Origin: an uncultured delta proteobacterium
GTDB lineage: Bacteria > Desulfobacterota > Syntrophobacteria > Syntrophobacterales > Syntrophobacteraceae
Assembly (NCBI GenBank): GCA_963808625.1
Contig: CAWEHK010000043.1
Location: forward strand, 32,001 to 96,000
DNA length: 64,000 bases
Reading direction: 5' to 3'
This document shows, in pieces, positions 1 to 64,000 of this stretch (position 1 is its first letter; every line of letters starts with the position of its first letter). A program made the translations under genes and the position numbers. Below the pieces are notes generated by a model. It was not told where the DNA came from and did no database searches. It was given only the letters and a program-made list of their open reading frames with translations.

Positions 1-144
1 GAACCGAACAAGTCTTTGTTTGAATTGAGCGCTTTGCTCGTGGAGCTGGAAGAACTGCTTGGGCGGAAGGTCGATTTGATCACGGAAGACTCCATTTATT
101 GGCTTTTGAGACGGCGCATTCTCAAAGAGGCAGTGCCCCTGTGA
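1..144 (+). CDS. MNT-family nucleotidyltransferase antitoxin, 3' part only (truncated by window edge)
   Basis: Frame 1 reads EPNKSLFELSALLVELEELLGRKVDLITEDSIYWLLRRRILKEAVPL*, a typical minimal-NTase C-terminus (LEELLGRKVDL). Its TGA overlaps the GTG of the next gene. Confidence 0.8.
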   Translation, partial: EPNKSLFELSALLVELEELLGRKVDLITEDSIYWLLRRRILKEAVPL

Positions 145-512
145 GCAAAGATCCGCGGGTTTACCTGGCCCATATTGTTGAGTGTATCGATCGCATCCAA
201 GACTACACGAGCGGAGGCCGAGAGGCTTTCTTCCTAAGCCGCCTGACTCAGGATGCTGTAATGCGGAATTTGGAGATCATTGGCGAAGCTGCACGACGTG
301 TAAAGGAGGATTACCGTCAGGCCTATCCCGATATTCCCTGGCGTGAGATGGCTGCTTTGAGGAATGTGCTGATCCATGATTACGAAGGGGTGGATATCAG
401 AAGGGTCTGGCTGGTCGTTGAAAACGACCTGCCCTCACTCAGGATTAAGCTGAGAGCGCTCTTACCACCGTTGGAACAGCTCGAAGCGGAGCTTTTCAAT
501 GGCACAAGCTAA
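141..512 (+). CDS. HEPN/DUF86 (HepT-like) ribonuclease toxin
   Basis: GTG start at 141. Motifs DAVMRNLEIIGEAA, IPWREM and RNVLIHDY (HEPN Rx4-6H). Paired with the upstream MNT gene. Confidence 0.9.
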   Translation: MSKDPRVYLAHIVECIDRIQDYTSGGREAFFLSRLTQDAVMRNLEIIGEAARRVKEDYRQAYPDIPWREMAALRNVLIHDYEGVDIRRVWLVVENDLPSLRIKLRALLPPLEQLEAELFNGTS

Positions 513-592
513 ACCGTTGACATTTCTGAACCAACACCGGTAAATCGCCATAATGACCCGGAGACTACTGCGGTAGATTATTCTAATCACTT

Positions 593-2176
593 ATGATCAA
601 ACGGCTCAAAATCAAAGACTACATGGCCCACAAGGAGACCGAGCTGGAGCTGGGCATCGGGGTGACGGTGCTCACCGGGCCGAACAATTCCGGAAAGAGC
701 GCGGTCGTCGAGGCGCTGCGTTCCGTGGCGCAAAATCCCGCTCCCCATCACGTCATCAGGCATGGCGCAGCGAAGGCCGAGGTCCGGGTCGAGCTGGATT
801 CCGGGGAGGCTGTTGAATGGGTCCGAAGCCGCGGCAACACGGTTTATCAACTCTTCAAAACCGCTCAGGATGGCGGCGGTCCTGAAGACTCGCCGGAGGT
901 CTATGCAAAATTCGGCAGAACACCGCCCGAAGACATTCGCCGCCGTCTCCGGCTCGACCTTGTCGAAACCGAAAGCGGCACGGTCGACATCCATATCGGC
1001 AATCAGCGCTATCCCATTTTCCTCCTGGACCAGACCGGTTCGCAGGCTGCGAGTTTCTTTGCCGCCTCGACGGAAGCGGAATATCTCCTCCGGATCCAGC
1101 AGGCACTGAAGACAAGGACTGATCGCGCCAGAGGCCGGCGCAAAGATCTGCTCCAGGAATGCACGGAACTGGAGGAGGCCCTTGGTCTTTACCTCCCCGT
1201 GGACGACATCGACCTTGAACTCTCGCATACGGAAGAACTCTACGCGGGGCTGATTGCTTTGCAGCAGGCCCTGCCCCTCTTGGGTCGGACCATTGATGTG
1301 GTGCAGGAGGCAACCGTGCAGCATACCAGAAAGGCCGCATCTTTTGCCATTCTCGAAGGGCTTGCACCGCCACCCCAGACCCTGGAAACGAAAGGCCTCG
1401 AGCTGACCCTGCACGATCTTCGGGGCACCCTGCCGCAGCTCGGCCTGGTTGCGGCCGGCACCGCAGCCATGGAAGCTCTGTCTGCCCCCCCGGCACTGCC
1501 CGACACGACTCTTCTGGATGCCCTGCTCAGGGCTCTTGACAGCAACCGGATCACCCTCGACTATCGCTGCCTCGCAGGAGAAAGTCTCGCATCTCTGGAA
1601 CCACCCCCGCCGCTGCATGAAATTACCAAGCTCGAGGAGACGACCCGGGGCCTCGAGCTCGTGGGTCTCAACCGGAATCGGGCCGCCGCCGTCACCCGGG
1701 TCCTTGACGTGATCCAAACGCCGCCCGAAACTCACGCCACGACGCCCCTCCAAACCTTGCTCGAGCAGTGGACGGCCGGCGCCAGGTCGCGCGAATTCCA
1801 TGCTGCCAGGGGAGGCGTGCTGGAAAACTTGCCTGAACCGCCGCAACTTCACCCTCTCCGACCTCTGGAAGAGCTCACCGCGGCTTTGCACCAAAGGGAG
1901 CGGCGCATCGCCGAAACGCACGACCTCACGGCGGCTCTCGCGCAATTGCGTACCGCTCCGGAACCGGCGCCGATGGCTGTTGGCGATGAGCTCCTGGATC
2001 GCATGGCGCTCTTGCACCGTCGGTTCGAAGCCAGCACCCGACTCCAGGACGAACTGGCCTCTGCCCTCGCCTCGAAGCGCCGGGAAATCGCGGAGGTGAT
2101 CCAGGGTCTGGGATTGTGCCCCGTATGCGGACATCCGTTCGATACGGACCATTTCCTCGAGGAAACCCATGCCTGA
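593..2176 (+). CDS. SbcC/Rad50-like ATPase N-terminal half (Walker A, coiled coil, C-terminal CxxC)
   Basis: MIKRLKIKDYMAH start, Walker A GPNNSGKS, long coiled/Pro-punctuated region, ends CPVCGHP. No Walker B in this ORF. Confidence 0.8.
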   Translation: MIKRLKIKDYMAHKETELELGIGVTVLTGPNNSGKSAVVEALRSVAQNPAPHHVIRHGAAKAEVRVELDSGEAVEWVRSRGNTVYQLFKTAQDGGGPEDSPEVYAKFGRTPPEDIRRRLRLDLVETESGTVDIHIGNQRYPIFLLDQTGSQAASFFAASTEAEYLLRIQQALKTRTDRARGRRKDLLQECTELEEALGLYLPVDDIDLELSHTEELYAGLIALQQALPLLGRTIDVVQEATVQHTRKAASFAILEGLAPPPQTLETKGLELTLHDLRGTLPQLGLVAAGTAAMEALSAPPALPDTTLLDALLRALDSNRITLDYRCLAGESLASLEPPPPLHEITKLEETTRGLELVGLNRNRAAAVTRVLDVIQTPPETHATTPLQTLLEQWTAGARSREFHAARGGVLENLPEPPQLHPLRPLEELTAALHQRERRIAETHDLTAALAQLRTAPEPAPMAVGDELLDRMALLHRRFEASTRLQDELASALASKRREIAEVIQGLGLCPVCGHPFDTDHFLEETHA

Positions 2177-3152
2177 GACGCTCCTTGACCTCACCCTCGA
2201 GCCCAAAGCATATGCCGGCATCCTGTTCGTCGGCGATCCTCACATTGCCGCTTCGCCGCCGGGTTTTCGGCTGGATGATTACGCCGAGACGGTCCTGCAC
2301 AAGCTTGCCTTCAGCCTGGAGACGGCGGCACAACGGGCATACCTCCCCATCATCCTGGGCGACCTCTTCCATGTGCCCAGGGACAATCCCAATTCCCTCC
2401 TCGTGGCCCTCATTGAACTGTTTCGGCTGCATAAGCCGTGGGTGCTGGTCGGCAATCACGACAAATATGAGGCGCGGCTCACCCGCGATGTCTCCCTGGC
2501 AGTGCTCGATGCCGCCGGGGTCGTTCGACTCCTCGACCGCGACGGCCCGGTAGCTTCGGTACCCGTTGCGGGTCGCAAGGTCCTCATCGGCGCCTCGCCC
2601 GATTGGACCCCCCTTCCCGGCACGGTCAATCCCAATGGCCATGACCATGTGATCTGGTTGACACATCACGATTTAGCTTTTCCCGGCTACGAATCCGCCA
2701 GGACCAACTTGAGAGAAATCCCCGGAGTCGACCTGGTGGTCAACGGCCATATCCACACGCCCAAAGCTCCCCAGCGCTACGGCCGGACCCTCTGGTTGAA
2801 TCCCGGCAGTCTCACCCGCATCAGCCGCAGCCAGGTCACGCGAAACCTCAAGCCCGTGATTACCGCGTGGGTCCCGGCGAAGGACGAATTCGAAGTATTT
2901 GAAGTGCCTCATCAGCCCTTTGATGAAATTTTCCCCGCGCTCGACGAGGCGGATGCGGATGATCACGCGCCGGTGGATGAATCCATGTTCATCCGCGGGC
3001 TGGAGAACCTGGCGTTGCGCAAGACGAGCGAGGGGGTGGGACTGAGGGCCTTTCTCGACGTGAATCTTGCGGGCGAAAATCTCGTCGACAAAATCATCTG
3101 GGAATTATACGAGGAGATCATGCAGCATGGTAAAGAAAGAGATCAAGACTGA
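2169..3152 (+). CDS. SbcD/Mre11-like metallophosphoesterase nuclease
   Basis: Motifs GDPH, LGDLFH, GNHD, THHD, NGHIH, NPGSL. Overlaps the upstream ATPase gene. Confidence 0.85.
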   Translation: MPETLLDLTLEPKAYAGILFVGDPHIAASPPGFRLDDYAETVLHKLAFSLETAAQRAYLPIILGDLFHVPRDNPNSLLVALIELFRLHKPWVLVGNHDKYEARLTRDVSLAVLDAAGVVRLLDRDGPVASVPVAGRKVLIGASPDWTPLPGTVNPNGHDHVIWLTHHDLAFPGYESARTNLREIPGVDLVVNGHIHTPKAPQRYGRTLWLNPGSLTRISRSQVTRNLKPVITAWVPAKDEFEVFEVPHQPFDEIFPALDEADADDHAPVDESMFIRGLENLALRKTSEGVGLRAFLDVNLAGENLVDKIIWELYEEIMQHGKERDQD

Positions 3153-3468
3153 AGCTCAGGCGGGCAAGGCATCACCGCGTGACCAGCAGGTTGAGAACAA
3201 GCTCCTTGCCCTCCGGGAGGAGTATCGCAAACTTCACGAAAAGAAAATCGCCACCGAGAGGGACCGCCAGAACCTGGAAGAACGGCTCCGGGAACTGCGG
3301 GAGCAGGCGGAGCGGGAATACGGCACGAGCGATCTTGAACAGCTGCGCCAGCTCCTGGAGCAGCGGCGTCGGGAGAACGAACGGATGGTCGCGGAATACG
3401 AGGAGCATGTCCGCACCATCAACGAGCGGCTGGGTGAAATCGAGGGCACCGTGAAGGAAGGACTTTAA
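3127..3468 (+). CDS. Small coiled-coil protein
   Basis: ATG at 3127 after GAGGAG. E/R/L-rich heptads. Overlaps the end of the nuclease gene. Confidence 0.7.
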   Translation: MVKKEIKTEAQAGKASPRDQQVENKLLALREEYRKLHEKKIATERDRQNLEERLRELREQAEREYGTSDLEQLRQLLEQRRRENERMVAEYEEHVRTINERLGEIEGTVKEGL

Positions 3469-3681
3469 TCCCGAGAGCATCCACGAATACACACGAGTGG
3501 ACACGAATAGACTGACAACATGCTCCAAACCAAGGAGCGGTCGAAAAACAAGGCGCCTTCTTTTACCAAGAAGAGCAGCAGGATGACGGAGGAAAGGAAG
3601 TGATTTCTTCGTGCTCTTCGTGTCCTTTGTGGTTTGAAACAGAGTCAAAATGAGAGCAAGTTATTTTTGGACGAACCCAAA

Positions 3682-3818
3682 TACTACAACGAGGTTTCCG
3701 CAGGGGGCCTTAATCTGTGGGGCAGGCTTTCCAGCCTGCCTTTTGGGCAGTTCAGCATGGCAGGCTGGAAAGCCTGCCCCACGCAGTTTGAGGCTTGCTC
3801 AAATTACCGTTGCAGTGC
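3682..3818. repeat. ~137-bp MITE/REP-like element with core GCAGGCTTTCCAGCCTGCC...GGCAGGCTGGAAAGCCTGCCCCAC
   Basis: Short terminal inverted repeats ACTRCAACG/CGTTGYAGT. Related copies at ~17310-17446, ~36738-36874 and ~63028-63179 (inverted). Core or half-core only at ~25650, ~30150 and ~42815. Confidence 0.8.
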
Positions 3819-3834
3819 TAAGGACCGTTAATTA

Positions 3835-4500
3835 ATGAAAGACGTCGAACTCGAATCCCAGGGGGTTCCTGAGCCGGGCCCGCTGCGCAAGCGCCTGGAC
3901 ACTCTCCGGTGGCGGCAGAAAACCCTTCACCAGAAGCTGCTGAAGAACCACGAGACGCTCCAGGACCTGGATGCCTTCCTGGAAATTCAGCCCCGCGTCG
4001 CAGAGCGTTTGGATGAGCTTTCCCGCCAGCTTTTTGGGAACATCCTGGAAGAAATCGAGCGGAACTTGACGTATGCTCTGAGGGAAATCCTGGGGCAGGA
4101 CCTGCGGGTGGTTTCCCAGAAAGAGATGAAGAACCGGAAAATGCACGTCACCTTCGGGATTGAACGCGAGGGAAAGCCCGAGGACATCCTTACCGGCCAG
4201 GGAGGCTCCGTCTGCAACGTCATTTCGGTGGGGTTGCGCTTGATCGCTCTCTCGCAGCTTGATGAACGGGAACATCGCCGGTTCCTCGTGCTGGACGAAC
4301 AGGACTGCTGGCTCAGGCCGGACCTGGTGCCCCGTCTCATGGCGATTATTCATACCATCGCTCGGAAGCTGCAATTCCAGGTACTCGTGATCAGCCATCA
4401 CAGCATGGATCTCTTCCGAGAACATGCCGACCGCATCTACCGGATTGTACCGGCTGTGAGGCCCGATGCCGGAGTGCGGATCGAACTGCTGAAAGAATGA
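3835..4500 (+). CDS. ABC/SMC-type ATPase C-terminal half (signature, Walker B, H-loop)
   Basis: Coiled N-terminus, then GQGGS (degenerate signature), FLVLDEQD (Walker B) and VLVISHH (H-loop). No Walker A. Confidence 0.8.
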   Translation: MKDVELESQGVPEPGPLRKRLDTLRWRQKTLHQKLLKNHETLQDLDAFLEIQPRVAERLDELSRQLFGNILEEIERNLTYALREILGQDLRVVSQKEMKNRKMHVTFGIEREGKPEDILTGQGGSVCNVISVGLRLIALSQLDEREHRRFLVLDEQDCWLRPDLVPRLMAIIHTIARKLQFQVLVISHHSMDLFREHADRIYRIVPAVRPDAGVRIELLKE

Positions 4501-4740
4501 CCTCACCGCAGAGACGCAGAGAGCGCAGAGAAAGGCATAACCTAAAGCAAAATCCTGACAGAAACCCAAGGAATTGTAGGTTGGCAATGCAAAGGAAAAA
4601 GGCTGACTTGCTTCAATGCAGAGGACTCCTAACGCGCATCAATAAGAAATTGGCTTCGATTTTTCTGTATCTTATGGTTTTCTCTGCGCTCTCTGCGTCT
4701 CTGCGGTGAACTTTTGCTTTCAAAAAATCACAGGTAGGCC

Positions 4741-7221
4741 ATGCCAAGACTGGTAATTGATGATCTTTCGATCGAGGTCCCTGCCGGGACCAAGGTCATC
4801 GAGGCTGCCGAACAACTGGGCATAATGATTCCGCGGTTCTGTTACCACAAGGCTCTGGGATCGGTTGGCGCCTGCCGCATGTGTGCGGTGAAGTTCCTGC
4901 AGGGCCCGTTCAAGGGGGTCCAGATGAGCTGCCTCGTAGACGCCCAGGACGGCATGGTGGTTTCCACCACCGATGACGAGGCGGTGGCGTTTCGCAAGTA
5001 CATCATCGAACTGCTCATGCTGAATCACCCTCACGACTGCCCGGTCTGCGACGAAGGGGGACAGTGCCTGCTTCAGGACATGACGGTTTCAGGCGGGCAC
5101 GGCATGCGGCGTTATCTCGGCAGGAAGAGGACTTATCGGGACCAGGACCTCGGGGCGTTCATCGCTCATGAGATGAATCGCTGTATTCACTGCTATCGGT
5201 GCTCCCGGTTTTACCAGGAATTTAGCGGGTATCGCGATCTCGGGCCGATGCAGATTGCCAGCCGGGTGTATTTTGGCCGTTTTCAAGACGGGCAACTGGA
5301 GAGCCCCTTTTCCGGGAATCTCGTTGATCTGTGCCCGACCGGCGTTTATACGGACAAGCCGGCGCGCTTCAAAGGGCGGCGATGGGACTTCGAGCGGGCC
5401 CCGTCGCTGTGCCTGCATTGTTCGCTCGGCTGCAATACCACGGCCAATGCGCGCTACCGGACGATGGTGCGAGTTGAAGCGCGATCCAATGAGTTGGTCA
5501 ATGGCTTCTTCATCTGCGACCGGGGCCGGTTTGGCTTCTCCTATGCCAATCATCCGGAGCGACCGCGTCACGCCAGGGTTGACGGGAATGAGTCCTCGCT
5601 CGAGGAGGCTCTTCAAGCCGCCCGCAGCCGGCTCGCAACCATTCAGGACCAGGCGGGCCGCCATGCTGTCGCCGGCCTCGGCTCTCCGCGCAGCAGTCTG
5701 GAAACGCAGGGGATGCTCAAACGCTTATGTCGGTTGATGCAGTGGCGCGAGCCCGACTACTTTCTCGACCCTCGACTCAAGAAGAAAGTCCAGAGCGCCA
5801 TTTCCCAACTGGATAGCCGGATGGCAGTCTCGCTGCGCCAGGTCGAGACGGCGGATTGTATCCTGGCGGTCGGCATCGACCCCCTTAACGAAGCTCCGAT
5901 GCTGGCGCTTGCCATGAGGCAGGCTTATCGCAGGGAAGCAACCGTAGCCGTGATCGATCCCCGGCCGCTTTCCCTGCCTTTCCCCTTCGCCCACCTGGCG
6001 GTTCCAACCTGGAACCTGGACCGCTGTTTGCGCGTGCTCTTTCAGGGGGGCAGGGAGGAGCTTCATTTGAGTCAAAGGGACCAGGACGACGCATCACTTT
6101 CCCCCGAAATCCACCGGCAGATTACGGAAGTTGCCGCAGCGTTCAGGGCGAGCGGCAATCCGGTCCTGATCTGCGGCACGGATGTGGTCCCTGAAAGCAC
6201 CCCGGCCCTCATCGGCGCCCATGCGCGGTTGTTGCTCCAGGAGAAAGGGACCTGCGGCCTCTTTTATGCGCTTCCCGGTGCCAACGCCTTCGGTGCCGGG
6301 CTCCTCAGTTCTGCCGGCGATCAGACGTTCCTCGAAACCGTTGAGGCCATTGAACGGGGTGAGGTCAAAGCACTGATCGTTGTTGAATCGGACCCTTTCG
6401 GGCAATTTCCCGACCGGTCCCGGCTCGAGCGGGCCCTTGCGAAGCTGGAGTGTCTGCTGGTGTTGGATTATCTGCCGTCACCGCTCACTGCCCGAGCCCA
6501 CATTGTGCTGCCAATTTTGACCATGTTCGAAACCGGCTCCAGCTTTATCAACCAGGAAGGCAGGGTTCAATTTGCGCAACCGATTTATCACGGAGGGACG
6601 CCGGTGTCTCAGGCGATGGCGGGTGGACATCCGCCGCGGCTTTATGCAGAGGACCTTTCCGGCGGGGAACTGAAGCCTGCCTGGGAGCTCCTGGCCGACC
6701 TGGCGGACGCAATGTCGACGGGGCAGAAAATCGGGCCGCAGGATAACCCGCTTTCCCGGGCTGCCCTCGAGCATCCTCTGCTTGCCGGACTGCGACATTT
6801 GGACTACCCCATTGACAACGTCCGGTGTATACCTGTTTCGGTTGAGGCGGAACCGTTCCCCTCAGTCGTTGACTCCTTCATCGGTCCCGATACTCAAAAG
6901 GAACTGCAGCTCCTTCTGGTGGAGTCGAACCCGGGCTCTGAAGAGTTGTCTCAGTATGCGGACCTCATCCAACAGGTGGAACGTGAACCCGTCCTTGCCA
7001 TGCACACCGACGATGCGGCAAAGCTCGGGTTTTCGGAGGGTGACCGGGTCTTGCTTACCTTCGAGGGAGGAACGATCCAAACAAGACTCAGGGTCGCAAA
7101 AAACATGGCACCGGGGACCCTGATTTTGCCTCGCCACCGGAAACTCGCATGGCAGCAGGTCGGGGACTTTTCCGTAATGCTGCCTTTGGATAGGCTAAGA
7201 AGAGAGCAATGGGGTGGTGCC
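4741..7221 (+). CDS. nuoG: NADH-quinone oxidoreductase subunit G-like protein (ORF continues in frame to 7776)
   Basis: IPRFCYH, GACRMC, NHPHDCPVCDEGGQC, RCIHCYRC, DLCPTG, CLHCSLGC...FICDRGRF, followed by molybdopterin-oxidoreductase-like domains. No other nuo genes are adjacent. Confidence 0.85.
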
Positions 7222-7776
7222 ATGAGAAGACTCGTTATTCTTGTTCTGCTGTTTCCTGCGATTGCTCTCAGCGGAGAATGTGAAAATCAAGGCGGAAAAT
7301 GTGTTCCGTTTGCTCCCGACCAGGTGTGTCCTTCCGGGGGAAAGGGAGTCCCGGGGCTTGGATGCGCAGTGGCTGAAATATGCTGCAAAGCAGACGAGAA
7401 GTGCTGCATCGTGGTTCCCTTTCAAGAATGTTTCAATGCGGATACTCCTGCCAGGGTAGCCAACTGCAAAGGCCGAATCATTAACTGTTCGTGTCCTCCT
7501 AATTGCACCGCCCGATGCGTGGAAAGCGAGAAATGCTGCACCCACGGCAGCAGGCTGGCGGAAATTCCCTATGGGATAACGGAAGAGGACTGCATCAAGA
7601 ATGGTTGGACCGTTAATCCGATTTCCTGCGAGAAAGTCGAACAGCAGCTCACCAGAAAATGCTGTCTCACAGACAGTACTTGTATGAGCATACCACACAG
7701 AATTGCAGAAGAAGAATGTTTGTCCGAGGGCTGGGCGGTGATCTATTGTCGATTTGGCGATAGCTGCAAAAGGTAA
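7222..7776 (+). CDS. Secreted cysteine-rich protein (24 Cys)
   Basis: Internal ATG at 7222 preceded by GGGGTGG. Signal-peptide-like MRRLVILVLLFPAIALS. In frame with nuoG with no intervening stop. Confidence 0.65.
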   Translation: MRRLVILVLLFPAIALSGECENQGGKCVPFAPDQVCPSGGKGVPGLGCAVAEICCKADEKCCIVVPFQECFNADTPARVANCKGRIINCSCPPNCTARCVESEKCCTHGSRLAEIPYGITEEDCIKNGWTVNPISCEKVEQQLTRKCCLTDSTCMSIPHRIAEEECLSEGWAVIYCRFGDSCKR

Positions 7777-7830
7777 CCGAGTCATGAGCGGGTTAGACCT
7801 GGCGGTCAACCGGCAGTGCTAAGGGTAGTG

Positions 7831-8952
7831 ATGAAAGCGATAAGTATACAGCAGCCATTTGCGTTCGGGATTGTCAGCGGTCAGAAAACAATCGAGGTCA
7901 GGACCTGGGACACCCATCACCGGGGGGACCTTCTCGTCTGTTCATCGGGAAAACCCGCCTTCTCCAGGATGGAAATGGAAGAGATGGAGGAGGAGTACGA
8001 CTGTACTTTCCTCTATGGACATGCGCTTGCTGTCGTTAGCCTTGTGGACGTCCGGCAGGTGAGAAGAGGAGACGAGGAGAAGGCGCTCATGGACGAAATC
8101 GATCCCGAAGCCTGCTGTTGGGTCCTTGCGGACGTTCGTCCCGTTATTCCGTTCCCCGTCAAAGGGAGGCAGGGCCTCTTCGAGGTCGATGACAGCCTCA
8201 TCACCGAAGCGCCTTTCAAATTCGATCAAACGATTGTCGTAAGAGGAGGGACCGTCGCAGAAGATTTAGGGATCGATTTCTCCGGTTGGCATGGCCGGGT
8301 TTCCGAGGTCCTTCTCACCGAAGAGGGCGAGCCCCGGGCCCATGTAACCTGGGACAGTGTGTCTCTGCGCAGCATGCCGCTTACGGTGATCGAGAAATGC
8401 GTGAGGGAAGGCTTTGACTGGACCGGGGTGCTGGTGCGCCTCCATGAGATCGAACATGCCGAGCCGAGGGATACGTGGGATGATGTCCGGAATGCAATCG
8501 AAGACCTCGAGGCGGAGCATTTCTCCATCTTCCAGGTGAAGAGACAGTTAGGTCCGAGTTACACGAACATCGAAGAGAAGCGTTGGAAGAACTCAGGCTG
8601 GAAACTGGGGGCCGAAGCCCCCTGTTGGCTGGCAATGCGTTACTTCTTTTTGCCTTTCTTGACATTCAGGCTTTCTTTGAATGCCTTTCCAGCAGTAAAC
8701 TTTACCGCCTTCTTGGCAGGGATCTTCAACTTCTTGCCAGTCGCAGGATTACGGCCTTCCCGGGCGGCTCGTTCCACCATTTTGAAACTTCCAAACCCGA
8801 TAAAGGTTACTGTCTCACCGGCACGGACAGCCTCCATGATCGAAGCCAGAGTGCTGTCGATTGCTGCATTTGCTGCCTTTTTGGTGACCTCAAGATCCTT
8901 GGAAACCTTTGTTATAAGCTCGGCTTTTGTCATGTCCCTCTCCTCCATTTAA
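7831..8952 (+). CDS. ASCH-domain protein (true end probably ~8540)
   Basis: MKAISIQQPFA...GQKTIEVRTW...RGDLL...PVKGRQGLF is the ASCH signature. The tail after ~8540 runs antisense through the HU gene. Confidence 0.75.
   Translation: MKAISIQQPFAFGIVSGQKTIEVRTWDTHHRGDLLVCSSGKPAFSRMEMEEMEEEYDCTFLYGHALAVVSLVDVRQVRRGDEEKALMDEIDPEACCWVLADVRPVIPFPVKGRQGLFEVDDSLITEAPFKFDQTIVVRGGTVAEDLGIDFSGWHGRVSEVLLTEEGEPRAHVTWDSVSLRSMPLTVIEKCVREGFDWTGVLVRLHEIEHAEPRDTWDDVRNAIEDLEAEHFSIFQVKRQLGPSYTNIEEKRWKNSGWKLGAEAPCWLAMRYFFLPFLTFRLSLNAFPAVNFTAFLAGIFNFLPVAGLRPSRAARSTILKLPNPIKVTVSPARTASMIEARVLSIAAFAAFLVTSRSLETFVISSAFVMSLSSI
8640..8933 (-). CDS. hup: HU family DNA-binding protein
   Basis: MTKAELI...GFGSF...RAAREGRNPATG...IPAKKAVKFTAGK. 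Confidence 0.95.
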   Translation of the reverse strand: MTKAELITKVSKDLEVTKKAANAAIDSTLASIMEAVRAGETVTFIGFGSFKMVERAAREGRNPATGKKLKIPAKKAVKFTAGKAFKESLNVKKGKKK

Positions 8953-9461
8953 GGTTAAAGTTTTACGCCGACAACCACATGGTGCATCTCATGAAGAACA
9001 TCTTTAAACCATACTGGTGATTAAAACTGATTAAGCTTCCCGTAAGCTATTGATGCTTTAGAGCCTGCGTCTTTAGATGGCCGCAGAGGTTTCACCACCC
9101 AAGATATTGGAACATAACCGAGTCCATAACTTGCAGCAGAACCGGTCGTTATGAAAAATTCACAGGTATATGAAGCGCCTGAACCTTGCAAGAGTTAGTC
9201 TATTCACGGATTATTGAAAACAACAATCTTTTCGATAAGTCAAGGAGAAAGAACACAATAGGGGGCTTCTAGGGCAATAAAAGTCTCGGATACCTGCTAC
9301 GGGGAGGCCTGAAGCCGGGAAGAACTGCCCCGGAACAGGGAATCAACAGAGTAACGGCTTCCCCAGAAAGTCGTTCGGCCAAACGCTGACAGCGTATCGT
9401 ACGGGCTCGAACGGTATTGGCTATCGCTCGAAAGCAGCCCATCCGAGCGATGCAGTTGGAG

Positions 9462-10010
9462 CTAAGGTGATTTGCGGAAGCTGAAAAAATCCTGGCCGGC
9501 CGTGACCGGATTTGCGGGACTGCTTGCCGGGCCGACGGAGAGGTCCGGGACATCGGCAGCCAAAGGATTGGCTGTCGCTGGACCTGAGGGGACGAAGGGA
9601 TTGACCGTTGCTTGGCTCACACCGAAAGGATCGACAACCGGTCCCGGCATAAAAGGCGGGTTCGACAGACCGCCCGGTGAGGTCGCCACAGCAAAGGGAT
9701 CGATGACCTGGGCATTGGCATCAAAAGGCCGGTCAAGGGATGGCGCAGCGGGTGCGCTCATCAAAGATGAACTGGTGCCCGGAATGGCTCCGTTGGCGCT
9801 TGAGAGAGAACCGAATTGGCTCGTCTTCCGGCCCCCCGGAGAAGTGGCGACACGCTGTTGGTTGGCGCGATTCATCCGGTTGTAGGCGTTCAGGACCTTT
9901 GCTAAATCGCGATTGTACTGAGGCCCACCGGCGTTGGGTCTTGCCCGCTGGGCAAGGGCCGGGTTGAAAAACATAAGGATGGCGGCAGTCAAGATTATCG
10001 TCTTCTTCAT
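9462..10010 (-). CDS. Secreted Pro/Ala-rich hypothetical protein
   Basis: Signal peptide MKKTIILTAAILMFFNPALA. Repeated DPF/NPF/NPL motifs. Confidence 0.6.
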   Translation of the reverse strand: MKKTIILTAAILMFFNPALAQRARPNAGGPQYNRDLAKVLNAYNRMNRANQQRVATSPGGRKTSQFGSLSSANGAIPGTSSSLMSAPAAPSLDRPFDANAQVIDPFAVATSPGGLSNPPFMPGPVVDPFGVSQATVNPFVPSGPATANPLAADVPDLSVGPASSPANPVTAGQDFFSFRKSP

Positions 10011-10179
10011 CTGCGGACCCTCACACAATCATCATTGTCGCTTTAGAGTGTCGTAAAGGAATCAATACCTGCCATAGCATCCCTGGAAATCATGTTAATT
10101 CTGACTCACCTATGATAATTGAAATATGAAGGACCGTCGACCGGTTTCTGTATACAAATCCGGGGGAGAATGAGTCAGC

Positions 10180-10512
10180 ATGAAACAGTACGTCATCGAT
10201 CAACTGCGCCAATCTGATTTTGCCGAGATCCGGGAGTTCCTTGGCAGGAATGCCGAAAGCACCGGTGTCGAGGGCATTTACTGGGTGAACCTCCCGGCCG
10301 CCCTGTATAGCGTCATCCAGACTGAACATTCAAAATGTAACCCCTTCTACTTTGCCGTGAATCTTACCTGGAACGACGTCGCATTCGAACTGCTCATACG
10401 CAGCCGCCAGGTGATCAGGTGCCATTGCATCGCTTACGCCACCCCGCAGCAGCGGGAATACATCATCCATTTTGCAGACCGCATGATCGAGGAGCTGGGA
10501 TTGAAGCTCTAG
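10180..10512 (+). CDS. Hypothetical protein
   Basis: 110-aa ORF with plausible RBS and codon usage. Contains a CxC motif. Confidence 0.65.
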   Translation: MKQYVIDQLRQSDFAEIREFLGRNAESTGVEGIYWVNLPAALYSVIQTEHSKCNPFYFAVNLTWNDVAFELLIRSRQVIRCHCIAYATPQQREYIIHFADRMIEELGLKL

Positions 10513-10526
10513 GTCGTGGAGGGAAG

Positions 10527-10577
10527 TGATGAGTAATGAGTGATGAGTGATGAGTGATGAGTGATGAGTGATGAGTG
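10527..10577. repeat. Heptamer tandem repeat (TGATGAG)n
   Basis: About 7 units. Similar heptamer arrays at ~10818-10865, ~12465-12525, ~15867-15980, ~37190-37310 and ~44950-45025. Confidence 0.85.
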
Positions 10578-10858
10578 CCGGATGCTGAGAGGATGTCCAA
10601 AAAGGCTGAAAAGGTGCCGCTGTAGTGATTGCCGCGAGCCGCCATGACAGCGTAAACAGTCCGAGATCGTCATTCCCGCATGGTTTAAGCGGGAATCCAG
10701 GTGCCTTCTGATCCCTGGACCCCCGCCAGAAGCATGCGGGGGTGACGACTGGAGGATCTTTTTGGACACGCTCTGAGTTATGGACAAGGGAATCCTCATC
10801 ATTCGCAGGTGACACCCCAACAGCCAAGAGCCAAGAGCTAACAGCTAACAGCCAACAG

Positions 10859-11913
10859 CTAACAGCTTCTCCTCGGATACGGGTGCAGCATGAAATCGGC
10901 CAGGACGAGGAGCACCATTGCTTCACAAACGGGGATGATGCGCGGGATGGCGGAAACATCGTGGCGTCCCTTGATCTGGATGGTTACCGGCCGGCCATCG
11001 GCAGTTACCGTCACCTGCGGCTTGGAAATGGATGGAATCGGTTTCACCGCCACGCGCGCGATGATCTCCATGCCCGTTGAGAGGCCGCCAAGAATGCCGC
11101 CGGCACGGTTGCCGGAATAGCCCTCGGGAGTTACCGGGTCGTTGTTTTCACTTCCCAGCATAGCGGCGGCGTTGAAACCCTCGCCGATTTCGACACCCTT
11201 GACCGCCCCGATCGACATCAGCGCTCCAGCGAGTCGGGCATCCAACTTATCGAACACCGGCTCGCCCAAGCCGGCGGGACAACCGCGAGCACAGATTTCC
11301 ACAATGCCGCCCACGGAATCTCCCGCCTCTTTCACTTCGCGCAAACGGGCTTCCATGGCCCGCGCACTTTCCGCATCCGGGCAAAACAAAGGATTCCGAT
11401 CAATTTCCTCCCCGTCGAAATGCTTGCAGCGAATCCCTCCCAGGGCCAGCGTGTAGGCTTGGACCGAAATGTCATGCCGGTTAAGAACTTTCTTGCCACG
11501 GCGCCCGCCGCCACCCGCGCGACGGTCTCACGAGCAGAGCTCCGGCCGCCGCCCCGCCAGTCCCTGATCCCATATTTCTGTTCGTAAGTGCGGTCCGCGT
11601 GGCCCGGGCGATAAACCGCCGCAAGCTCATCGTAATCGCTGCTGCGAACGTCACGATTAGACACCACGAGACTGATCGGGGTCCCGGTCGTAATCCCCTG
11701 AAAAACGCCGGAGAGGATTTCCACGTGATCCGGTTCGCGACGGCGGGAGGTGAGGGCCTTTCCCGGCCTGCGGCGCTCCAGATCGCGCTGCATGTCTTCC
11801 GCGGTCAGCGGAATCCCCGGCGGGCATCCGTCAATAACAACCCCGAGGGCCGGGCCATGGGATTCTCCCCAGGTTGTGACCCGAAACAGGCTACCAAAAG
11901 TATTGCCAGGCAT
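10859..11913 (-). CDS. aroC: Chorismate synthase (frameshift near 11470)
   Basis: GNTFG...[23 protein letters not shown] in one frame. [22 protein letters not shown] in the next. Confidence 0.95.
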
Positions 11914-12130
11914 GAGCGCTCCCTTCCCGTTTTCAGTGATCATGGCTCAGTGAGCCGACCTTGACAGTTAACTGGAAAAAGTTATTGTTCATAACGAGAT
12001 AAAGATCAAGGAAAGGATTTGGCAAGCAGCCGTTTTGATGCCATCGAGGCGGCAGGGCGAAAGACGTGGGAATCCGAAGCGTGTTCAAGGGCACAGGAGT
12101 GAGGAGCTTCAGCAGAGTGGAGGAGTGAGG

Positions 12131-12448
12131 ATGAGCGACGAGCATCATCCGGATTTTGGGGAGGACCTGGAGAGCAGGGTCGAAGAGGACCTCGAAGAGC
12201 CCCCGATGTATCGAGTGCTGCTTCACAACGATGACTACACCACCATGGAGTTCGTCGTCGAAATTCTGCAACTGGTCTTCCACAAGTCGCCTTCAGAGGC
12301 TACCCGGATCATGCTGCTCGTGCATAAGAGCGGGGTTGGGATGTGCGGCGTATTCACCGCTGAAATTGCCGAAACGAAGGTCGAACTGGTCCACCATCTG
12401 GCGAAGAAACATGGGTTCCCCTTACAATGCAGCATGGAAGAGGCTTGA
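12131..12448 (+). CDS. clpS: ATP-dependent Clp protease adaptor ClpS
   Basis: PPMYRVLLHNDDYTTMEFVV...AETKV...FPL. Confidence 0.97.
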   Translation: MSDEHHPDFGEDLESRVEEDLEEPPMYRVLLHNDDYTTMEFVVEILQLVFHKSPSEATRIMLLVHKSGVGMCGVFTAEIAETKVELVHHLAKKHGFPLQCSMEEA

Positions 12449-12559
12449 TGATCGACGGTTTCCGCTCTTGGCTGTCGGCTCTTGGCTGTTAGCTCTTGGC
12501 TCTTGGGTGTTGGCTCTTGGCTCTTAAGATTTGAGCATATGTGAAAGAAAGAAAGACTG

Positions 12560-14900
12560 ATGATCAATCGCGAACTGGAAATCACGCTTGCCGGCGCCAT
12601 CAAGGAAGCAAAAGTGAGGCGCCACGAATACTTTACCCTGGAACACATCTTATTCGCCATCCTCCACGATGTGACGGGACGGCGTATCCTCTATCACTGC
12701 GGCGCTGACCTGGAAAAGCTCAAAGCCCGCCTCGAGAAGTACCTCTCTGAGCGGATCGAGAAACTTCCCGCCGAGGTCGACCAGGACCCGATCCAGACCA
12801 TGGCCGTCCAACGCGCCATCCAGCGGGCCATCATGCACGTTCGCAGCGCTGAAAAGAAAGAGGTGGATGCAGGCGATATTCTCGCAGCCATGTTTTTTGA
12901 AGAAAATTCCTATGCCGTCTACTTCCTCAAGGCTGAAGGCGTCACCCGCCTGGACGTGGTGAGTTACATCTCCCACGGTATCTCCAAAGTGGTTGACCCC
13001 GAGGAGGAAGAATTCGGCGGACGAGCCTCGACGGTTCCTTCCCAGGAAGGCAAACCGGAGCAGAGGAAAGCCAGCAGCCCTGGAAAGCTTCACCGTCAAC
13101 CTGATCCAGAAGGCCGCAGACGGGTTGATCGATCCTCTCATCGGGCGCGAAGACGAGATCTTAAGAACCCTGCAGATCCTTGGGCGGCGGAGCAAGAACA
13201 ACCCGATCTTCGTGGGTGATCCCGGGGTCGGCAAAACCGCCATCGCCGAAGGATTGGCTCTCAAGATTCATCACCGGGAGGTCCCCGAGACGTTCTGCAA
13301 TATCGAGATTTTCGGCCTGGATATGGGAGCGCTCCTTGCCGGGACCAAGTTTCGAGGCGACTTCGAGGCGCGCCTCAAGGGTGTGCTCCAGGAGCTCAAG
13401 AAGAAACCGGGGGCCATCCTCTTCATCGATGAGATTCATACGGTGGTGGGGGCGGGAGCCACGAGCGGGGGCTCCATGGATGCCTCGAACATCCTCAAGC
13501 CGGCCCTGGTCGCCGGTGGGCTTCGCTGCATGGGGTCGACAACCTACGAGGAATACAAGAACCATTTTGAAAAGGATCGAGCCCTCAGCCGCCGCTTCCA
13601 GAAGGTCGAGATTCATGAACCGAGCGTCGACGAAACCTACCAGATTCTTCAAGGCTTGAAGCCATACTACGAGCAGCATCACGAGATCCGCTACGCCGAC
13701 GCCGCGCTCCGGACCGCGGCGGAACTGGCGGCGCGGCACATCAACGACCGCTATCTTCCGGACAAGGCCATCGATGTGATCGACGAAACCGGCGCGAGCC
13801 TGCGTCTGAAAAAGGACCGCCGTGTGCGGCGCGTCGTGGGTCCGAAAGACATTGAACAGGTCGTGGCCCGTATTGCGAGGGTCCCCCCGCGTTCGGTTTC
13901 GGCCTCGGACCAGTTGCGCCTCCAGAGTCTCGACTATGAACTGAGAAGCCAGGTCTTCGGGCAGGACTCGGCCATTCAAGTTCTCGCCAAAGCCATCAAG
14001 CGCTCGCGGGCCGGGTTGCGCATCCCCGAAAAACCCATCGGCTCGTTCCTGCTCATGGGCCCGACCGGGGTTGGCAAGACCGAAGCGGCAAGGCAGTTGG
14101 CCCGGATTCTTGGAGTAAATTTCCTGCGCTTCGATATGAGCGAGTACATGGAAAAGCATACCGTATCCCGCCTCATCGGCGCCCCGCCCGGATACATCGG
14201 CTTCGACCAGGGAGGACTGCTGACCGACGCGATTCGCAAACAGCCCCACACGGTTTTACTCCTGGACGAGATCGAAAAGGCCCATCCCGATCTTTTCAGC
14301 ATCCTCCTGCAGATTATGGATCATGCTACCCTGACGGACAACAACGGCAAGAAGGCCGACTTCCGCAACGTCATTCTGCTCATGACCTCCAACGCCGGGG
14401 CCCGGGAGATGAGCAGCCCCTCCATCGGGTTCGGCCAGAAAGAGGATGACCATCGTGCCGCGAAAGGGATGAAGGCCATCGAGAACCTGTTCAGTCCTGA
14501 ATTCAGGAACCGCCTTGACGGCATCATTACCTTCAACGGGCTCTCCATCGAAATCATGGAACGGATTGTGGACAAATTCATCACCGAGATGGAAGGGCAA
14601 CTGGCGGAAAAACGGGTGCGCCTCGAGCTCAGCCCGGCAGCACGCCTGTGGCTGGCGGAACGGGGCCATGATCCGGCGTTCGGAGCCCGCCCGCTTTCCC
14701 GGCTGATCCAGTCCGAAATCAAGGACGTCCTCGCCGATGAGATCCTCTTCGGACGCCTCCGGCAGGGCGGCATGGTGCGGATTGAGCGGCCGGAGGACGG
14801 CCCCCCGGCGGCGGACCAAACGTTGAAGACCGAGAACCTCTGTTTTCTGATCACGGAAACCTCCCCTTCGCGAGCGTCATTGGTGGTCAGTGAACAGTGA
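12560..14900 (+). CDS. clpA: ATP-dependent Clp protease ATP-binding subunit ClpA (frameshift near 13070)
   Basis: Clp N-domain (RRHEYFTLEH), two AAA modules (GDPGVGKT, GPTGVGKT), RFDMSEY. Lies between clpS and aat. Confidence 0.95.
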
Positions 14901-15618
14901 TCACAAAACGATGCCCGTTTTTCGCCTGACCCACAAACTCATCTTCCCCCCGGCTCACCACGCCGACCCTGACGGCCTGCTGGCCGTCGGCGGCGATCTC
15001 TCCCCCGAACGGCTGCTGCTCGCCTACCAGCAAGGGATCTTCCCCTGGTACTCGGCGAACATGCCTATTCTCTGGTGGTCCCCCGACCCGCGCCTCGTTC
15101 TTTTCCCCGATGAATTGAAGGTCTCAAAAAGCCTGCACCGCGCGCTGAAAAAGGGCGTCTTCAAAGTGACCGCGGATCGGGCCTTTCTGGAAGTGATCCG
15201 GCATTGTGCGGCGGTGAAGCGGGAGTATGGGGAGGGCACCTGGATTGTGCCGGAAATGGTCGAAGCCTATCACTCGCTGCATCGGCTCGGCTATGCCCAT
15301 TCCGTAGAAAGCTGGCAGGAAGGGGAACTGGTCGGAGGTCTCTACGGGGTGGCCATGGGGCATGTTTTTTTCGGAGAATCCATGTTCACCGAAAAGACCG
15401 ATGCGTCCAAAGTCGCGCTGGTCCACCTCGTGAGATTGCTCCGGCAATGGCATTTCGAACTGATCGACTGCCAGGTCACCACAGCCCATCTCAAAAGCTT
15501 CGGTGCGCGCGAGATTTCTCGCCAGGATTTCTTCGAGCGCCTCGCCGCAGCCACTGCAGAACCTGACCGTCGCGGTTCCTGGTCCGGTTTTTTCGAAGAC
15601 CCCCCCGATGAGGCATAG
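14890..15618 (+). CDS. aat: Leucyl/phenylalanyl-tRNA-protein transferase
   Basis: GLLAVGGDL, GIFPWY, WWSPDPR, FFGESMF, DASK. Confidence 0.95.
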   Translation: MNSDHKTMPVFRLTHKLIFPPAHHADPDGLLAVGGDLSPERLLLAYQQGIFPWYSANMPILWWSPDPRLVLFPDELKVSKSLHRALKKGVFKVTADRAFLEVIRHCAAVKREYGEGTWIVPEMVEAYHSLHRLGYAHSVESWQEGELVGGLYGVAMGHVFFGESMFTEKTDASKVALVHLVRLLRQWHFELIDCQVTTAHLKSFGAREISRQDFFERLAAATAEPDRRGSWSGFFEDPPDEA

Positions 15619-16015
15619 ATTCCTGCTTGTCCCGAGGCAGCAAGTCCTTTAAGCTTGCTCGACCCTGATAAGCATCTCACCGCAGAGACGCAGAGGTCGC
15701 AGAGAAAACCATATCATGGAGCAAAATCTTGACAGAATTGCCGGAAATCAGAGGTTAACAGTGGAACTCCGCCAGCATACAAAACCCCTGCGGCGCGGGC
15801 ATTCCTGCCCGCGTACCCTGTGTTCCCCGCAATAACAAAAATAAGCCCTGGAGCATGCGGGTGTTACCCATCACCCATCACCCAGCACTCAGCACCCATC
15901 ACTCATCACCCATCACCCAGCACCCAGCACTCATCACCCAGCACTCATTACTCAGCACCCAGCACCCAGCACTCAGCACTTTTTTTATGCCCCATGATCC
16001 AACTGGAGAGAACCG

Positions 16016-17077
16016 ATGAAAACTGAAATGCCCACGATTGGAAAAATATCCGCCGAGATTTTTGATGAGATCATTCTGCCGCAACTCGGCAAAAGCCGCC
16101 CGGAGATCCTTGCCGGGCCGCAGCACGGGGTGGATGTCGGGGTGATCGACATCGGCCACGGCCAGGTTATGGTGACGACCACCGATCCCATCTTTGTGGT
16201 CCCTCCCTACGGCTGGGAACGCTCGGGGTGGTTCGCCGTGCACATCCTGGCCTCGGATGCGGTCACTTCGGGCCTCCCGCCCAAATACATCACCATGGAC
16301 CTCAACCTGCCGCTTGCCATCACCCGGGAACAATTCGAAGTCCTCTGGGGGGTCATGCACCGGGAATGCGAACGCCTCGGGATGGCGATCATTTCGGGTC
16401 ACACGGGCCGCTACGAGGGCTGCGATTACCCGATGATCGGCGGCGCCACCGTTATTTGCGTGGGTCCCAGGGACCAGTATGTGACCCCCGCCATGGCCCA
16501 GGTCAATGACGCCATTGTCATTACCAAGGGCGCCGCCATCGAGGCGTCGGGATTGTTCGCCGTAACCTTCCCCGGAAAAGTCGCCGAACGCTATGGCGAG
16601 CAGTTCGCCGCCGAAGCGGAACAGATTTTCTGGCAGATGTCCGTCGTCGAGGATGCCCTGACAGCCGTTACCGTGGGCGTTCGCGAGAACGGCATTACGG
16701 CCATGCACGATGCTACGGAATGCGGGATCTGGGGAGGCCTGTTCGAGATCGCGCAGGCTTCCGAAGTGGGCATGGTGGTTGATAAGGATAAAATCATTGT
16801 GCAGGAACCGGTGCGGAAAGTCTGCGACCTCTTTGGCATCGACCCGTATATCTCGATCAGTGAAGGCACCCTGATCACCACCTGCCGGCCCCACAAGGCC
16901 GGGGAACTCATCACGCGGCTCCAGGACAAGGGCATTCCCGCCAGCATCGTCGGGGAGATAACGGAAGCCGGTCAGGGCCTTCACTACTTCGAGGGCGGCC
17001 GCAAGCACGAGCTCATCCACCCCCGCGTCGATCCGTTCTGGGCGGCCTTCGGCAAGGCGGCATCGGAGAGCGCTTGA
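16016..17077 (+). CDS. AIR synthase (PurM-like/HypE-like) family protein
   Basis: GKI, TTDP, ISGHTG, AMHDATECG, SEGTL motifs. Confidence 0.8.
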   Translation: MKTEMPTIGKISAEIFDEIILPQLGKSRPEILAGPQHGVDVGVIDIGHGQVMVTTTDPIFVVPPYGWERSGWFAVHILASDAVTSGLPPKYITMDLNLPLAITREQFEVLWGVMHRECERLGMAIISGHTGRYEGCDYPMIGGATVICVGPRDQYVTPAMAQVNDAIVITKGAAIEASGLFAVTFPGKVAERYGEQFAAEAEQIFWQMSVVEDALTAVTVGVRENGITAMHDATECGIWGGLFEIAQASEVGMVVDKDKIIVQEPVRKVCDLFGIDPYISISEGTLITTCRPHKAGELITRLQDKGIPASIVGEITEAGQGLHYFEGGRKHELIHPRVDPFWAAFGKAASESA

Positions 17078-17446
17078 TTGGTTCTATAATTGTTTAGGCT
17101 GAGAACCTTCGTTTTGGCAACTCAGGAATTCACCGCAGAGTACGCTGAGATCGCAGAGAAATCCTAATGATTTCAGAGCGAAATCTCTCTGCGCACGCTG
17201 CGCTCTCCGCAGTGAAGAAAGAACCGGTTCATCCTTAACCAGTATAACTCATGGCGCGAGGTGATTCGGATTCATCGCATCCGAGATGATTTTTCTCGAC
17301 ACACTCTAATACTGCAACGAGGTTTGCGCAGGGGGCCTTAATCTGCGGGGCAGGCTTTCCAGCCTGCCTTTTGGCCGCTTCGGCATGGCAGGCTGGAAAG
17401 CCTGCCCCACGCGGATTGGAGTTTCACACAAAGTACCGTTGTAGTA

Positions 17447-17893
17447 CTAAGGTTTCTTCAGTTGGTTGATATCGATGGGGAGTGCCGCCGTCCGGCCTTC
17501 CTGAAGGTCAAAAAAAGCCCTGAGTTCGGCCTCAGTCAGCACCTTGGCATACTCGTCCACGAGGTATCCTGCCAAACCCTGGGCATCCCGGGCCAGCCCC
17601 TTTGCGAAAAACCTTCGCAGGGGGTACTTGAGGGCAAGCCAGAGCCGCCTCTTTTCCACCTTCTGCTGGATGGCCCAGAGGGCCTCGCGACGCGCCTGCG
17701 GGAAGTCACACCCCAGGCGGTGGTCGATGGCAAGGTCCAGCTCCAACCGGCGCACCTGCCTCTCCTGGTCCTGGGTGGGCAGGGGAGGCAAGTCGCGGTG
17801 AAGCTCGATTATCCTTCTGTCGTATTCTTCGTCGCTAAGACGAGGGCCGTACTTAAATTCTTCCTGCATCGTCCGGACCCGTTCCTTCGCCAT
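17447..17893 (-). CDS. Hypothetical protein
   Basis: 148-aa ORF 27 bp downstream of the 18804-17920 gene. Confidence 0.6.
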   Translation of the reverse strand: MAKERVRTMQEEFKYGPRLSDEEYDRRIIELHRDLPPLPTQDQERQVRRLELDLAIDHRLGCDFPQARREALWAIQQKVEKRRLWLALKYPLRRFFAKGLARDAQGLAGYLVDEYAKVLTEAELRAFFDLQEGRTAALPIDINQLKKP

Positions 17894-17919
17894 GTTGTTT
17901 CACGAGGCGGCAGACCAGT

Positions 17920-18804
17920 TTATTTTTCGCCGTATGCTTGCGCGACGATACTTGGGTCAGCCAGGACCACTCTTTCGCTGCGTTTCAGTCCAAAGAGCAA
18001 TTTGTACTGAGCCGCTTTGAGAGCGCCGGCTGCGGCGTCCTGGAAGAGAACCGTCTCCCGGTTGAAGGCTTCCACGAATTCGCCGACCTTCATTTCTCCG
18101 CTGTTGAACAAATCCTCGACTTTCATCCGCGACCACTCCGCCGACAAGCGTACATCCCGCAGTTTGGCAGACACGGACTTATCAAGTTGGGCACCCAGGC
18201 TGTATTCTACCTGGTACATGAACAGCCTGAGATGGAAGTTCGCCAGGTCAGGCCCGGCCAATCCCCTGGCAGACCGGAGTACGCGATCATCCTTCTTGTA
18301 GATGGCCAGTACGCCCTTAATGTATTTTTGCTCACTCTCACTCTCCTCTGCCAACCGAGCGAGGGCCTTTGGGCTGGCCTTCTTGACTGCCGGCTGTGCT
18401 TCAACGCATTCCGGAAGGTCGCCGGTCACCTCAGGGTGCTGATGGAAAGGCGACAGGCATGTGCCGAGCGGACCCCTCGGCCGGCCGTAGGTGCCGTACA
18501 TGGCTTCTGAGACACCATATCCGCGAGCGCCTCGAACCGTAATGGTCGCCGGAAAAAGAATGCGGTTGGCAGCCTGGTGGCATACGCCGTTTATGAGATA
18601 GCACTTGATGCCGGCGCGTTCGTCCGGTCCGGCGATGGCATCAGCCCGCTTGGTGCTGCCGGTGCCCCGGCGCAGTTCGGTGCCACCCGTCTTGCCCCCC
18701 CAGCACCCCCAGGCCTTACCGCCCGTCCCGCACATGACGTACGTATGGTCGGCAAGGTCCGCAAACAAATCTGTCGGATACGTCATTACCACAAGTGTTC
18801 CCAT
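17920..18804 (-). CDS. Hypothetical protein with His/Cys-containing N-terminal domain
   Basis: ATG at 18804 after AGGAGA. Motifs ADHTYV...YLINGVCHQAANRIL. Confidence 0.65.
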   Translation of the reverse strand: MGTLVVMTYPTDLFADLADHTYVMCGTGGKAWGCWGGKTGGTELRRGTGSTKRADAIAGPDERAGIKCYLINGVCHQAANRILFPATITVRGARGYGVSEAMYGTYGRPRGPLGTCLSPFHQHPEVTGDLPECVEAQPAVKKASPKALARLAEESESEQKYIKGVLAIYKKDDRVLRSARGLAGPDLANFHLRLFMYQVEYSLGAQLDKSVSAKLRDVRLSAEWSRMKVEDLFNSGEMKVGEFVEAFNRETVLFQDAAAGALKAAQYKLLFGLKRSERVVLADPSIVAQAYGEK

Positions 18805-19111
18805 CGATTCATTTCTCCTTTCTTCGACCAGGATTCGTCTTTTCCAGCCCACAGGAAAAAAGTCGACCGCGCCCATTTCGGTGGTAAAGCTGGTTTTCTC
18901 AACAGAACTTCGATAGAGTAGATGCTCCGCATGGGAAATGCGATGACGCCGAAGGAGTCAACTTCAATTTCGCTGGGCCGTGCCCGAGAAAAACCGAGAG
19001 TGAAAAAAACAGACGAGTACTTGTCAGTTGAGAACACCCCCAATAGAGACCGAAATGAAGGCAATGTCAACTCATATCAGTCGAAGAGAGTCTTCTTGAA
19101 AGGAACGATAG

Positions 19112-20581
19112 ATGAAGAAATCCATTTCCATTCTCATCCTCCTGGTGCTGCTGGTTTTGGGGCTATGGGGAGGCACCACTTACTGGTTTGGGGTAAAGAC
19201 CGAGGAACGCTACCGTGAACTGCTCGAGGAAGGCTCCCAGGGGCAATATGTAAAACTGCGGAACGAAAGCTACAACCGCGGATTTATGGAATCGCAGGCA
19301 CGAACCATCGTCGACTTTCGCCCGCCGTCTGATGTGGCGGCGGCAAACCCGCCGATACGGCTCATTCTGGCGCACGACATCAGTCATGGCCCCTTCCCTC
19401 TCCGCAAATCACCGGACGGAAGATGGCACATCAAACCCGTGATGGCAATTTGGCAGACGACGATCATGCTCAGCCCGGAGACTCGGGATCGCCTCGCGGG
19501 GTTCTTCGCCCAAATCCCCGAAATGCCGCCAGTGCAAGACCATACCGTTATTGATCTCGACGGGAGCGGCGAGGAGCATCTGGTCATCCCTGCTTTTCAG
19601 CATGTCCTCGGCGGCGAAGACAAGGCAGCGGTGGATTGGAAGGGACTGTCCCTGCAAGGCCGTTTCAGTGCCGACCTGAAAGCGCTCTCCGGTGCTCTGA
19701 GCGCCCCGGGTCTGGAAGTCGTCGCGAAGGACCTCGCCCTGAGGATCAGCGATTTGAAATCAGCCTTTCGTTCTCAGGAGGGGATTAGTGGCTTGTCGCT
19801 GGGGGACGTTTCCTTCGATCTTGCCGCCCTCGAATTCGCCGGAAAGGACCAGGCGAACGAACCTCAGGCCCTGCTGATTCGAAGCCTGGCCTTGAATACT
19901 TCCAGCAAAGCATCCGGAGATAACATCGATAGTCGGCTTACGGTCAGAGCCGATCGCGTGGACGTCGGCGAGACGTCTTACGGCCCGGGAGTCCTTGCAA
20001 TGGAACTGCGGAACCTCGATGCCTCTTCGGTCGTGAGACTCCAGGAGGCGGCCCGCGAGTCCCAGTCGCAACCTCCGGAGCAGACGGCAGAAGCGACGCA
20101 GTTGCTGATGCTTGCCCGGATGGGGGAAATCCTGCCGGCGTTGCTCAAGAAGTCCCCTGAGCTCGAAATCACCCAGCTTGACGTAAAAACCACCGATGGC
20201 GACTTCTCCGGCCAAGCCCGGATCGCCTTTGACGGGAAGAAGGGGGGACCCACGCTCAACCTGGTAACGCTCTTCAACGCCCTCGAGGCACAAGCCGAAT
20301 TCAAGGTTGGGGATCGCCTCCTGCGCCGTGTCGCTTCAGGCATCCTGAAAGAGAGGACCATTGCGGAGAGCAGAGAGCAGCAGCGAGCGGTTCCCGGTAC
20401 CAAAGAGCTCGATGCCATCGCCGCCGCCGCCGTCGATGAACAGCTGAAAACCCTGATGGCGCAAAACATTCTCGTCAGGGAAAATGGAAACTACCGGGCC
20501 GCTGCCGGCTACAAGGCCGGGCAGATTGTCTTGAACGGCCGTCCTCTATCACTTGGAGATCTCCTACAAGGAACCCCTTAG
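19112..20581 (+). CDS. YdgA/DUF945 family protein
   Basis: N-terminal TM anchor, YNRGFMES, HDISHGPFP, C-terminal GQIVLNG. Confidence 0.8.
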   Translation: MKKSISILILLVLLVLGLWGGTTYWFGVKTEERYRELLEEGSQGQYVKLRNESYNRGFMESQARTIVDFRPPSDVAAANPPIRLILAHDISHGPFPLRKSPDGRWHIKPVMAIWQTTIMLSPETRDRLAGFFAQIPEMPPVQDHTVIDLDGSGEEHLVIPAFQHVLGGEDKAAVDWKGLSLQGRFSADLKALSGALSAPGLEVVAKDLALRISDLKSAFRSQEGISGLSLGDVSFDLAALEFAGKDQANEPQALLIRSLALNTSSKASGDNIDSRLTVRADRVDVGETSYGPGVLAMELRNLDASSVVRLQEAARESQSQPPEQTAEATQLLMLARMGEILPALLKKSPELEITQLDVKTTDGDFSGQARIAFDGKKGGPTLNLVTLFNALEAQAEFKVGDRLLRRVASGILKERTIAESREQQRAVPGTKELDAIAAAAVDEQLKTLMAQNILVRENGNYRAAAGYKAGQIVLNGRPLSLGDLLQGTP

Positions 20582-20745
20582 TGCAGTGTTGCATCAATAA
20601 GTGTCCGAAGTCATTTCGTCATACCGGCGAAAGCCGGTATCCAGGCAATTTTTCTGGATTCCGGTTTTCACCGGAATGACGCGCCAGGTATATCGTCACT
20701 TTATTGTGCGAGCCTGTGCTCAGCAACCTAGCGGAGCCGAACCGG

Positions 20746-22002
20746 ATGAGCACCCCTTCAAAGATTGCCGTCGCCGCGAGCAACGCTTTTATCGATACCT
20801 GTGAATTCCCGCCCACCGGCTCCGGCCCGCTGGACGGGTTGCGGTTTGCCGTGAAGGACCTGATCGAGGTGGCGGGCGTGAAGACCGGCTGCGGCAACCC
20901 GAGCTGGCGCGACTCGCATCCCCCGGCCGTCGCCCATGCCGTCTGTGTCGAGCAGCTCCTGCGTGCGGGCGCCCGCGGCGTCGGCAAGACCATTTTGGAT
21001 GAATTGGCCTTCAGCCTCATCGGCGAAAATCACTTTTACGGAACACCGCTCAATCCTGCCGCTCCGGACCGCGTTCCCGGAGGCTCGTCGAGCGGGTCGG
21101 CGTCGGCGGTAGCGTGCGGCCTGGTCGATTTTGCCCTGGGCACGGATACGGGTGGCTCCGTGCGCGTACCGGCGAGCAATTGCGGCATCTATGGCTTTCG
21201 ACCGTCACATGGCTTCATTTCGGTGGCCGGCGTCAATCCCTTGGCCCCCACCTTCGACACCGTCGGCGTTCTTGCGCGGGACGCGGCCGTGCTGGCACGA
21301 GTCGCCGCGGTCTTGCTCGCCTGGGAGCCTGCGCCTGCGGCCGCGGAACCACCCGCCACCGTTCATCTGCTGCGCGACGCCTTCGACCTTGCCGACCCGG
21401 AGGTTCAAGAGGCGCTGGCCGAGCCGGTGCAGTGGCTCAAGGCCCAATTCGGCGAGCGCTTCCGCGAAATCTCCCTCCGCGATATCGACGGCGATGAGAC
21501 CGGTGCGGGCCTCGCGGCATGGTGTGACACGTACTGTGTGCTGCAATGGGCCGAGATCAGAAGCTCCCTCGGGGCCTGGATCGCCGACGCCAAGCCGATT
21601 CTTGGCCCGACCATCGCCGCGAGTTTTGAGCTGACCGCTCAGCTCGACCGCCGCCGCCTTGCCGAAGCCGTGGCGCAACGCGAACGCACCTATCGATGCC
21701 TGCAAAGGTTTTTCGGACCCCACGACCTCATCTGCATGCCGACCGCACCGACCCCGGCCCCGCTCAAGGGCCAGCCCCTCGTGCGCACCCCGAGCGGCAG
21801 CGGATACTATCCCCATACCCTGGCCCTGACCAGTGTCGCCGGCATCGGGCGCCTGCCGCAGGTATCGTTGCCGCTGGCCACGGCCTCCGGCCTGCCCATT
21901 GGCCTGTCTTTGCTGGCCGGGCGTGGGCAGGACGCCCTTCTGCTCCAAGTGGTGAAAGGCCTGGGTTCGGCAGGCTGGCATTACGCCCATGCCGTGCTTT
22001 AA
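20746..22002 (+). CDS. Amidase (amidase signature family)
   Basis: FAVKDL, GGSSSGSA, LGTDTGGSVRVPA. Confidence 0.92.
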   Translation: MSTPSKIAVAASNAFIDTCEFPPTGSGPLDGLRFAVKDLIEVAGVKTGCGNPSWRDSHPPAVAHAVCVEQLLRAGARGVGKTILDELAFSLIGENHFYGTPLNPAAPDRVPGGSSSGSASAVACGLVDFALGTDTGGSVRVPASNCGIYGFRPSHGFISVAGVNPLAPTFDTVGVLARDAAVLARVAAVLLAWEPAPAAAEPPATVHLLRDAFDLADPEVQEALAEPVQWLKAQFGERFREISLRDIDGDETGAGLAAWCDTYCVLQWAEIRSSLGAWIADAKPILGPTIAASFELTAQLDRRRLAEAVAQRERTYRCLQRFFGPHDLICMPTAPTPAPLKGQPLVRTPSGSGYYPHTLALTSVAGIGRLPQVSLPLATASGLPIGLSLLAGRGQDALLLQVVKGLGSAGWHYAHAVL

Positions 22003-22040
22003 TATTTCAGCCGTCAGTCAAACGATACGAAGGAGGTCCC

Positions 22041-22532
22041 GTGAAAAAATCAAACACACAACACTTTGGAGACCTGGATCCCAGATATCATTATTCTTTG
22101 AACCCATATCCTGATTTGCGGTTTTCCGGCAAGTGCCCAACATGCGGAGGAAAGACAGGGCAAAAAACGCTGCCTTTACTTATCCACGTTGATCCTCAAA
22201 ACCTGATCACCCTGAATTACACAAACCGATATTGTCGCCGTTGTGACACGCTCATCGGCCACAAAGACGAAATCGAGCATTTGTTGTTTGCGGTGTTTTC
22301 CCAGTCTCGCCCTGATGTTGTTGGTAACCCGTATGTCATGATTGGCACGGTGGAGACTAAAGCGTGCCGCAAAGCTTTGACCCAACCCCAGCCGGTCACT
22401 GAAATTCGGAAGTATGCCCACGATTTTGAGACCTTTGAGGAGCTGCGCATGACCATGGCGGGTTGGTTCCACAAAGACCAGGAGCCTCCGGTGTGGCAGC
22501 CGCCGCCATCCGCAGAGTGGGTCAAACGTTGA
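22041..22532 (+). CDS. Hypothetical zinc-finger (2xCxxC) protein
   Basis: GTG start after AGGAGG. CPTCG and CRRCD motifs. Confidence 0.6.
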   Translation: MKKSNTQHFGDLDPRYHYSLNPYPDLRFSGKCPTCGGKTGQKTLPLLIHVDPQNLITLNYTNRYCRRCDTLIGHKDEIEHLLFAVFSQSRPDVVGNPYVMIGTVETKACRKALTQPQPVTEIRKYAHDFETFEELRMTMAGWFHKDQEPPVWQPPPSAEWVKR

Positions 22533-22633
22533 CCAAGAGATTATCCGTGGAAAGCCAGGAGGATTCTAGTTTACAGAGCATCCGAGGGCAGACAATCGCT
22601 GAATGTGCCAGGACACAAAGGGAAGGAGGCGGT

Positions 22634-23365
22634 ATGGGGGAGCAGTCGAACGAGGAAAAAATAGGCTTGCTTAAGGAAAAACTGGCAGGATGTGAACGGG
22701 TCGCGGTTTTGACGGGGGCGGGAATCTCGGCGGAGTCGGGGGTCCCCACCTTCAGGGGTCAGGACGGGCTTTGGCGGCAGTATCGGGCCACCGATCTCGC
22801 CACCCCCGAAGCCTTTGCCGAGGATTCGAGGCTGGTTTGGGAATTCTACAACTGGCGCCGGCAGGTCCTCGCTCCCCTCCACCCCAATCCCGGCCACCTG
22901 GCCCTTGCCGCCATGGAGAGCCGCTTTCCCCGGTTCACCTTGATTACGCAAAATATCGACGGCCTCCACCAGACCGCCGGCAGCCGCAAAGTGATCGAGC
23001 TGCACGGCAACATCTGGTGGGTGCGCTGCACCGGTTGCGGGAACCTGACCGAAGATCGCCGGGTGCCCCTGCCCGAGCTCCCGGCCTGCGAGGCCTGCGG
23101 CGCCCTCCTTCGCCCGCACGTGGTGTGGTTTGGCGAGATGCTCGACCCGAAAATCCTCGACCAGGCTTACCGGGCCCTGGAAACCTGCCAGGTGATGATG
23201 GTGATCGGCACCTCGGGAGTGGTCCAGCCGGCCGCCTCGATGGGCGCGGCCGCCAGGCGTCGCGGCGCCTTTGTAGCCGAGATCAATCTGGAACCGACTC
23301 CCTACACCGACATCTACGATCTCAGCATCCTCGGCAAGAGCGGCGAAGTGCTGCCTCTGCTTTAA
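22634..23365 (+). CDS. cobB: NAD-dependent protein deacylase (sirtuin)
   Basis: GAGISAESGVPTFRG, TQNIDGLH, ELHG, CxxC pairs, RPHVVWFGE, GTSG. Confidence 0.95.
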   Translation: MGEQSNEEKIGLLKEKLAGCERVAVLTGAGISAESGVPTFRGQDGLWRQYRATDLATPEAFAEDSRLVWEFYNWRRQVLAPLHPNPGHLALAAMESRFPRFTLITQNIDGLHQTAGSRKVIELHGNIWWVRCTGCGNLTEDRRVPLPELPACEACGALLRPHVVWFGEMLDPKILDQAYRALETCQVMMVIGTSGVVQPAASMGAAARRRGAFVAEINLEPTPYTDIYDLSILGKSGEVLPLL

Positions 23366-23920
23366 GGGCTTGCCCAATGGTAACTTGCTCTCATTTCGCC
23401 CCCTTTTCAAATTTTCAAACCACGAAGGACACGAAGGACACGAAGAAATCCTCTTCTGTCCTCGGTCATCCTCGTACTCTTCATGGTAAGAGAAGGTGTC
23501 TTGGACACATGGAGACCCGATGAAGTTCCTTCGCTCGTTCGTTCGCTCGTTCCCAAGCTCCAGCTTGGGAACGCAGGCCGGAAGCTCCAGCTTCCCGTGC
23601 CTGTGAGTATCAGGACCCATCGCCACATCCGACGAAGCTGGAGCTTCCAAGCAGGTCGGTCCCCAAGCCAGAGCTTGGGGACCAGCTTTGGCTGGCTTGA
23701 ACCGTTGCCTTGAACCAAAGCGCCCGATCAATCATTCTCGAACAGCCTCCCAGGCTCCATCCGGAAACACGTGTGGCTGTGTAGGGGAGGGGTTTATCCC
23801 CTCCCGAAAATTGACGCTTTCTCGCCAGCTTGCGGGCGGGAATAAATCCCGCCCCTACGACTTGTGGGGTTTGTGGATGAACACTGACCATCCGACCCTC
23901 GACCGGACATGGAAGCACCA

Positions 23921-24835
23921 ATGAAGGTCCTCTACTCTTCCGACACGCATGTGCATCCGGGTCACCTTCGCCGGTTCCTGCAAGCGGCGAGAGAACTCGC
24001 GCCGCAGCTCCTCATCATCGGGGGTGACATCATTCCGGACTGGAAAGGATCAATCGCCGCATCCATTGAACCTCATAAACTCTGGGTACGGGATGTATTG
24101 CTGCCCCGGCTCCGGGAATTCCGCATTGCCCACAGCGAGGCAAGGGTTCTTATCGACCTGGGAAATGACGACATTGCCGCTGCCAGGCCCCTGATGGAAG
24201 CGGCTGACGGCAGCGACCTCGACCTGCTCCACCTGCGCGTGACAAAGGTGAGCGAGAATTTGGCGGTCTTGGGCTACATGGCGGTGAATCCGACGCCCTT
24301 CTTGATCAAGGACGCGGAAAAACCCGACTGCCGGGACCACGACGGCCTTTCCGACCGGCGAGTCGCAAGAGCCGGCTACGTTACCCACTCGGGCGCAGCC
24401 CTGCCGCACGTTCTGGATCCTTCAGCCGGCACCATCGAGGACGATCTGGCGGCGCTTTCTTCGACCATGGAAGACCCCCGGTGGGGCGATTCCTCTTTCA
24501 TCTTTGTGTGTCACGCACCCCCGAAAGATACTGCCCTTGACACGATCCAGAGCGGGCTCCATGTCGGCAGCCTGGCGGTGAGGCGCTTTATCGAACGCTG
24601 GAGCGGCATCGGAAGACTGATCCTCTCTCTCCATGGGCACATCCACGAAGCGCCCTGGAAGAGCGGGCGGGCCTGGCAGGTTATCGGCGACGTCCCCTGC
24701 TTCAACGTCGGTCAGACCGCGAAAATGCTTCGCGCCTTGCTCGTGAACACGGAAGCCCTTCCCGACTCAGCGCGGCTGGTCACCGTCAGCCGTGATGGGC
24801 AAGTAACCGTTGGGGGCGAGGGGGAATGGCTGTGA
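23921..24835 (+). CDS. Metallophosphoesterase
   Basis: SDTH, GGD, GNDD, CHAPP, HVGS, HGHIHE. Confidence 0.85.
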   Translation: MKVLYSSDTHVHPGHLRRFLQAARELAPQLLIIGGDIIPDWKGSIAASIEPHKLWVRDVLLPRLREFRIAHSEARVLIDLGNDDIAAARPLMEAADGSDLDLLHLRVTKVSENLAVLGYMAVNPTPFLIKDAEKPDCRDHDGLSDRRVARAGYVTHSGAALPHVLDPSAGTIEDDLAALSSTMEDPRWGDSSFIFVCHAPPKDTALDTIQSGLHVGSLAVRRFIERWSGIGRLILSLHGHIHEAPWKSGRAWQVIGDVPCFNVGQTAKMLRALLVNTEALPDSARLVTVSRDGQVTVGGEGEWL

Positions 24836-24930
24836 GTCGTTGCCAGTCGGAACATGACTGCCCTAAAAGCTACCGGCCAGTATACAAGGCGGTGTGGGAA
24901 GAGAGTGACTGGCTGCCACTCGGAACATGA

Positions 24931-25070
24931 ATGCCCTGAAAGGGCTGTATAGAACAGCCCAGGGTCAGCAACCGCGCCACCCTGGGAGGAGAAAAGCCCA
25001 ATCCTTTTTGCCTTTACCCTGAAAGGGTTGGATGAATCGCAGTGCCGCTGTGTTCTATGCAACTCCTTCA
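24931..25070. repeat. Palindromic repeat family GCCCTGAAAGGG...GCCCAGGGTCAGC...CGCCACCCTGG...CCCTTCAGGG
   Basis: Copies at ~25390-25610, ~29955-30108, ~55256-55471 and ~63729-63830. Confidence 0.85.
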
Positions 25071-25748
25071 GGCTAGTACACGTGGGCCGAAATAAGCCAG
25101 TTCCGGTGGGCACGGTGAAGCTGTGCCCACCCTACAGTGTTCCCGGATCCGTAGGGTGGGCAGGTTTTTTTGCCCACCGCAAACATGCACGAACTTATGC
25201 CCATGTGCACTAGATGTTCGTGTTGCACTCGAATGGTCACCGTCAGCCCTGATGCGCAAATCACCGTTGTGGATGCAGGGGGAATGGCTGTGAGTCGTTG
25301 CCAGTCGGAACATGACTGCCATGAAAGCTACCGGCCAGTATACAAGGCGGTGTGGGAAGAGAGTGACTGGCTGCCAATCGGAACATGAATGCCCTGAAAG
25401 GGCTGCATAGAATAGCCCAGGGTCAGCAAACGCGCCACCCTGGGAGGAGAAAAGCCCAATCCCTTTTGCCTTTACCCTGAAAGGGTTGGATAAATCGCGG
25501 CACCGGTTTGGTTTATGCAACCCCTTCAGGGTAAATGTCTTTGTTGTACCTGGCTTCCCAGGGTGGCGCTATCGCTGACCCTGGGCTGACTTATCGAGCC
25601 CCTTCAGGGCAAAGAAATCAGGTTGATACATTTGGGGTGGTGTTTGAAGGCAGGCTGGAAAGCCTGCCCCACATCCTGGCTGCGGCGGACAACGGGCTCC
25701 GACAGGAACCGGGAAACGCCCTCTATGACCGTGCGTCGCACACTCCTC

Positions 25749-25815
25749 GCGTCGCTGGAGTCGTGATCAGGCCGCCTGCTAACGCGACGGCGGCCTGATC
25801 ACGACCCAGCGACGC
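25749..25815. other. GC-rich hairpin downstream of paralog A (near-identical copy at 30247-30313)
   Basis: Perfect 17-bp stem GTCGTGATCAGGCCGCC/GGCGGCCTGATCACGAC, extended by GCGTCGCTGG/CCAGCGACGC. Confidence 0.85.
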
Positions 25816-25884
25816 TCGATACAAGCATCCGGGACTGGCGGAAGCGCCTGCGCCAAGAGCCGGAACTGCCAAGGGTACAAGGGC

Positions 25885-28800
25885 TCAAGGGCCAAGGGCA
25901 ACATCCCTGGAGAGGCGAAAGCCCAAGTTGTTGTCGCGGACGTCGGGCAAGTTGCCGTAGCGAATCGCCGACCGGCAGGACTGCGCAACGTTGAACCAGC
26001 TGCCGCCGCGGACCACCCGATGGGAGCCCCGCGGGTCATCAACCCAGGGGCGCCCATCGTCGGGCGCACCGTTGTAGCTGCTGTGCGAATCATCCTCGGT
26101 CCATTCCCAAACATTGCCGTGCATGTCGTACAGCCCAAAACGGTTGGGCTCCTTCTCCCCGACGGCATGGGTCTGGTCGCCGGAATTCGCCTCATACCAG
26201 GCCGCCCTTTTCAGATCGTCCTCCGTGTCACCAGTATAATATCGAGTGGTCGTCCCGGCCCGGCAGGCAAACTCCCACTCGGCCTCGCTCGGCAACCGCA
26301 AACCGGCCCACTCCGCATAGCCTTGAGCATCCTCCCAACTCACACCCACCACCGGCTGCCGGGGCTGGTTGAAACGCCGGTCAGCCCAGTACCCCGGTTC
26401 GACTATCCTCTGGTTTTCCTTCAAAAACTGCGCGTACTGTTCGTTGGTCACCGGGTAGCGGCCCATGTAGAAATTCGGCACTCGCACCTCGTGACGCGGC
26501 CCTTCGTCATCCCAACGGCCCTCTTCCGTTTCGAGCGACCCCATCATGAAGACGCCCCCGGGAATCCTCACCAATTCGTAGCCGCCCCCCTCAGCGAAGA
26601 CCACATCCTGCTGCGCCTGCCTGCTGCGCTCGGCAAGCCAGTTGCGGATGTCCGCCGATGGGTGCTGCACAAGGCCTGGGCGTAGCCTTCAACCGCCCCG
26701 ACATCCAGGCGTTCCAACACCTGTAGCGCCAGGAGTTGCCGCCGCCATAGGTCCGGGTCGTTCCCGTCGACCGCTTTCAGCAGTTCGACAAAGGGCTCGG
26801 GACTCTTCCCTGCGGCATCGTCAAGACACATCTCGACCAGGTGTGAGAACTCGGCAAACGCCGGCTGACGGAGCACTTCGCGCATGTATGGCGTGAACAG
26901 GAGAATCTTTCTCGATCGCCAGCAAGAGCAGCCCCACTTCCTGCCACCAGGAATCCCCAAAGTGGCTGGCTAAGTCGCACAACGCGTGTTGGTCACCTTC
27001 GAAGGCACGGCGATGGATCTCCCTGGCCGCCAGATACTCCTGAAATCCCAGGTGCATGAAGCCGTATTGCTCGTGGTCCCAGCCGGTCAGCAGACCACTT
27101 TCATCCCGAATGGTGCGCAGAAATGCGTCGCACTGAGTCCGCTCCGCTTCCTCCGAGACAGCCAGGAGACCAACTTACGGATGCCGCTCAGGGACTTCTC
27201 TGTGCTGCCCCAGGACCATTTCGTCTCTTTCAAAGCCGGCTCGATATGGGGCGCCAGTTCAGCCGCCTTCGCTCGGGTTCGCCCCTCCTCGCTGTGGAGC
27301 CACAGGGCCGTCGGCTGCAGCACGCGCCGCCCGGCTTCGGCGCTGACGCTGACCGGTAAGCGCTTGTTTTCCGCCACCGCTCCAGCAACACCTCGATGCA
27401 TTCCTCATACAGCTGTGCGCGCTTGTGAGGCAAACCTCCCTGGTGGCGGTGCACCAGACAGATATTGGTCAGCAGCAAGGGATTGCGCGTCAACTCGAAC
27501 ACCCGACGGGCGCGAAATTCCGGTTCCCGCAATTTCTCTATGAGGTTGTCAGCCTTTTCCCTGGCGATCCCTTCAGCCTGCTCAGGATCTTTTCCCAGCT
27601 CTTTTTCGACGATTCGATACCAGTTGGTAACAAATCGCTCCATCTGGTCGCCGCTCAAAGGGCGAATGTGCATCTCGAGAAAATCTTCGCTCAACCGCAC
27701 GCTGGGGCTATAGCCTGCAAAGCGGCTGGTTACAACAAACAGGCAGGTGGGGTGAGACTTCAGGGCATCACCGATCCATCTCGCCACCCGTTCCCGCAGA
27801 GGAAGGTCCGCCACTTCATCCAGACCATCCAGTAAAAACAGCAGATTCCCACGGTTGAGCAGACGATCTCCAAACCCGCGCCGGGTTTGGAGATGGGGAC
27901 TGTCCAACTGGCTCTGGATGAAAGCCTCCAGCCCGTGGTCAAGGTCGCGCAGGTCCCGAAGGGGCAAGAATACCGGCAATATGTCCGCAGGCAGGGACGT
28001 GTTCTTACGCCCTCCTGGCAGGCACCAGAGCAACAAGCGTTTCAGGTGCGTGGTCTTTCCGGACCCTGGGTCACCGAGGATGACCACTCCCCTTCTGCAG
28101 CGCATTTCTAACTGGCGAAAGGCTTCCGGCAGAGAAATCTCGATGGCCGCATCACACTCCCGCAGGGCTTTTTCAGCATGGTCCGCATCGGCGAAACATT
28201 TATCCGCCACCGGTCTGAGGTCCACCATGGCACGCAGAGGAATGTAGATGTCTTCAATGTCGATGGACACTCTAAGCTCAGTGACGAAACCGGTCACCGG
28301 CAATTTGGCATGGACGGCACCCGCCTTCAAACAATAACGGCGGATCTCTTCTTCAAGCGGCTCACCATCTCCCTCGCGGTCAGCGCGCCAATCCTGCAAT
28401 GCCTTGAGCACCTTGGCCCCAAGGTTCGTCTCGGTGAACCGGGCCGGCATTTGATCCAGAGACAGGCGAGCTTTGAAGGCAGCAAGCTTGTCCTGTTTGA
28501 TCCACTTTTCGGGTCCTGGGTCACAGTCTTTTTCAGAATCGAACACCGTGGATTGCGGCACAAACATCAATCGTTCTCTGGCGGCATCGTACTCCATCTC
28601 GGTGATGGACGTGTCGCTGTCCTCCGGTATCCAGCCGTAGCACCAGGCGATGATCCCGACCAGCACGTCCGCCTCGCGGGCGTAGCGCAGGCATTCGTCG
28701 ACCGTCGGGCGGGTGGTGGCGGTAAAGATTTCCATGCCATGCCAAACCATGTCGGCCATCGTGATGGCCTCCTCGACCACTTTGCGCCTTTCGACATTGT

Positions 28801-28885
28801 CCAGGTAGGTGCTCGATACGAAGACTTTATACCGGCGAGGAAAACTCAACGGGGCTTTCTCTGCTGATTCCTTGGTAATTGGCAT
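25885..28885 (-). CDS. DUF4062 + NACHT + FGE-sulfatase (CLec-fold) protein, paralog A (several frameshifts)
   Basis: KVFVSSTY...GMEIF...SITEMEYDAA (DUF4062). ILGDPGSGKTT, LLDGLDEV, VTSR, NPLLL, HLGFQEYLAA (NACHT). YPVTNEQY, RLPSEAEWE, GLYDMHGNVWEW, RGGSW, GFRL (FGE). Confidence 0.85.
25915..26007 (-). repeat. Putative DGR variable repeat in paralog A
   Basis: Differs from 30413-30505 at 20 of 93 nt, all at codon positions 1 or 2. Confidence 0.75.
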
Positions 28886-29152
28886 AGGATCCTCTGAAGT
28901 AATCCACCAAGTCACACGAACACCTTTTTCATCCACTAATGAACACGAAGACACACCAGGAAGAGAACGGCATAACCAACTCGTACGCATTCATCTTTCT
29001 TCGTGTCTCTTCGTGTCCTTCGTGGCAAAGAAAGTCCTATACTATGAGAGCGAGGACCGTCAAAACATTTCTGGAATAACGACTCGGATCGAGGGGAGGC
29101 CGGGCGGCGATGTTCGAAGAGGCGTGGGCGTAGGTTGGGTTTCGTTCTTCGA

Positions 29153-29626
29153 TCAATCACAGCGTTGTAAACCGCAATCATGGCAGGGAACGAAACCCAA
29201 CCTACGAGGTTCGCCGTATTTGGCGGCTTTTCCTTCCCCGATGCCTTCTATGCCGCTGAGCGCCGATCGAGTCGCGGCCTTCAGTCGAATCATTTTGGCA
29301 AGGTGCTTGTTGGTGGCAATCAGGTAAGGGGGAATCCCCTCCATTTTGGCCCTCGCGGCACGCCACTCTTTGAGGGCGTCGAAAGCCTGCCTTTCTACGT
29401 CGTCCAGTTCGAGGCGGGGATCAGGGCCGCGGCTCGGCCGGCGCTTTCATCGTCCGTCTGCGAGCGGTAGGCAAGAACCACCGTGAGGTAGGGAGTGCGG
29501 TCGTGAACAAAGAAGTGCTGCGAGAACTCGATCGACTTCCTTGTCAGCAAGAAACTCCTGAAGCGGCTCGTCACTGAAACCACCGGCATTTTCGGAGAAA
29601 CGAAAGGTGAAGAGTTTCAGCTTCAA
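29153..29626 (-). pseudogene. HRDC-domain protein of the DGR-accessory type, frameshifted and C-terminally truncated
   Basis: AGGAGG then TTG at 29626. Joined frames read MKLKLFTFRFSENAGGFSDEPLQEFLADKEV/IEFSQHFFVHDRTPYLTVVLAYR.../PDPRLELDDVERQAFDALKEWRAARAKMEGIPPYLIATNKHLAKM...LSGIEGIGEGKAAKYGE, then run into a palindromic repeat at ~29207. Confidence 0.75.
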
Positions 29627-30382
29627 ATCACCGCCCTCCTATCGATAACCCATTCGTTGGCCTGCTCTCATGATGGGCAACCCTGGACACTCAAGCAGGT
29701 GAACCCGCAAGTCTTCTCATAGGGGTTCCGAAATGGCAAAAAAATGCGCTTTCACGGTTATCCCTGCCAACTGTTTCATGTTGGCAAAAAGTCCGGGATC
29801 GTCATTCCCGCATGCTCCAGGCGGGAATCCAGGCGCGTTTTCTCCTCTGGGCTCCCGCCAAAACTGGTCCCGGCAAGCTTTGGGCGGTCAACCCGCAGGG
29901 GTGACGGCCGGAGGACCTTTTGAAACACACCCTTATCCGGGGATGGTAAACGCCAATCCCCCTTTTCCCTTACCCTGAAAGGGTCAGATACATCGTTGTG
30001 GCGGGATGTTTTATGTAACCCCTTCAGGGTAAATGTCCGTATTGTGCCTGGCTTCCCAGGGTGGCGCTATCGCTGACCCTGGGCTAATTTATGCAGCCCC
30101 TTCAGGGCAGGAAAGGTACCTTGATGCGTGTGGGGTGGTGTTGTGACCGCAGGCTGGAAAGCCTGCGCCACCAATTGGCTGCTGCGGGACAATGCGCCCA
30201 CAACAAGTTGGAAGCGCCTGCCATGGTCATGCATCGCACACACCTCGCGTCGCTGGAGTCGTGATCAGGCCGCCTGCTGACGCGACGGCGGCCTGATCAC
30301 GACCCAGCGACGCTCGCTGCGAGCATCCGGGACTGGCGGGAACGCCAGCGCCAAAAGCCAAAACTGCCAAGGGTACAAGGGC

Positions 30383-33300
30383 TCAAGGGCCAAGAGCAAC
30401 ATCCCTGGAGAGGCGAAAGCCCAGGTCGACGTTGCGGCCGCCGGGCGGGGCGCCGCCGCGAATCGCCGACCGGCAGTTCTGCGCACCGTCGTGCCAGCCG
30501 CCGCCGCGGACCACCCGGTAGGAGCCCCGCGGGTCATCGATCCATGAACGGCCATCGTTGGGCGCACCGTTGTAACTGTCATGCCAATCATCCTCAGTCC
30601 ATTCCCAAACATTGCCGTGCATGTCGTACAGGCCAAAACTGTTCGGCTCCTTTTCACCGACCGGATGAGTCTGCTCGCCGGAATTCGCCTGATACCAGCC
30701 AACCCGAGCCAAATCCTCCTCCGTGTCACCTGAATAAAACCTGGTAGTCGTCCCCGCGCGGCAAGCATACTCCCACTCGGCCTCGCTCGGCAACCGCAAA
30801 CCGGCCCACTCCGCATAGCGTCGAGCCTCCTCCCAGCTCACCCCCACCACCGGCTGCCGGGGCTGGTTGAATCGCCGTTCAGCCCAGGATTCCGGTTCCC
30901 TGACCTCCTGGTTTTCCTTTAAGAATTGCGCGTACTGTTCGTTGGTCACCGGGTAGCGGCCCATATAGAAATCCGGAACGCGCACCTCGTGGAGCGGCTC
31001 TTCCCAATCCAAATGCTCTTCTTCCGATTCCGCTGAGCCCATCCCAAAGACGCCCCCAGGAATTCGCACCAGCTCGTACCCACCCCGCTCAGCGAAGACC
31101 ACATCCTTCTGTGCCTGTCTGCCGCGCTCGGCAAGCCAGTTGCGAATGTCGGGCGAAGGGTGCTGCGCAAGCAGTGGCCGAAGTTTTTCAGCGGCCTCGG
31201 TGTCCAGCCGATCAAGGACCTGCAGCGCCGCAAGCTGCCTTTGCCAAAGGCCCTTCTCGCTGTCGGCGGCAGGGCTGGATGCGGACTCGAACCGCTCACC
31301 TGAAAACAGCCGCCGCCAAAAGCCCATGTTGCTGCGGGGGGCAGTTTCGAGCAATTCGACAAAGGGCTCGCTTGAAGTCTCGGCAGCATCGACCAGGCAC
31401 ATTTCCACGAGGTTGGGAAATTTGGCGAATGCCGGCAGTCTGACCACCTCGCGCATGTATGGCGTGAACAGTGATGGCTCATCGAGCGCCAGCAGCAACA
31501 GCGCAACCTCCTGCCACCAGGATTCCCCGAAGTGGCTTGCCAGGTCGCGCAATACCTGCCGGTCGCCTTCGAAAGCGCGGCGGCGGATCTCCCGCGCCGC
31601 CAAATACTCCTGAAACCCCAGGTGCATGAATCCGTAATGCTCCTGGTCCCAGCCGGTCAGGAGGCCGCTTTCGTCCCGGATGGTGTGGAGGAAATCCTCA
31701 GCGCTGCCCCCCTTCCAGTTGACGGCTTTCAGAGCTGGATCAATGGCGGGCGCCAGTTCGGCAGCCTTGGCCCGGGTCCGCCCCTCTTCCCCGTGCAGCC
31801 AGAGGGCCGCCGGCTGCAGCACCCGCCGCCCCGTCTGAGCGCCAACCCCAACGGGCAGGCCCTTGGCTTTCCGCCAGTGTTCGAGCATGACGTCAATGCA
31901 TTCCTCGTAGAGTCGGGCGCGTCCTTCGGGGAGCTCGCGCCGGTGGCGGTGCACCAGGCAGATGTTGGTCAAAAGCAGCGGGTTGCGCGTCAATTCAAAC
32001 ACCTCGGGTGCGCGAAAATCGGGTTCCCGCAGTCTCTTCACCAGCCTTTCGGCCTTTTCCCGGGCAATGACCTCCGCCTGTTCAAGATCTTTGGCCAGCC
32101 CTTTTTCGACGATGCGATACCAGTTGTGGACGAAACGTTCCACCTGGCTCGGCATCCAGCGGCCGAATGTGCATCTCGAGGAAGTCCTCGCTCAACCGCA
32201 CACTGGGGCTGTAGCCGGCAAAGCGGCTGGTCACGACGAACCGGCAGGAAGGGTGGGACTTGCACGGCATCGCCGATCCACGCCGCGACCGCCTCCCGCT
32301 GCGAGAGATCGGCCACTTCGTCCAGGCCGTCGAGCAGGAACAGCAGGTTCCCGCGGTCCAGGAGGCGTTCACCAAACCCTTTCGCCATGTTGAGATGGGG
32401 GCTGTGCAACTGATCGTGGATGAACGCCTCCAGCCCATGGTCAAGGTCGCGCAATTCCCGCAGAGGCAGGAATATCGGCAGCATGTTCGCGGGCAGACCG
32501 ATGGTCTCGGGTCCCTTGCGCAGACACCAGAGGAGCAGGCGTTTGAGGTGAGTGGTCTTGCCCGAGCCGGGGTCCCCGAGGATGACGACCCCTTTTCTAT
32601 CCCGCGCTTCCGATTCGCGAAAGGCTTCGGGCAGAGAAATCTCGAGCGAGCGCCCGCTGCAATCCCGCAGGACTTTTTCAGCGTGGGCCGCATCAGCGAA
32701 GCAGTCCTCGCCCACGCCCCGCAGATCCACCATGGCGCGCAGAGGGAATGTAGATGTCTGCGATGTCGATGGGGACCTTGAGCTGCGTGACAAATCCGGC
32801 CACCGGGAGATTGGCGTGGAAGGCATCCGCCTTCTCGCGATATTTGCGGATTTCTTCCGCAAGATCCTGACCGGCCATGAGGATACGTTCATCCACCGGA
32901 GGTTCAGACAAAACCGCTTTCGAGGTCCCTCCCGGCGTTCTCGCCAGTCGAGCAAAGCGTGAAGGACCTTCATGCCCAGCGTCTTCTCATCGAATGGAAC
33001 ACACGTCTGATCTTGGGAAATCCTTTTCAGAAAGGCTTTTAGCTTGTTTTGCTTATCAGACCTCTCAGGTTCAGGATCAAACTCCCTTTCCACAATGACC
33101 GGCAGGTCGCGATCCAGGACAAACATGAGCCTTTCGGTGGCGGCGTCATACTCCATCTCGGTGATGGACTTCTCGCTGTTCTCCGGTATCCAGCCATAGC
33201 GCCAGGCGATGATCCCCACCAGGACATCGGCCTCTCGGGCATAGCGTAGACATTCCTCAACCGTGGGGTGGGTACTGGCCGTAAAGATTTCCATTCCGTG

Positions 33301-33444
33301 CCAGACCATCCCGGCGGTCGTGATGGCATCCTGGACAATTTTGCGCCTATCCATGTTGTCCCGGTAGGTGCTCGAAACGAAGACCTTGTATGCGCGGGTA
33401 GCTTTCCCAGCGGCTTTCTCAGCAGGTCCTTTGACAGTCGGCAT
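30383..33444 (-). CDS. DUF4062 + NACHT + FGE-sulfatase (CLec-fold) protein, paralog B (frameshifts)
   Basis: Same motif set as paralog A (KVFVSSTY, GDPGSGKTT, LLDGLDEV, NPLLL, RLPSEAEWEYAC, GNVWEW, GFRLSRDVALGP). Confidence 0.85.
30413..30505 (-). repeat. Putative DGR variable repeat in paralog B
   Basis: Counterpart of 25915-26007. Invariant third codon positions and NNC codons at most variable sites. Confidence 0.75.
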
Positions 33445-33945
33445 GACGGCATCCCCTAAAGCGATCCACGAAGTCACACGAAGCTTTATTTCATCCACAA
33501 ATGAACACGAATCAAGCGGGCATGATTGCGAACCTCCCGTTTGGGATCAACGGAACGTCAGAGGCTGGTGTTCTCTCGCAGCTTAGAGCGTGTCAAAAAA
33601 GTCCCTGGAAGCGTCACCCCGGCATGCTTTCAGCCGGGGTCCAGGGTGTCAAAGAGCTGGATTCCGGCCAGGAGCGCGCCGGAATGACGAGCCTCGGTAC
33701 CTGCGCAAATCTTTGCAGGCAGCCTCAACCGAGGTTTTTTGACACGCTCTTAGAAATAAATTGCACATACCCTAACACACCTCGCCGCATTTTTTTATCT
33801 TGAAGATTGTCCAAGAAGCCAGTCTCCGTGTTTACGATCTCGTAATTTGTGCTTCCGTTGCTTGTTTTTGTCTCAGACTAACACTAAGATCCGTTTGCCT
33901 GAGCCGGCTTCCCCTCTTGTTGACCCTCCAAATGCGAGGAATGCC

Positions 33946-34175
33946 ATGACGACACTTACTGCAAATACACCATGGTCGTACCCGAGGATGCGCGTAAAGA
34001 ATTGGACCTTCGTCCCGGGATGATCGTCGATCTGAAGAAGAATGAGCGCGGGGAATGGGTCCTGGTGGCGCCTGCCGGCAAGGCGAAACGGTGGGTGGGG
34101 AAGTATCCTTCGAACCGGCATGTGGCCGAGGAAATGGCCGAGCTCCGCGGACGGGACGCCGGTGATTTCGATTGA
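33946..34175 (+). CDS. AbrB/MazE-type antitoxin (start region frameshifted)
   Basis: VVPEDARKELDLRPGMIVDL matches the AbrB swapped-hairpin pattern. Confidence 0.6.
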
Positions 34176-34233
34176 TCCCGGTATCCTCCTGGCGATCCTG
34201 CGGGGAGAAGCAAAACACCGTCAGGACGATTAG
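34162..34233 (+). pseudogene. Truncated VapC/PIN toxin N-terminus
   Basis: GTG-ISIDPGILLAILRGE overlaps the antitoxin stop, then ends just before a palindromic repeat (~34235-34365). Confidence 0.45.
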
Positions 34234-34730
34234 CTGGTGTCCATCCGGAAACCCCATAATTCGTAGGGGCGGGATTTATTCCCGCCCACAAGTTGGCGAG
34301 AAGCAGGGGATTTTCGGGAGGGGATAAACCCCTCCCCTACAGTCACACGCGTTTCCGGATGGAAACTGGCTGACGAGGAAAGGGCTTGAGCCGCCGTGTC
34401 AATGTTGCAGAGCGGAGGCAGCATAATTAATATTGTTGCGTAGAGCAAAGACGGCATTGGCAATGAAGGGTGTATGCTTGGCCGGGAGGGTTTCTCGGCC
34501 ATTGTTGTTTTGGTACGGAAGACGAGTCGCATCAGTTTGAGCGTGTGTTGATGGTAGGGTGGGTGGTAGGGTCGAGCGCAACATTTTGTTGTGCGAGCAA
34601 GAATATGATGTAAGATAAATTTTTTGAACGTGCTTTGCTGAGACCGCCCAGTTTCTCTGAAAGGGAACGAAGCGCTCCGGTAACGATATGGCTTGAACGA
34701 TCTGAACAACTTAGGTCAGGAGTACAGACG

Positions 34731-35561
34731 ATGTGGGAATATACGGATAAGGTTAAAGAACACTTTTTGAACCCGCGCAATGTCGGGGAGGTGGAAAATC
34801 CCGATGGGATCGCCGAGGTGGGTTCCATCGCCTGCGGGGATGCCCTCAAATTTACCTTCAAACTGGATGAGAACAAGCGGATCAAGGAGGCGAAATTCAA
34901 GACCTTCGGCTGCGCCAGCGCCATCGCTTCAGCCTCCGCCCTGACCGAGATGGTCAAGGGGATGACCGTCGATGAGGCCGAAAAGATCACCAACCAGGAT
35001 ATTGCCAAGTTTCTCGGCGGGCTTCCCGAGGAAAAGATGCACTGCTCGGTGATGGGACGTGAGGCCCTGGAAGCGGCCATCGCCCATTACAAGGGCATCC
35101 CCGAGCAGGCCGTCGAGGGGCAGATCGTCTGTGAGTGCTTCGGGGTGACGGATCGGGAAATCGAGCGGGCGATTCTCGAAAACCACCTGAAGACGATCGA
35201 AGAGGTCACCAATTACACCAAGGCGGGAGGCGGGTGCGGCAATTGCCACGGGGCCATCCAGGAAATCCTGGACCGGGTCCGCCTCGAGATGGAAACCAGG
35301 CCATCCCCCAAGCCCAGGTTGTCGAACATCCAGAAGATCAGGATGATCGAGGAGACCATCGAGCGGGAAATCCGGCCATCCCTGAAACACGACGGCGGCG
35401 ACATCGAGCTCCTCGATGTGGTCGGCAACCGCGTGATCGTCGCCACCAGGGGCGCCTGTGCCTCCTGCCAGGCTTCCAACATGACCCTCAAAAACTTCGT
35501 CGAGATCAAGCTCCGTGAACTGGTGTGGCCGGACCTGGTGGTCGAGGAGGAATCCCAATGA
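34731..35561 (+). CDS. nifU: Fe-S cluster assembly protein NifU
   Basis: MWEYTDKVKEHFLNPRNVG, CGDAL, FGCASA, KMHCS, VCECFG, GGGCGNC, GACASC (three-domain NifU). Confidence 0.95.
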   Translation: MWEYTDKVKEHFLNPRNVGEVENPDGIAEVGSIACGDALKFTFKLDENKRIKEAKFKTFGCASAIASASALTEMVKGMTVDEAEKITNQDIAKFLGGLPEEKMHCSVMGREALEAAIAHYKGIPEQAVEGQIVCECFGVTDREIERAILENHLKTIEEVTNYTKAGGGCGNCHGAIQEILDRVRLEMETRPSPKPRLSNIQKIRMIEETIEREIRPSLKHDGGDIELLDVVGNRVIVATRGACASCQASNMTLKNFVEIKLRELVWPDLVVEEESQ

Positions 35562-36737
35562 AAACCATCTATCTTGACAACAACGCCACGACCCAGGTTG
35601 CACCGGAAGTCCTGGAAGCGATGCTGCCCTACTTTCATGAGCTCTACGGCAACCCGTCGAGCATGCACCGCTTCGGCGGTCAGGTGGGACGGCAAGTGCG
35701 TGAAGCCCGTGAGCAAGTGGCGGCGCTGCTGGGCGCTTCCACGGATGAGATCATTTTCACCAGTTGCGGCTCGGAAAGCGACAACGCCGCCATCCGCTCG
35801 GCGCTGGCTTCCCAGCCCGGCAAACGGCATATTGTTACCAGCCGTGTTGAGCACCCCGCCGTAAAGGTGCTGTGTGCGCAACTGGTAAATGAGGGCTATC
35901 GCGTCACGGAACTGCCGGTTGACGGAGACGGCCGTCTCGACATGGAGCAATACCGGAGGAGCCTCACCCCGGATACGGCCATCGTCAGCCTGATGTGGGC
36001 CAACAACGAAACCGGGGTGATCTTTCCCGTTGAAAAGGCGGCCGAGATCGCCCGCGCCCGCAACATTCTGTTTCACACCGACGCCGTGCAGGCGGTCGGG
36101 AAGATCCCCATCAATCTGCGCACAACCGCCATCGACATGCTTTCCATCTCGGGTCACAAGCTCCATGCCCCGAAGGGCATCGGCGTGCTCTACGTGCGCA
36201 AGGGCACCAGGTTTTCCCCCTTTCTCATCGGCGGCCACCAGGAAAAGGGACGCCGCGGCGGGACGGAGAATACGCCGAGCATCATCGGTCTGGGCAAGGC
36301 ATGTGAGCTGGCCGCTCAGAACATGGACGCAGAAAACACCCGCGTCAAGCAGTTGCGGGACAAGCTCGAGAATGAGCTGCTGCACCGCGTGCCCAACAGC
36401 CGGGTGAACGGCGACCGCGTCAACCGCCTTCCCAACACGAGCAATATCAGCTTCGAATTTATCGAAGGGGAGGCGATCCTGCTCATGATGGACGAGTTCG
36501 GGATCTGTGCTTCGTCGGGTTCCGCCTGCACTTCCGGATCGCTGCAGCCGTCGCACGTGCTGCGCGCCATGGGCGTCCCCTTCACCATGGCCCACGGCTC
36601 GATACGGTTCAGCCTGAGCGTCTACAATACCGATGAGGAGATCGAATTCGTCATCGAAAAGCTGCCGCCGATCATCGAGACCCTGCGGGGGCATGTCCCC
36701 GTATTGGAGCTCAGTGCAGCAGTGCAGCCAGGCGTAG
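35558..36737 (+). CDS. nifS: Cysteine desulfurase NifS (frameshift in G-run near 36690)
   Basis: YLDNNATT, HTDAVQ, SGHKLHAPKG, SSGSACTS. Corrected end reads MSPYW...*. Confidence 0.95.
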
Positions 36738-37329
36738 GACTGCAACGAGGCTTCCGCAGGAAGCCTTCACTTGTGGGGCAGGCTTTCCAGCCTGATTTTT
36801 GGCCGGTTGGGCATGACAGGCTGGAAAGCCTGCCCCACACGGCTTGGACCTTTATCAAAATACCGTTGTAGTGCTGAGTGCAGCACAGCAGAATAGAGTG
36901 ACCATTGCCCAAAGGCGTCATTCCGGCAGGTTATAGGCCGGAATCCACAAAAGCTTGCTGGATACCGGCTTAAGGCATGCCGGTAGGACGAAGGGAAATT
37001 CGGACACTTATTTTTGCGACGCTGTACTAAGCAATTGTCGAAAATGAAAGTGGTTAAGGTTAAGAACCTGCTTTCTGCAGGAGCGGCGCTTTGCGGCGAC
37101 CTTGATAAAGTCGCGCCGAAGAGGCGCTCCTACCGAAAGGTGACGGCCCTGGCAAGGTGAAAGCTCTCTACCTTAATCGTTATGATAACTGACCACTGAT
37201 CCCTGGCCACTGACCACTAACCACTAACCACTGACAACTGATAACTGATCACTGGCCACTAACCACTAACCACTGACAACTGACCACTGATCACTGACCA
37301 CTGACCACTTCTTACAACCTGGATTGACC

Positions 37330-38295
37330 ATGCATGAAATATCGATAATGGACCAGTGCAAGATCGAAGTTGAAACGAGCAAGCATCACCGTGAAGCGAT
37401 TCCTGCAATCGTGGATGAGCTCGTCCTTTCCTGCAACCGGGAAAATTGTTTCGATCACGTGGGCCCCGAGCCGATCCCTTCGCGGGATGCGGTGATCGAC
37501 ATCGTCCAGAGGATCTGCCGCATTCTTTACCCGGGATATTTTGTCCGCACCCGCATCGATGAATTCAACTTGAGCTACTATTTTGGCCAGGAGGCCACGG
37601 CCCTCTTCGAGGTCCTGGCCGAGCAGGTGTCGGTGGCGTTGCGCCATGACTGCATCCGGCACAATCTGCCCTGCGTCAAGTGTGAGGAGCGCGGGCAGCA
37701 GATCGCCGTGGAGTTCATGAGCAAACTGTCCCGGCTGAGAGCAATCCTGGCGACCGATGTGCACGCGGCGTACGAGGGAGATCCGGCAGCGAAAAGCTAT
37801 GACGAGGTGATCTTCAGCTATCCGGGGCTCTTTGCCGTCAGCGTCTACCGGGTGGCTCATGAGCTCTGGGAACAGGGGGTGCCGTTCATCCCCCGCATCA
37901 TGAGCGAATACGCCCACAGTCTGACCGGCATCGACATCCATCCGGGCGCTCATATCGGGGAAAGCTTTTTCATCGACCATGGGACGGGAGTGGTGGTGGG
38001 CGAGACCACGGAGATCGGCAGGCATGTGCGGCTCTACCAGGGCGTGACCCTTGGCGCCCTTTCCCTGCCGCGCGATGCCGGTGAGCTCTACCGGAATAAG
38101 AAACGCCATCCCACCATCGAAGAGGATGTCATCATTTATGCGGGGGCCACGATCCTCGGCGGGGAAACCGTGATCGGGGCCCGTTCGGTCATCGGCGGAA
38201 ATGTGTGGCTCACCGATTCCGTGCCTCCCGACACCAAGGTGTTTCTGAAGAAACCCGAGCTCATCTTCAAGATGGGCGGGGGCGAGAGCTCATAA
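37330..38295 (+). CDS. cysE: Serine O-acetyltransferase
   Basis: GDPAA, TGIDIHPGA, FIDHGTGVV, YQGVTLG, KRHPT. Confidence 0.92.
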   Translation: MHEISIMDQCKIEVETSKHHREAIPAIVDELVLSCNRENCFDHVGPEPIPSRDAVIDIVQRICRILYPGYFVRTRIDEFNLSYYFGQEATALFEVLAEQVSVALRHDCIRHNLPCVKCEERGQQIAVEFMSKLSRLRAILATDVHAAYEGDPAAKSYDEVIFSYPGLFAVSVYRVAHELWEQGVPFIPRIMSEYAHSLTGIDIHPGAHIGESFFIDHGTGVVVGETTEIGRHVRLYQGVTLGALSLPRDAGELYRNKKRHPTIEEDVIIYAGATILGGETVIGARSVIGGNVWLTDSVPPDTKVFLKKPELIFKMGGGESS

Positions 38296-38744
38296 GGGCC
38301 CGGCACCGGCGCAGTTTGCCATCATATAATCATTCCGGATGAGGTCCTTTGGCGGGCGTCCAAAAATAAAGGGTCTTCTTTTACCACGAAGAGCACCAAG
38401 GACACGAAGGGTTTTCTTCGTGTTCTTCGTGTCCTTCGTGGTTTGAAAAGGGGCTGAATTGAGTGCAAATTTTTTTTGGACAGTTTCTTAGCTTCGTCAA
38501 ATCCGACAACCAACTGCAGAGTCCGCTGCGATCGCAGAGAAAGCCAATGATTCTCTCTGCGGACTCTGCGCTCTCTGCGGTGGAAAAGTAAACATTACGG
38601 GAGCTGCATGCGGAGCGCGGTGATCGCTATTTTTCCGGCAGGGCCCATTCCCGAAGATCGAAGATCTTGGAATTGGATGTTTTTTGTGCCATAAAGCATA
38701 ATCTTTTTGAGGATGGCGATTCCAAATAGAATGAGGGACATTTC

Positions 38745-40062
38745 ATGGTGAAGAAACACAAGAAAACCATTTTCGTGCTCGCGGCGTTGGTGATCCTGCT
38801 GACGGGATGGTCGAGCCTCAAGGCCAAGACCGCCGAGGAGCATCCCGACGTTTACCAGTATTTGAGGCTGTTCAGTGACGTCTTGAACATCGTTCAGGAC
38901 AACTATGTCGAGAAAGTGGACCTGAAGAAGCTCATGTACGGCGCCGTCAGCGGCATGCTTCGGGAACTGGACCCACATTCCTCCTTTCTCAAACCGGAGG
39001 AATACAAAGAGCTGCAGGTTGAAACCAAGGGCAAATTCGGCGGGTTGGGCATCGAAATCACCATGAAGGACAATATCCTGACGGTGGTTTCCCCGCTCGA
39101 GGGGACCCCGGCCGACAAGGCAGGGATGCAGGCCGGCGACCAGATCATCAGGATCGACGAACAGCCGACGCAGGATATGTCGCTGACCGAGGCCGTGCAG
39201 AAGATGCGCGGCCCCAAAGGCACCAAAGTGAAGCTTACCGTGATCAGGAAGGGCGAACGCAAGCCGTTGGAGTTCGAGTTAACCAGGGACATGATCTCGA
39301 TCCAGAGCGTCAAGTGGCGCATGCTTGAACCAGGGTACGGATATGTTCGGGTCTCCAGTTTCCAAAGCGGCACCGCTGCTGACCTTCGCAAGGCCCTCGA
39401 CCAACTCGAGAGCGGTAGTCCTCCCCTGAAGGGTTTGGTTCTGGACCTTCGGAACGATCCCGGGGGACTGCTGGACCAGGCGGTCGAGGTCGCTGATGAA
39501 TTCATCAACGAGGGCTTGATTGTCTACACGGGCGGGCGTCTGGACAACCAGAAGATGCGTTTCGAAGCCCACAAGAACAGCAAACCGCACAACTTCCCCA
39601 TCGTGGCGCTGGTCAATTCGGGCAGTGCGAGCGCCTCGGAAATCGTGGCGGGGGCCCTCCAGGACCATAAGCGCGCAATCATCATGGGCGAGCCCACCTT
39701 CGGCAAGGGGTCCGTGCAAACCGTCATTCCCTTGAGTGACGGTGCGGCCCTGCGGCTCACCACCTCGCTCTACTACACCCCGTCGGGACGCTCCATCCAG
39801 GCCAAAGGGATCGAACCCGACATCCTGGTCAAGCGAGAGGCGCCTCCGAAGACCGAAGACGAGGGAGCAGAAGAGCTCAGGCGCATTCGCGAGAAGGACC
39901 TCCCGCGGCACATGGAAACGGTGAAGCCGGAGCCGGGAGACACCAAGCCGGCGAGCGACCCAACTTGAGACGCAGAAGATGCTGGAACAGGACAACCAGC
40001 TGCGGCGTGCCCTGGACCTGTTGAAGGGATACCAGATCCTGGGACAGATGAACGCCAGCTGA
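38745..40062 (+). CDS. ctpA: S41 family carboxyl-terminal processing protease (frameshift near 39960)
   Basis: LDPHS, GGLGIEI (PDZ), DLRNDPGGLL, SASASEI, FGKGSVQ. Shifted tail DNQLRRALDLL. Confidence 0.92.
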
Positions 40063-40076
40063 AATCCTGAATAACC

Positions 40077-41312
40077 ATGGCTCAGATGGCTTCCCGGACG
40101 ACCCCCGGGAAAGGCAAAAACTCCGGGAGAAAAGCCCCGGGCAATCAAGGCAGCGGCCGGCAGCGGAGAAGAAGTCCCGGGAAAGCCGGAGGTCGAGGCT
40201 TTGGCCCCTCCTTTCTGAAATTTGCGAAGTCTCCGCGCATGGCCGTTCTGCTGGTCTGGCTGGTGGCCGCCACGGCCCTGGCGGGGCTGATTTACTGGGG
40301 GAAGAGTTCCAAGCCGGCCCATCAGCCCCGACCTGAAGCGGCGGCAAAGAGCCAGGGAACTTCCCGGGAAAAGGCCTTTGATCATCGCGGCCCGCCCAAA
40401 ACCGGCGAAGCGGCACGGCAGCGGACAGCGGCCCGCGATGACAAGCATGAGAACACGGCGGCAGCTGACAAACACCTCTCCGCCGTCCAGGGACCCGCAA
40501 AACCACGAGACCCCCCCGCATCCGACGCGCATGAAACCCGCGCTCACAACCATTATGCGTCACGGGCCCCGGTACCCAATACCGATGAGCTGCCGACTCC
40601 CCCGCCCTCGGTACAGCCCCCTCCTCCCGCCCCGATACCGCCTCTGGCCAGGGTGGCGATTGTGATCGATGATTTTGGGCCGAACCTGGAAATTGCCGGG
40701 AAATTTGTGGAACTTCCCCTTCCCCTTACCTTTTCCGTCCTCCCCCACCAGCAGTACAGCCAGGAGATTGCGGAACTGGCCCACGCGCACCACCGGCAGG
40801 TCATTCTCCATCTGCCCATGGAACCGCAGGGCTATCCCAGGGTAAAGCCGGGCAAAGGGGCCTTGCTGCTCTCCATGTCCGGCGATGCAATTCAGGAATC
40901 GCTGGGCAGGGCTCTGGACACCAGCCCCTATTTCGCAGGGATAAATAACCACATGGGGTCGCGCTTCACCGAGAATGCCGCAGTCATGAAAACGGTCCTC
41001 GAAGAGGCGAAAAAGCGAAATCTGTATTTCGTTGACAGCTACACAAGCCCGCGCAGCGTGGCGGCCTCGGTGGCGCAAAAGGTCCATATTCCATTCCGAC
41101 GCCGCGATGTCTTCCTTGATAACAATCCGGCGGAAGATGCCATTCGGGCGCAGATCAGGCAGGTCATACGCCGGGCAAAAATCCAGGGTCTCGCCCTGGC
41201 TATCGGCCACTGCCATGAATCGACCCTGCGAGCACTCGGCCGGGAGGTGGAAACATTCGATCGGGAGAAGGTTGCCGTGGTGTCTGCGGGGGAGCTGATG
41301 CCGGAGCTGTGA
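40077..41312 (+). CDS. Divergent polysaccharide deacetylase family protein
   Basis: AIVIDDFG, HLPMEP, NNHMGS, FVDSYT, RDVFLDN, AIGH. Follows ctpA. Confidence 0.9.
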   Translation: MAQMASRTTPGKGKNSGRKAPGNQGSGRQRRRSPGKAGGRGFGPSFLKFAKSPRMAVLLVWLVAATALAGLIYWGKSSKPAHQPRPEAAAKSQGTSREKAFDHRGPPKTGEAARQRTAARDDKHENTAAADKHLSAVQGPAKPRDPPASDAHETRAHNHYASRAPVPNTDELPTPPPSVQPPPPAPIPPLARVAIVIDDFGPNLEIAGKFVELPLPLTFSVLPHQQYSQEIAELAHAHHRQVILHLPMEPQGYPRVKPGKGALLLSMSGDAIQESLGRALDTSPYFAGINNHMGSRFTENAAVMKTVLEEAKKRNLYFVDSYTSPRSVAASVAQKVHIPFRRRDVFLDNNPAEDAIRAQIRQVIRRAKIQGLALAIGHCHESTLRALGREVETFDREKVAVVSAGELMPEL

Positions 41313-41582
41313 GCCGCCTTTTTTGATCTTGACCTTTCGGGTCGGAGAAGCTATCCAGAGCGAGCGCAAACTTGGGGAAATCGGAGACGATGTCAAAACC
41401 GGCTCACCCAGTCACCCCGGTGGAAACCGGGGTCCAGAATCCCTGGGAAAACCTGGGGTCAGGGCTTTAGCCGGAATGACGATTTACGGCGATTTAGCCG
41501 TTTTGAGTCAGTTCCTGAGGTTTCGACATTTTGAATTTCTTGAAGGACGACCTGGCCTGTTGGCAAAGGAGGAAAAAGAATT

Positions 41583-42710
41583 ATGAATCGTGTCTTCAAA
41601 TCATGCCTGTTGATTCTGGCTTGGAGTTTATGCCTGAGTTGGGCCCATGCTGCCGGTCCGGCAGCCAACCCTGCGCAGCCCAAGCCGGCAGCCCCGGCAG
41701 CTTCTCCGGACGCACCGGCCATCCAGGTGCCCGAAGCGACCTATGATTTTGGAGAAGCCCTCGAAGGGGTTGAAGTTACTCATGACTATAAGATCAAGAA
41801 CACCGGCAAAGGAGAGCTGCAGATCACTCAGGTGCGCCCTGGTTGAGGCTGCGCAGTAGCCCAGTTTGATCGGGCGATCCCTCCCGGAGGCGAGGGAAAA
41901 GTGACACTGAAGGTCAATCTCAAAGGCTATCAGGGAAACGTCAAAAAAACCGCTACCGTGTTTAGCAACGACCCTCAGAATGAACGAACCATGCTGGTTC
42001 TACAGGGAAACGTCAAAGCCCTGATCGACGTTCAGCCCAACAATGTTGCGTTCCGAGGGTTGGCGGACCAGATGGAGGAGAAAACCGTCGAGCTCGTCAG
42101 CACTTCGCAACGATTCACGATTCAGAACGTCGAGAGCAACCTCGGAGAGAAGGTCCGCTATAAGCTGGAGACGGTGGAGGCGGGAAAGCATTATCGTTTG
42201 AAAGTCGCCAATCTCTTGAAACAAGGGAACTACAGCGGGTACATAAAATGCTTTACGGACGTCCCGGAAAAAGCGGAGATTATGATTCGCATAAACGGGT
42301 TCATCGAAGGGGACGTGGCGGTCAAACCGTTGATGGTGTTGGTTGGGAAAATGGCCACTCAACAACCGGTGCGCACCGGAAAGGTGCTCGTTGTCAGCAA
42401 CCGCAACAAACCCTTTCAAATCAAGAAGCTCACCTACGATGAAAAACTGATCGATGTCAAACAGGAACCTCTTCCCAAGGAACCGGGCTTCAGTCTCGAA
42501 ATTTCCCCCAAGATGGAAAATGTTCCGCCCGAGACAGGGGGCAGACAACAGACAACGTTGACGATTCAAACCGACGTCCCGACTGATGAACCACAGGTGG
42601 TCCAGGTCCATATCGTCAACAGTGCGGATGCGACCCCTTCTCCTCCCGCCGGCCAGAAAGTGCCTTCGGCCGCGCCACCGGGTGAAGCTCCGGATAAGAC
42701 CCCGCAATAA
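41583..42710 (+). CDS. Exported DUF1573 (Ig-like) protein with in-frame UGA at 41844-41846, probably selenocysteine
   Basis: ORFs 41583-41846 and 41901-42710 share a frame. Read-through gives YDFG...KNTGKGELQITQVRPG-U-GCAVAQFDRAIPPGGEGKVTL, with U at the first Cys of the family CGC motif. Confidence 0.8.
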
Positions 42711-42909
42711 TGCTGCCCCTCTTATCCTCCCCCGCCTGGAAGGCCGGGGAGGATAAGAGGAGAGCGGTTCCCGCGATAGATTTTCAGCTAATGCATTTCA
42801 CCGAACTGCTCATGCAGGGCGGGCTTTCCAGCCTGCCTGGCCGTTCTGGCAGGCTGGAAAGCCTGCCCTACAGATTTTGCAACTATTATCCCGAAAGTCT
42901 AAATGGAAT

Positions 42910-44235
42910 CAGTGGTGTCCGGTTAGGTTTTTGCAATTAAGCTGTCTCCTCGCTGCTCTTTGAAATCCGAAGGAATCGGAGGTTTTTGTTGGGAATCGCG
43001 AAGCTCGTTCTGGATTCTTATGCGGAGCTCTCTTACTCGCTTGATGCTGACCTTTTCCTGGTAGTGATTATGACAATAGATGGCTAGCAGCAGATAGGTA
43101 ATAAGTCCGGAGAGAATTTGCACCATCAACCCGTACTCTGTCCTTGCGATAAGGTGATAGACCTTCAGATGACGTTTCCACCAGGCAAAAAACTTCTCGA
43201 TTTGCCAACGCAGTTTATAGATAAAAGCGATCTGCTCGGCAAAGAGATCATGGCGATCGGTAGCCACCCAGTAGTCTACGTTATCGACACGGTATCCAAC
43301 AAGGCGAACTTGCTTTTGTGTCTGGTTAATACCTGGAGTCCCGAGCAGAACGATAGCATCGTAGAAGACGATGCTGTTGGTTGGGACCGAGTTCATTTGA
43401 ATGCAAGTTTTCTTGGTATTTGCCTTGATACGGCAGACAAAGTGCTTGCCGTCGGTTTGCCATTGATCAAAGCTTTTGTGGCACTGATAGCCCCGGTCCA
43501 TGACACCAGTCTGGCCAGGTGAGAGGATCATGGCAACAAAGGGGCGCTCACCCTCCTTACCGTCGGTGAGAAAGATTTTGGAGGGAATACCACGATTGAT
43601 GTCAAAGCCAACATGGACTTTAGCTTTCTTTGAACCGTCCCGGTAGTCAGCCCAGTACATAGAGAGGACAGCCTGGATGAGCGAGCCGTCAATGCCCACC
43701 AGTTCACCAAGTTCGGTGTGCTGGGCGGGTAAAACATTAGAGGCTTGGTTCTGAAGTTGCTGGTACACGTGACCAAGCTGTTCAAGACCGCGATTGTTAA
43801 TGGCCTCGAAAAAACTGCTCTTCTGGATGCCATCGGGAGGCGCAATGTGATTGCGGGCGAAGTCATCCTCTTCAAGAGCCTGGATTAGATGCCGCCCAGA
43901 GGTGTGTTCCTCGAGATGAAAGTAAACCAATGCTTTGAGTTGTTGTTCGAAGTTCATCTGCAAGGGTCGGTTCCCTCTTGCCACCAGGGGATTAGCAGTA
44001 GCAAGGGTGATTTCAGTTGGTTTGAAGAGCTCATCAAAACTCGGCGTAGCGTACTTACGGTCGTAAGGGTGGAATGTCTTCGGCATTTTCGTAACTCCTT
44101 AGAAATATAGGATTTTCCGAAAATGGCCGCGACCCACACCTTAATTGAAATGTCAAGTAAAAAAGTGACTCAACCTGTTGTTTTTTGACATTTTTTACAC
44201 CTTATCATATGCAATTTCTTAACCGGACATCACTG
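42910..44235 (-). mobile_element. IS4-family insertion sequence (1326 bp)
   Basis: TIRs CAGTGGTGTCCGGTTA / (rc) CAGTGATGTCCGGTTA. 9-bp target duplication AAATGGAAT at 42901-42909 and 44236-44244. Confidence 0.92.
42923..44086 (-). CDS. IS4-family DDE transposase
   Basis: IDGS, MDRGY, YKLRWQIEKFFAWWK (YREK motif). Confidence 0.93.
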   Translation of the reverse strand: MPKTFHPYDRKYATPSFDELFKPTEITLATANPLVARGNRPLQMNFEQQLKALVYFHLEEHTSGRHLIQALEEDDFARNHIAPPDGIQKSSFFEAINNRGLEQLGHVYQQLQNQASNVLPAQHTELGELVGIDGSLIQAVLSMYWADYRDGSKKAKVHVGFDINRGIPSKIFLTDGKEGERPFVAMILSPGQTGVMDRGYQCHKSFDQWQTDGKHFVCRIKANTKKTCIQMNSVPTNSIVFYDAIVLLGTPGINQTQKQVRLVGYRVDNVDYWVATDRHDLFAEQIAFIYKLRWQIEKFFAWWKRHLKVYHLIARTEYGLMVQILSGLITYLLLAIYCHNHYQEKVSIKRVRELRIRIQNELRDSQQKPPIPSDFKEQRGDSLIAKT

Positions 44236-44372
44236 AAATGGAATACCATTCCGTAGCCGTCCCGACGACGGCAGAGGACCGGCCCCGGCCTTTGACAGTC
44301 CCGGAGCCGGCATAGCGGCCGGACGATTCGGTTGCGAGGGAGGTAGGGATGCCTGAGGAAAGGTCCGGAGGA

Positions 44373-44858
44373 CTATTGTTCAATGGGAAGGTTAAACTGC
44401 TGCCACAGTTTCCAGCCGTCGGCAAGGATGCGCACTTGATCGTAGCCTTTCGCCAGGAGTGCCGACGCGAGTTCCCTGCTCAGGCTGCAACTTTCACCAT
44501 CACAGTAGGTAATAATAATCGTGTCACGAGGAATACCCGCCATGACGTGCGGAAAGCGTCGATCAAAATCTTCCCACGGCAGGCTCCTGGCGCCTGCAAT
44601 ACGCCCTTTGCGGTAGTGTTCCTTGGATCGGGCATCGAGAAACAAGGCTCGCTGCTCAAAGAACAAAGCTTCAGCATCTTCAATGGTAATGGCCAGATTA
44701 TCTCCGTTCGAGGCCGATTTGACCTCAACCCCGGGAGAGGCACCCGGAACAAGCGGCAACCCTTGATCGCGCAGAAAGTTGACGCCCAGGCCAATCCCCA
44801 TGGCAATGATAAGAACGGCCGTACTTTGCCACATCGCCTGAAACCATGAATCGGTCAT
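44373..44858 (-). CDS. Membrane-anchored rhodanese-domain protein
   Basis: FLDARS...GRIAGA, TYCDGESC, GWKLW. Confidence 0.85.
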   Translation of the reverse strand: MTDSWFQAMWQSTAVLIIAMGIGLGVNFLRDQGLPLVPGASPGVEVKSASNGDNLAITIEDAEALFFEQRALFLDARSKEHYRKGRIAGARSLPWEDFDRRFPHVMAGIPRDTIIITYCDGESCSLSRELASALLAKGYDQVRILADGWKLWQQFNLPIEQ

Positions 44859-45009
44859 GTTGTTGGCTTTTAGCTTTTGGCTTTTGGTTCTTGGATTTGG
44901 ATGGCACAAACGCTCGCCCGCACTCAAGCCGCGAGTCACTACCACCACCCATCACTCATCACTCATCACTCGGCACCCAGCACTCTCACTCAGCACTCTC
45001 ACTCATCAC

Positions 45010-46088
45010 TCAGCACCCAGCACTTCTCCCCCGATACAAACAAAGCGGCTCTTCCGCAAGGTAGTCGCCCGTGCTTTCATAAGCCCTGGCGCGGCAGCCG
45101 CCGCACACCTTCACATACTCGCACCCGCCGCACTTGCCCTCGATAGTTGCCAAAATCCCTCAGGTCCTTGAAGATGGCGCGAATTGTCCCAGATTTCGCG
45201 GAAGGATTGTTCGCGGATATTGCCGCAGTTCAGCTCCAGGTAGCCGCAGGGCTGCACCTGTCCGACGTGGGAGATGAAGGCAAAGCCGACTCCTCCCAGG
45301 CAGCCGCGGGTCATGGCATCGAGGCCGAAGGTCTTGAAGCTGACCTCGCGCCCCTCTGATTTGGCGCGCTGCCGCAGGATGCGGTAGTAGTGGGGGGCGC
45401 AGGTGGCCTTCAACTGCAGCGGCGCCCGGTCTCTCTGTTCGTAGAACCAGTGCAGCGTTTGTTCATACTGTTCGGCATCGATGCCCTGTTCCGCCAGGTC
45501 TTTGCCGCGGCCCATGGGAACGAGCAGGAAAATGTGGTGGGCCACGGCGCCGAGCGAAACCGCCAGTTCCTGAACGGCGGAGAGCTCATGGAGGTTTTGC
45601 CGGGTGATGGTGGTGTTGATCTGGAAATCCAGGCCCGCCTCCCTGGCGCACTGCACGCCGCGAAGCGCTCCCTCGAAGGCCCCCGGCACCCGGCGGAAGG
45701 CATCGTGCGAGGCGGCGGTGGCGCCATCCAGGCTGATGCTGATCCGCTGAATTCCCGCTTCCTGCATCTTTCGGACGTTCTCACCGGTGAGCAGGGTCCC
45801 GTTCACGGCCATGGTCATGCGGAAGCCCTTCGCGGTCCCGTAGGCGGCAATGTCGAAGATATCCGGGCGCAGGAGGGGCTCGCCGCCGGTCAGGATGACG
45901 ATCGGGCTGGCAAAGGTTTGGATGTCGTCCAGGAGCTTGAAGCATTCCGCCGTCGTCAGCTCATTCTCATAAGGGCGGTCCAGCGCCGCGGCGCGGCAAT
46001 GGATGCAGGCCAGGTTGCAGGTGCGCGTCACTTCCCATGCCACCAGGCGCAAATTCGCACCAGTTCCGCTTTTATGCTCTCTTTCCAT
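45010..46088 (-). CDS. ahbD: Heme b synthase, radical SAM (frameshifted near 3' end)
   Basis: [41 protein letters not shown] tail [17 protein letters not shown] in a shifted frame. Confidence 0.9.
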
Positions 46089-46100
46089 GCCCTTCCTCGC

Positions 46101-47075
<975 letters not shown>

Positions 47076-47216
47076 GGGGCACACCCTCTCTTTCGCTTTA
47101 GGGGAGTCAAATCCACACCGCAGAGGCGCAGAGAACGCAGAGAAAAGCTTCCGATCCTCTCTGCGCCCTCTGCGTCTCTGCGGTGGAAACTGAAGATTTC
47201 AAGCCAATCATGATAA

Positions 47217-48395
47217 TCAGGCTATTTCTTCATCCGTAAGGTAGCATGCCGGGTCCGGGCTCCACAGGTCTCCGGTGGCGGCTTCCGCCCGCACCCGGAA
47301 ATTTCCCCCGCAAACGTCCAACCAATGGCAGCGGCTACAGCGGCCTTTCACATGCAGTTTCTTATCCTTGAGCTCCTTCATCAGGGGATTGGAAAGGTCC
47401 GTCCAGATCTCGCCGAACGGCCGCTCCCTGACGTTGCCGAAGCTGTAGTGGCGCCAGAACTGATCGGCGTGGACGCTGCCGTCCCAACTGATGCAGCCGA
47501 TGCCGCGCCCGGAGTTGTTGCCCTCGTTCATTTGCAGGAGTTCGAGGACATCGGCAGCCCGGAGCGACCCTTCCCTGAGCATCCGGAGGTAGAGGTAGGG
47601 TCCGTCGGCATGGTTGTCGACGGTCAAGACCTCCTTCGGCTTGCCGCGCCGATGAAGGTCGGCGGTGCGGTCGATAATGAGGTCCACGGCCGCCCGCGTT
47701 TCTTCGTGCGAGAGATCTTCGTCCATGAGCCTGCTGCCTCTTCCCGCATAAACCAGGTGATAGAAGCAGACCCGGGGAATGTCGCGGGCCTCCAGGAGGT
47801 CAAAAATTGCGGGTATTTCCCGAAAGTTGAGGCGATTCATGGTAAACCGCAGGCCCACCTTGATTCCCGCTTCCTGGCAGGCGGCGATGCCGTCGAGCGC
47901 CTTGCGGAAGGCCCCCCTCACTCCCCGAAACCGATCGTTCACCGCCTCCATGCCATCGAGGCTGATGCCCACATAGGACAGCCCGATCTGTTTGAGCTGC
48001 TGCGCCGCGGCCGGAGTGATCAGGGTGCCGTTGGTGGAAATGACGGCGCGCATCCCTTGTTCAACGGCATGAGAGGCAAGTTCCATGAGGTCGGGACGCA
48101 TCAGCGGTTCGCCCCCGGAAAACAGCACCACCGGGCAGCCGAACTCCGCCAGATTGTCAAGGACGCGCTTTCCCTCGACGGTCGACAGTTCGTCGGGAAA
48201 GTCCTCGTCCCTGGCATGGGCATAACAGTGAACGCATTTGAGGTTGCACCGCCTGGTCATGTTCCACACGACCACCGGTTTCTTGTCCCGGGAAAATTGG
48301 AGGAGATGCGACGGGAGATGCCCGCTTTCGCGCCCGTAGCGCAAGGCATCGGAAGGTTCGACAGTACCGCAATAAAGCTTTGAAATGCCGATCAT
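47217..48395 (-). CDS. ahbC: 12,18-didecarboxysiroheme deacetylase, radical SAM
   Basis: MIGISKLYCG, KPVVVWNMTRRCNLKCVHCY, LTVDNHADG, DPACYL. Confidence 0.92.
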   Translation of the reverse strand: MIGISKLYCGTVEPSDALRYGRESGHLPSHLLQFSRDKKPVVVWNMTRRCNLKCVHCYAHARDEDFPDELSTVEGKRVLDNLAEFGCPVVLFSGGEPLMRPDLMELASHAVEQGMRAVISTNGTLITPAAAQQLKQIGLSYVGISLDGMEAVNDRFRGVRGAFRKALDGIAACQEAGIKVGLRFTMNRLNFREIPAIFDLLEARDIPRVCFYHLVYAGRGSRLMDEDLSHEETRAAVDLIIDRTADLHRRGKPKEVLTVDNHADGPYLYLRMLREGSLRAADVLELLQMNEGNNSGRGIGCISWDGSVHADQFWRHYSFGNVRERPFGEIWTDLSNPLMKELKDKKLHVKGRCSRCHWLDVCGGNFRVRAEAATGDLWSPDPACYLTDEEIA

Positions 48396-48400
48396 GATTG

Positions 48401-50197
48401 TTATTCCCGAGGGTATGTCTTTTCTCTTTGCCCGATGGCATCGAGGGGATAGTTGCGATAGTTTTCGCGGATCAGCTCATCCAGGTAGATGCTCGGCTGA
48501 AGGATGGCTCTTCTTGGCAGGGTAAACTCCGTTTGGCCGCTGCGGTCGGCAATGAGCTTGAAACCGTAATCGAAGTCCCGGGAAACGCCGAGGCACACGG
48601 CCGTGGCCGAGGAATCCCGCTGCAGCGCCTCCTCGATGATTTGGTTAATCGCTTCCTCATCGAAATGAATTCTGAAGTGGTAATTCTCGAAGAAATCCGA
48701 TTCGAACACCCGGATTTGATTGTAGAGCATAACCATCTCATCCATGACGGCATCGACGGTGAGGCCGATCCGCAATTGCTGCTCGACGGCCAGTTCAATC
48801 CTTTCCGGGGAAAATATCTGGGGAAACTGGAGAAGGTAGCGATCTCCCTCGGTCATCACCTGCTCTCGCGCAACCGCTTTTTCCTTCTCGATGAACTGGA
48901 GATAGGCCTGCAGACGCTCAGGATCATGAGGATTGCCAAGAATCCGGTCCAATTCGCCAAGAGGATCGAGCACCACCTCGCTGGTCACCACCAGACAGCG
49001 GACGGTGGAGCTGGGGAGGTTCTTTTCGTAGGGCAGGAGCACTCGTTCCAGGACACTCACCAGCCCCCGTGCTCCCGTTTTTTCCTCGTAGGCCATCTCG
49101 GCAAGAAGACGCAGGGCATCGTCCTGGAACTTGATGTCGATCCCGTAGCTGCGAAAATCCTCTTTTTTGCCGACAATGATGGGATTGTTCGGGTTTTTCA
49201 GGATTTCATGAAGGTCCTCGACCTCGAGGGGCTCGAGGACGGCCACAACCGGCAGGCGGCCGACAAACTCGCTCTCGAAACCATACTCGATCATGTCCTC
49301 CGCTTTGACATGCCGGGCGAATTTGTGGTCGTCTTCTTTGCTCTGAATCTGCGCGCCAAAGCCAACCCCCTGCTGCTGCATCCGTTTCTTGACGATTGGC
49401 GCAAGATCGTTGAAGGCCCCGCTCATGATGAACAGGATATTCCTGGTGTTGATGGTGCGTTTTTCCCGTTTCCCGGTCTTGCGATATTGTTCGATGGCCT
49501 GGATCTGGGAAATGGGATCATGGGGCACCCTGAGATCGACCTCGGTCTCTTCCATCGGTTTAAGAAGCGCCCGCTGCACCCCGGTTCGTGACACATCCGG
49601 ACCGATGAGGTGCCGGGAGGAAGCGATCTTATCGACTTCATCGAGGTAGATGATACCCTGCTCAGCCAGCTCCAGGTCATCGTCGGCCTCGACCAGCAAC
49701 TGCCTGACAAGGTCCTCCACATCGCCGCCCACGTAACCCGTTTCACTGAACTTGGTGGCATCGCCTTTTACGAACGGCACTCCAAGCCTCTTGGCAATCA
49801 ATTTGACGAGATAGGTCTTCCCCACCCCCGTTGGTCCGATCAGCAGGACATTGTTCTTGATCCGCCCGACAATTTCCCCGCCCCTGGCCCGCGGCTTCCG
49901 GCGCTGATATTTGATGCGATTGTAGTGCGTGCAGATCTTGGTCGCCAGCACCGCTTTCGCTTCCGACTGCTTGATCACGTATTGATCGAGGTAGCTTTCC
50001 AGTTCCTGGGGTTTGAGGTCAAACTTGATCTTCTCGACGCCACTGGCTTTCTTTTGCTCGTGGGGAGTGTCTTTCGCCTGCGGCATCATCATGGGAGCAA
50101 CCACCTTGATCCGATATCCGTACTTCTTGGAGAGGTATTCACTCAGTTCCTTTTCCAGCTCTTCCTGATCGGGTAGGGTCGGGACATCATCCGGCAT
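48401..50197 (-). CDS. ClpX-like AAA+ ATPase (no N-terminal zinc finger, extended C-terminus)
   Basis: GPTGVGKT, DATKFSETGYVGGDVE, YLDEVDKI, GVQRALLK, EFVGRLP, TGARGL. Confidence 0.85.
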   Translation of the reverse strand: MPDDVPTLPDQEELEKELSEYLSKKYGYRIKVVAPMMMPQAKDTPHEQKKASGVEKIKFDLKPQELESYLDQYVIKQSEAKAVLATKICTHYNRIKYQRRKPRARGGEIVGRIKNNVLLIGPTGVGKTYLVKLIAKRLGVPFVKGDATKFSETGYVGGDVEDLVRQLLVEADDDLELAEQGIIYLDEVDKIASSRHLIGPDVSRTGVQRALLKPMEETEVDLRVPHDPISQIQAIEQYRKTGKREKRTINTRNILFIMSGAFNDLAPIVKKRMQQQGVGFGAQIQSKEDDHKFARHVKAEDMIEYGFESEFVGRLPVVAVLEPLEVEDLHEILKNPNNPIIVGKKEDFRSYGIDIKFQDDALRLLAEMAYEEKTGARGLVSVLERVLLPYEKNLPSSTVRCLVVTSEVVLDPLGELDRILGNPHDPERLQAYLQFIEKEKAVAREQVMTEGDRYLLQFPQIFSPERIELAVEQQLRIGLTVDAVMDEMVMLYNQIRVFESDFFENYHFRIHFDEEAINQIIEEALQRDSSATAVCLGVSRDFDYGFKLIADRSGQTEFTLPRRAILQPSIYLDELIRENYRNYPLDAIGQREKTYPRE

Positions 50198-50979
50198 CTA
50201 AATATCCTGAAACCTTTTCCGCATGGTTAATGCCACATCTTACGCACCATTCTTCATCTGCCGGTGAATATAAACTCTTGCCACAGGCATTTCAACCATC
50301 CCTCCCCTCTCTCCGTGTCTCCCCATCCCCCATCTGCATCAAGCTGAGAGGCTGTCTGAAAATTCCCCTTAAAGCTGGTTCCCAAGCTCCGGCTTGGGAA
50401 CCCACCTGTTTGGAAGCTCCAGCTTCGTCGGACTAGTGGATGCCACGTGATATAAGAGGCACGGGAAGCTGGAGCTTCCGTGCCTGCGTTCCCAAGCTGG
50501 AGCTTGGGAACGAGCGAAAGAGCGAGAGCATGGGAACGAGCGAGAGCTTGGGAAAGAGCGAGTCCCCCTTTTTCAAGGTTGGGTCGGGGGAATTCTCCTT
50601 CGAGTTTTGCGCAAAATTTGAATTTTCAGACAACCTCTGATTGGTCTCACTGCTTAATGGAAAAGATGAATATCGAATATCGAAGAAGGAATTTCGAATT
50701 ATGAAGTTTTCTGCTGTCTTGCCGGGCTTTGAAGGATTCTGCCATTCTCAAATCTCGAATGACAAAACAAAGCAACCTCTTGTCAAGACCAAAGTCCTTA
50801 TTTTCCTTCGATATTCTTCGGTTCCTTGTTCGATATTCGATATTCGCTCAGCAGCTTCTCCCATCCTATCGCTCGTGAGTGACATTTCCTCCCATCCCGG
50901 ACTTGACGGATGGTTCGACCGAAGCGATCATATAGCCTCATGATCCAGTCACCCAGTTATCGAGAAAAGGAAAGATACG

Positions 50980-51597
50980 ATGCCAAACACCGACAAACCA
51001 GGTCTCCTTCTGAGCGTGGAGAGCGATGGTCTCGCCAGCTTCTTCTACCTGCTTCAAAGTGGGTTTGGGTCCCAGATCCGCGTCGGGCAGAATGTCGAAA
51101 CCACCCTCACCCGGGAATTTGGGCTGGATGCGGGCCTCATCGAGAAAATCCAGACCGTTTTTCTGGACGGCAAGGCGGTTGATGATCTTGCCGCTTCAGT
51201 GGTCCGGGAGGGCTCCATCCTGGCGCTTTCCGCAGCCATGCCCGGCCTCGTTGGGGCGACGCTGCGAAGAGGCGGCTACTATGCGGCAATGCGCTCCCAG
51301 ATCACCGCTGTCGAGACGCATGACACGGCAGTCGTCAAGGATGGCATGGTCAGGGTCAAGGTTTTTAATATCCTGCTCAAGGAGCTGGCGCCGATTTTTC
51401 TGAGGAAAGGGATTTGGATTGAAAAGAAGGTGTTGCGGGATTTTCTTGCCGCCCAGCCGCAGAGCTTCTGGTCGGGCTGCAAGGAAGCCCGTATTAACGG
51501 GGCCGAGGTAGCACCCGAAGCGGTGGTCAACTGGCCATGGCCGGACGAGGATGAGCACATTCGCCTGGCGGTGGAAGCAAGTGATCCCGAGGCCTGA
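50980..51597 (+). CDS. Hypothetical protein
   Basis: 205-aa ORF with RBS. Contains LALSAAMPGLVGATLRRGG. Confidence 0.7.
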   Translation: MPNTDKPGLLLSVESDGLASFFYLLQSGFGSQIRVGQNVETTLTREFGLDAGLIEKIQTVFLDGKAVDDLAASVVREGSILALSAAMPGLVGATLRRGGYYAAMRSQITAVETHDTAVVKDGMVRVKVFNILLKELAPIFLRKGIWIEKKVLRDFLAAQPQSFWSGCKEARINGAEVAPEAVVNWPWPDEDEHIRLAVEASDPEA

Positions 51598-52270
51598 AGC
51601 GCTGCGAGCAACGTCCGTGGGTCAGGGATTGAGGACGCTGCGAAAATTGCAGGGCAGGGTGTAAGAGGCTGTCTGAAAATTCAATTTTTGCGCAAAACTC
51701 GAAGGAAGAATCCCTCCGACCCACCTTTAAAAAGGGGGAGCTCGTTCGCTCGTTCCCGCTCGTTCGCTCGTTCGCTCGTTCCCAAGCTCCAGCTTCACTC
51801 GTTTCGCTCGTTCCCAAGCTCTGCTTCGCTCGTTCGCTCGTTCCCAAGCTCCAGCTTGGGAACGCAGGCACGGAAGCTCCAGCTTCCTGTGCGTCTTGAG
51901 TATCAGATGGTATCCACAAGTCCGACGAAGCTGGAGCTTCCAAGGAGGTGGGTTCCCAAGCCAGAGCTTGGGAACCAGCTTTAGGGGGAATTTTCAGACA
52001 GTCTCTAAGAACCGCAAGAGGCAGGCCGAGGAAGGGGACTTTGCCTGGTTCGGGAAAGCCTCAGGGCTTTGGCGATCAAGCTGCCTGCTCGTACCGTGAG
52101 ATTTGCCTGCTGCCTTCCTGATGATTAAGTTCAATTTGTCTCACCAGTGGGGGGAGATGACAGGGGCCGGGCTCGGCCCCGAAAAAAAGAAAACGTCCAG
52201 CCGATTGACTTTCATAGCCTCAAGACGCTAGGATTTACCCCTTAACGTAATCGGAAGGGAGGTAATTCAA

Positions 52271-52618
52271 GTGGGACCCGAACATCATCTCCCAATTTTT
52301 GGATCCACCGACTGCGGTTGCTGTGAGACCGGCGATCTGACCAGGGAAGAGAGCGGTCAAATCTATGGGTGCCACGAAAAGAGCACCGTTCTCACGCACC
52401 GGGAAGAAGAGGTCCTCAAGCGCATCAGGGAACTCGGTCTCGAAGCCAAAGCGCTCAGGGCCGAGCTGAAGCGCCTCGAGGAAGCAGAACCCGTTGATTT
52501 GCAGGCCAAACAAAGGGTCATGGAAGAACTGGAGAGCTTGCGCCGGATGCGTTCCGCCCTGGATTCGGAGCGGATCGCCGCCGCCGATGAGCGGATGCGC
52601 CTGTTAGGGCATGCTTAG
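52271..52618 (+). CDS. Hypothetical coiled-coil protein
   Basis: GTG start after GGAGG. Cys-containing N-terminus, helical C-terminus. Confidence 0.65.
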   Translation: MGPEHHLPIFGSTDCGCCETGDLTREESGQIYGCHEKSTVLTHREEEVLKRIRELGLEAKALRAELKRLEEAEPVDLQAKQRVMEELESLRRMRSALDSERIAAADERMRLLGHA

Positions 52619-52980
52619 GAAAAGGGATAATCCAGGGACGGGTAAATCATCCTTGTTGAACTCCACAAAAACCCGGCGGGCTGAGTTCTCCGGGTTTTTT
52701 CATTGCTCCCCGGCACGACACCCACCCGCCAGAAAATCACCAGGCGATATTGGTGGGCAAGATGAAGCCTTGCCCACCCTACCGTGCTACTGTATTTGAA
52801 GCCAAGGGTGGGCTTCCGCTGACGTGTGCCGTCCAGATCAAACCATGGAGGGTGGGCACGTCTTCTTGTGCCCACGGAAACCGCGCATGAACTTAAGCTG
52901 GCATGTGCCGGCCAGGTCAAGCCTGACCGGGCAGATGACCATCTGCCGCACATGACGAGCAATTCCGGGAGGAACGTAAC

Positions 52981-55236
<2,256 letters not shown>

Positions 55237-55990
55237 GCAACTGTCTCAAGTTGAATGCCCTGAAAGGGCTTCATAAAATAGCCCAGGGTCAGCAACAGCG
55301 CCACCCTGGGAGGGGAAGCCCAAATCTTTTCTTTACCCTGAAAGGGTTACATAAATCGTTGTACCGCTATGTTTTATGCAACCCCTTCAGGGTAGATAGT
55401 CGTGTTGTACCTGGCTCCCCAGGGTGGCGCTAGCGCTGACCCTGGGCTAATTTATCGAGCCCCTTCAGGGCAGTAAAGCTGGCTTGATGCATATGGGGTA
55501 AATCCCTCCCCTGCAGTCCGAACTCAAACATGTGCAGTTTCCGGATGAACACTGGTTAAGAACGGGCCGTGGTTCGCCGGCGAGCACACAGCGCGGCCTC
55601 AACCGGAACCAAAAACGCTTCACCACGAAGGACACGAAGACCGCGAAGAAATCTTCATAAACGTTGTCATCACCCTCGTTATGGTCTTCATTTTCTTCGT
55701 GCTCTTCGTGCTCTTCGTGGTAGATTTTTGCTGCCCTGGCGGAAGTCTGCCGGATGGTGTGCGGTGAAAAATATTTGCCCCGATTTGAAGCAATCAAGCG
55801 GGCAATTCTTCGCTTGCATTTGTGAATTTACTCGCTATAGTAATGCGGCGTGTAGAGAGCGGTTCGATATTCAAAGTTATTTGGGAAGTCGGTCTTTCGC
55901 CTGAATGAAACGGTTCCAAAATAGCTTCGAAGTAGCGCACCACCATTACCCAACAAAATTACCCAACAAAATTAAAAGAGGATCTACAAA

Positions 55991-56192
55991 ATGGCGGAAG
56001 GTCGAGTGAAGTGGTTTAATGACAGCAAGGGCTATGGTTTTATCCAGACCGACAGCGGCAAGGATGTTTTTGTGCATCACAGCGCCATCGAAGGGGAAGG
56101 ATTCAAGTCGCTGAGCGAGGGCGACCGGGTCAGCTTCGTCGAGGAAAAAGGCACCAAAGGGACCGCAGGCAACTAAGGTGAGAAAACTCTAA
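55991..56192 (+). CDS. Cold-shock protein (frameshift near 56160)
   Basis: [29 protein letters not shown]. Confidence 0.93.
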
Positions 56193-56227
56193 CCAGCACC
56201 AGGCTGATGAAGTTTAGGATTTGCGGG

Positions 56228-56266
56228 GAAGCCGGAGCGTGAAAAGCTCCGGCTTTTCTATTTTCG
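56228..56266 (+). terminator. Intrinsic terminator after the csp gene
   Basis: AAGCCGGAGC-gtgaaaa-GCTCCGGCTT followed by a T-rich tract. Confidence 0.75.
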
Positions 56267-56356
56267 GTTTCGCCCTGGGGAGCAAGATTTTGCGCTGATT
56301 GCTTGTTGCCTCAGAAGCGACGCTCATTCCTGCCGCACCGGCAGGCCCGGCGGCTA

Positions 56357-56677
56357 TCACCCCTGGTAGATGCCGCTGACGACATCGGCGATCTCACATT
56401 CGAGATCATGTTCTTTGAGCAGGCGAACGATCTCGTGCAACTGGCCGGGATGATTCATGGCCACTTCGAGGTCGCCGGCCGCGTCGAGCACCGGGAACCG
56501 GTTCTCCCCGAGCACCCGCACCGCTTCCTCGAGCTTGTCAACCAACAGGCCCAGCACCGAGTATTCGGCCATGTAAGAAATCGGCAACGGCCGGGCCAGC
56601 CGACAACACGCCTCGGGTTGCCCCCGGTCCTTGCCTGATCTCGTCTTCTCTTTCGCCAGTATGGGTAGCTTCCACAT
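56357..56677 (-). CDS. Hypothetical protein
   Basis: 106-aa ORF ending EIADVVSGIYQG. Confidence 0.6.
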   Translation of the reverse strand: MWKLPILAKEKTRSGKDRGQPEACCRLARPLPISYMAEYSVLGLLVDKLEEAVRVLGENRFPVLDAAGDLEVAMNHPGQLHEIVRLLKEHDLECEIADVVSGIYQG

Positions 56678-56751
56678 CTTGTGTTGTCCGCTGGTTAGAT
56701 ATGGTAATTGGTTTTGTATACATGGATTTTGTCAGCTGAGTCAAACGCGAA

Positions 56752-57218
56752 ACGCGGCGCAGGGTGTAATCAGAAGTGGGAGTAACCTTCGTCCCGAATG
56801 CCTGCTGCTGAGCCACATCGTCATTCCGGCATTCTTCTAGCCGGAATCCAGGACTGTTTAACCACTGCAGATGTACTCCTGGATTCCGGCTTAAAGCGTG
56901 CCGGAATGACGATTTGCGTATGTCCAAAGCTATTATTGTTGCGTTCAGATCTGTCACAACTCTCACTTCTAATTGCACCCACGCGGCGCAGGGTGTAATC
57001 AGAAGTGGGAGTAACCTTCGTCCCGAATGCCTGCTGCTGAGCCACTATCGTCATTCCGGCATTCTTTAGCCGGAATCCAGGGCTGCATAACCACTGCCCA
57101 TCTACTCCTGGATTCCGGCTTAAAGCGTGCCGGAATGACGATTTGCGTATGTCCAAAGCTATTATTGTTGCTTTCAGTAATGTCACAACTCTGACTTCCA
57201 TTCACACCCACGCGGCGC
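56752..57218. mobile_element. Two tandem ~229-bp MITE-like elements
   Basis: ~22-bp imperfect TIRs (GGGTGTAATCAGAAGTGGGAGT) and a central GTCATTCCGGC...GCCGGAATGAC palindrome. ACGCGGCGC recurs at 56752, 56981 and 57210. Confidence 0.8.
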
Positions 57219-57554
57219 CCGGATTCGCCGCTGGCACCTGGGGCCGAATCGTGGCTCAAAACGGGCCGCCGGTGTCCGGCGCGATATGCTGCATTTGTCC
57301 TTCTGAGAAGGACGAAAAGGATAAATTGCATCCCTGTGAGAAGGATAAATTGCGTCGCCTCATGCGGCAGAAAATCTCCGAAGCGGCAGACTGGCTTCAA
57401 GGGCGTACCCCAGGTCCCTGGTAATGATAACAGCACCGACCAGAGGGGGACACCCCCTCTGGACTCCCCCGCGTCTCCTCGGACATCCCGCGTGCTCATG
57501 GGGCCACTCCCGGAGCCGAACATCAGAGTTTCAGAGACCCAGAGTCCAGAGTTT

Positions 57555-60500
57555 TCAGAGTTCAGAGGTGGAGGGAGGGGACGCCACCACCCGAAACCCG
57601 ATATTCCTGAGCCTGAGGTCCGGGAGGTTCCCGCCGCGGGCCGCACAGCGCACAAAGTCCGCATTGATGCCGAACGCGCCGCCGCGCAACACACGGCGAA
57701 CCTCCCTCGAAGCATCCAGGTTCTCCCTCCCGTCCCTTGCATCGTAAGGATACTTAAACTCCGGCGTCTCCCAGTCCTTACCCCACAAACTCCGGGTCCA
57801 CTCCCACACGTTGCCGCTCATATCCTCCACCCCATAGGGGCTGGCACCTTTAGGAAAACATCCCACCGCACTGGTGGAACCGATTCCCGTATCATCATAG
57901 TTCGCCCGGTCACGATCAAGCTCTTGTCCCCAGGGGTAGGTGCGACCGTCCGTTCCCCGCGCCGCCTTCTCCCATTCCGCTTCGCTGGGGAGGCGAACTT
58001 CCCAGGCGTCACCCAGTCTCTTCGCCCTTCGGAGCTCCTCGGTCAACCACCTGGTAAAGGCCAGGGCCTCATACCAGGTGATGCCAACCACCGGGTGGTT
58101 AGACAGGCTGAATGGTTCCCCATAATCTTCCGGGTGCATCCGTGACTGAATCATGCCATTTTTCCACACCCCTTCCCTCTTGGCCTCACGCCAGTATTCC
58201 TCGATCCGGTACCCGTCCGCATCCACAAAAGCCTGGAATTGACCGTTGGTCACGGGATATCGGGAAATCTTGTAAGCATAGGGGATATCGAATTCATATC
58301 CCTTGTCGTCTCCCATGGTGAATGGACCGGCGGGCACCTCGCACCAGGCAATGTCGGGCAGCCCATCGGCACCAAGTCCCACGCCAAGGCGGAAGTCCCC
58401 AAACCGTGCCAAGGTGTTCGCCACATCCGAGCGCTCGACCGCCACCAGCGCGCCTGTTCCCACGAGGCCCGCAAGCCATTCTTTCACCCTCTCCAATAAG
58501 GGAGCATGGCGTGCTACGGCCTGGACGTCTTTCAGGCCGATCTCCAGCAGCGCTTCCCCGGCAAGGTGCGCCAGGCGGCAGTCGATCTCGGCAATGGCAC
58601 CGCCCGCAATGGCGTGCGGGCAAAGCGCCGCGGCCACCTCCACCGCCAGGTGGGTGACGCGTTTGAGGCGAGCCATCACCCCCACCGCCCAGAGCGTCAC
58701 CTGGCGCCACTGGGTATAGTTCTCGCGGGCCAAAGCGGCGGTAGCGTCCGGAAAGTCGGGCTGCACCGCCAGGTAACAGCCGGCCAGATACTCCTGGTAG
58801 CTGCGATGCGGAAAGGTGTAGACGCCCTTGCCGCGATCGATCAGCAGGCCGGCGCGGTGCTGGATGTCGGTAACAAGAAGCTTGGCGCGGTCCCAACTGC
58901 CCTCCAGGTAGTCCTTGAACACCCTCAGCAGCGTGGCCTCGTCGATATCGGCAGGACCCTGGGCACCCTTCTGCGCCAGGTGAACCTCGAAGGCCACCTG
59001 CTCCAACGCCGCTTCCAGCTTTTCCGAGCTCACCATCCGGTTGATGCTCGCCTCCGGCCCCAATCGGGCTTCCTGCCAGCGGACAAGCAACAGGCTGACC
59101 ATCTGCTCGTAAAGCTTGACGCGATCATCGGGCAGCCGGCCCCAGGAGAAGTGGAGGGAGGCCATCATGGCCAACTGGAGCGGATTTTCAGCCAGGGGCG
59201 CCAGGTCCGGTCGGCGCGACAGCCTCCCGTAGGCGCCGGGCCTCTTCCGCGGCTTCCGCCTCGCTCTTCCAGCCCAGGCGGCATACCTCCCCATACCAGC
59301 AATCGATGAACGCCGCGATCTGTTTTTGGTCGAAGGGCGCCAGCGTGTGCTCTTTGAAACGATCCAGTTGGCAGCACGCGTCCTGGTACGCGTACCCCCG
59401 ACAGGTCACGAGGTAGCGGTTTTCGGGGTGGTTGAAGGTGGCGGTGAAATCGGCCACCGCGTCACGGACGATCTGCCGCTGCGCGGGGTCGGCCACTTCG
59501 TCCAGGCCGTCCAGAAGGACCAGGACGCCGCCCTTCAGCAACTGTTGACGGAGGCCGGGTGCAAAGTCCGCCAGCTCCTGGCTGGCCAGGGTTTCGACGA
59601 TGAAATCCCAGAGGCCGGTGGCGGAGCCTCTGCAACGCTCGCTCTTGGCAAACTGGCGGAGCACCACCTGCACCGGCAGCAGCGGGCCGTGGGTCCACGC
59701 CGGCTGCAAGCGGTCCAACCAGCCGTCGCCAGGAAGCCATCCGGGCTCGCCCGCCTCCTCCAGCCGGGCGCCGGCCAGGCACAAGGCCAGGTGGTTGGCA
59801 AAAGTGGATTTGCCGCTTCCAGGGTCGCCCAGAATCACCAGGTAAGGCTCACGGGCCGCGGCCTCGAGCGCGGGAAGCAGCCGGCTCTCGCGTTCTTCCC
59901 GGATCATGGCCTCCGACGGGCGCGGTGAAATTTCGCCTTCGGCTTCCAGTTTTTCACCGGCCACTTGGGTGCGCGTGTTGAGCGCGACGTAGATTTTGAG
60001 CAGGTCCAGGGTCTGTTGGCGAACACGTTCCACGGCACGGGGGTCGATCACTGCCAGAGGCAAAGCGTTGGCCGTCGCCTGGAGGCGGCGCAGGTAATTC
60101 GCTTCCAAACGGGCCAATTCGATCTCTGAGACGGCGGGTTGGAGAGCCACCGGGGGACGGCCTTTCCTCGCCGGTTTGCCGCCGGGCAATGGGAGCGGGA
60201 AGCGGAACTCCCCCTTGTCCACGTTGCGGTACGTCAGCGTGTCTCGGGCCCAAAAACCACCCTGGTGGTCGCTGTAAGTCCGCAGGATGACGACGCCCTC
60301 ACCAGCCTCCAGATCGAGCCTCACCCAGTTGTATCCGTTCGGATAGTCGGCGGCTCTCATAGCCGGCGCCGGCGGCGATGATCATGGCCCCGGCATCGGG
60401 TGTTTTCAGGCTGAGCAGCCCGGTGCGGTGCAAGTGTCCGTGCAGGATGAAGCGACAACTGCCCATCAGGAGCGCTTCGCACTCTTCCCGGTCAAACTCG

Positions 60501-61163
60501 CACAGCCAGTCGAAAGGATGATGCAGCAGAGTGATACTCAGATCGGCACCTTGGGCGCAGAGCGATCGCCTGCCTTACCTGGCGCTCGCCAATTACCAGG
60601 CGGCCTCGATCCTCGTCTCCTCCCCGGGCCAGCCAGGCCGAGCTCAGCGCCAGGACAGCAAGCCGCCGGCCGGCGACGTCGAACGATTGTACCACGAAGG
60701 GAGCTTCATCCGTGAACGACCGGTCCGGGCTGAAATAGTCGTTTACAAACCGTGCATACGCGTCAAGGCGCTGAAAGAGCACGCGTCGGTCCGTATCGGC
60801 CGCCAGCACTTCGGCAACCGCCTCCCGGCTGTCCAGCGCCGACGCAATAGCCGATGCGCCCCTGGTGATGGCGGCCCGGTCCACGTCGTGGTTGCCCGGT
60901 GCAACGAACAGGCGGGTCCTGGGCACGGCGGTGACCTGCAACAACTCATCGAAGAACTGCCTCGCGAGCTCGTACTCCTCAGCTTTGCCGCTGAAAGCAA
61001 TGTCCCCGGTGATCGCGATGAAGTCGGGGCGCAAGTGGTCTTCCGTAATCCGGGTCTCCACATCGTCCACCAGTTTGCGCAGCACGATGTCACGATCCCA
61101 GGTGTGCCCCTCGCCGGCACGGAAGTGGAGGTCGGAGAGGTGAAGCCAGGTTATTGTGGACAT
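57555..61163 (-). CDS. DGR target: calcineurin-like phosphoesterase + NACHT + FGE-sulfatase (CLec-fold) protein (frameshifts near 60540, 60360 and 59230)
   Basis: LHLSDLHF, TGDIA, PGNHD (phosphoesterase). ILGDPGSGKST, LLDGLDEV, VTCR, NPLQL, FPHRSYQEYLAG (NACHT). [54 protein letters not shown] (FGE). Confidence 0.88.
57579..57702 (-). repeat. DGR variable repeat (VR)
   Basis: Ungapped 124-nt match to 62684-62807. The 19 mismatches all lie opposite TR adenines. Confidence 0.97.
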
Positions 61164-61236
61164 GCGAGAGCCTCCGTATCAGGTTAACGTCGATTTGTGC
61201 GCTCACAGGAGGGCGGGTTTTCCAACCCGCCGAACT

Positions 61237-62487
61237 TTACATGCAAATTCCTATACGATCGAGTAAGACCTCTGCTACGAAAAGTTCTTTTATAGGTCTT
61301 CGGGTGTGCTGAGGCGACACGAACGACTGCGGATAAGCTCTCAAAGGTGACCTCACGCGAAGGCGCGAAGACGCAAAGCGAAGCAAGAAACCTTCTTTCG
61401 GCTCTTTTTGCTTCGCAACAGATTTACCGCTCGACTCACCGCTACCCCTCCTCCTGCTCAATGGTACACTCAGTACCGCCTTCCGCAATCCCACGGTATT
61501 CCCGTAGCGGGCATGATTGACCCAGCCCTTGACGCTTTCGGTAACACGCTCCAGGGGTAATTCTCCAGCCTTAAATGACGCGATGAGTCGCTTCAGCCTC
61601 CGCCGGTAGAACATCCCTTTCCTGCGCTTCAAACGACGCCGGTCAGGGTACACCAGAAAGCCCAGGAAGGGAAAACCTTCGTCTACCGGTCGCGGATGAG
61701 CACCTTGATGAATCGTTACACGCAAACGAGCCAGCCTGGCTTCTGCGCCCTGCTTCCAATCCCAGAGCGTCGGCTTGTCGTCGGCAAAAAGAAGGAAATC
61801 GTCCACGTAACGCACGTAGGCCTTGCACCGCAGTTCTCGCTTCACAAAGTGGTCGAACGGGTTGAGATAGCAATTCGCCCAGAACTGGCTGGTGAGGTTC
61901 CCGATGGGCAAGCCTCGTGGTCGGTTTATGGCCATGAGATCATCGCCGGCGAAATAGACCATGTCATAGTGTTCGCTCAGCACCCCGATGCCGCTTTCCA
62001 AAATGAGGCCGATCAGCCAGAGCACGTCCCTATCAGTGAGCTTTCGAGCAAGAATGGTCCGGAGGATCGCATGATCGATACTCGGAAAGAACTGGCGGAC
62101 ATCACCCTGGAGGACATACCGATATTGACGCGCCAGTTTCTGTGCCCGGTTGAGGGCCCGATGCGTGCCTTTGCCCACCCGGTTTGCGTAGGAGTCGGCG
62201 ATAAAGGTGCGCTCAAAGACCGGTTCGATGAGGTTGCACAGGGCATGATGGACCACCCGGTCCCGGAACGGCGCCGCCGAAATCAGGCGGCGTTTGGGCT
62301 CATGGATCGTGAAACTGGTGTAGGGGCCGGGCCGGTAGACCTTCGAGCTCAGCTCCTCGCGCAGCTCCAGGAGATTGTCTTCGAGGCGATATTCAAAGGC
62401 TGCCACATTGGGGTGCCCGCGCTTCCCGGTGGCTGCCCGCCGAAACGCAAGGAGCAGATTCTCAAATGAACAGAGCTCATCGAACAT
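61237..62487 (-). CDS. DGR reverse transcriptase
   Basis: EPKRRLISAAPFRDRVVHHA, GKGTHRA, DVRQFFPSIDH, GLPIGNLTSQ (DGR-type SQ), YVRYVDDF, FLGF. Confidence 0.96.
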   Translation of the reverse strand: MFDELCSFENLLLAFRRAATGKRGHPNVAAFEYRLEDNLLELREELSSKVYRPGPYTSFTIHEPKRRLISAAPFRDRVVHHALCNLIEPVFERTFIADSYANRVGKGTHRALNRAQKLARQYRYVLQGDVRQFFPSIDHAILRTILARKLTDRDVLWLIGLILESGIGVLSEHYDMVYFAGDDLMAINRPRGLPIGNLTSQFWANCYLNPFDHFVKRELRCKAYVRYVDDFLLFADDKPTLWDWKQGAEARLARLRVTIHQGAHPRPVDEGFPFLGFLVYPDRRRLKRRKGMFYRRRLKRLIASFKAGELPLERVTESVKGWVNHARYGNTVGLRKAVLSVPLSRRRGSGESSGKSVAKQKEPKEGFLLRFASSRLRVRSPLRAYPQSFVSPQHTRRPIKELFVAEVLLDRIGICM

Positions 62488-62683
62488 GGCAAGCCATCTC
62501 AAAAAAAGATGATCCTGCACCAGGGTCAGGGGACCAAGGGTGCAGGATCGTTGTTATTCGCCCGGCCCGGTCTGACCCGAGCGCGGCCGGGAACAGACTC
62601 CGCTATTTTTCGCCTCGGCCCGAAAGGGAGGAAGCCCCGTCGGGCAATCCCGGCAGGAACGCCGTTCCCGCTGCGAAAATTGT

Positions 62684-62807
62684 GGACGCCACCACCCGAA
62701 ACCCGATATTCCTGTTCCTGTTGTTCGGGTTGTTCCTGTTGCGGGCCGCACAGCGCACATTGTTCGCATTGTTGTTGAACGCGCCGCCGCGCAACACACG
62801 GCGTTTC
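62684..62807 (-). ncRNA. DGR template repeat (TR)
   Basis: AAC/AAT-rich copy of the VR (translates [40 protein letters not shown]). Lies between avd and RT. A 9-bp-stem hairpin sits just 5' at 62826-62847. Confidence 0.96.
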
Positions 62808-63220
62808 CGAGTCTGTCCCCGCAACACCGGGGCCCGCAGGCCCCGGTAATTGCCCTGTTTCTAAGTGCAGCGCCGCACAAACAACGTGTCACTAACCAGT
62901 TGATGCACAGAACGTCGGGTTTCAAGCTTCCTCATCGAATCACGGCATTGTGAACCGCAATCATGGTGAGGAACGAAACCCAACCTACGAGACTGACAAC
63001 TCGGACACTTTATTGTGCAGCGGTGAACTAGTCCAACAACGGTACATTGGTGAAACTCCAATCCGTGTGGCGAAAGGCTTTCCAGCCTGCCATGCCGAAG
63101 CGGCCAAAAGGCAGGCTGGAAAGCCTGCCCCACAGATTAAGGCCCCGAAGCGGAAACGCTCGTTTCTGAGAGCGTACTAAGTTTGGTTCCAGGCAGATGA
63201 CGTAGGCAAAATGACGCCGG

Positions 63221-63574
63221 TCACCTCGGTTGTCGGGTCACTTTCTGCCAGCCGCCCAGTAACCGGCCGATTTCATTTGCCATGACCGCAACGTGTTCGT
63301 ATTGCCCCAGAGAGAGCCAGCCCCATCGTGCGGCCAGCCGCAGATACATGCGCATTTTTGCCAGGGCCTCATCGGCCAGGAGCAACTGCTCGATGCGGGC
63401 ATTGGCCTTCCGCAGGTTGGCTTCTTCCAGTCGTTCGCGCAGGTCGAAAGCCGCATCCAGCAGGCGCCGGGTGAACGTATGCCGGTGGGCTTTCGGAAAA
63501 TGATTCGTCGCGGGAAGCAGCCAGGTCAGCAGGTCGAAGGTGCGGGTAAAAATGGGCATTTCCTGTTGGCTCAT
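63221..63574 (-). CDS. avd: DGR accessory variability determinant Avd
   Basis: 117-aa four-helix-bundle type: PIFTRTFDLLTWL...FPKAHRH...EIGRLLGGW. Upstream of TR and RT. Confidence 0.93.
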   Translation of the reverse strand: MSQQEMPIFTRTFDLLTWLLPATNHFPKAHRHTFTRRLLDAAFDLRERLEEANLRKANARIEQLLLADEALAKMRMYLRLAARWGWLSLGQYEHVAVMANEIGRLLGGWQKVTRQPR

Positions 63575-63843
63575 CGGCTCCTTTGCTCACATTATGCACT
63601 GGATGTCATTTCGAAGTGATCAACCATCCCTCGGCAATGCCACCGCAGGAATGCCTCCATAGGCACCACGCTACGGATTACCCGAGTTGAAGTTATGCCT
63701 GCGACTGGTTGCCCGTCGGGTGATGAGTGCCCTGAAAGGGCTTCATCACATAGCCCAGGGTCAGCAACAGCGCCACCCTGGGAGGGGAAAGCCAATCCCC
63801 TTTCCTTTACCCTGAAAGGGTTAGATAAATGGTTACCGTCGGT

Positions 63844-64000
63844 CAGTGGTGTCCGGTTAGGTTTTTGCAATTAAGCTGTCTCCTCGCTGCTCTTTGAAAT
63901 CCGAAGGAATCGGAGGTTTTTGTTGGGAATCGCGAAGCTCGTTCTGGATTCTTATGCGAGCTCTCTTACTCGCTTGATGCTGACCTTTTCCTGGTAGTGA
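63844..64000 (-). mobile_element. Second copy of the IS4 element (truncated by window edge)
   Basis: Identical to 42910 onward (CAGTGGTGTCCGGTTAGG...) except for a 1-nt indel. Confidence 0.93.

Follow-up and report, generated by a model that had tools for sequence, protein, structure and literature searches.

Two DUF4062-NACHT-FGE genes of a Syntrophobacteraceae genome as very probable flanking targets of a DGR whose core was deleted between them

The window, the whole stretch of 64,000 nucleotides of an uncultured delta proteobacterium that was analysed here, carries on its minus strand two related genes that the initial annotation had described as DUF4062-NACHT-FGE paralogs (Table 1). For gene 1 all three domains are recognized by Pfam (PF13271, E = 5e-18; PF05729, E = 5e-17; PF03781, E = 2e-63), and the product has the effector-NACHT-sensor architecture of an NLR-like (STAND) sensor, with frames taken as assembled; for gene 2 the description holds by Pfam for FGE only, DUF4062 and NACHT being assigned from its translation and because its DNA is 72-80% identical to that of gene 1. 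The frame switches of each gene, four in number, were mapped against a homologue in another genome, G007 (L159:4407-7487; here G-numbers denote genomes and L-numbers loci), which is read in a single frame (1027 codons, interrupted by one in-frame TAA), shares the tail of the variable region (VR) described below, and is 71.5% identical to gene 2 over 558 amino acids. Since rpoB and rpoC are equally broken, each being split into five pieces in the assembly (a background of about one indel per kb), the frameshifts of the window genes are probably assembly errors; a pseudogene reading was rejected as the default on the same grounds. Gene frames, and the junction described below, are given as assembled, from an assembly 84.6% complete. 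The in-frame stop of the G007 homologue, which is an orphan, possibly represents decay after DGR loss, so that orphaned targets may decay.

Table 1. Features of the two target genes and of the segment between them (positions in the window)
Feature	Position	Strand	Evidence
Target gene 1, DUF4062-NACHT-FGE/CLec, ~1000 codons, 4 frame switches in assembly	25885..28885	-	Pfam; frame map against the G007 homologue
Target gene 2, DUF4062-NACHT-FGE/CLec, 4 frame switches in assembly	30383..33444	-	PF03781 (E = 2e-62), translation, homology
Variable region 1 (VR1), including invariant 3' end (IMH)	25907..26028	-	G063 template homology stops at 25907
Variable region 2 (VR2), including IMH	30405..30526	-	Comparison of VR copies
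CCCTTG hexamers (four) across the stop codon, beyond template homology	25868..25898	-	Genome-wide motif count
CCCTTG hexamer repeats behind VR2	30366..30396	-	Genome-wide motif count
Long hairpin with conserved apex behind VR1; candidate target-recognition cruciform	25749..25815	-	DNA fold
Hairpin behind VR2	30247..30313	-	z = -9.1, 0/200 shuffles
HRDC (DGR accessory gene), ending at the palindrome within its last helix	29210..29626	-	G063 HRDC homology, Pfam
78-bp REP/MITE-like palindrome at the deletion junction	29129..29206	.	11 loci in genome
Probable remnant of the template-RNA spacer 3' end (3' arm of terminal hairpin)	29087..29128	-	blastn to relatives' spacer ends

Each VR sits at the 3' end of the C-type-lectin (CLec)/FGE domain (PF03781; match to TvpA, 2Y3C, E = 6e-28). 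At the other end of the protein, the DUF4062 of gene 1 matches KpSwz, whose structure is hit at E = 2.8e-6; the position substituted in KpSwz E97A aligns with E98 of gene 1 once the numbering offset is inferred, and the domain thus probably retains the NADase glutamate. DUF4062 is described as a TIR-like anti-phage NADase in a preprint (bioRxiv 10.64898/2026.05.01.722283). Somewhat more probably than not, the proteins act as NLR-like sensors in which binding of a ligand by the CLec tip would lead to NACHT oligomerisation, NAD+ depletion by DUF4062, and abortive infection.

Over the 93-nt segments 25915-26007 and 30413-30505, both on the minus strand, the two genes differ at 20 positions, in 14 of 31 codons, 13 of these being non-synonymous and one synonymous; by codon position the differences number 11, 9 and 0. 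Our recount agrees with that of the initial annotation, and the codon pairs quoted there are all present in VR1 and VR2. Its observation of synonymous drift upstream likewise holds, 31 of 55 differences over the preceding 129 codons falling at position 3 (14/10/31 at positions 1/2/3; Fisher p = 2.4e-6). The VR extends past both ends of the 93-nt segment, its 5' limits being 26028 and 30526 and its 3' limits 25907 and 30405, and the paralogues are also alike beyond the VR.

A DGR works through an RT that makes errors at adenines when copying TR RNA, and the VR is replaced by the resulting cDNA. The VR with its 3' end occurs six times in the 4.8-Mb source assembly (G000): in the window pair and at C43:143.9k, C50:60.9k, C30:8.6k and C37:140.7k, so that the proposal of two targets of a second DGR, although correct for both genes, falls short of the actual six. 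As read from translations, without a Pfam scan, the four remote carriers comprise one DUF4062-NACHT protein, two TIR-like proteins, and one effector-NTPase-transmembrane protein. Two of the six VRs bear insertions of 1-2 nt at variable sites; with these projected out before counting, 28 of 93 aligned columns are variable, 14 at codon position 1, 14 at position 2 and none at position 3, and the 65 invariant columns comprise 30 C, 25 G and 10 T, with no A. Third positions vary in 0 of 31 instances in the VR versus 14 of 18 columns in the upstream block (p = 4.5e-9), and the IMH is present in all six copies. This combination of an A-free invariant scaffold with variation confined to positions 1 and 2 is a DGR footprint, as had been proposed for both C-terminal segments, and it indicates that one template wrote all six VRs, recently. 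The base spectrum at the variable columns (A64 G56 T31 C17) agrees with the in-vitro misincorporation order of BPP-1, given in Handa 2020 as T>G>C in VR terms, only in that C is rarest, and was not taken as support.

Four RT matches were found in the source genome, which from sequence and context represent a local DGR within the window (Avd-TR-RT), a DGR on C38 (HRDC-RT-TR), and two RTs of other kinds. At 27 invariant columns the local TR disagrees with every one of the six VRs, which upholds the earlier statement that it does not fit the two segments, and the C38 TR does so at 16; as controls, all mismatches between the local TR and its own VR inside the repeat (16/16), and all those between the template of a metagenome locus (L143) and its VR (24/24), lie at A. 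A cognate template was not found in the source genome by blastn, by a wildcard profile, or with the template of the related genome G063 as query, nor did the 4.8-Mb assembly (84.6% complete) contain a cognate RT or Avd, a second HRDC, or a TR of this type. VR2 has matches in 6 of 80 other genomes of the family, five of which share IMH and tail. In one of these relatives, G063, an HRDC-avd-RT-TR array immediately precedes a DUF4062-like NACHT-FGE target, whose IMH and tail are shared by two additional targets in other places. Of the 28 variable columns, 23 carry A in the G063 template and 27 in that of L143 (p = 6e-19); A at these columns is also found in unrelated templates of the class (local TR, 24/28; C38 TR, 18/28). 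Beyond the variable columns the L143 and G063 templates differ from the six-copy scaffold at 8 and 11 positions, respectively, and neither is cognate. The G063 VRs themselves show 4-6 non-A mismatches to their own TR, and two of them (L131, L132) share a non-A change, TTT versus TGG in the template (Trp to Phe).

These comparisons bear on the template that the initial annotation had reconstructed. Counted by eye, the prediction equals the L143 template at 87 and the G063 template at 83 of 93 positions, both templates lying beside RT genes; in detail, two columns for which it has A or W are invariant in the six copies, as G and T. The same annotation anticipated a template whose differences from both VRs would all lie at A; none was found in the source assembly or in the relatives, whose templates keep the 8 and 11 differences noted. 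The proposal of a different, unseen template was right in that the template is not the local one; rather than residing elsewhere, it was most likely located between the two genes and has been deleted. A degenerate template pattern had no sites in viral contigs and three in metagenome contigs, namely the L143 template, a VR with the same tail (L144), and an unrelated VR-like gene end (L142). Among the 80 of 622 FGE relatives listed from a protein scan of genome contigs, none was of the cognate kind; L016, also in this list, carries another two-target DGR. In a phylum sample of 400 other genomes, five had matches, four of these being templates of other DGRs.

The segment between the two genes retains a truncated HRDC gene and no avd. 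The HRDC is 72% identical in DNA to that of G063 over 431 nt, with homology ending at 29211, and 55-59% identical in protein (59% at E = 2e-46); it covers positions 2-62 of 68 of the Pfam HRDC model, compared with 3-68 in G063, and an orthologue at E <= 1e-12 occurs in only two of the 80 other family genomes. The palindrome at which it breaks off has perfect 19-bp arms (fold z = -7.0). On the other side of the palindrome, the probable spacer remnant, a short stretch with matches of modest E-value, resembles the spacer end of G063 at 19 of 21 positions (E = 0.052) and that of G280 at 24 of 31 (E = 0.014), with no match in L143 or G433, that is, in two of the four DGR loci tested. The G063 21-mer of the spacer end has a single genome site at <=3 mismatches (0.012 expected at <=2), and as this 21-mer was picked after the blast search, the blast E-values and collinear position are the fair evidence. 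The distance from HRDC end to spacer end is 1.69 kb in G063 and 92 bp in the window, and, given the intact order HRDC-avd-RT-TR-target that G063 keeps, about 1.7 kb appears to be missing. A further genome, G097, has the layout target-HRDC-RT-TR-target, the same arrangement without avd. The simplest reading of the sequence, and the most likely, is an original order of target 2 - HRDC - [avd - RT - TR, deleted] - target 1. The palindrome may have caused the loss of the core; five Y1_Tnp matches were found in the genome. Queried with G063, four of the five family genomes bearing the VR tail (92-100% complete, fragmented, 4-7 candidates each) yielded no DGR-type RT, and core loss therefore seems common. 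A copy of the junction palindrome also lies at 62912-62989 in the window, where it separates avd from TR in the local DGR, whose core may consequently face the same kind of loss.

Behind the VRs are two elements with no counterpart elsewhere in the genome: the hexamer run and the hairpin apex motif each have six matches in 4.8 Mb, and all six are behind these VRs. The VR1 hairpin folds at -38.9 kcal/mol (z = -9.4, 0/200 shuffles), and the stems vary in sequence among copies, yet fold. The apex lies 81-115 bp from the IMH in the source genome, and 78-86 bp past it in five of nine related VR loci, namely three of G063, that of G018, and L144. Of the remainder, L002 (in G007) breaks off within the motif, and L004, L007 and L099 are without it, as are three loci that belong to other DGRs. 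In DNA, GNA mini-hairpins have exceptional stability. The apex, GC-G(N)NA-GC, resembles the GRNA loop required in BPP-1 (Guo 2011, PMC3240598). Because the 3' module shares descent, the association of these elements with the VRs is partly explained by ancestry, and we regard hexamers and hairpin as candidate target tags. More speculatively, and rather doubtfully, hexamers and apex hairpin might act as a portable address tag guiding one DGR to dispersed TIR/DUF4062 sensors and keeping three DGRs orthogonal, while repeat-mediated excision of the core would repeatedly freeze the repertoire in part of the population. No description of this hairpin element was found in the DGR literature searched; the SI figures of Doré and Table S1 of Wu may include loci of this kind or comparable downstream elements.

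We consider it very probable that the two genes served a cellular DGR as its flanking (cis) targets and that the core of this DGR was deleted between them. The locus would once have read target 2 - HRDC - avd - RT - TR - target 1; cDNA would have replaced the final ~120 nt of both genes and of the four remote genes, randomising the C-type-lectin pocket; and ~1.7 kb, comprising the HRDC end, avd, RT, TR and the greater part of the spacer, would then have been lost from the assembled chromosome, with a multicopy palindrome now at the junction. That the six scaffolds show no accumulated non-A change suggests a recent loss. It is hard to credit that the VRs were written by the local or the C38 DGR from earlier template states: both are present in the genome with RT and TR, but their templates depart from the six scaffolds at 27 and 16 fixed columns, their IMH and downstream elements differ, and each serves its own VR family. 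Positive selection with gene conversion among paralogues, operating without reverse transcription, we hold to be just as improbable. Sequence shared beyond the VR does imply that the 3' module was duplicated or converted at some point; conversion, however, would not give 28 hypervariable columns in an otherwise identical tract that is A-free over 65 fixed columns, nor would it account for an identical tract that stops where the G063 template stops, or for an HRDC remnant between the genes.

A more serious alternative, though still an unlikely one, is that the DGR is active, with an intact core in part of the population, or with a second copy in unassembled DNA that acts in trans on the six targets. 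Such an arrangement also fits the scar, and it would suit six scaffolds without any non-A difference, the insertions at variable sites in two of six VRs, such as mixed reads might give, an assembly completeness of just 84.6%, and the precedent of DGR 7 in the account of Doré 2024 (PMC10907252), where intact variants lie beside deleted ones. Against it, neither another HRDC nor another Avd, RT or TR of this type turned up in the 4.8 Mb assembled, the VR insertions fit the general indel rate, and the tail-bearing family genomes were, in four of five cases, without DGR-type RT at 92-100% completeness. Under the preferred reading of a deleted core, the loss of RT and TR leaves the six pockets frozen unless intact cells coexist.

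The inference of two independent diversifiers was correct in assuming more than one, and we now count three DGRs in the history of the genome: the local one, that on C38, and the deleted one. The local DGR (window 57555-63574, minus strand) comprises Avd (63221-63574), TR (about 62680-62803), RT (61237-62490), together with a target of metallophosphoesterase-NACHT-FGE architecture. Its other target is found shortly beyond the window edge (G000:C43:97.4k; 16 of 17 mismatches at A), and both targets carry, past the IMH, CTCTG-type repeats of their own that parallel the CCCTTG run. The DGR at G000:C38:16085-23132 has five candidate targets, including C12:43.6k, C37:68.5k and C33:94.6k, with a distinct shared downstream element; its TR-VR pairs have from 10/19 to 20/46 mismatches at A and many non-A, so that it looks older or its TR has drifted. 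The spacers of seven FGE-type DGRs (L131:3480-3560, L134, L136, L143, L016, L139, G000:C38:18.9k) seem to end in a GC-rich hairpin with, by eye, a recurring GTAG...CGAA-like internal loop; Rfam gave nothing at gathering score and 11 weak matches over seven loci, including five of these seven. A long RT-like gene at G000:C54:90523-94050, frameshifted in the assembly, has a C-terminal fusion domain, which we take to be nitrilase-like, and no TR nearby; it is probably a defence RT. A 518-aa RT at G000:C36:54796-56352 presumably has group II intron features. The window further contains heptamer tandem arrays (15852-15991, 37183-37329, 44926-45049), a 257-nt direct duplication with copies 458 bp apart (24819-25533), and several REP-like families.

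The general phenomenon, DGR-diversified NACHT-CLec sensors with repeats replacing RT or TR, is already published, and the surprise of the present case is modest. Doré 2024 (PMC10907252) reports targets of NACHT/nSTAND-FGE type, genomes with several DGR classes, targets in trans, and MITE-like repeats that replace RT or TR, with intact variants beside deleted ones. The clade-5 DGRs 3, 6 and 7 of Thiohalocapsa PB-PSB1 treated there have NACHT or nSTAND1 targets with a C-terminal FGE-type CLec, and the DGRs of that organism share with ours two targets per locus, several DGR classes, trans targets and repeat-degenerated loci; since the cognate RT is missing here, the likeness to clade 5 rests on targets and layout. 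The present locus departs from those described in that article in having one 78-bp palindrome that marks the joint loss of avd, RT and TR, and in having DUF4062 as effector (neither DUF4062 nor HRDC occurs in the main text). It resembles the remote-target DGRs of Treponema and cyanobacteria (Wu 2018, PMC5758913; Vallota-Eastman 2020, PMC7517822) in that one template serves dispersed CLec genes with differing N-termini, up to seven remote targets for one template in Treponema; those targets, however, are defined by their match to a resident template, whereas here the template is missing. Like the hairpin/cruciform of Bordetella BPP-1 (Guo 2011, PMC3240598), the candidate hairpin is a GC-rich inverted repeat past the VR with a free stem and a conserved G-N-N-A loop; the phage elements given there have stems of 7-10 bp at 4-34 bp from the VR, in contrast to stems of ~27-35 bp in five of six copies here, an apex 78-115 bp past the IMH, and hexamers between. 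Gene 1 shares with Swarozyc/KpSwz and TEP1 (bioRxiv 10.64898/2026.05.01.722283) the Pfam DUF4062 with a probable catalytic Glu, and with TEP1/NWD1 the order DUF4062-NACHT; in place of a portal-binding module or WD40, the sensor of this putative NADase is a DGR-varied CLec.

The scar accounts for where the machinery of an orphan DGR went. In the cellular-DGR literature consulted, remote-targeting signals are suggested rather than mapped, and G063, whose intact orthologous system shares IMH and tail with the window genes, offers a setting for studying such cis signals. With DUF4062 described as an anti-phage NADase, loss of NAD+ would provide a direct read-out for the hypothesis that DGR-varied CLec domains serve as antigen sensors.
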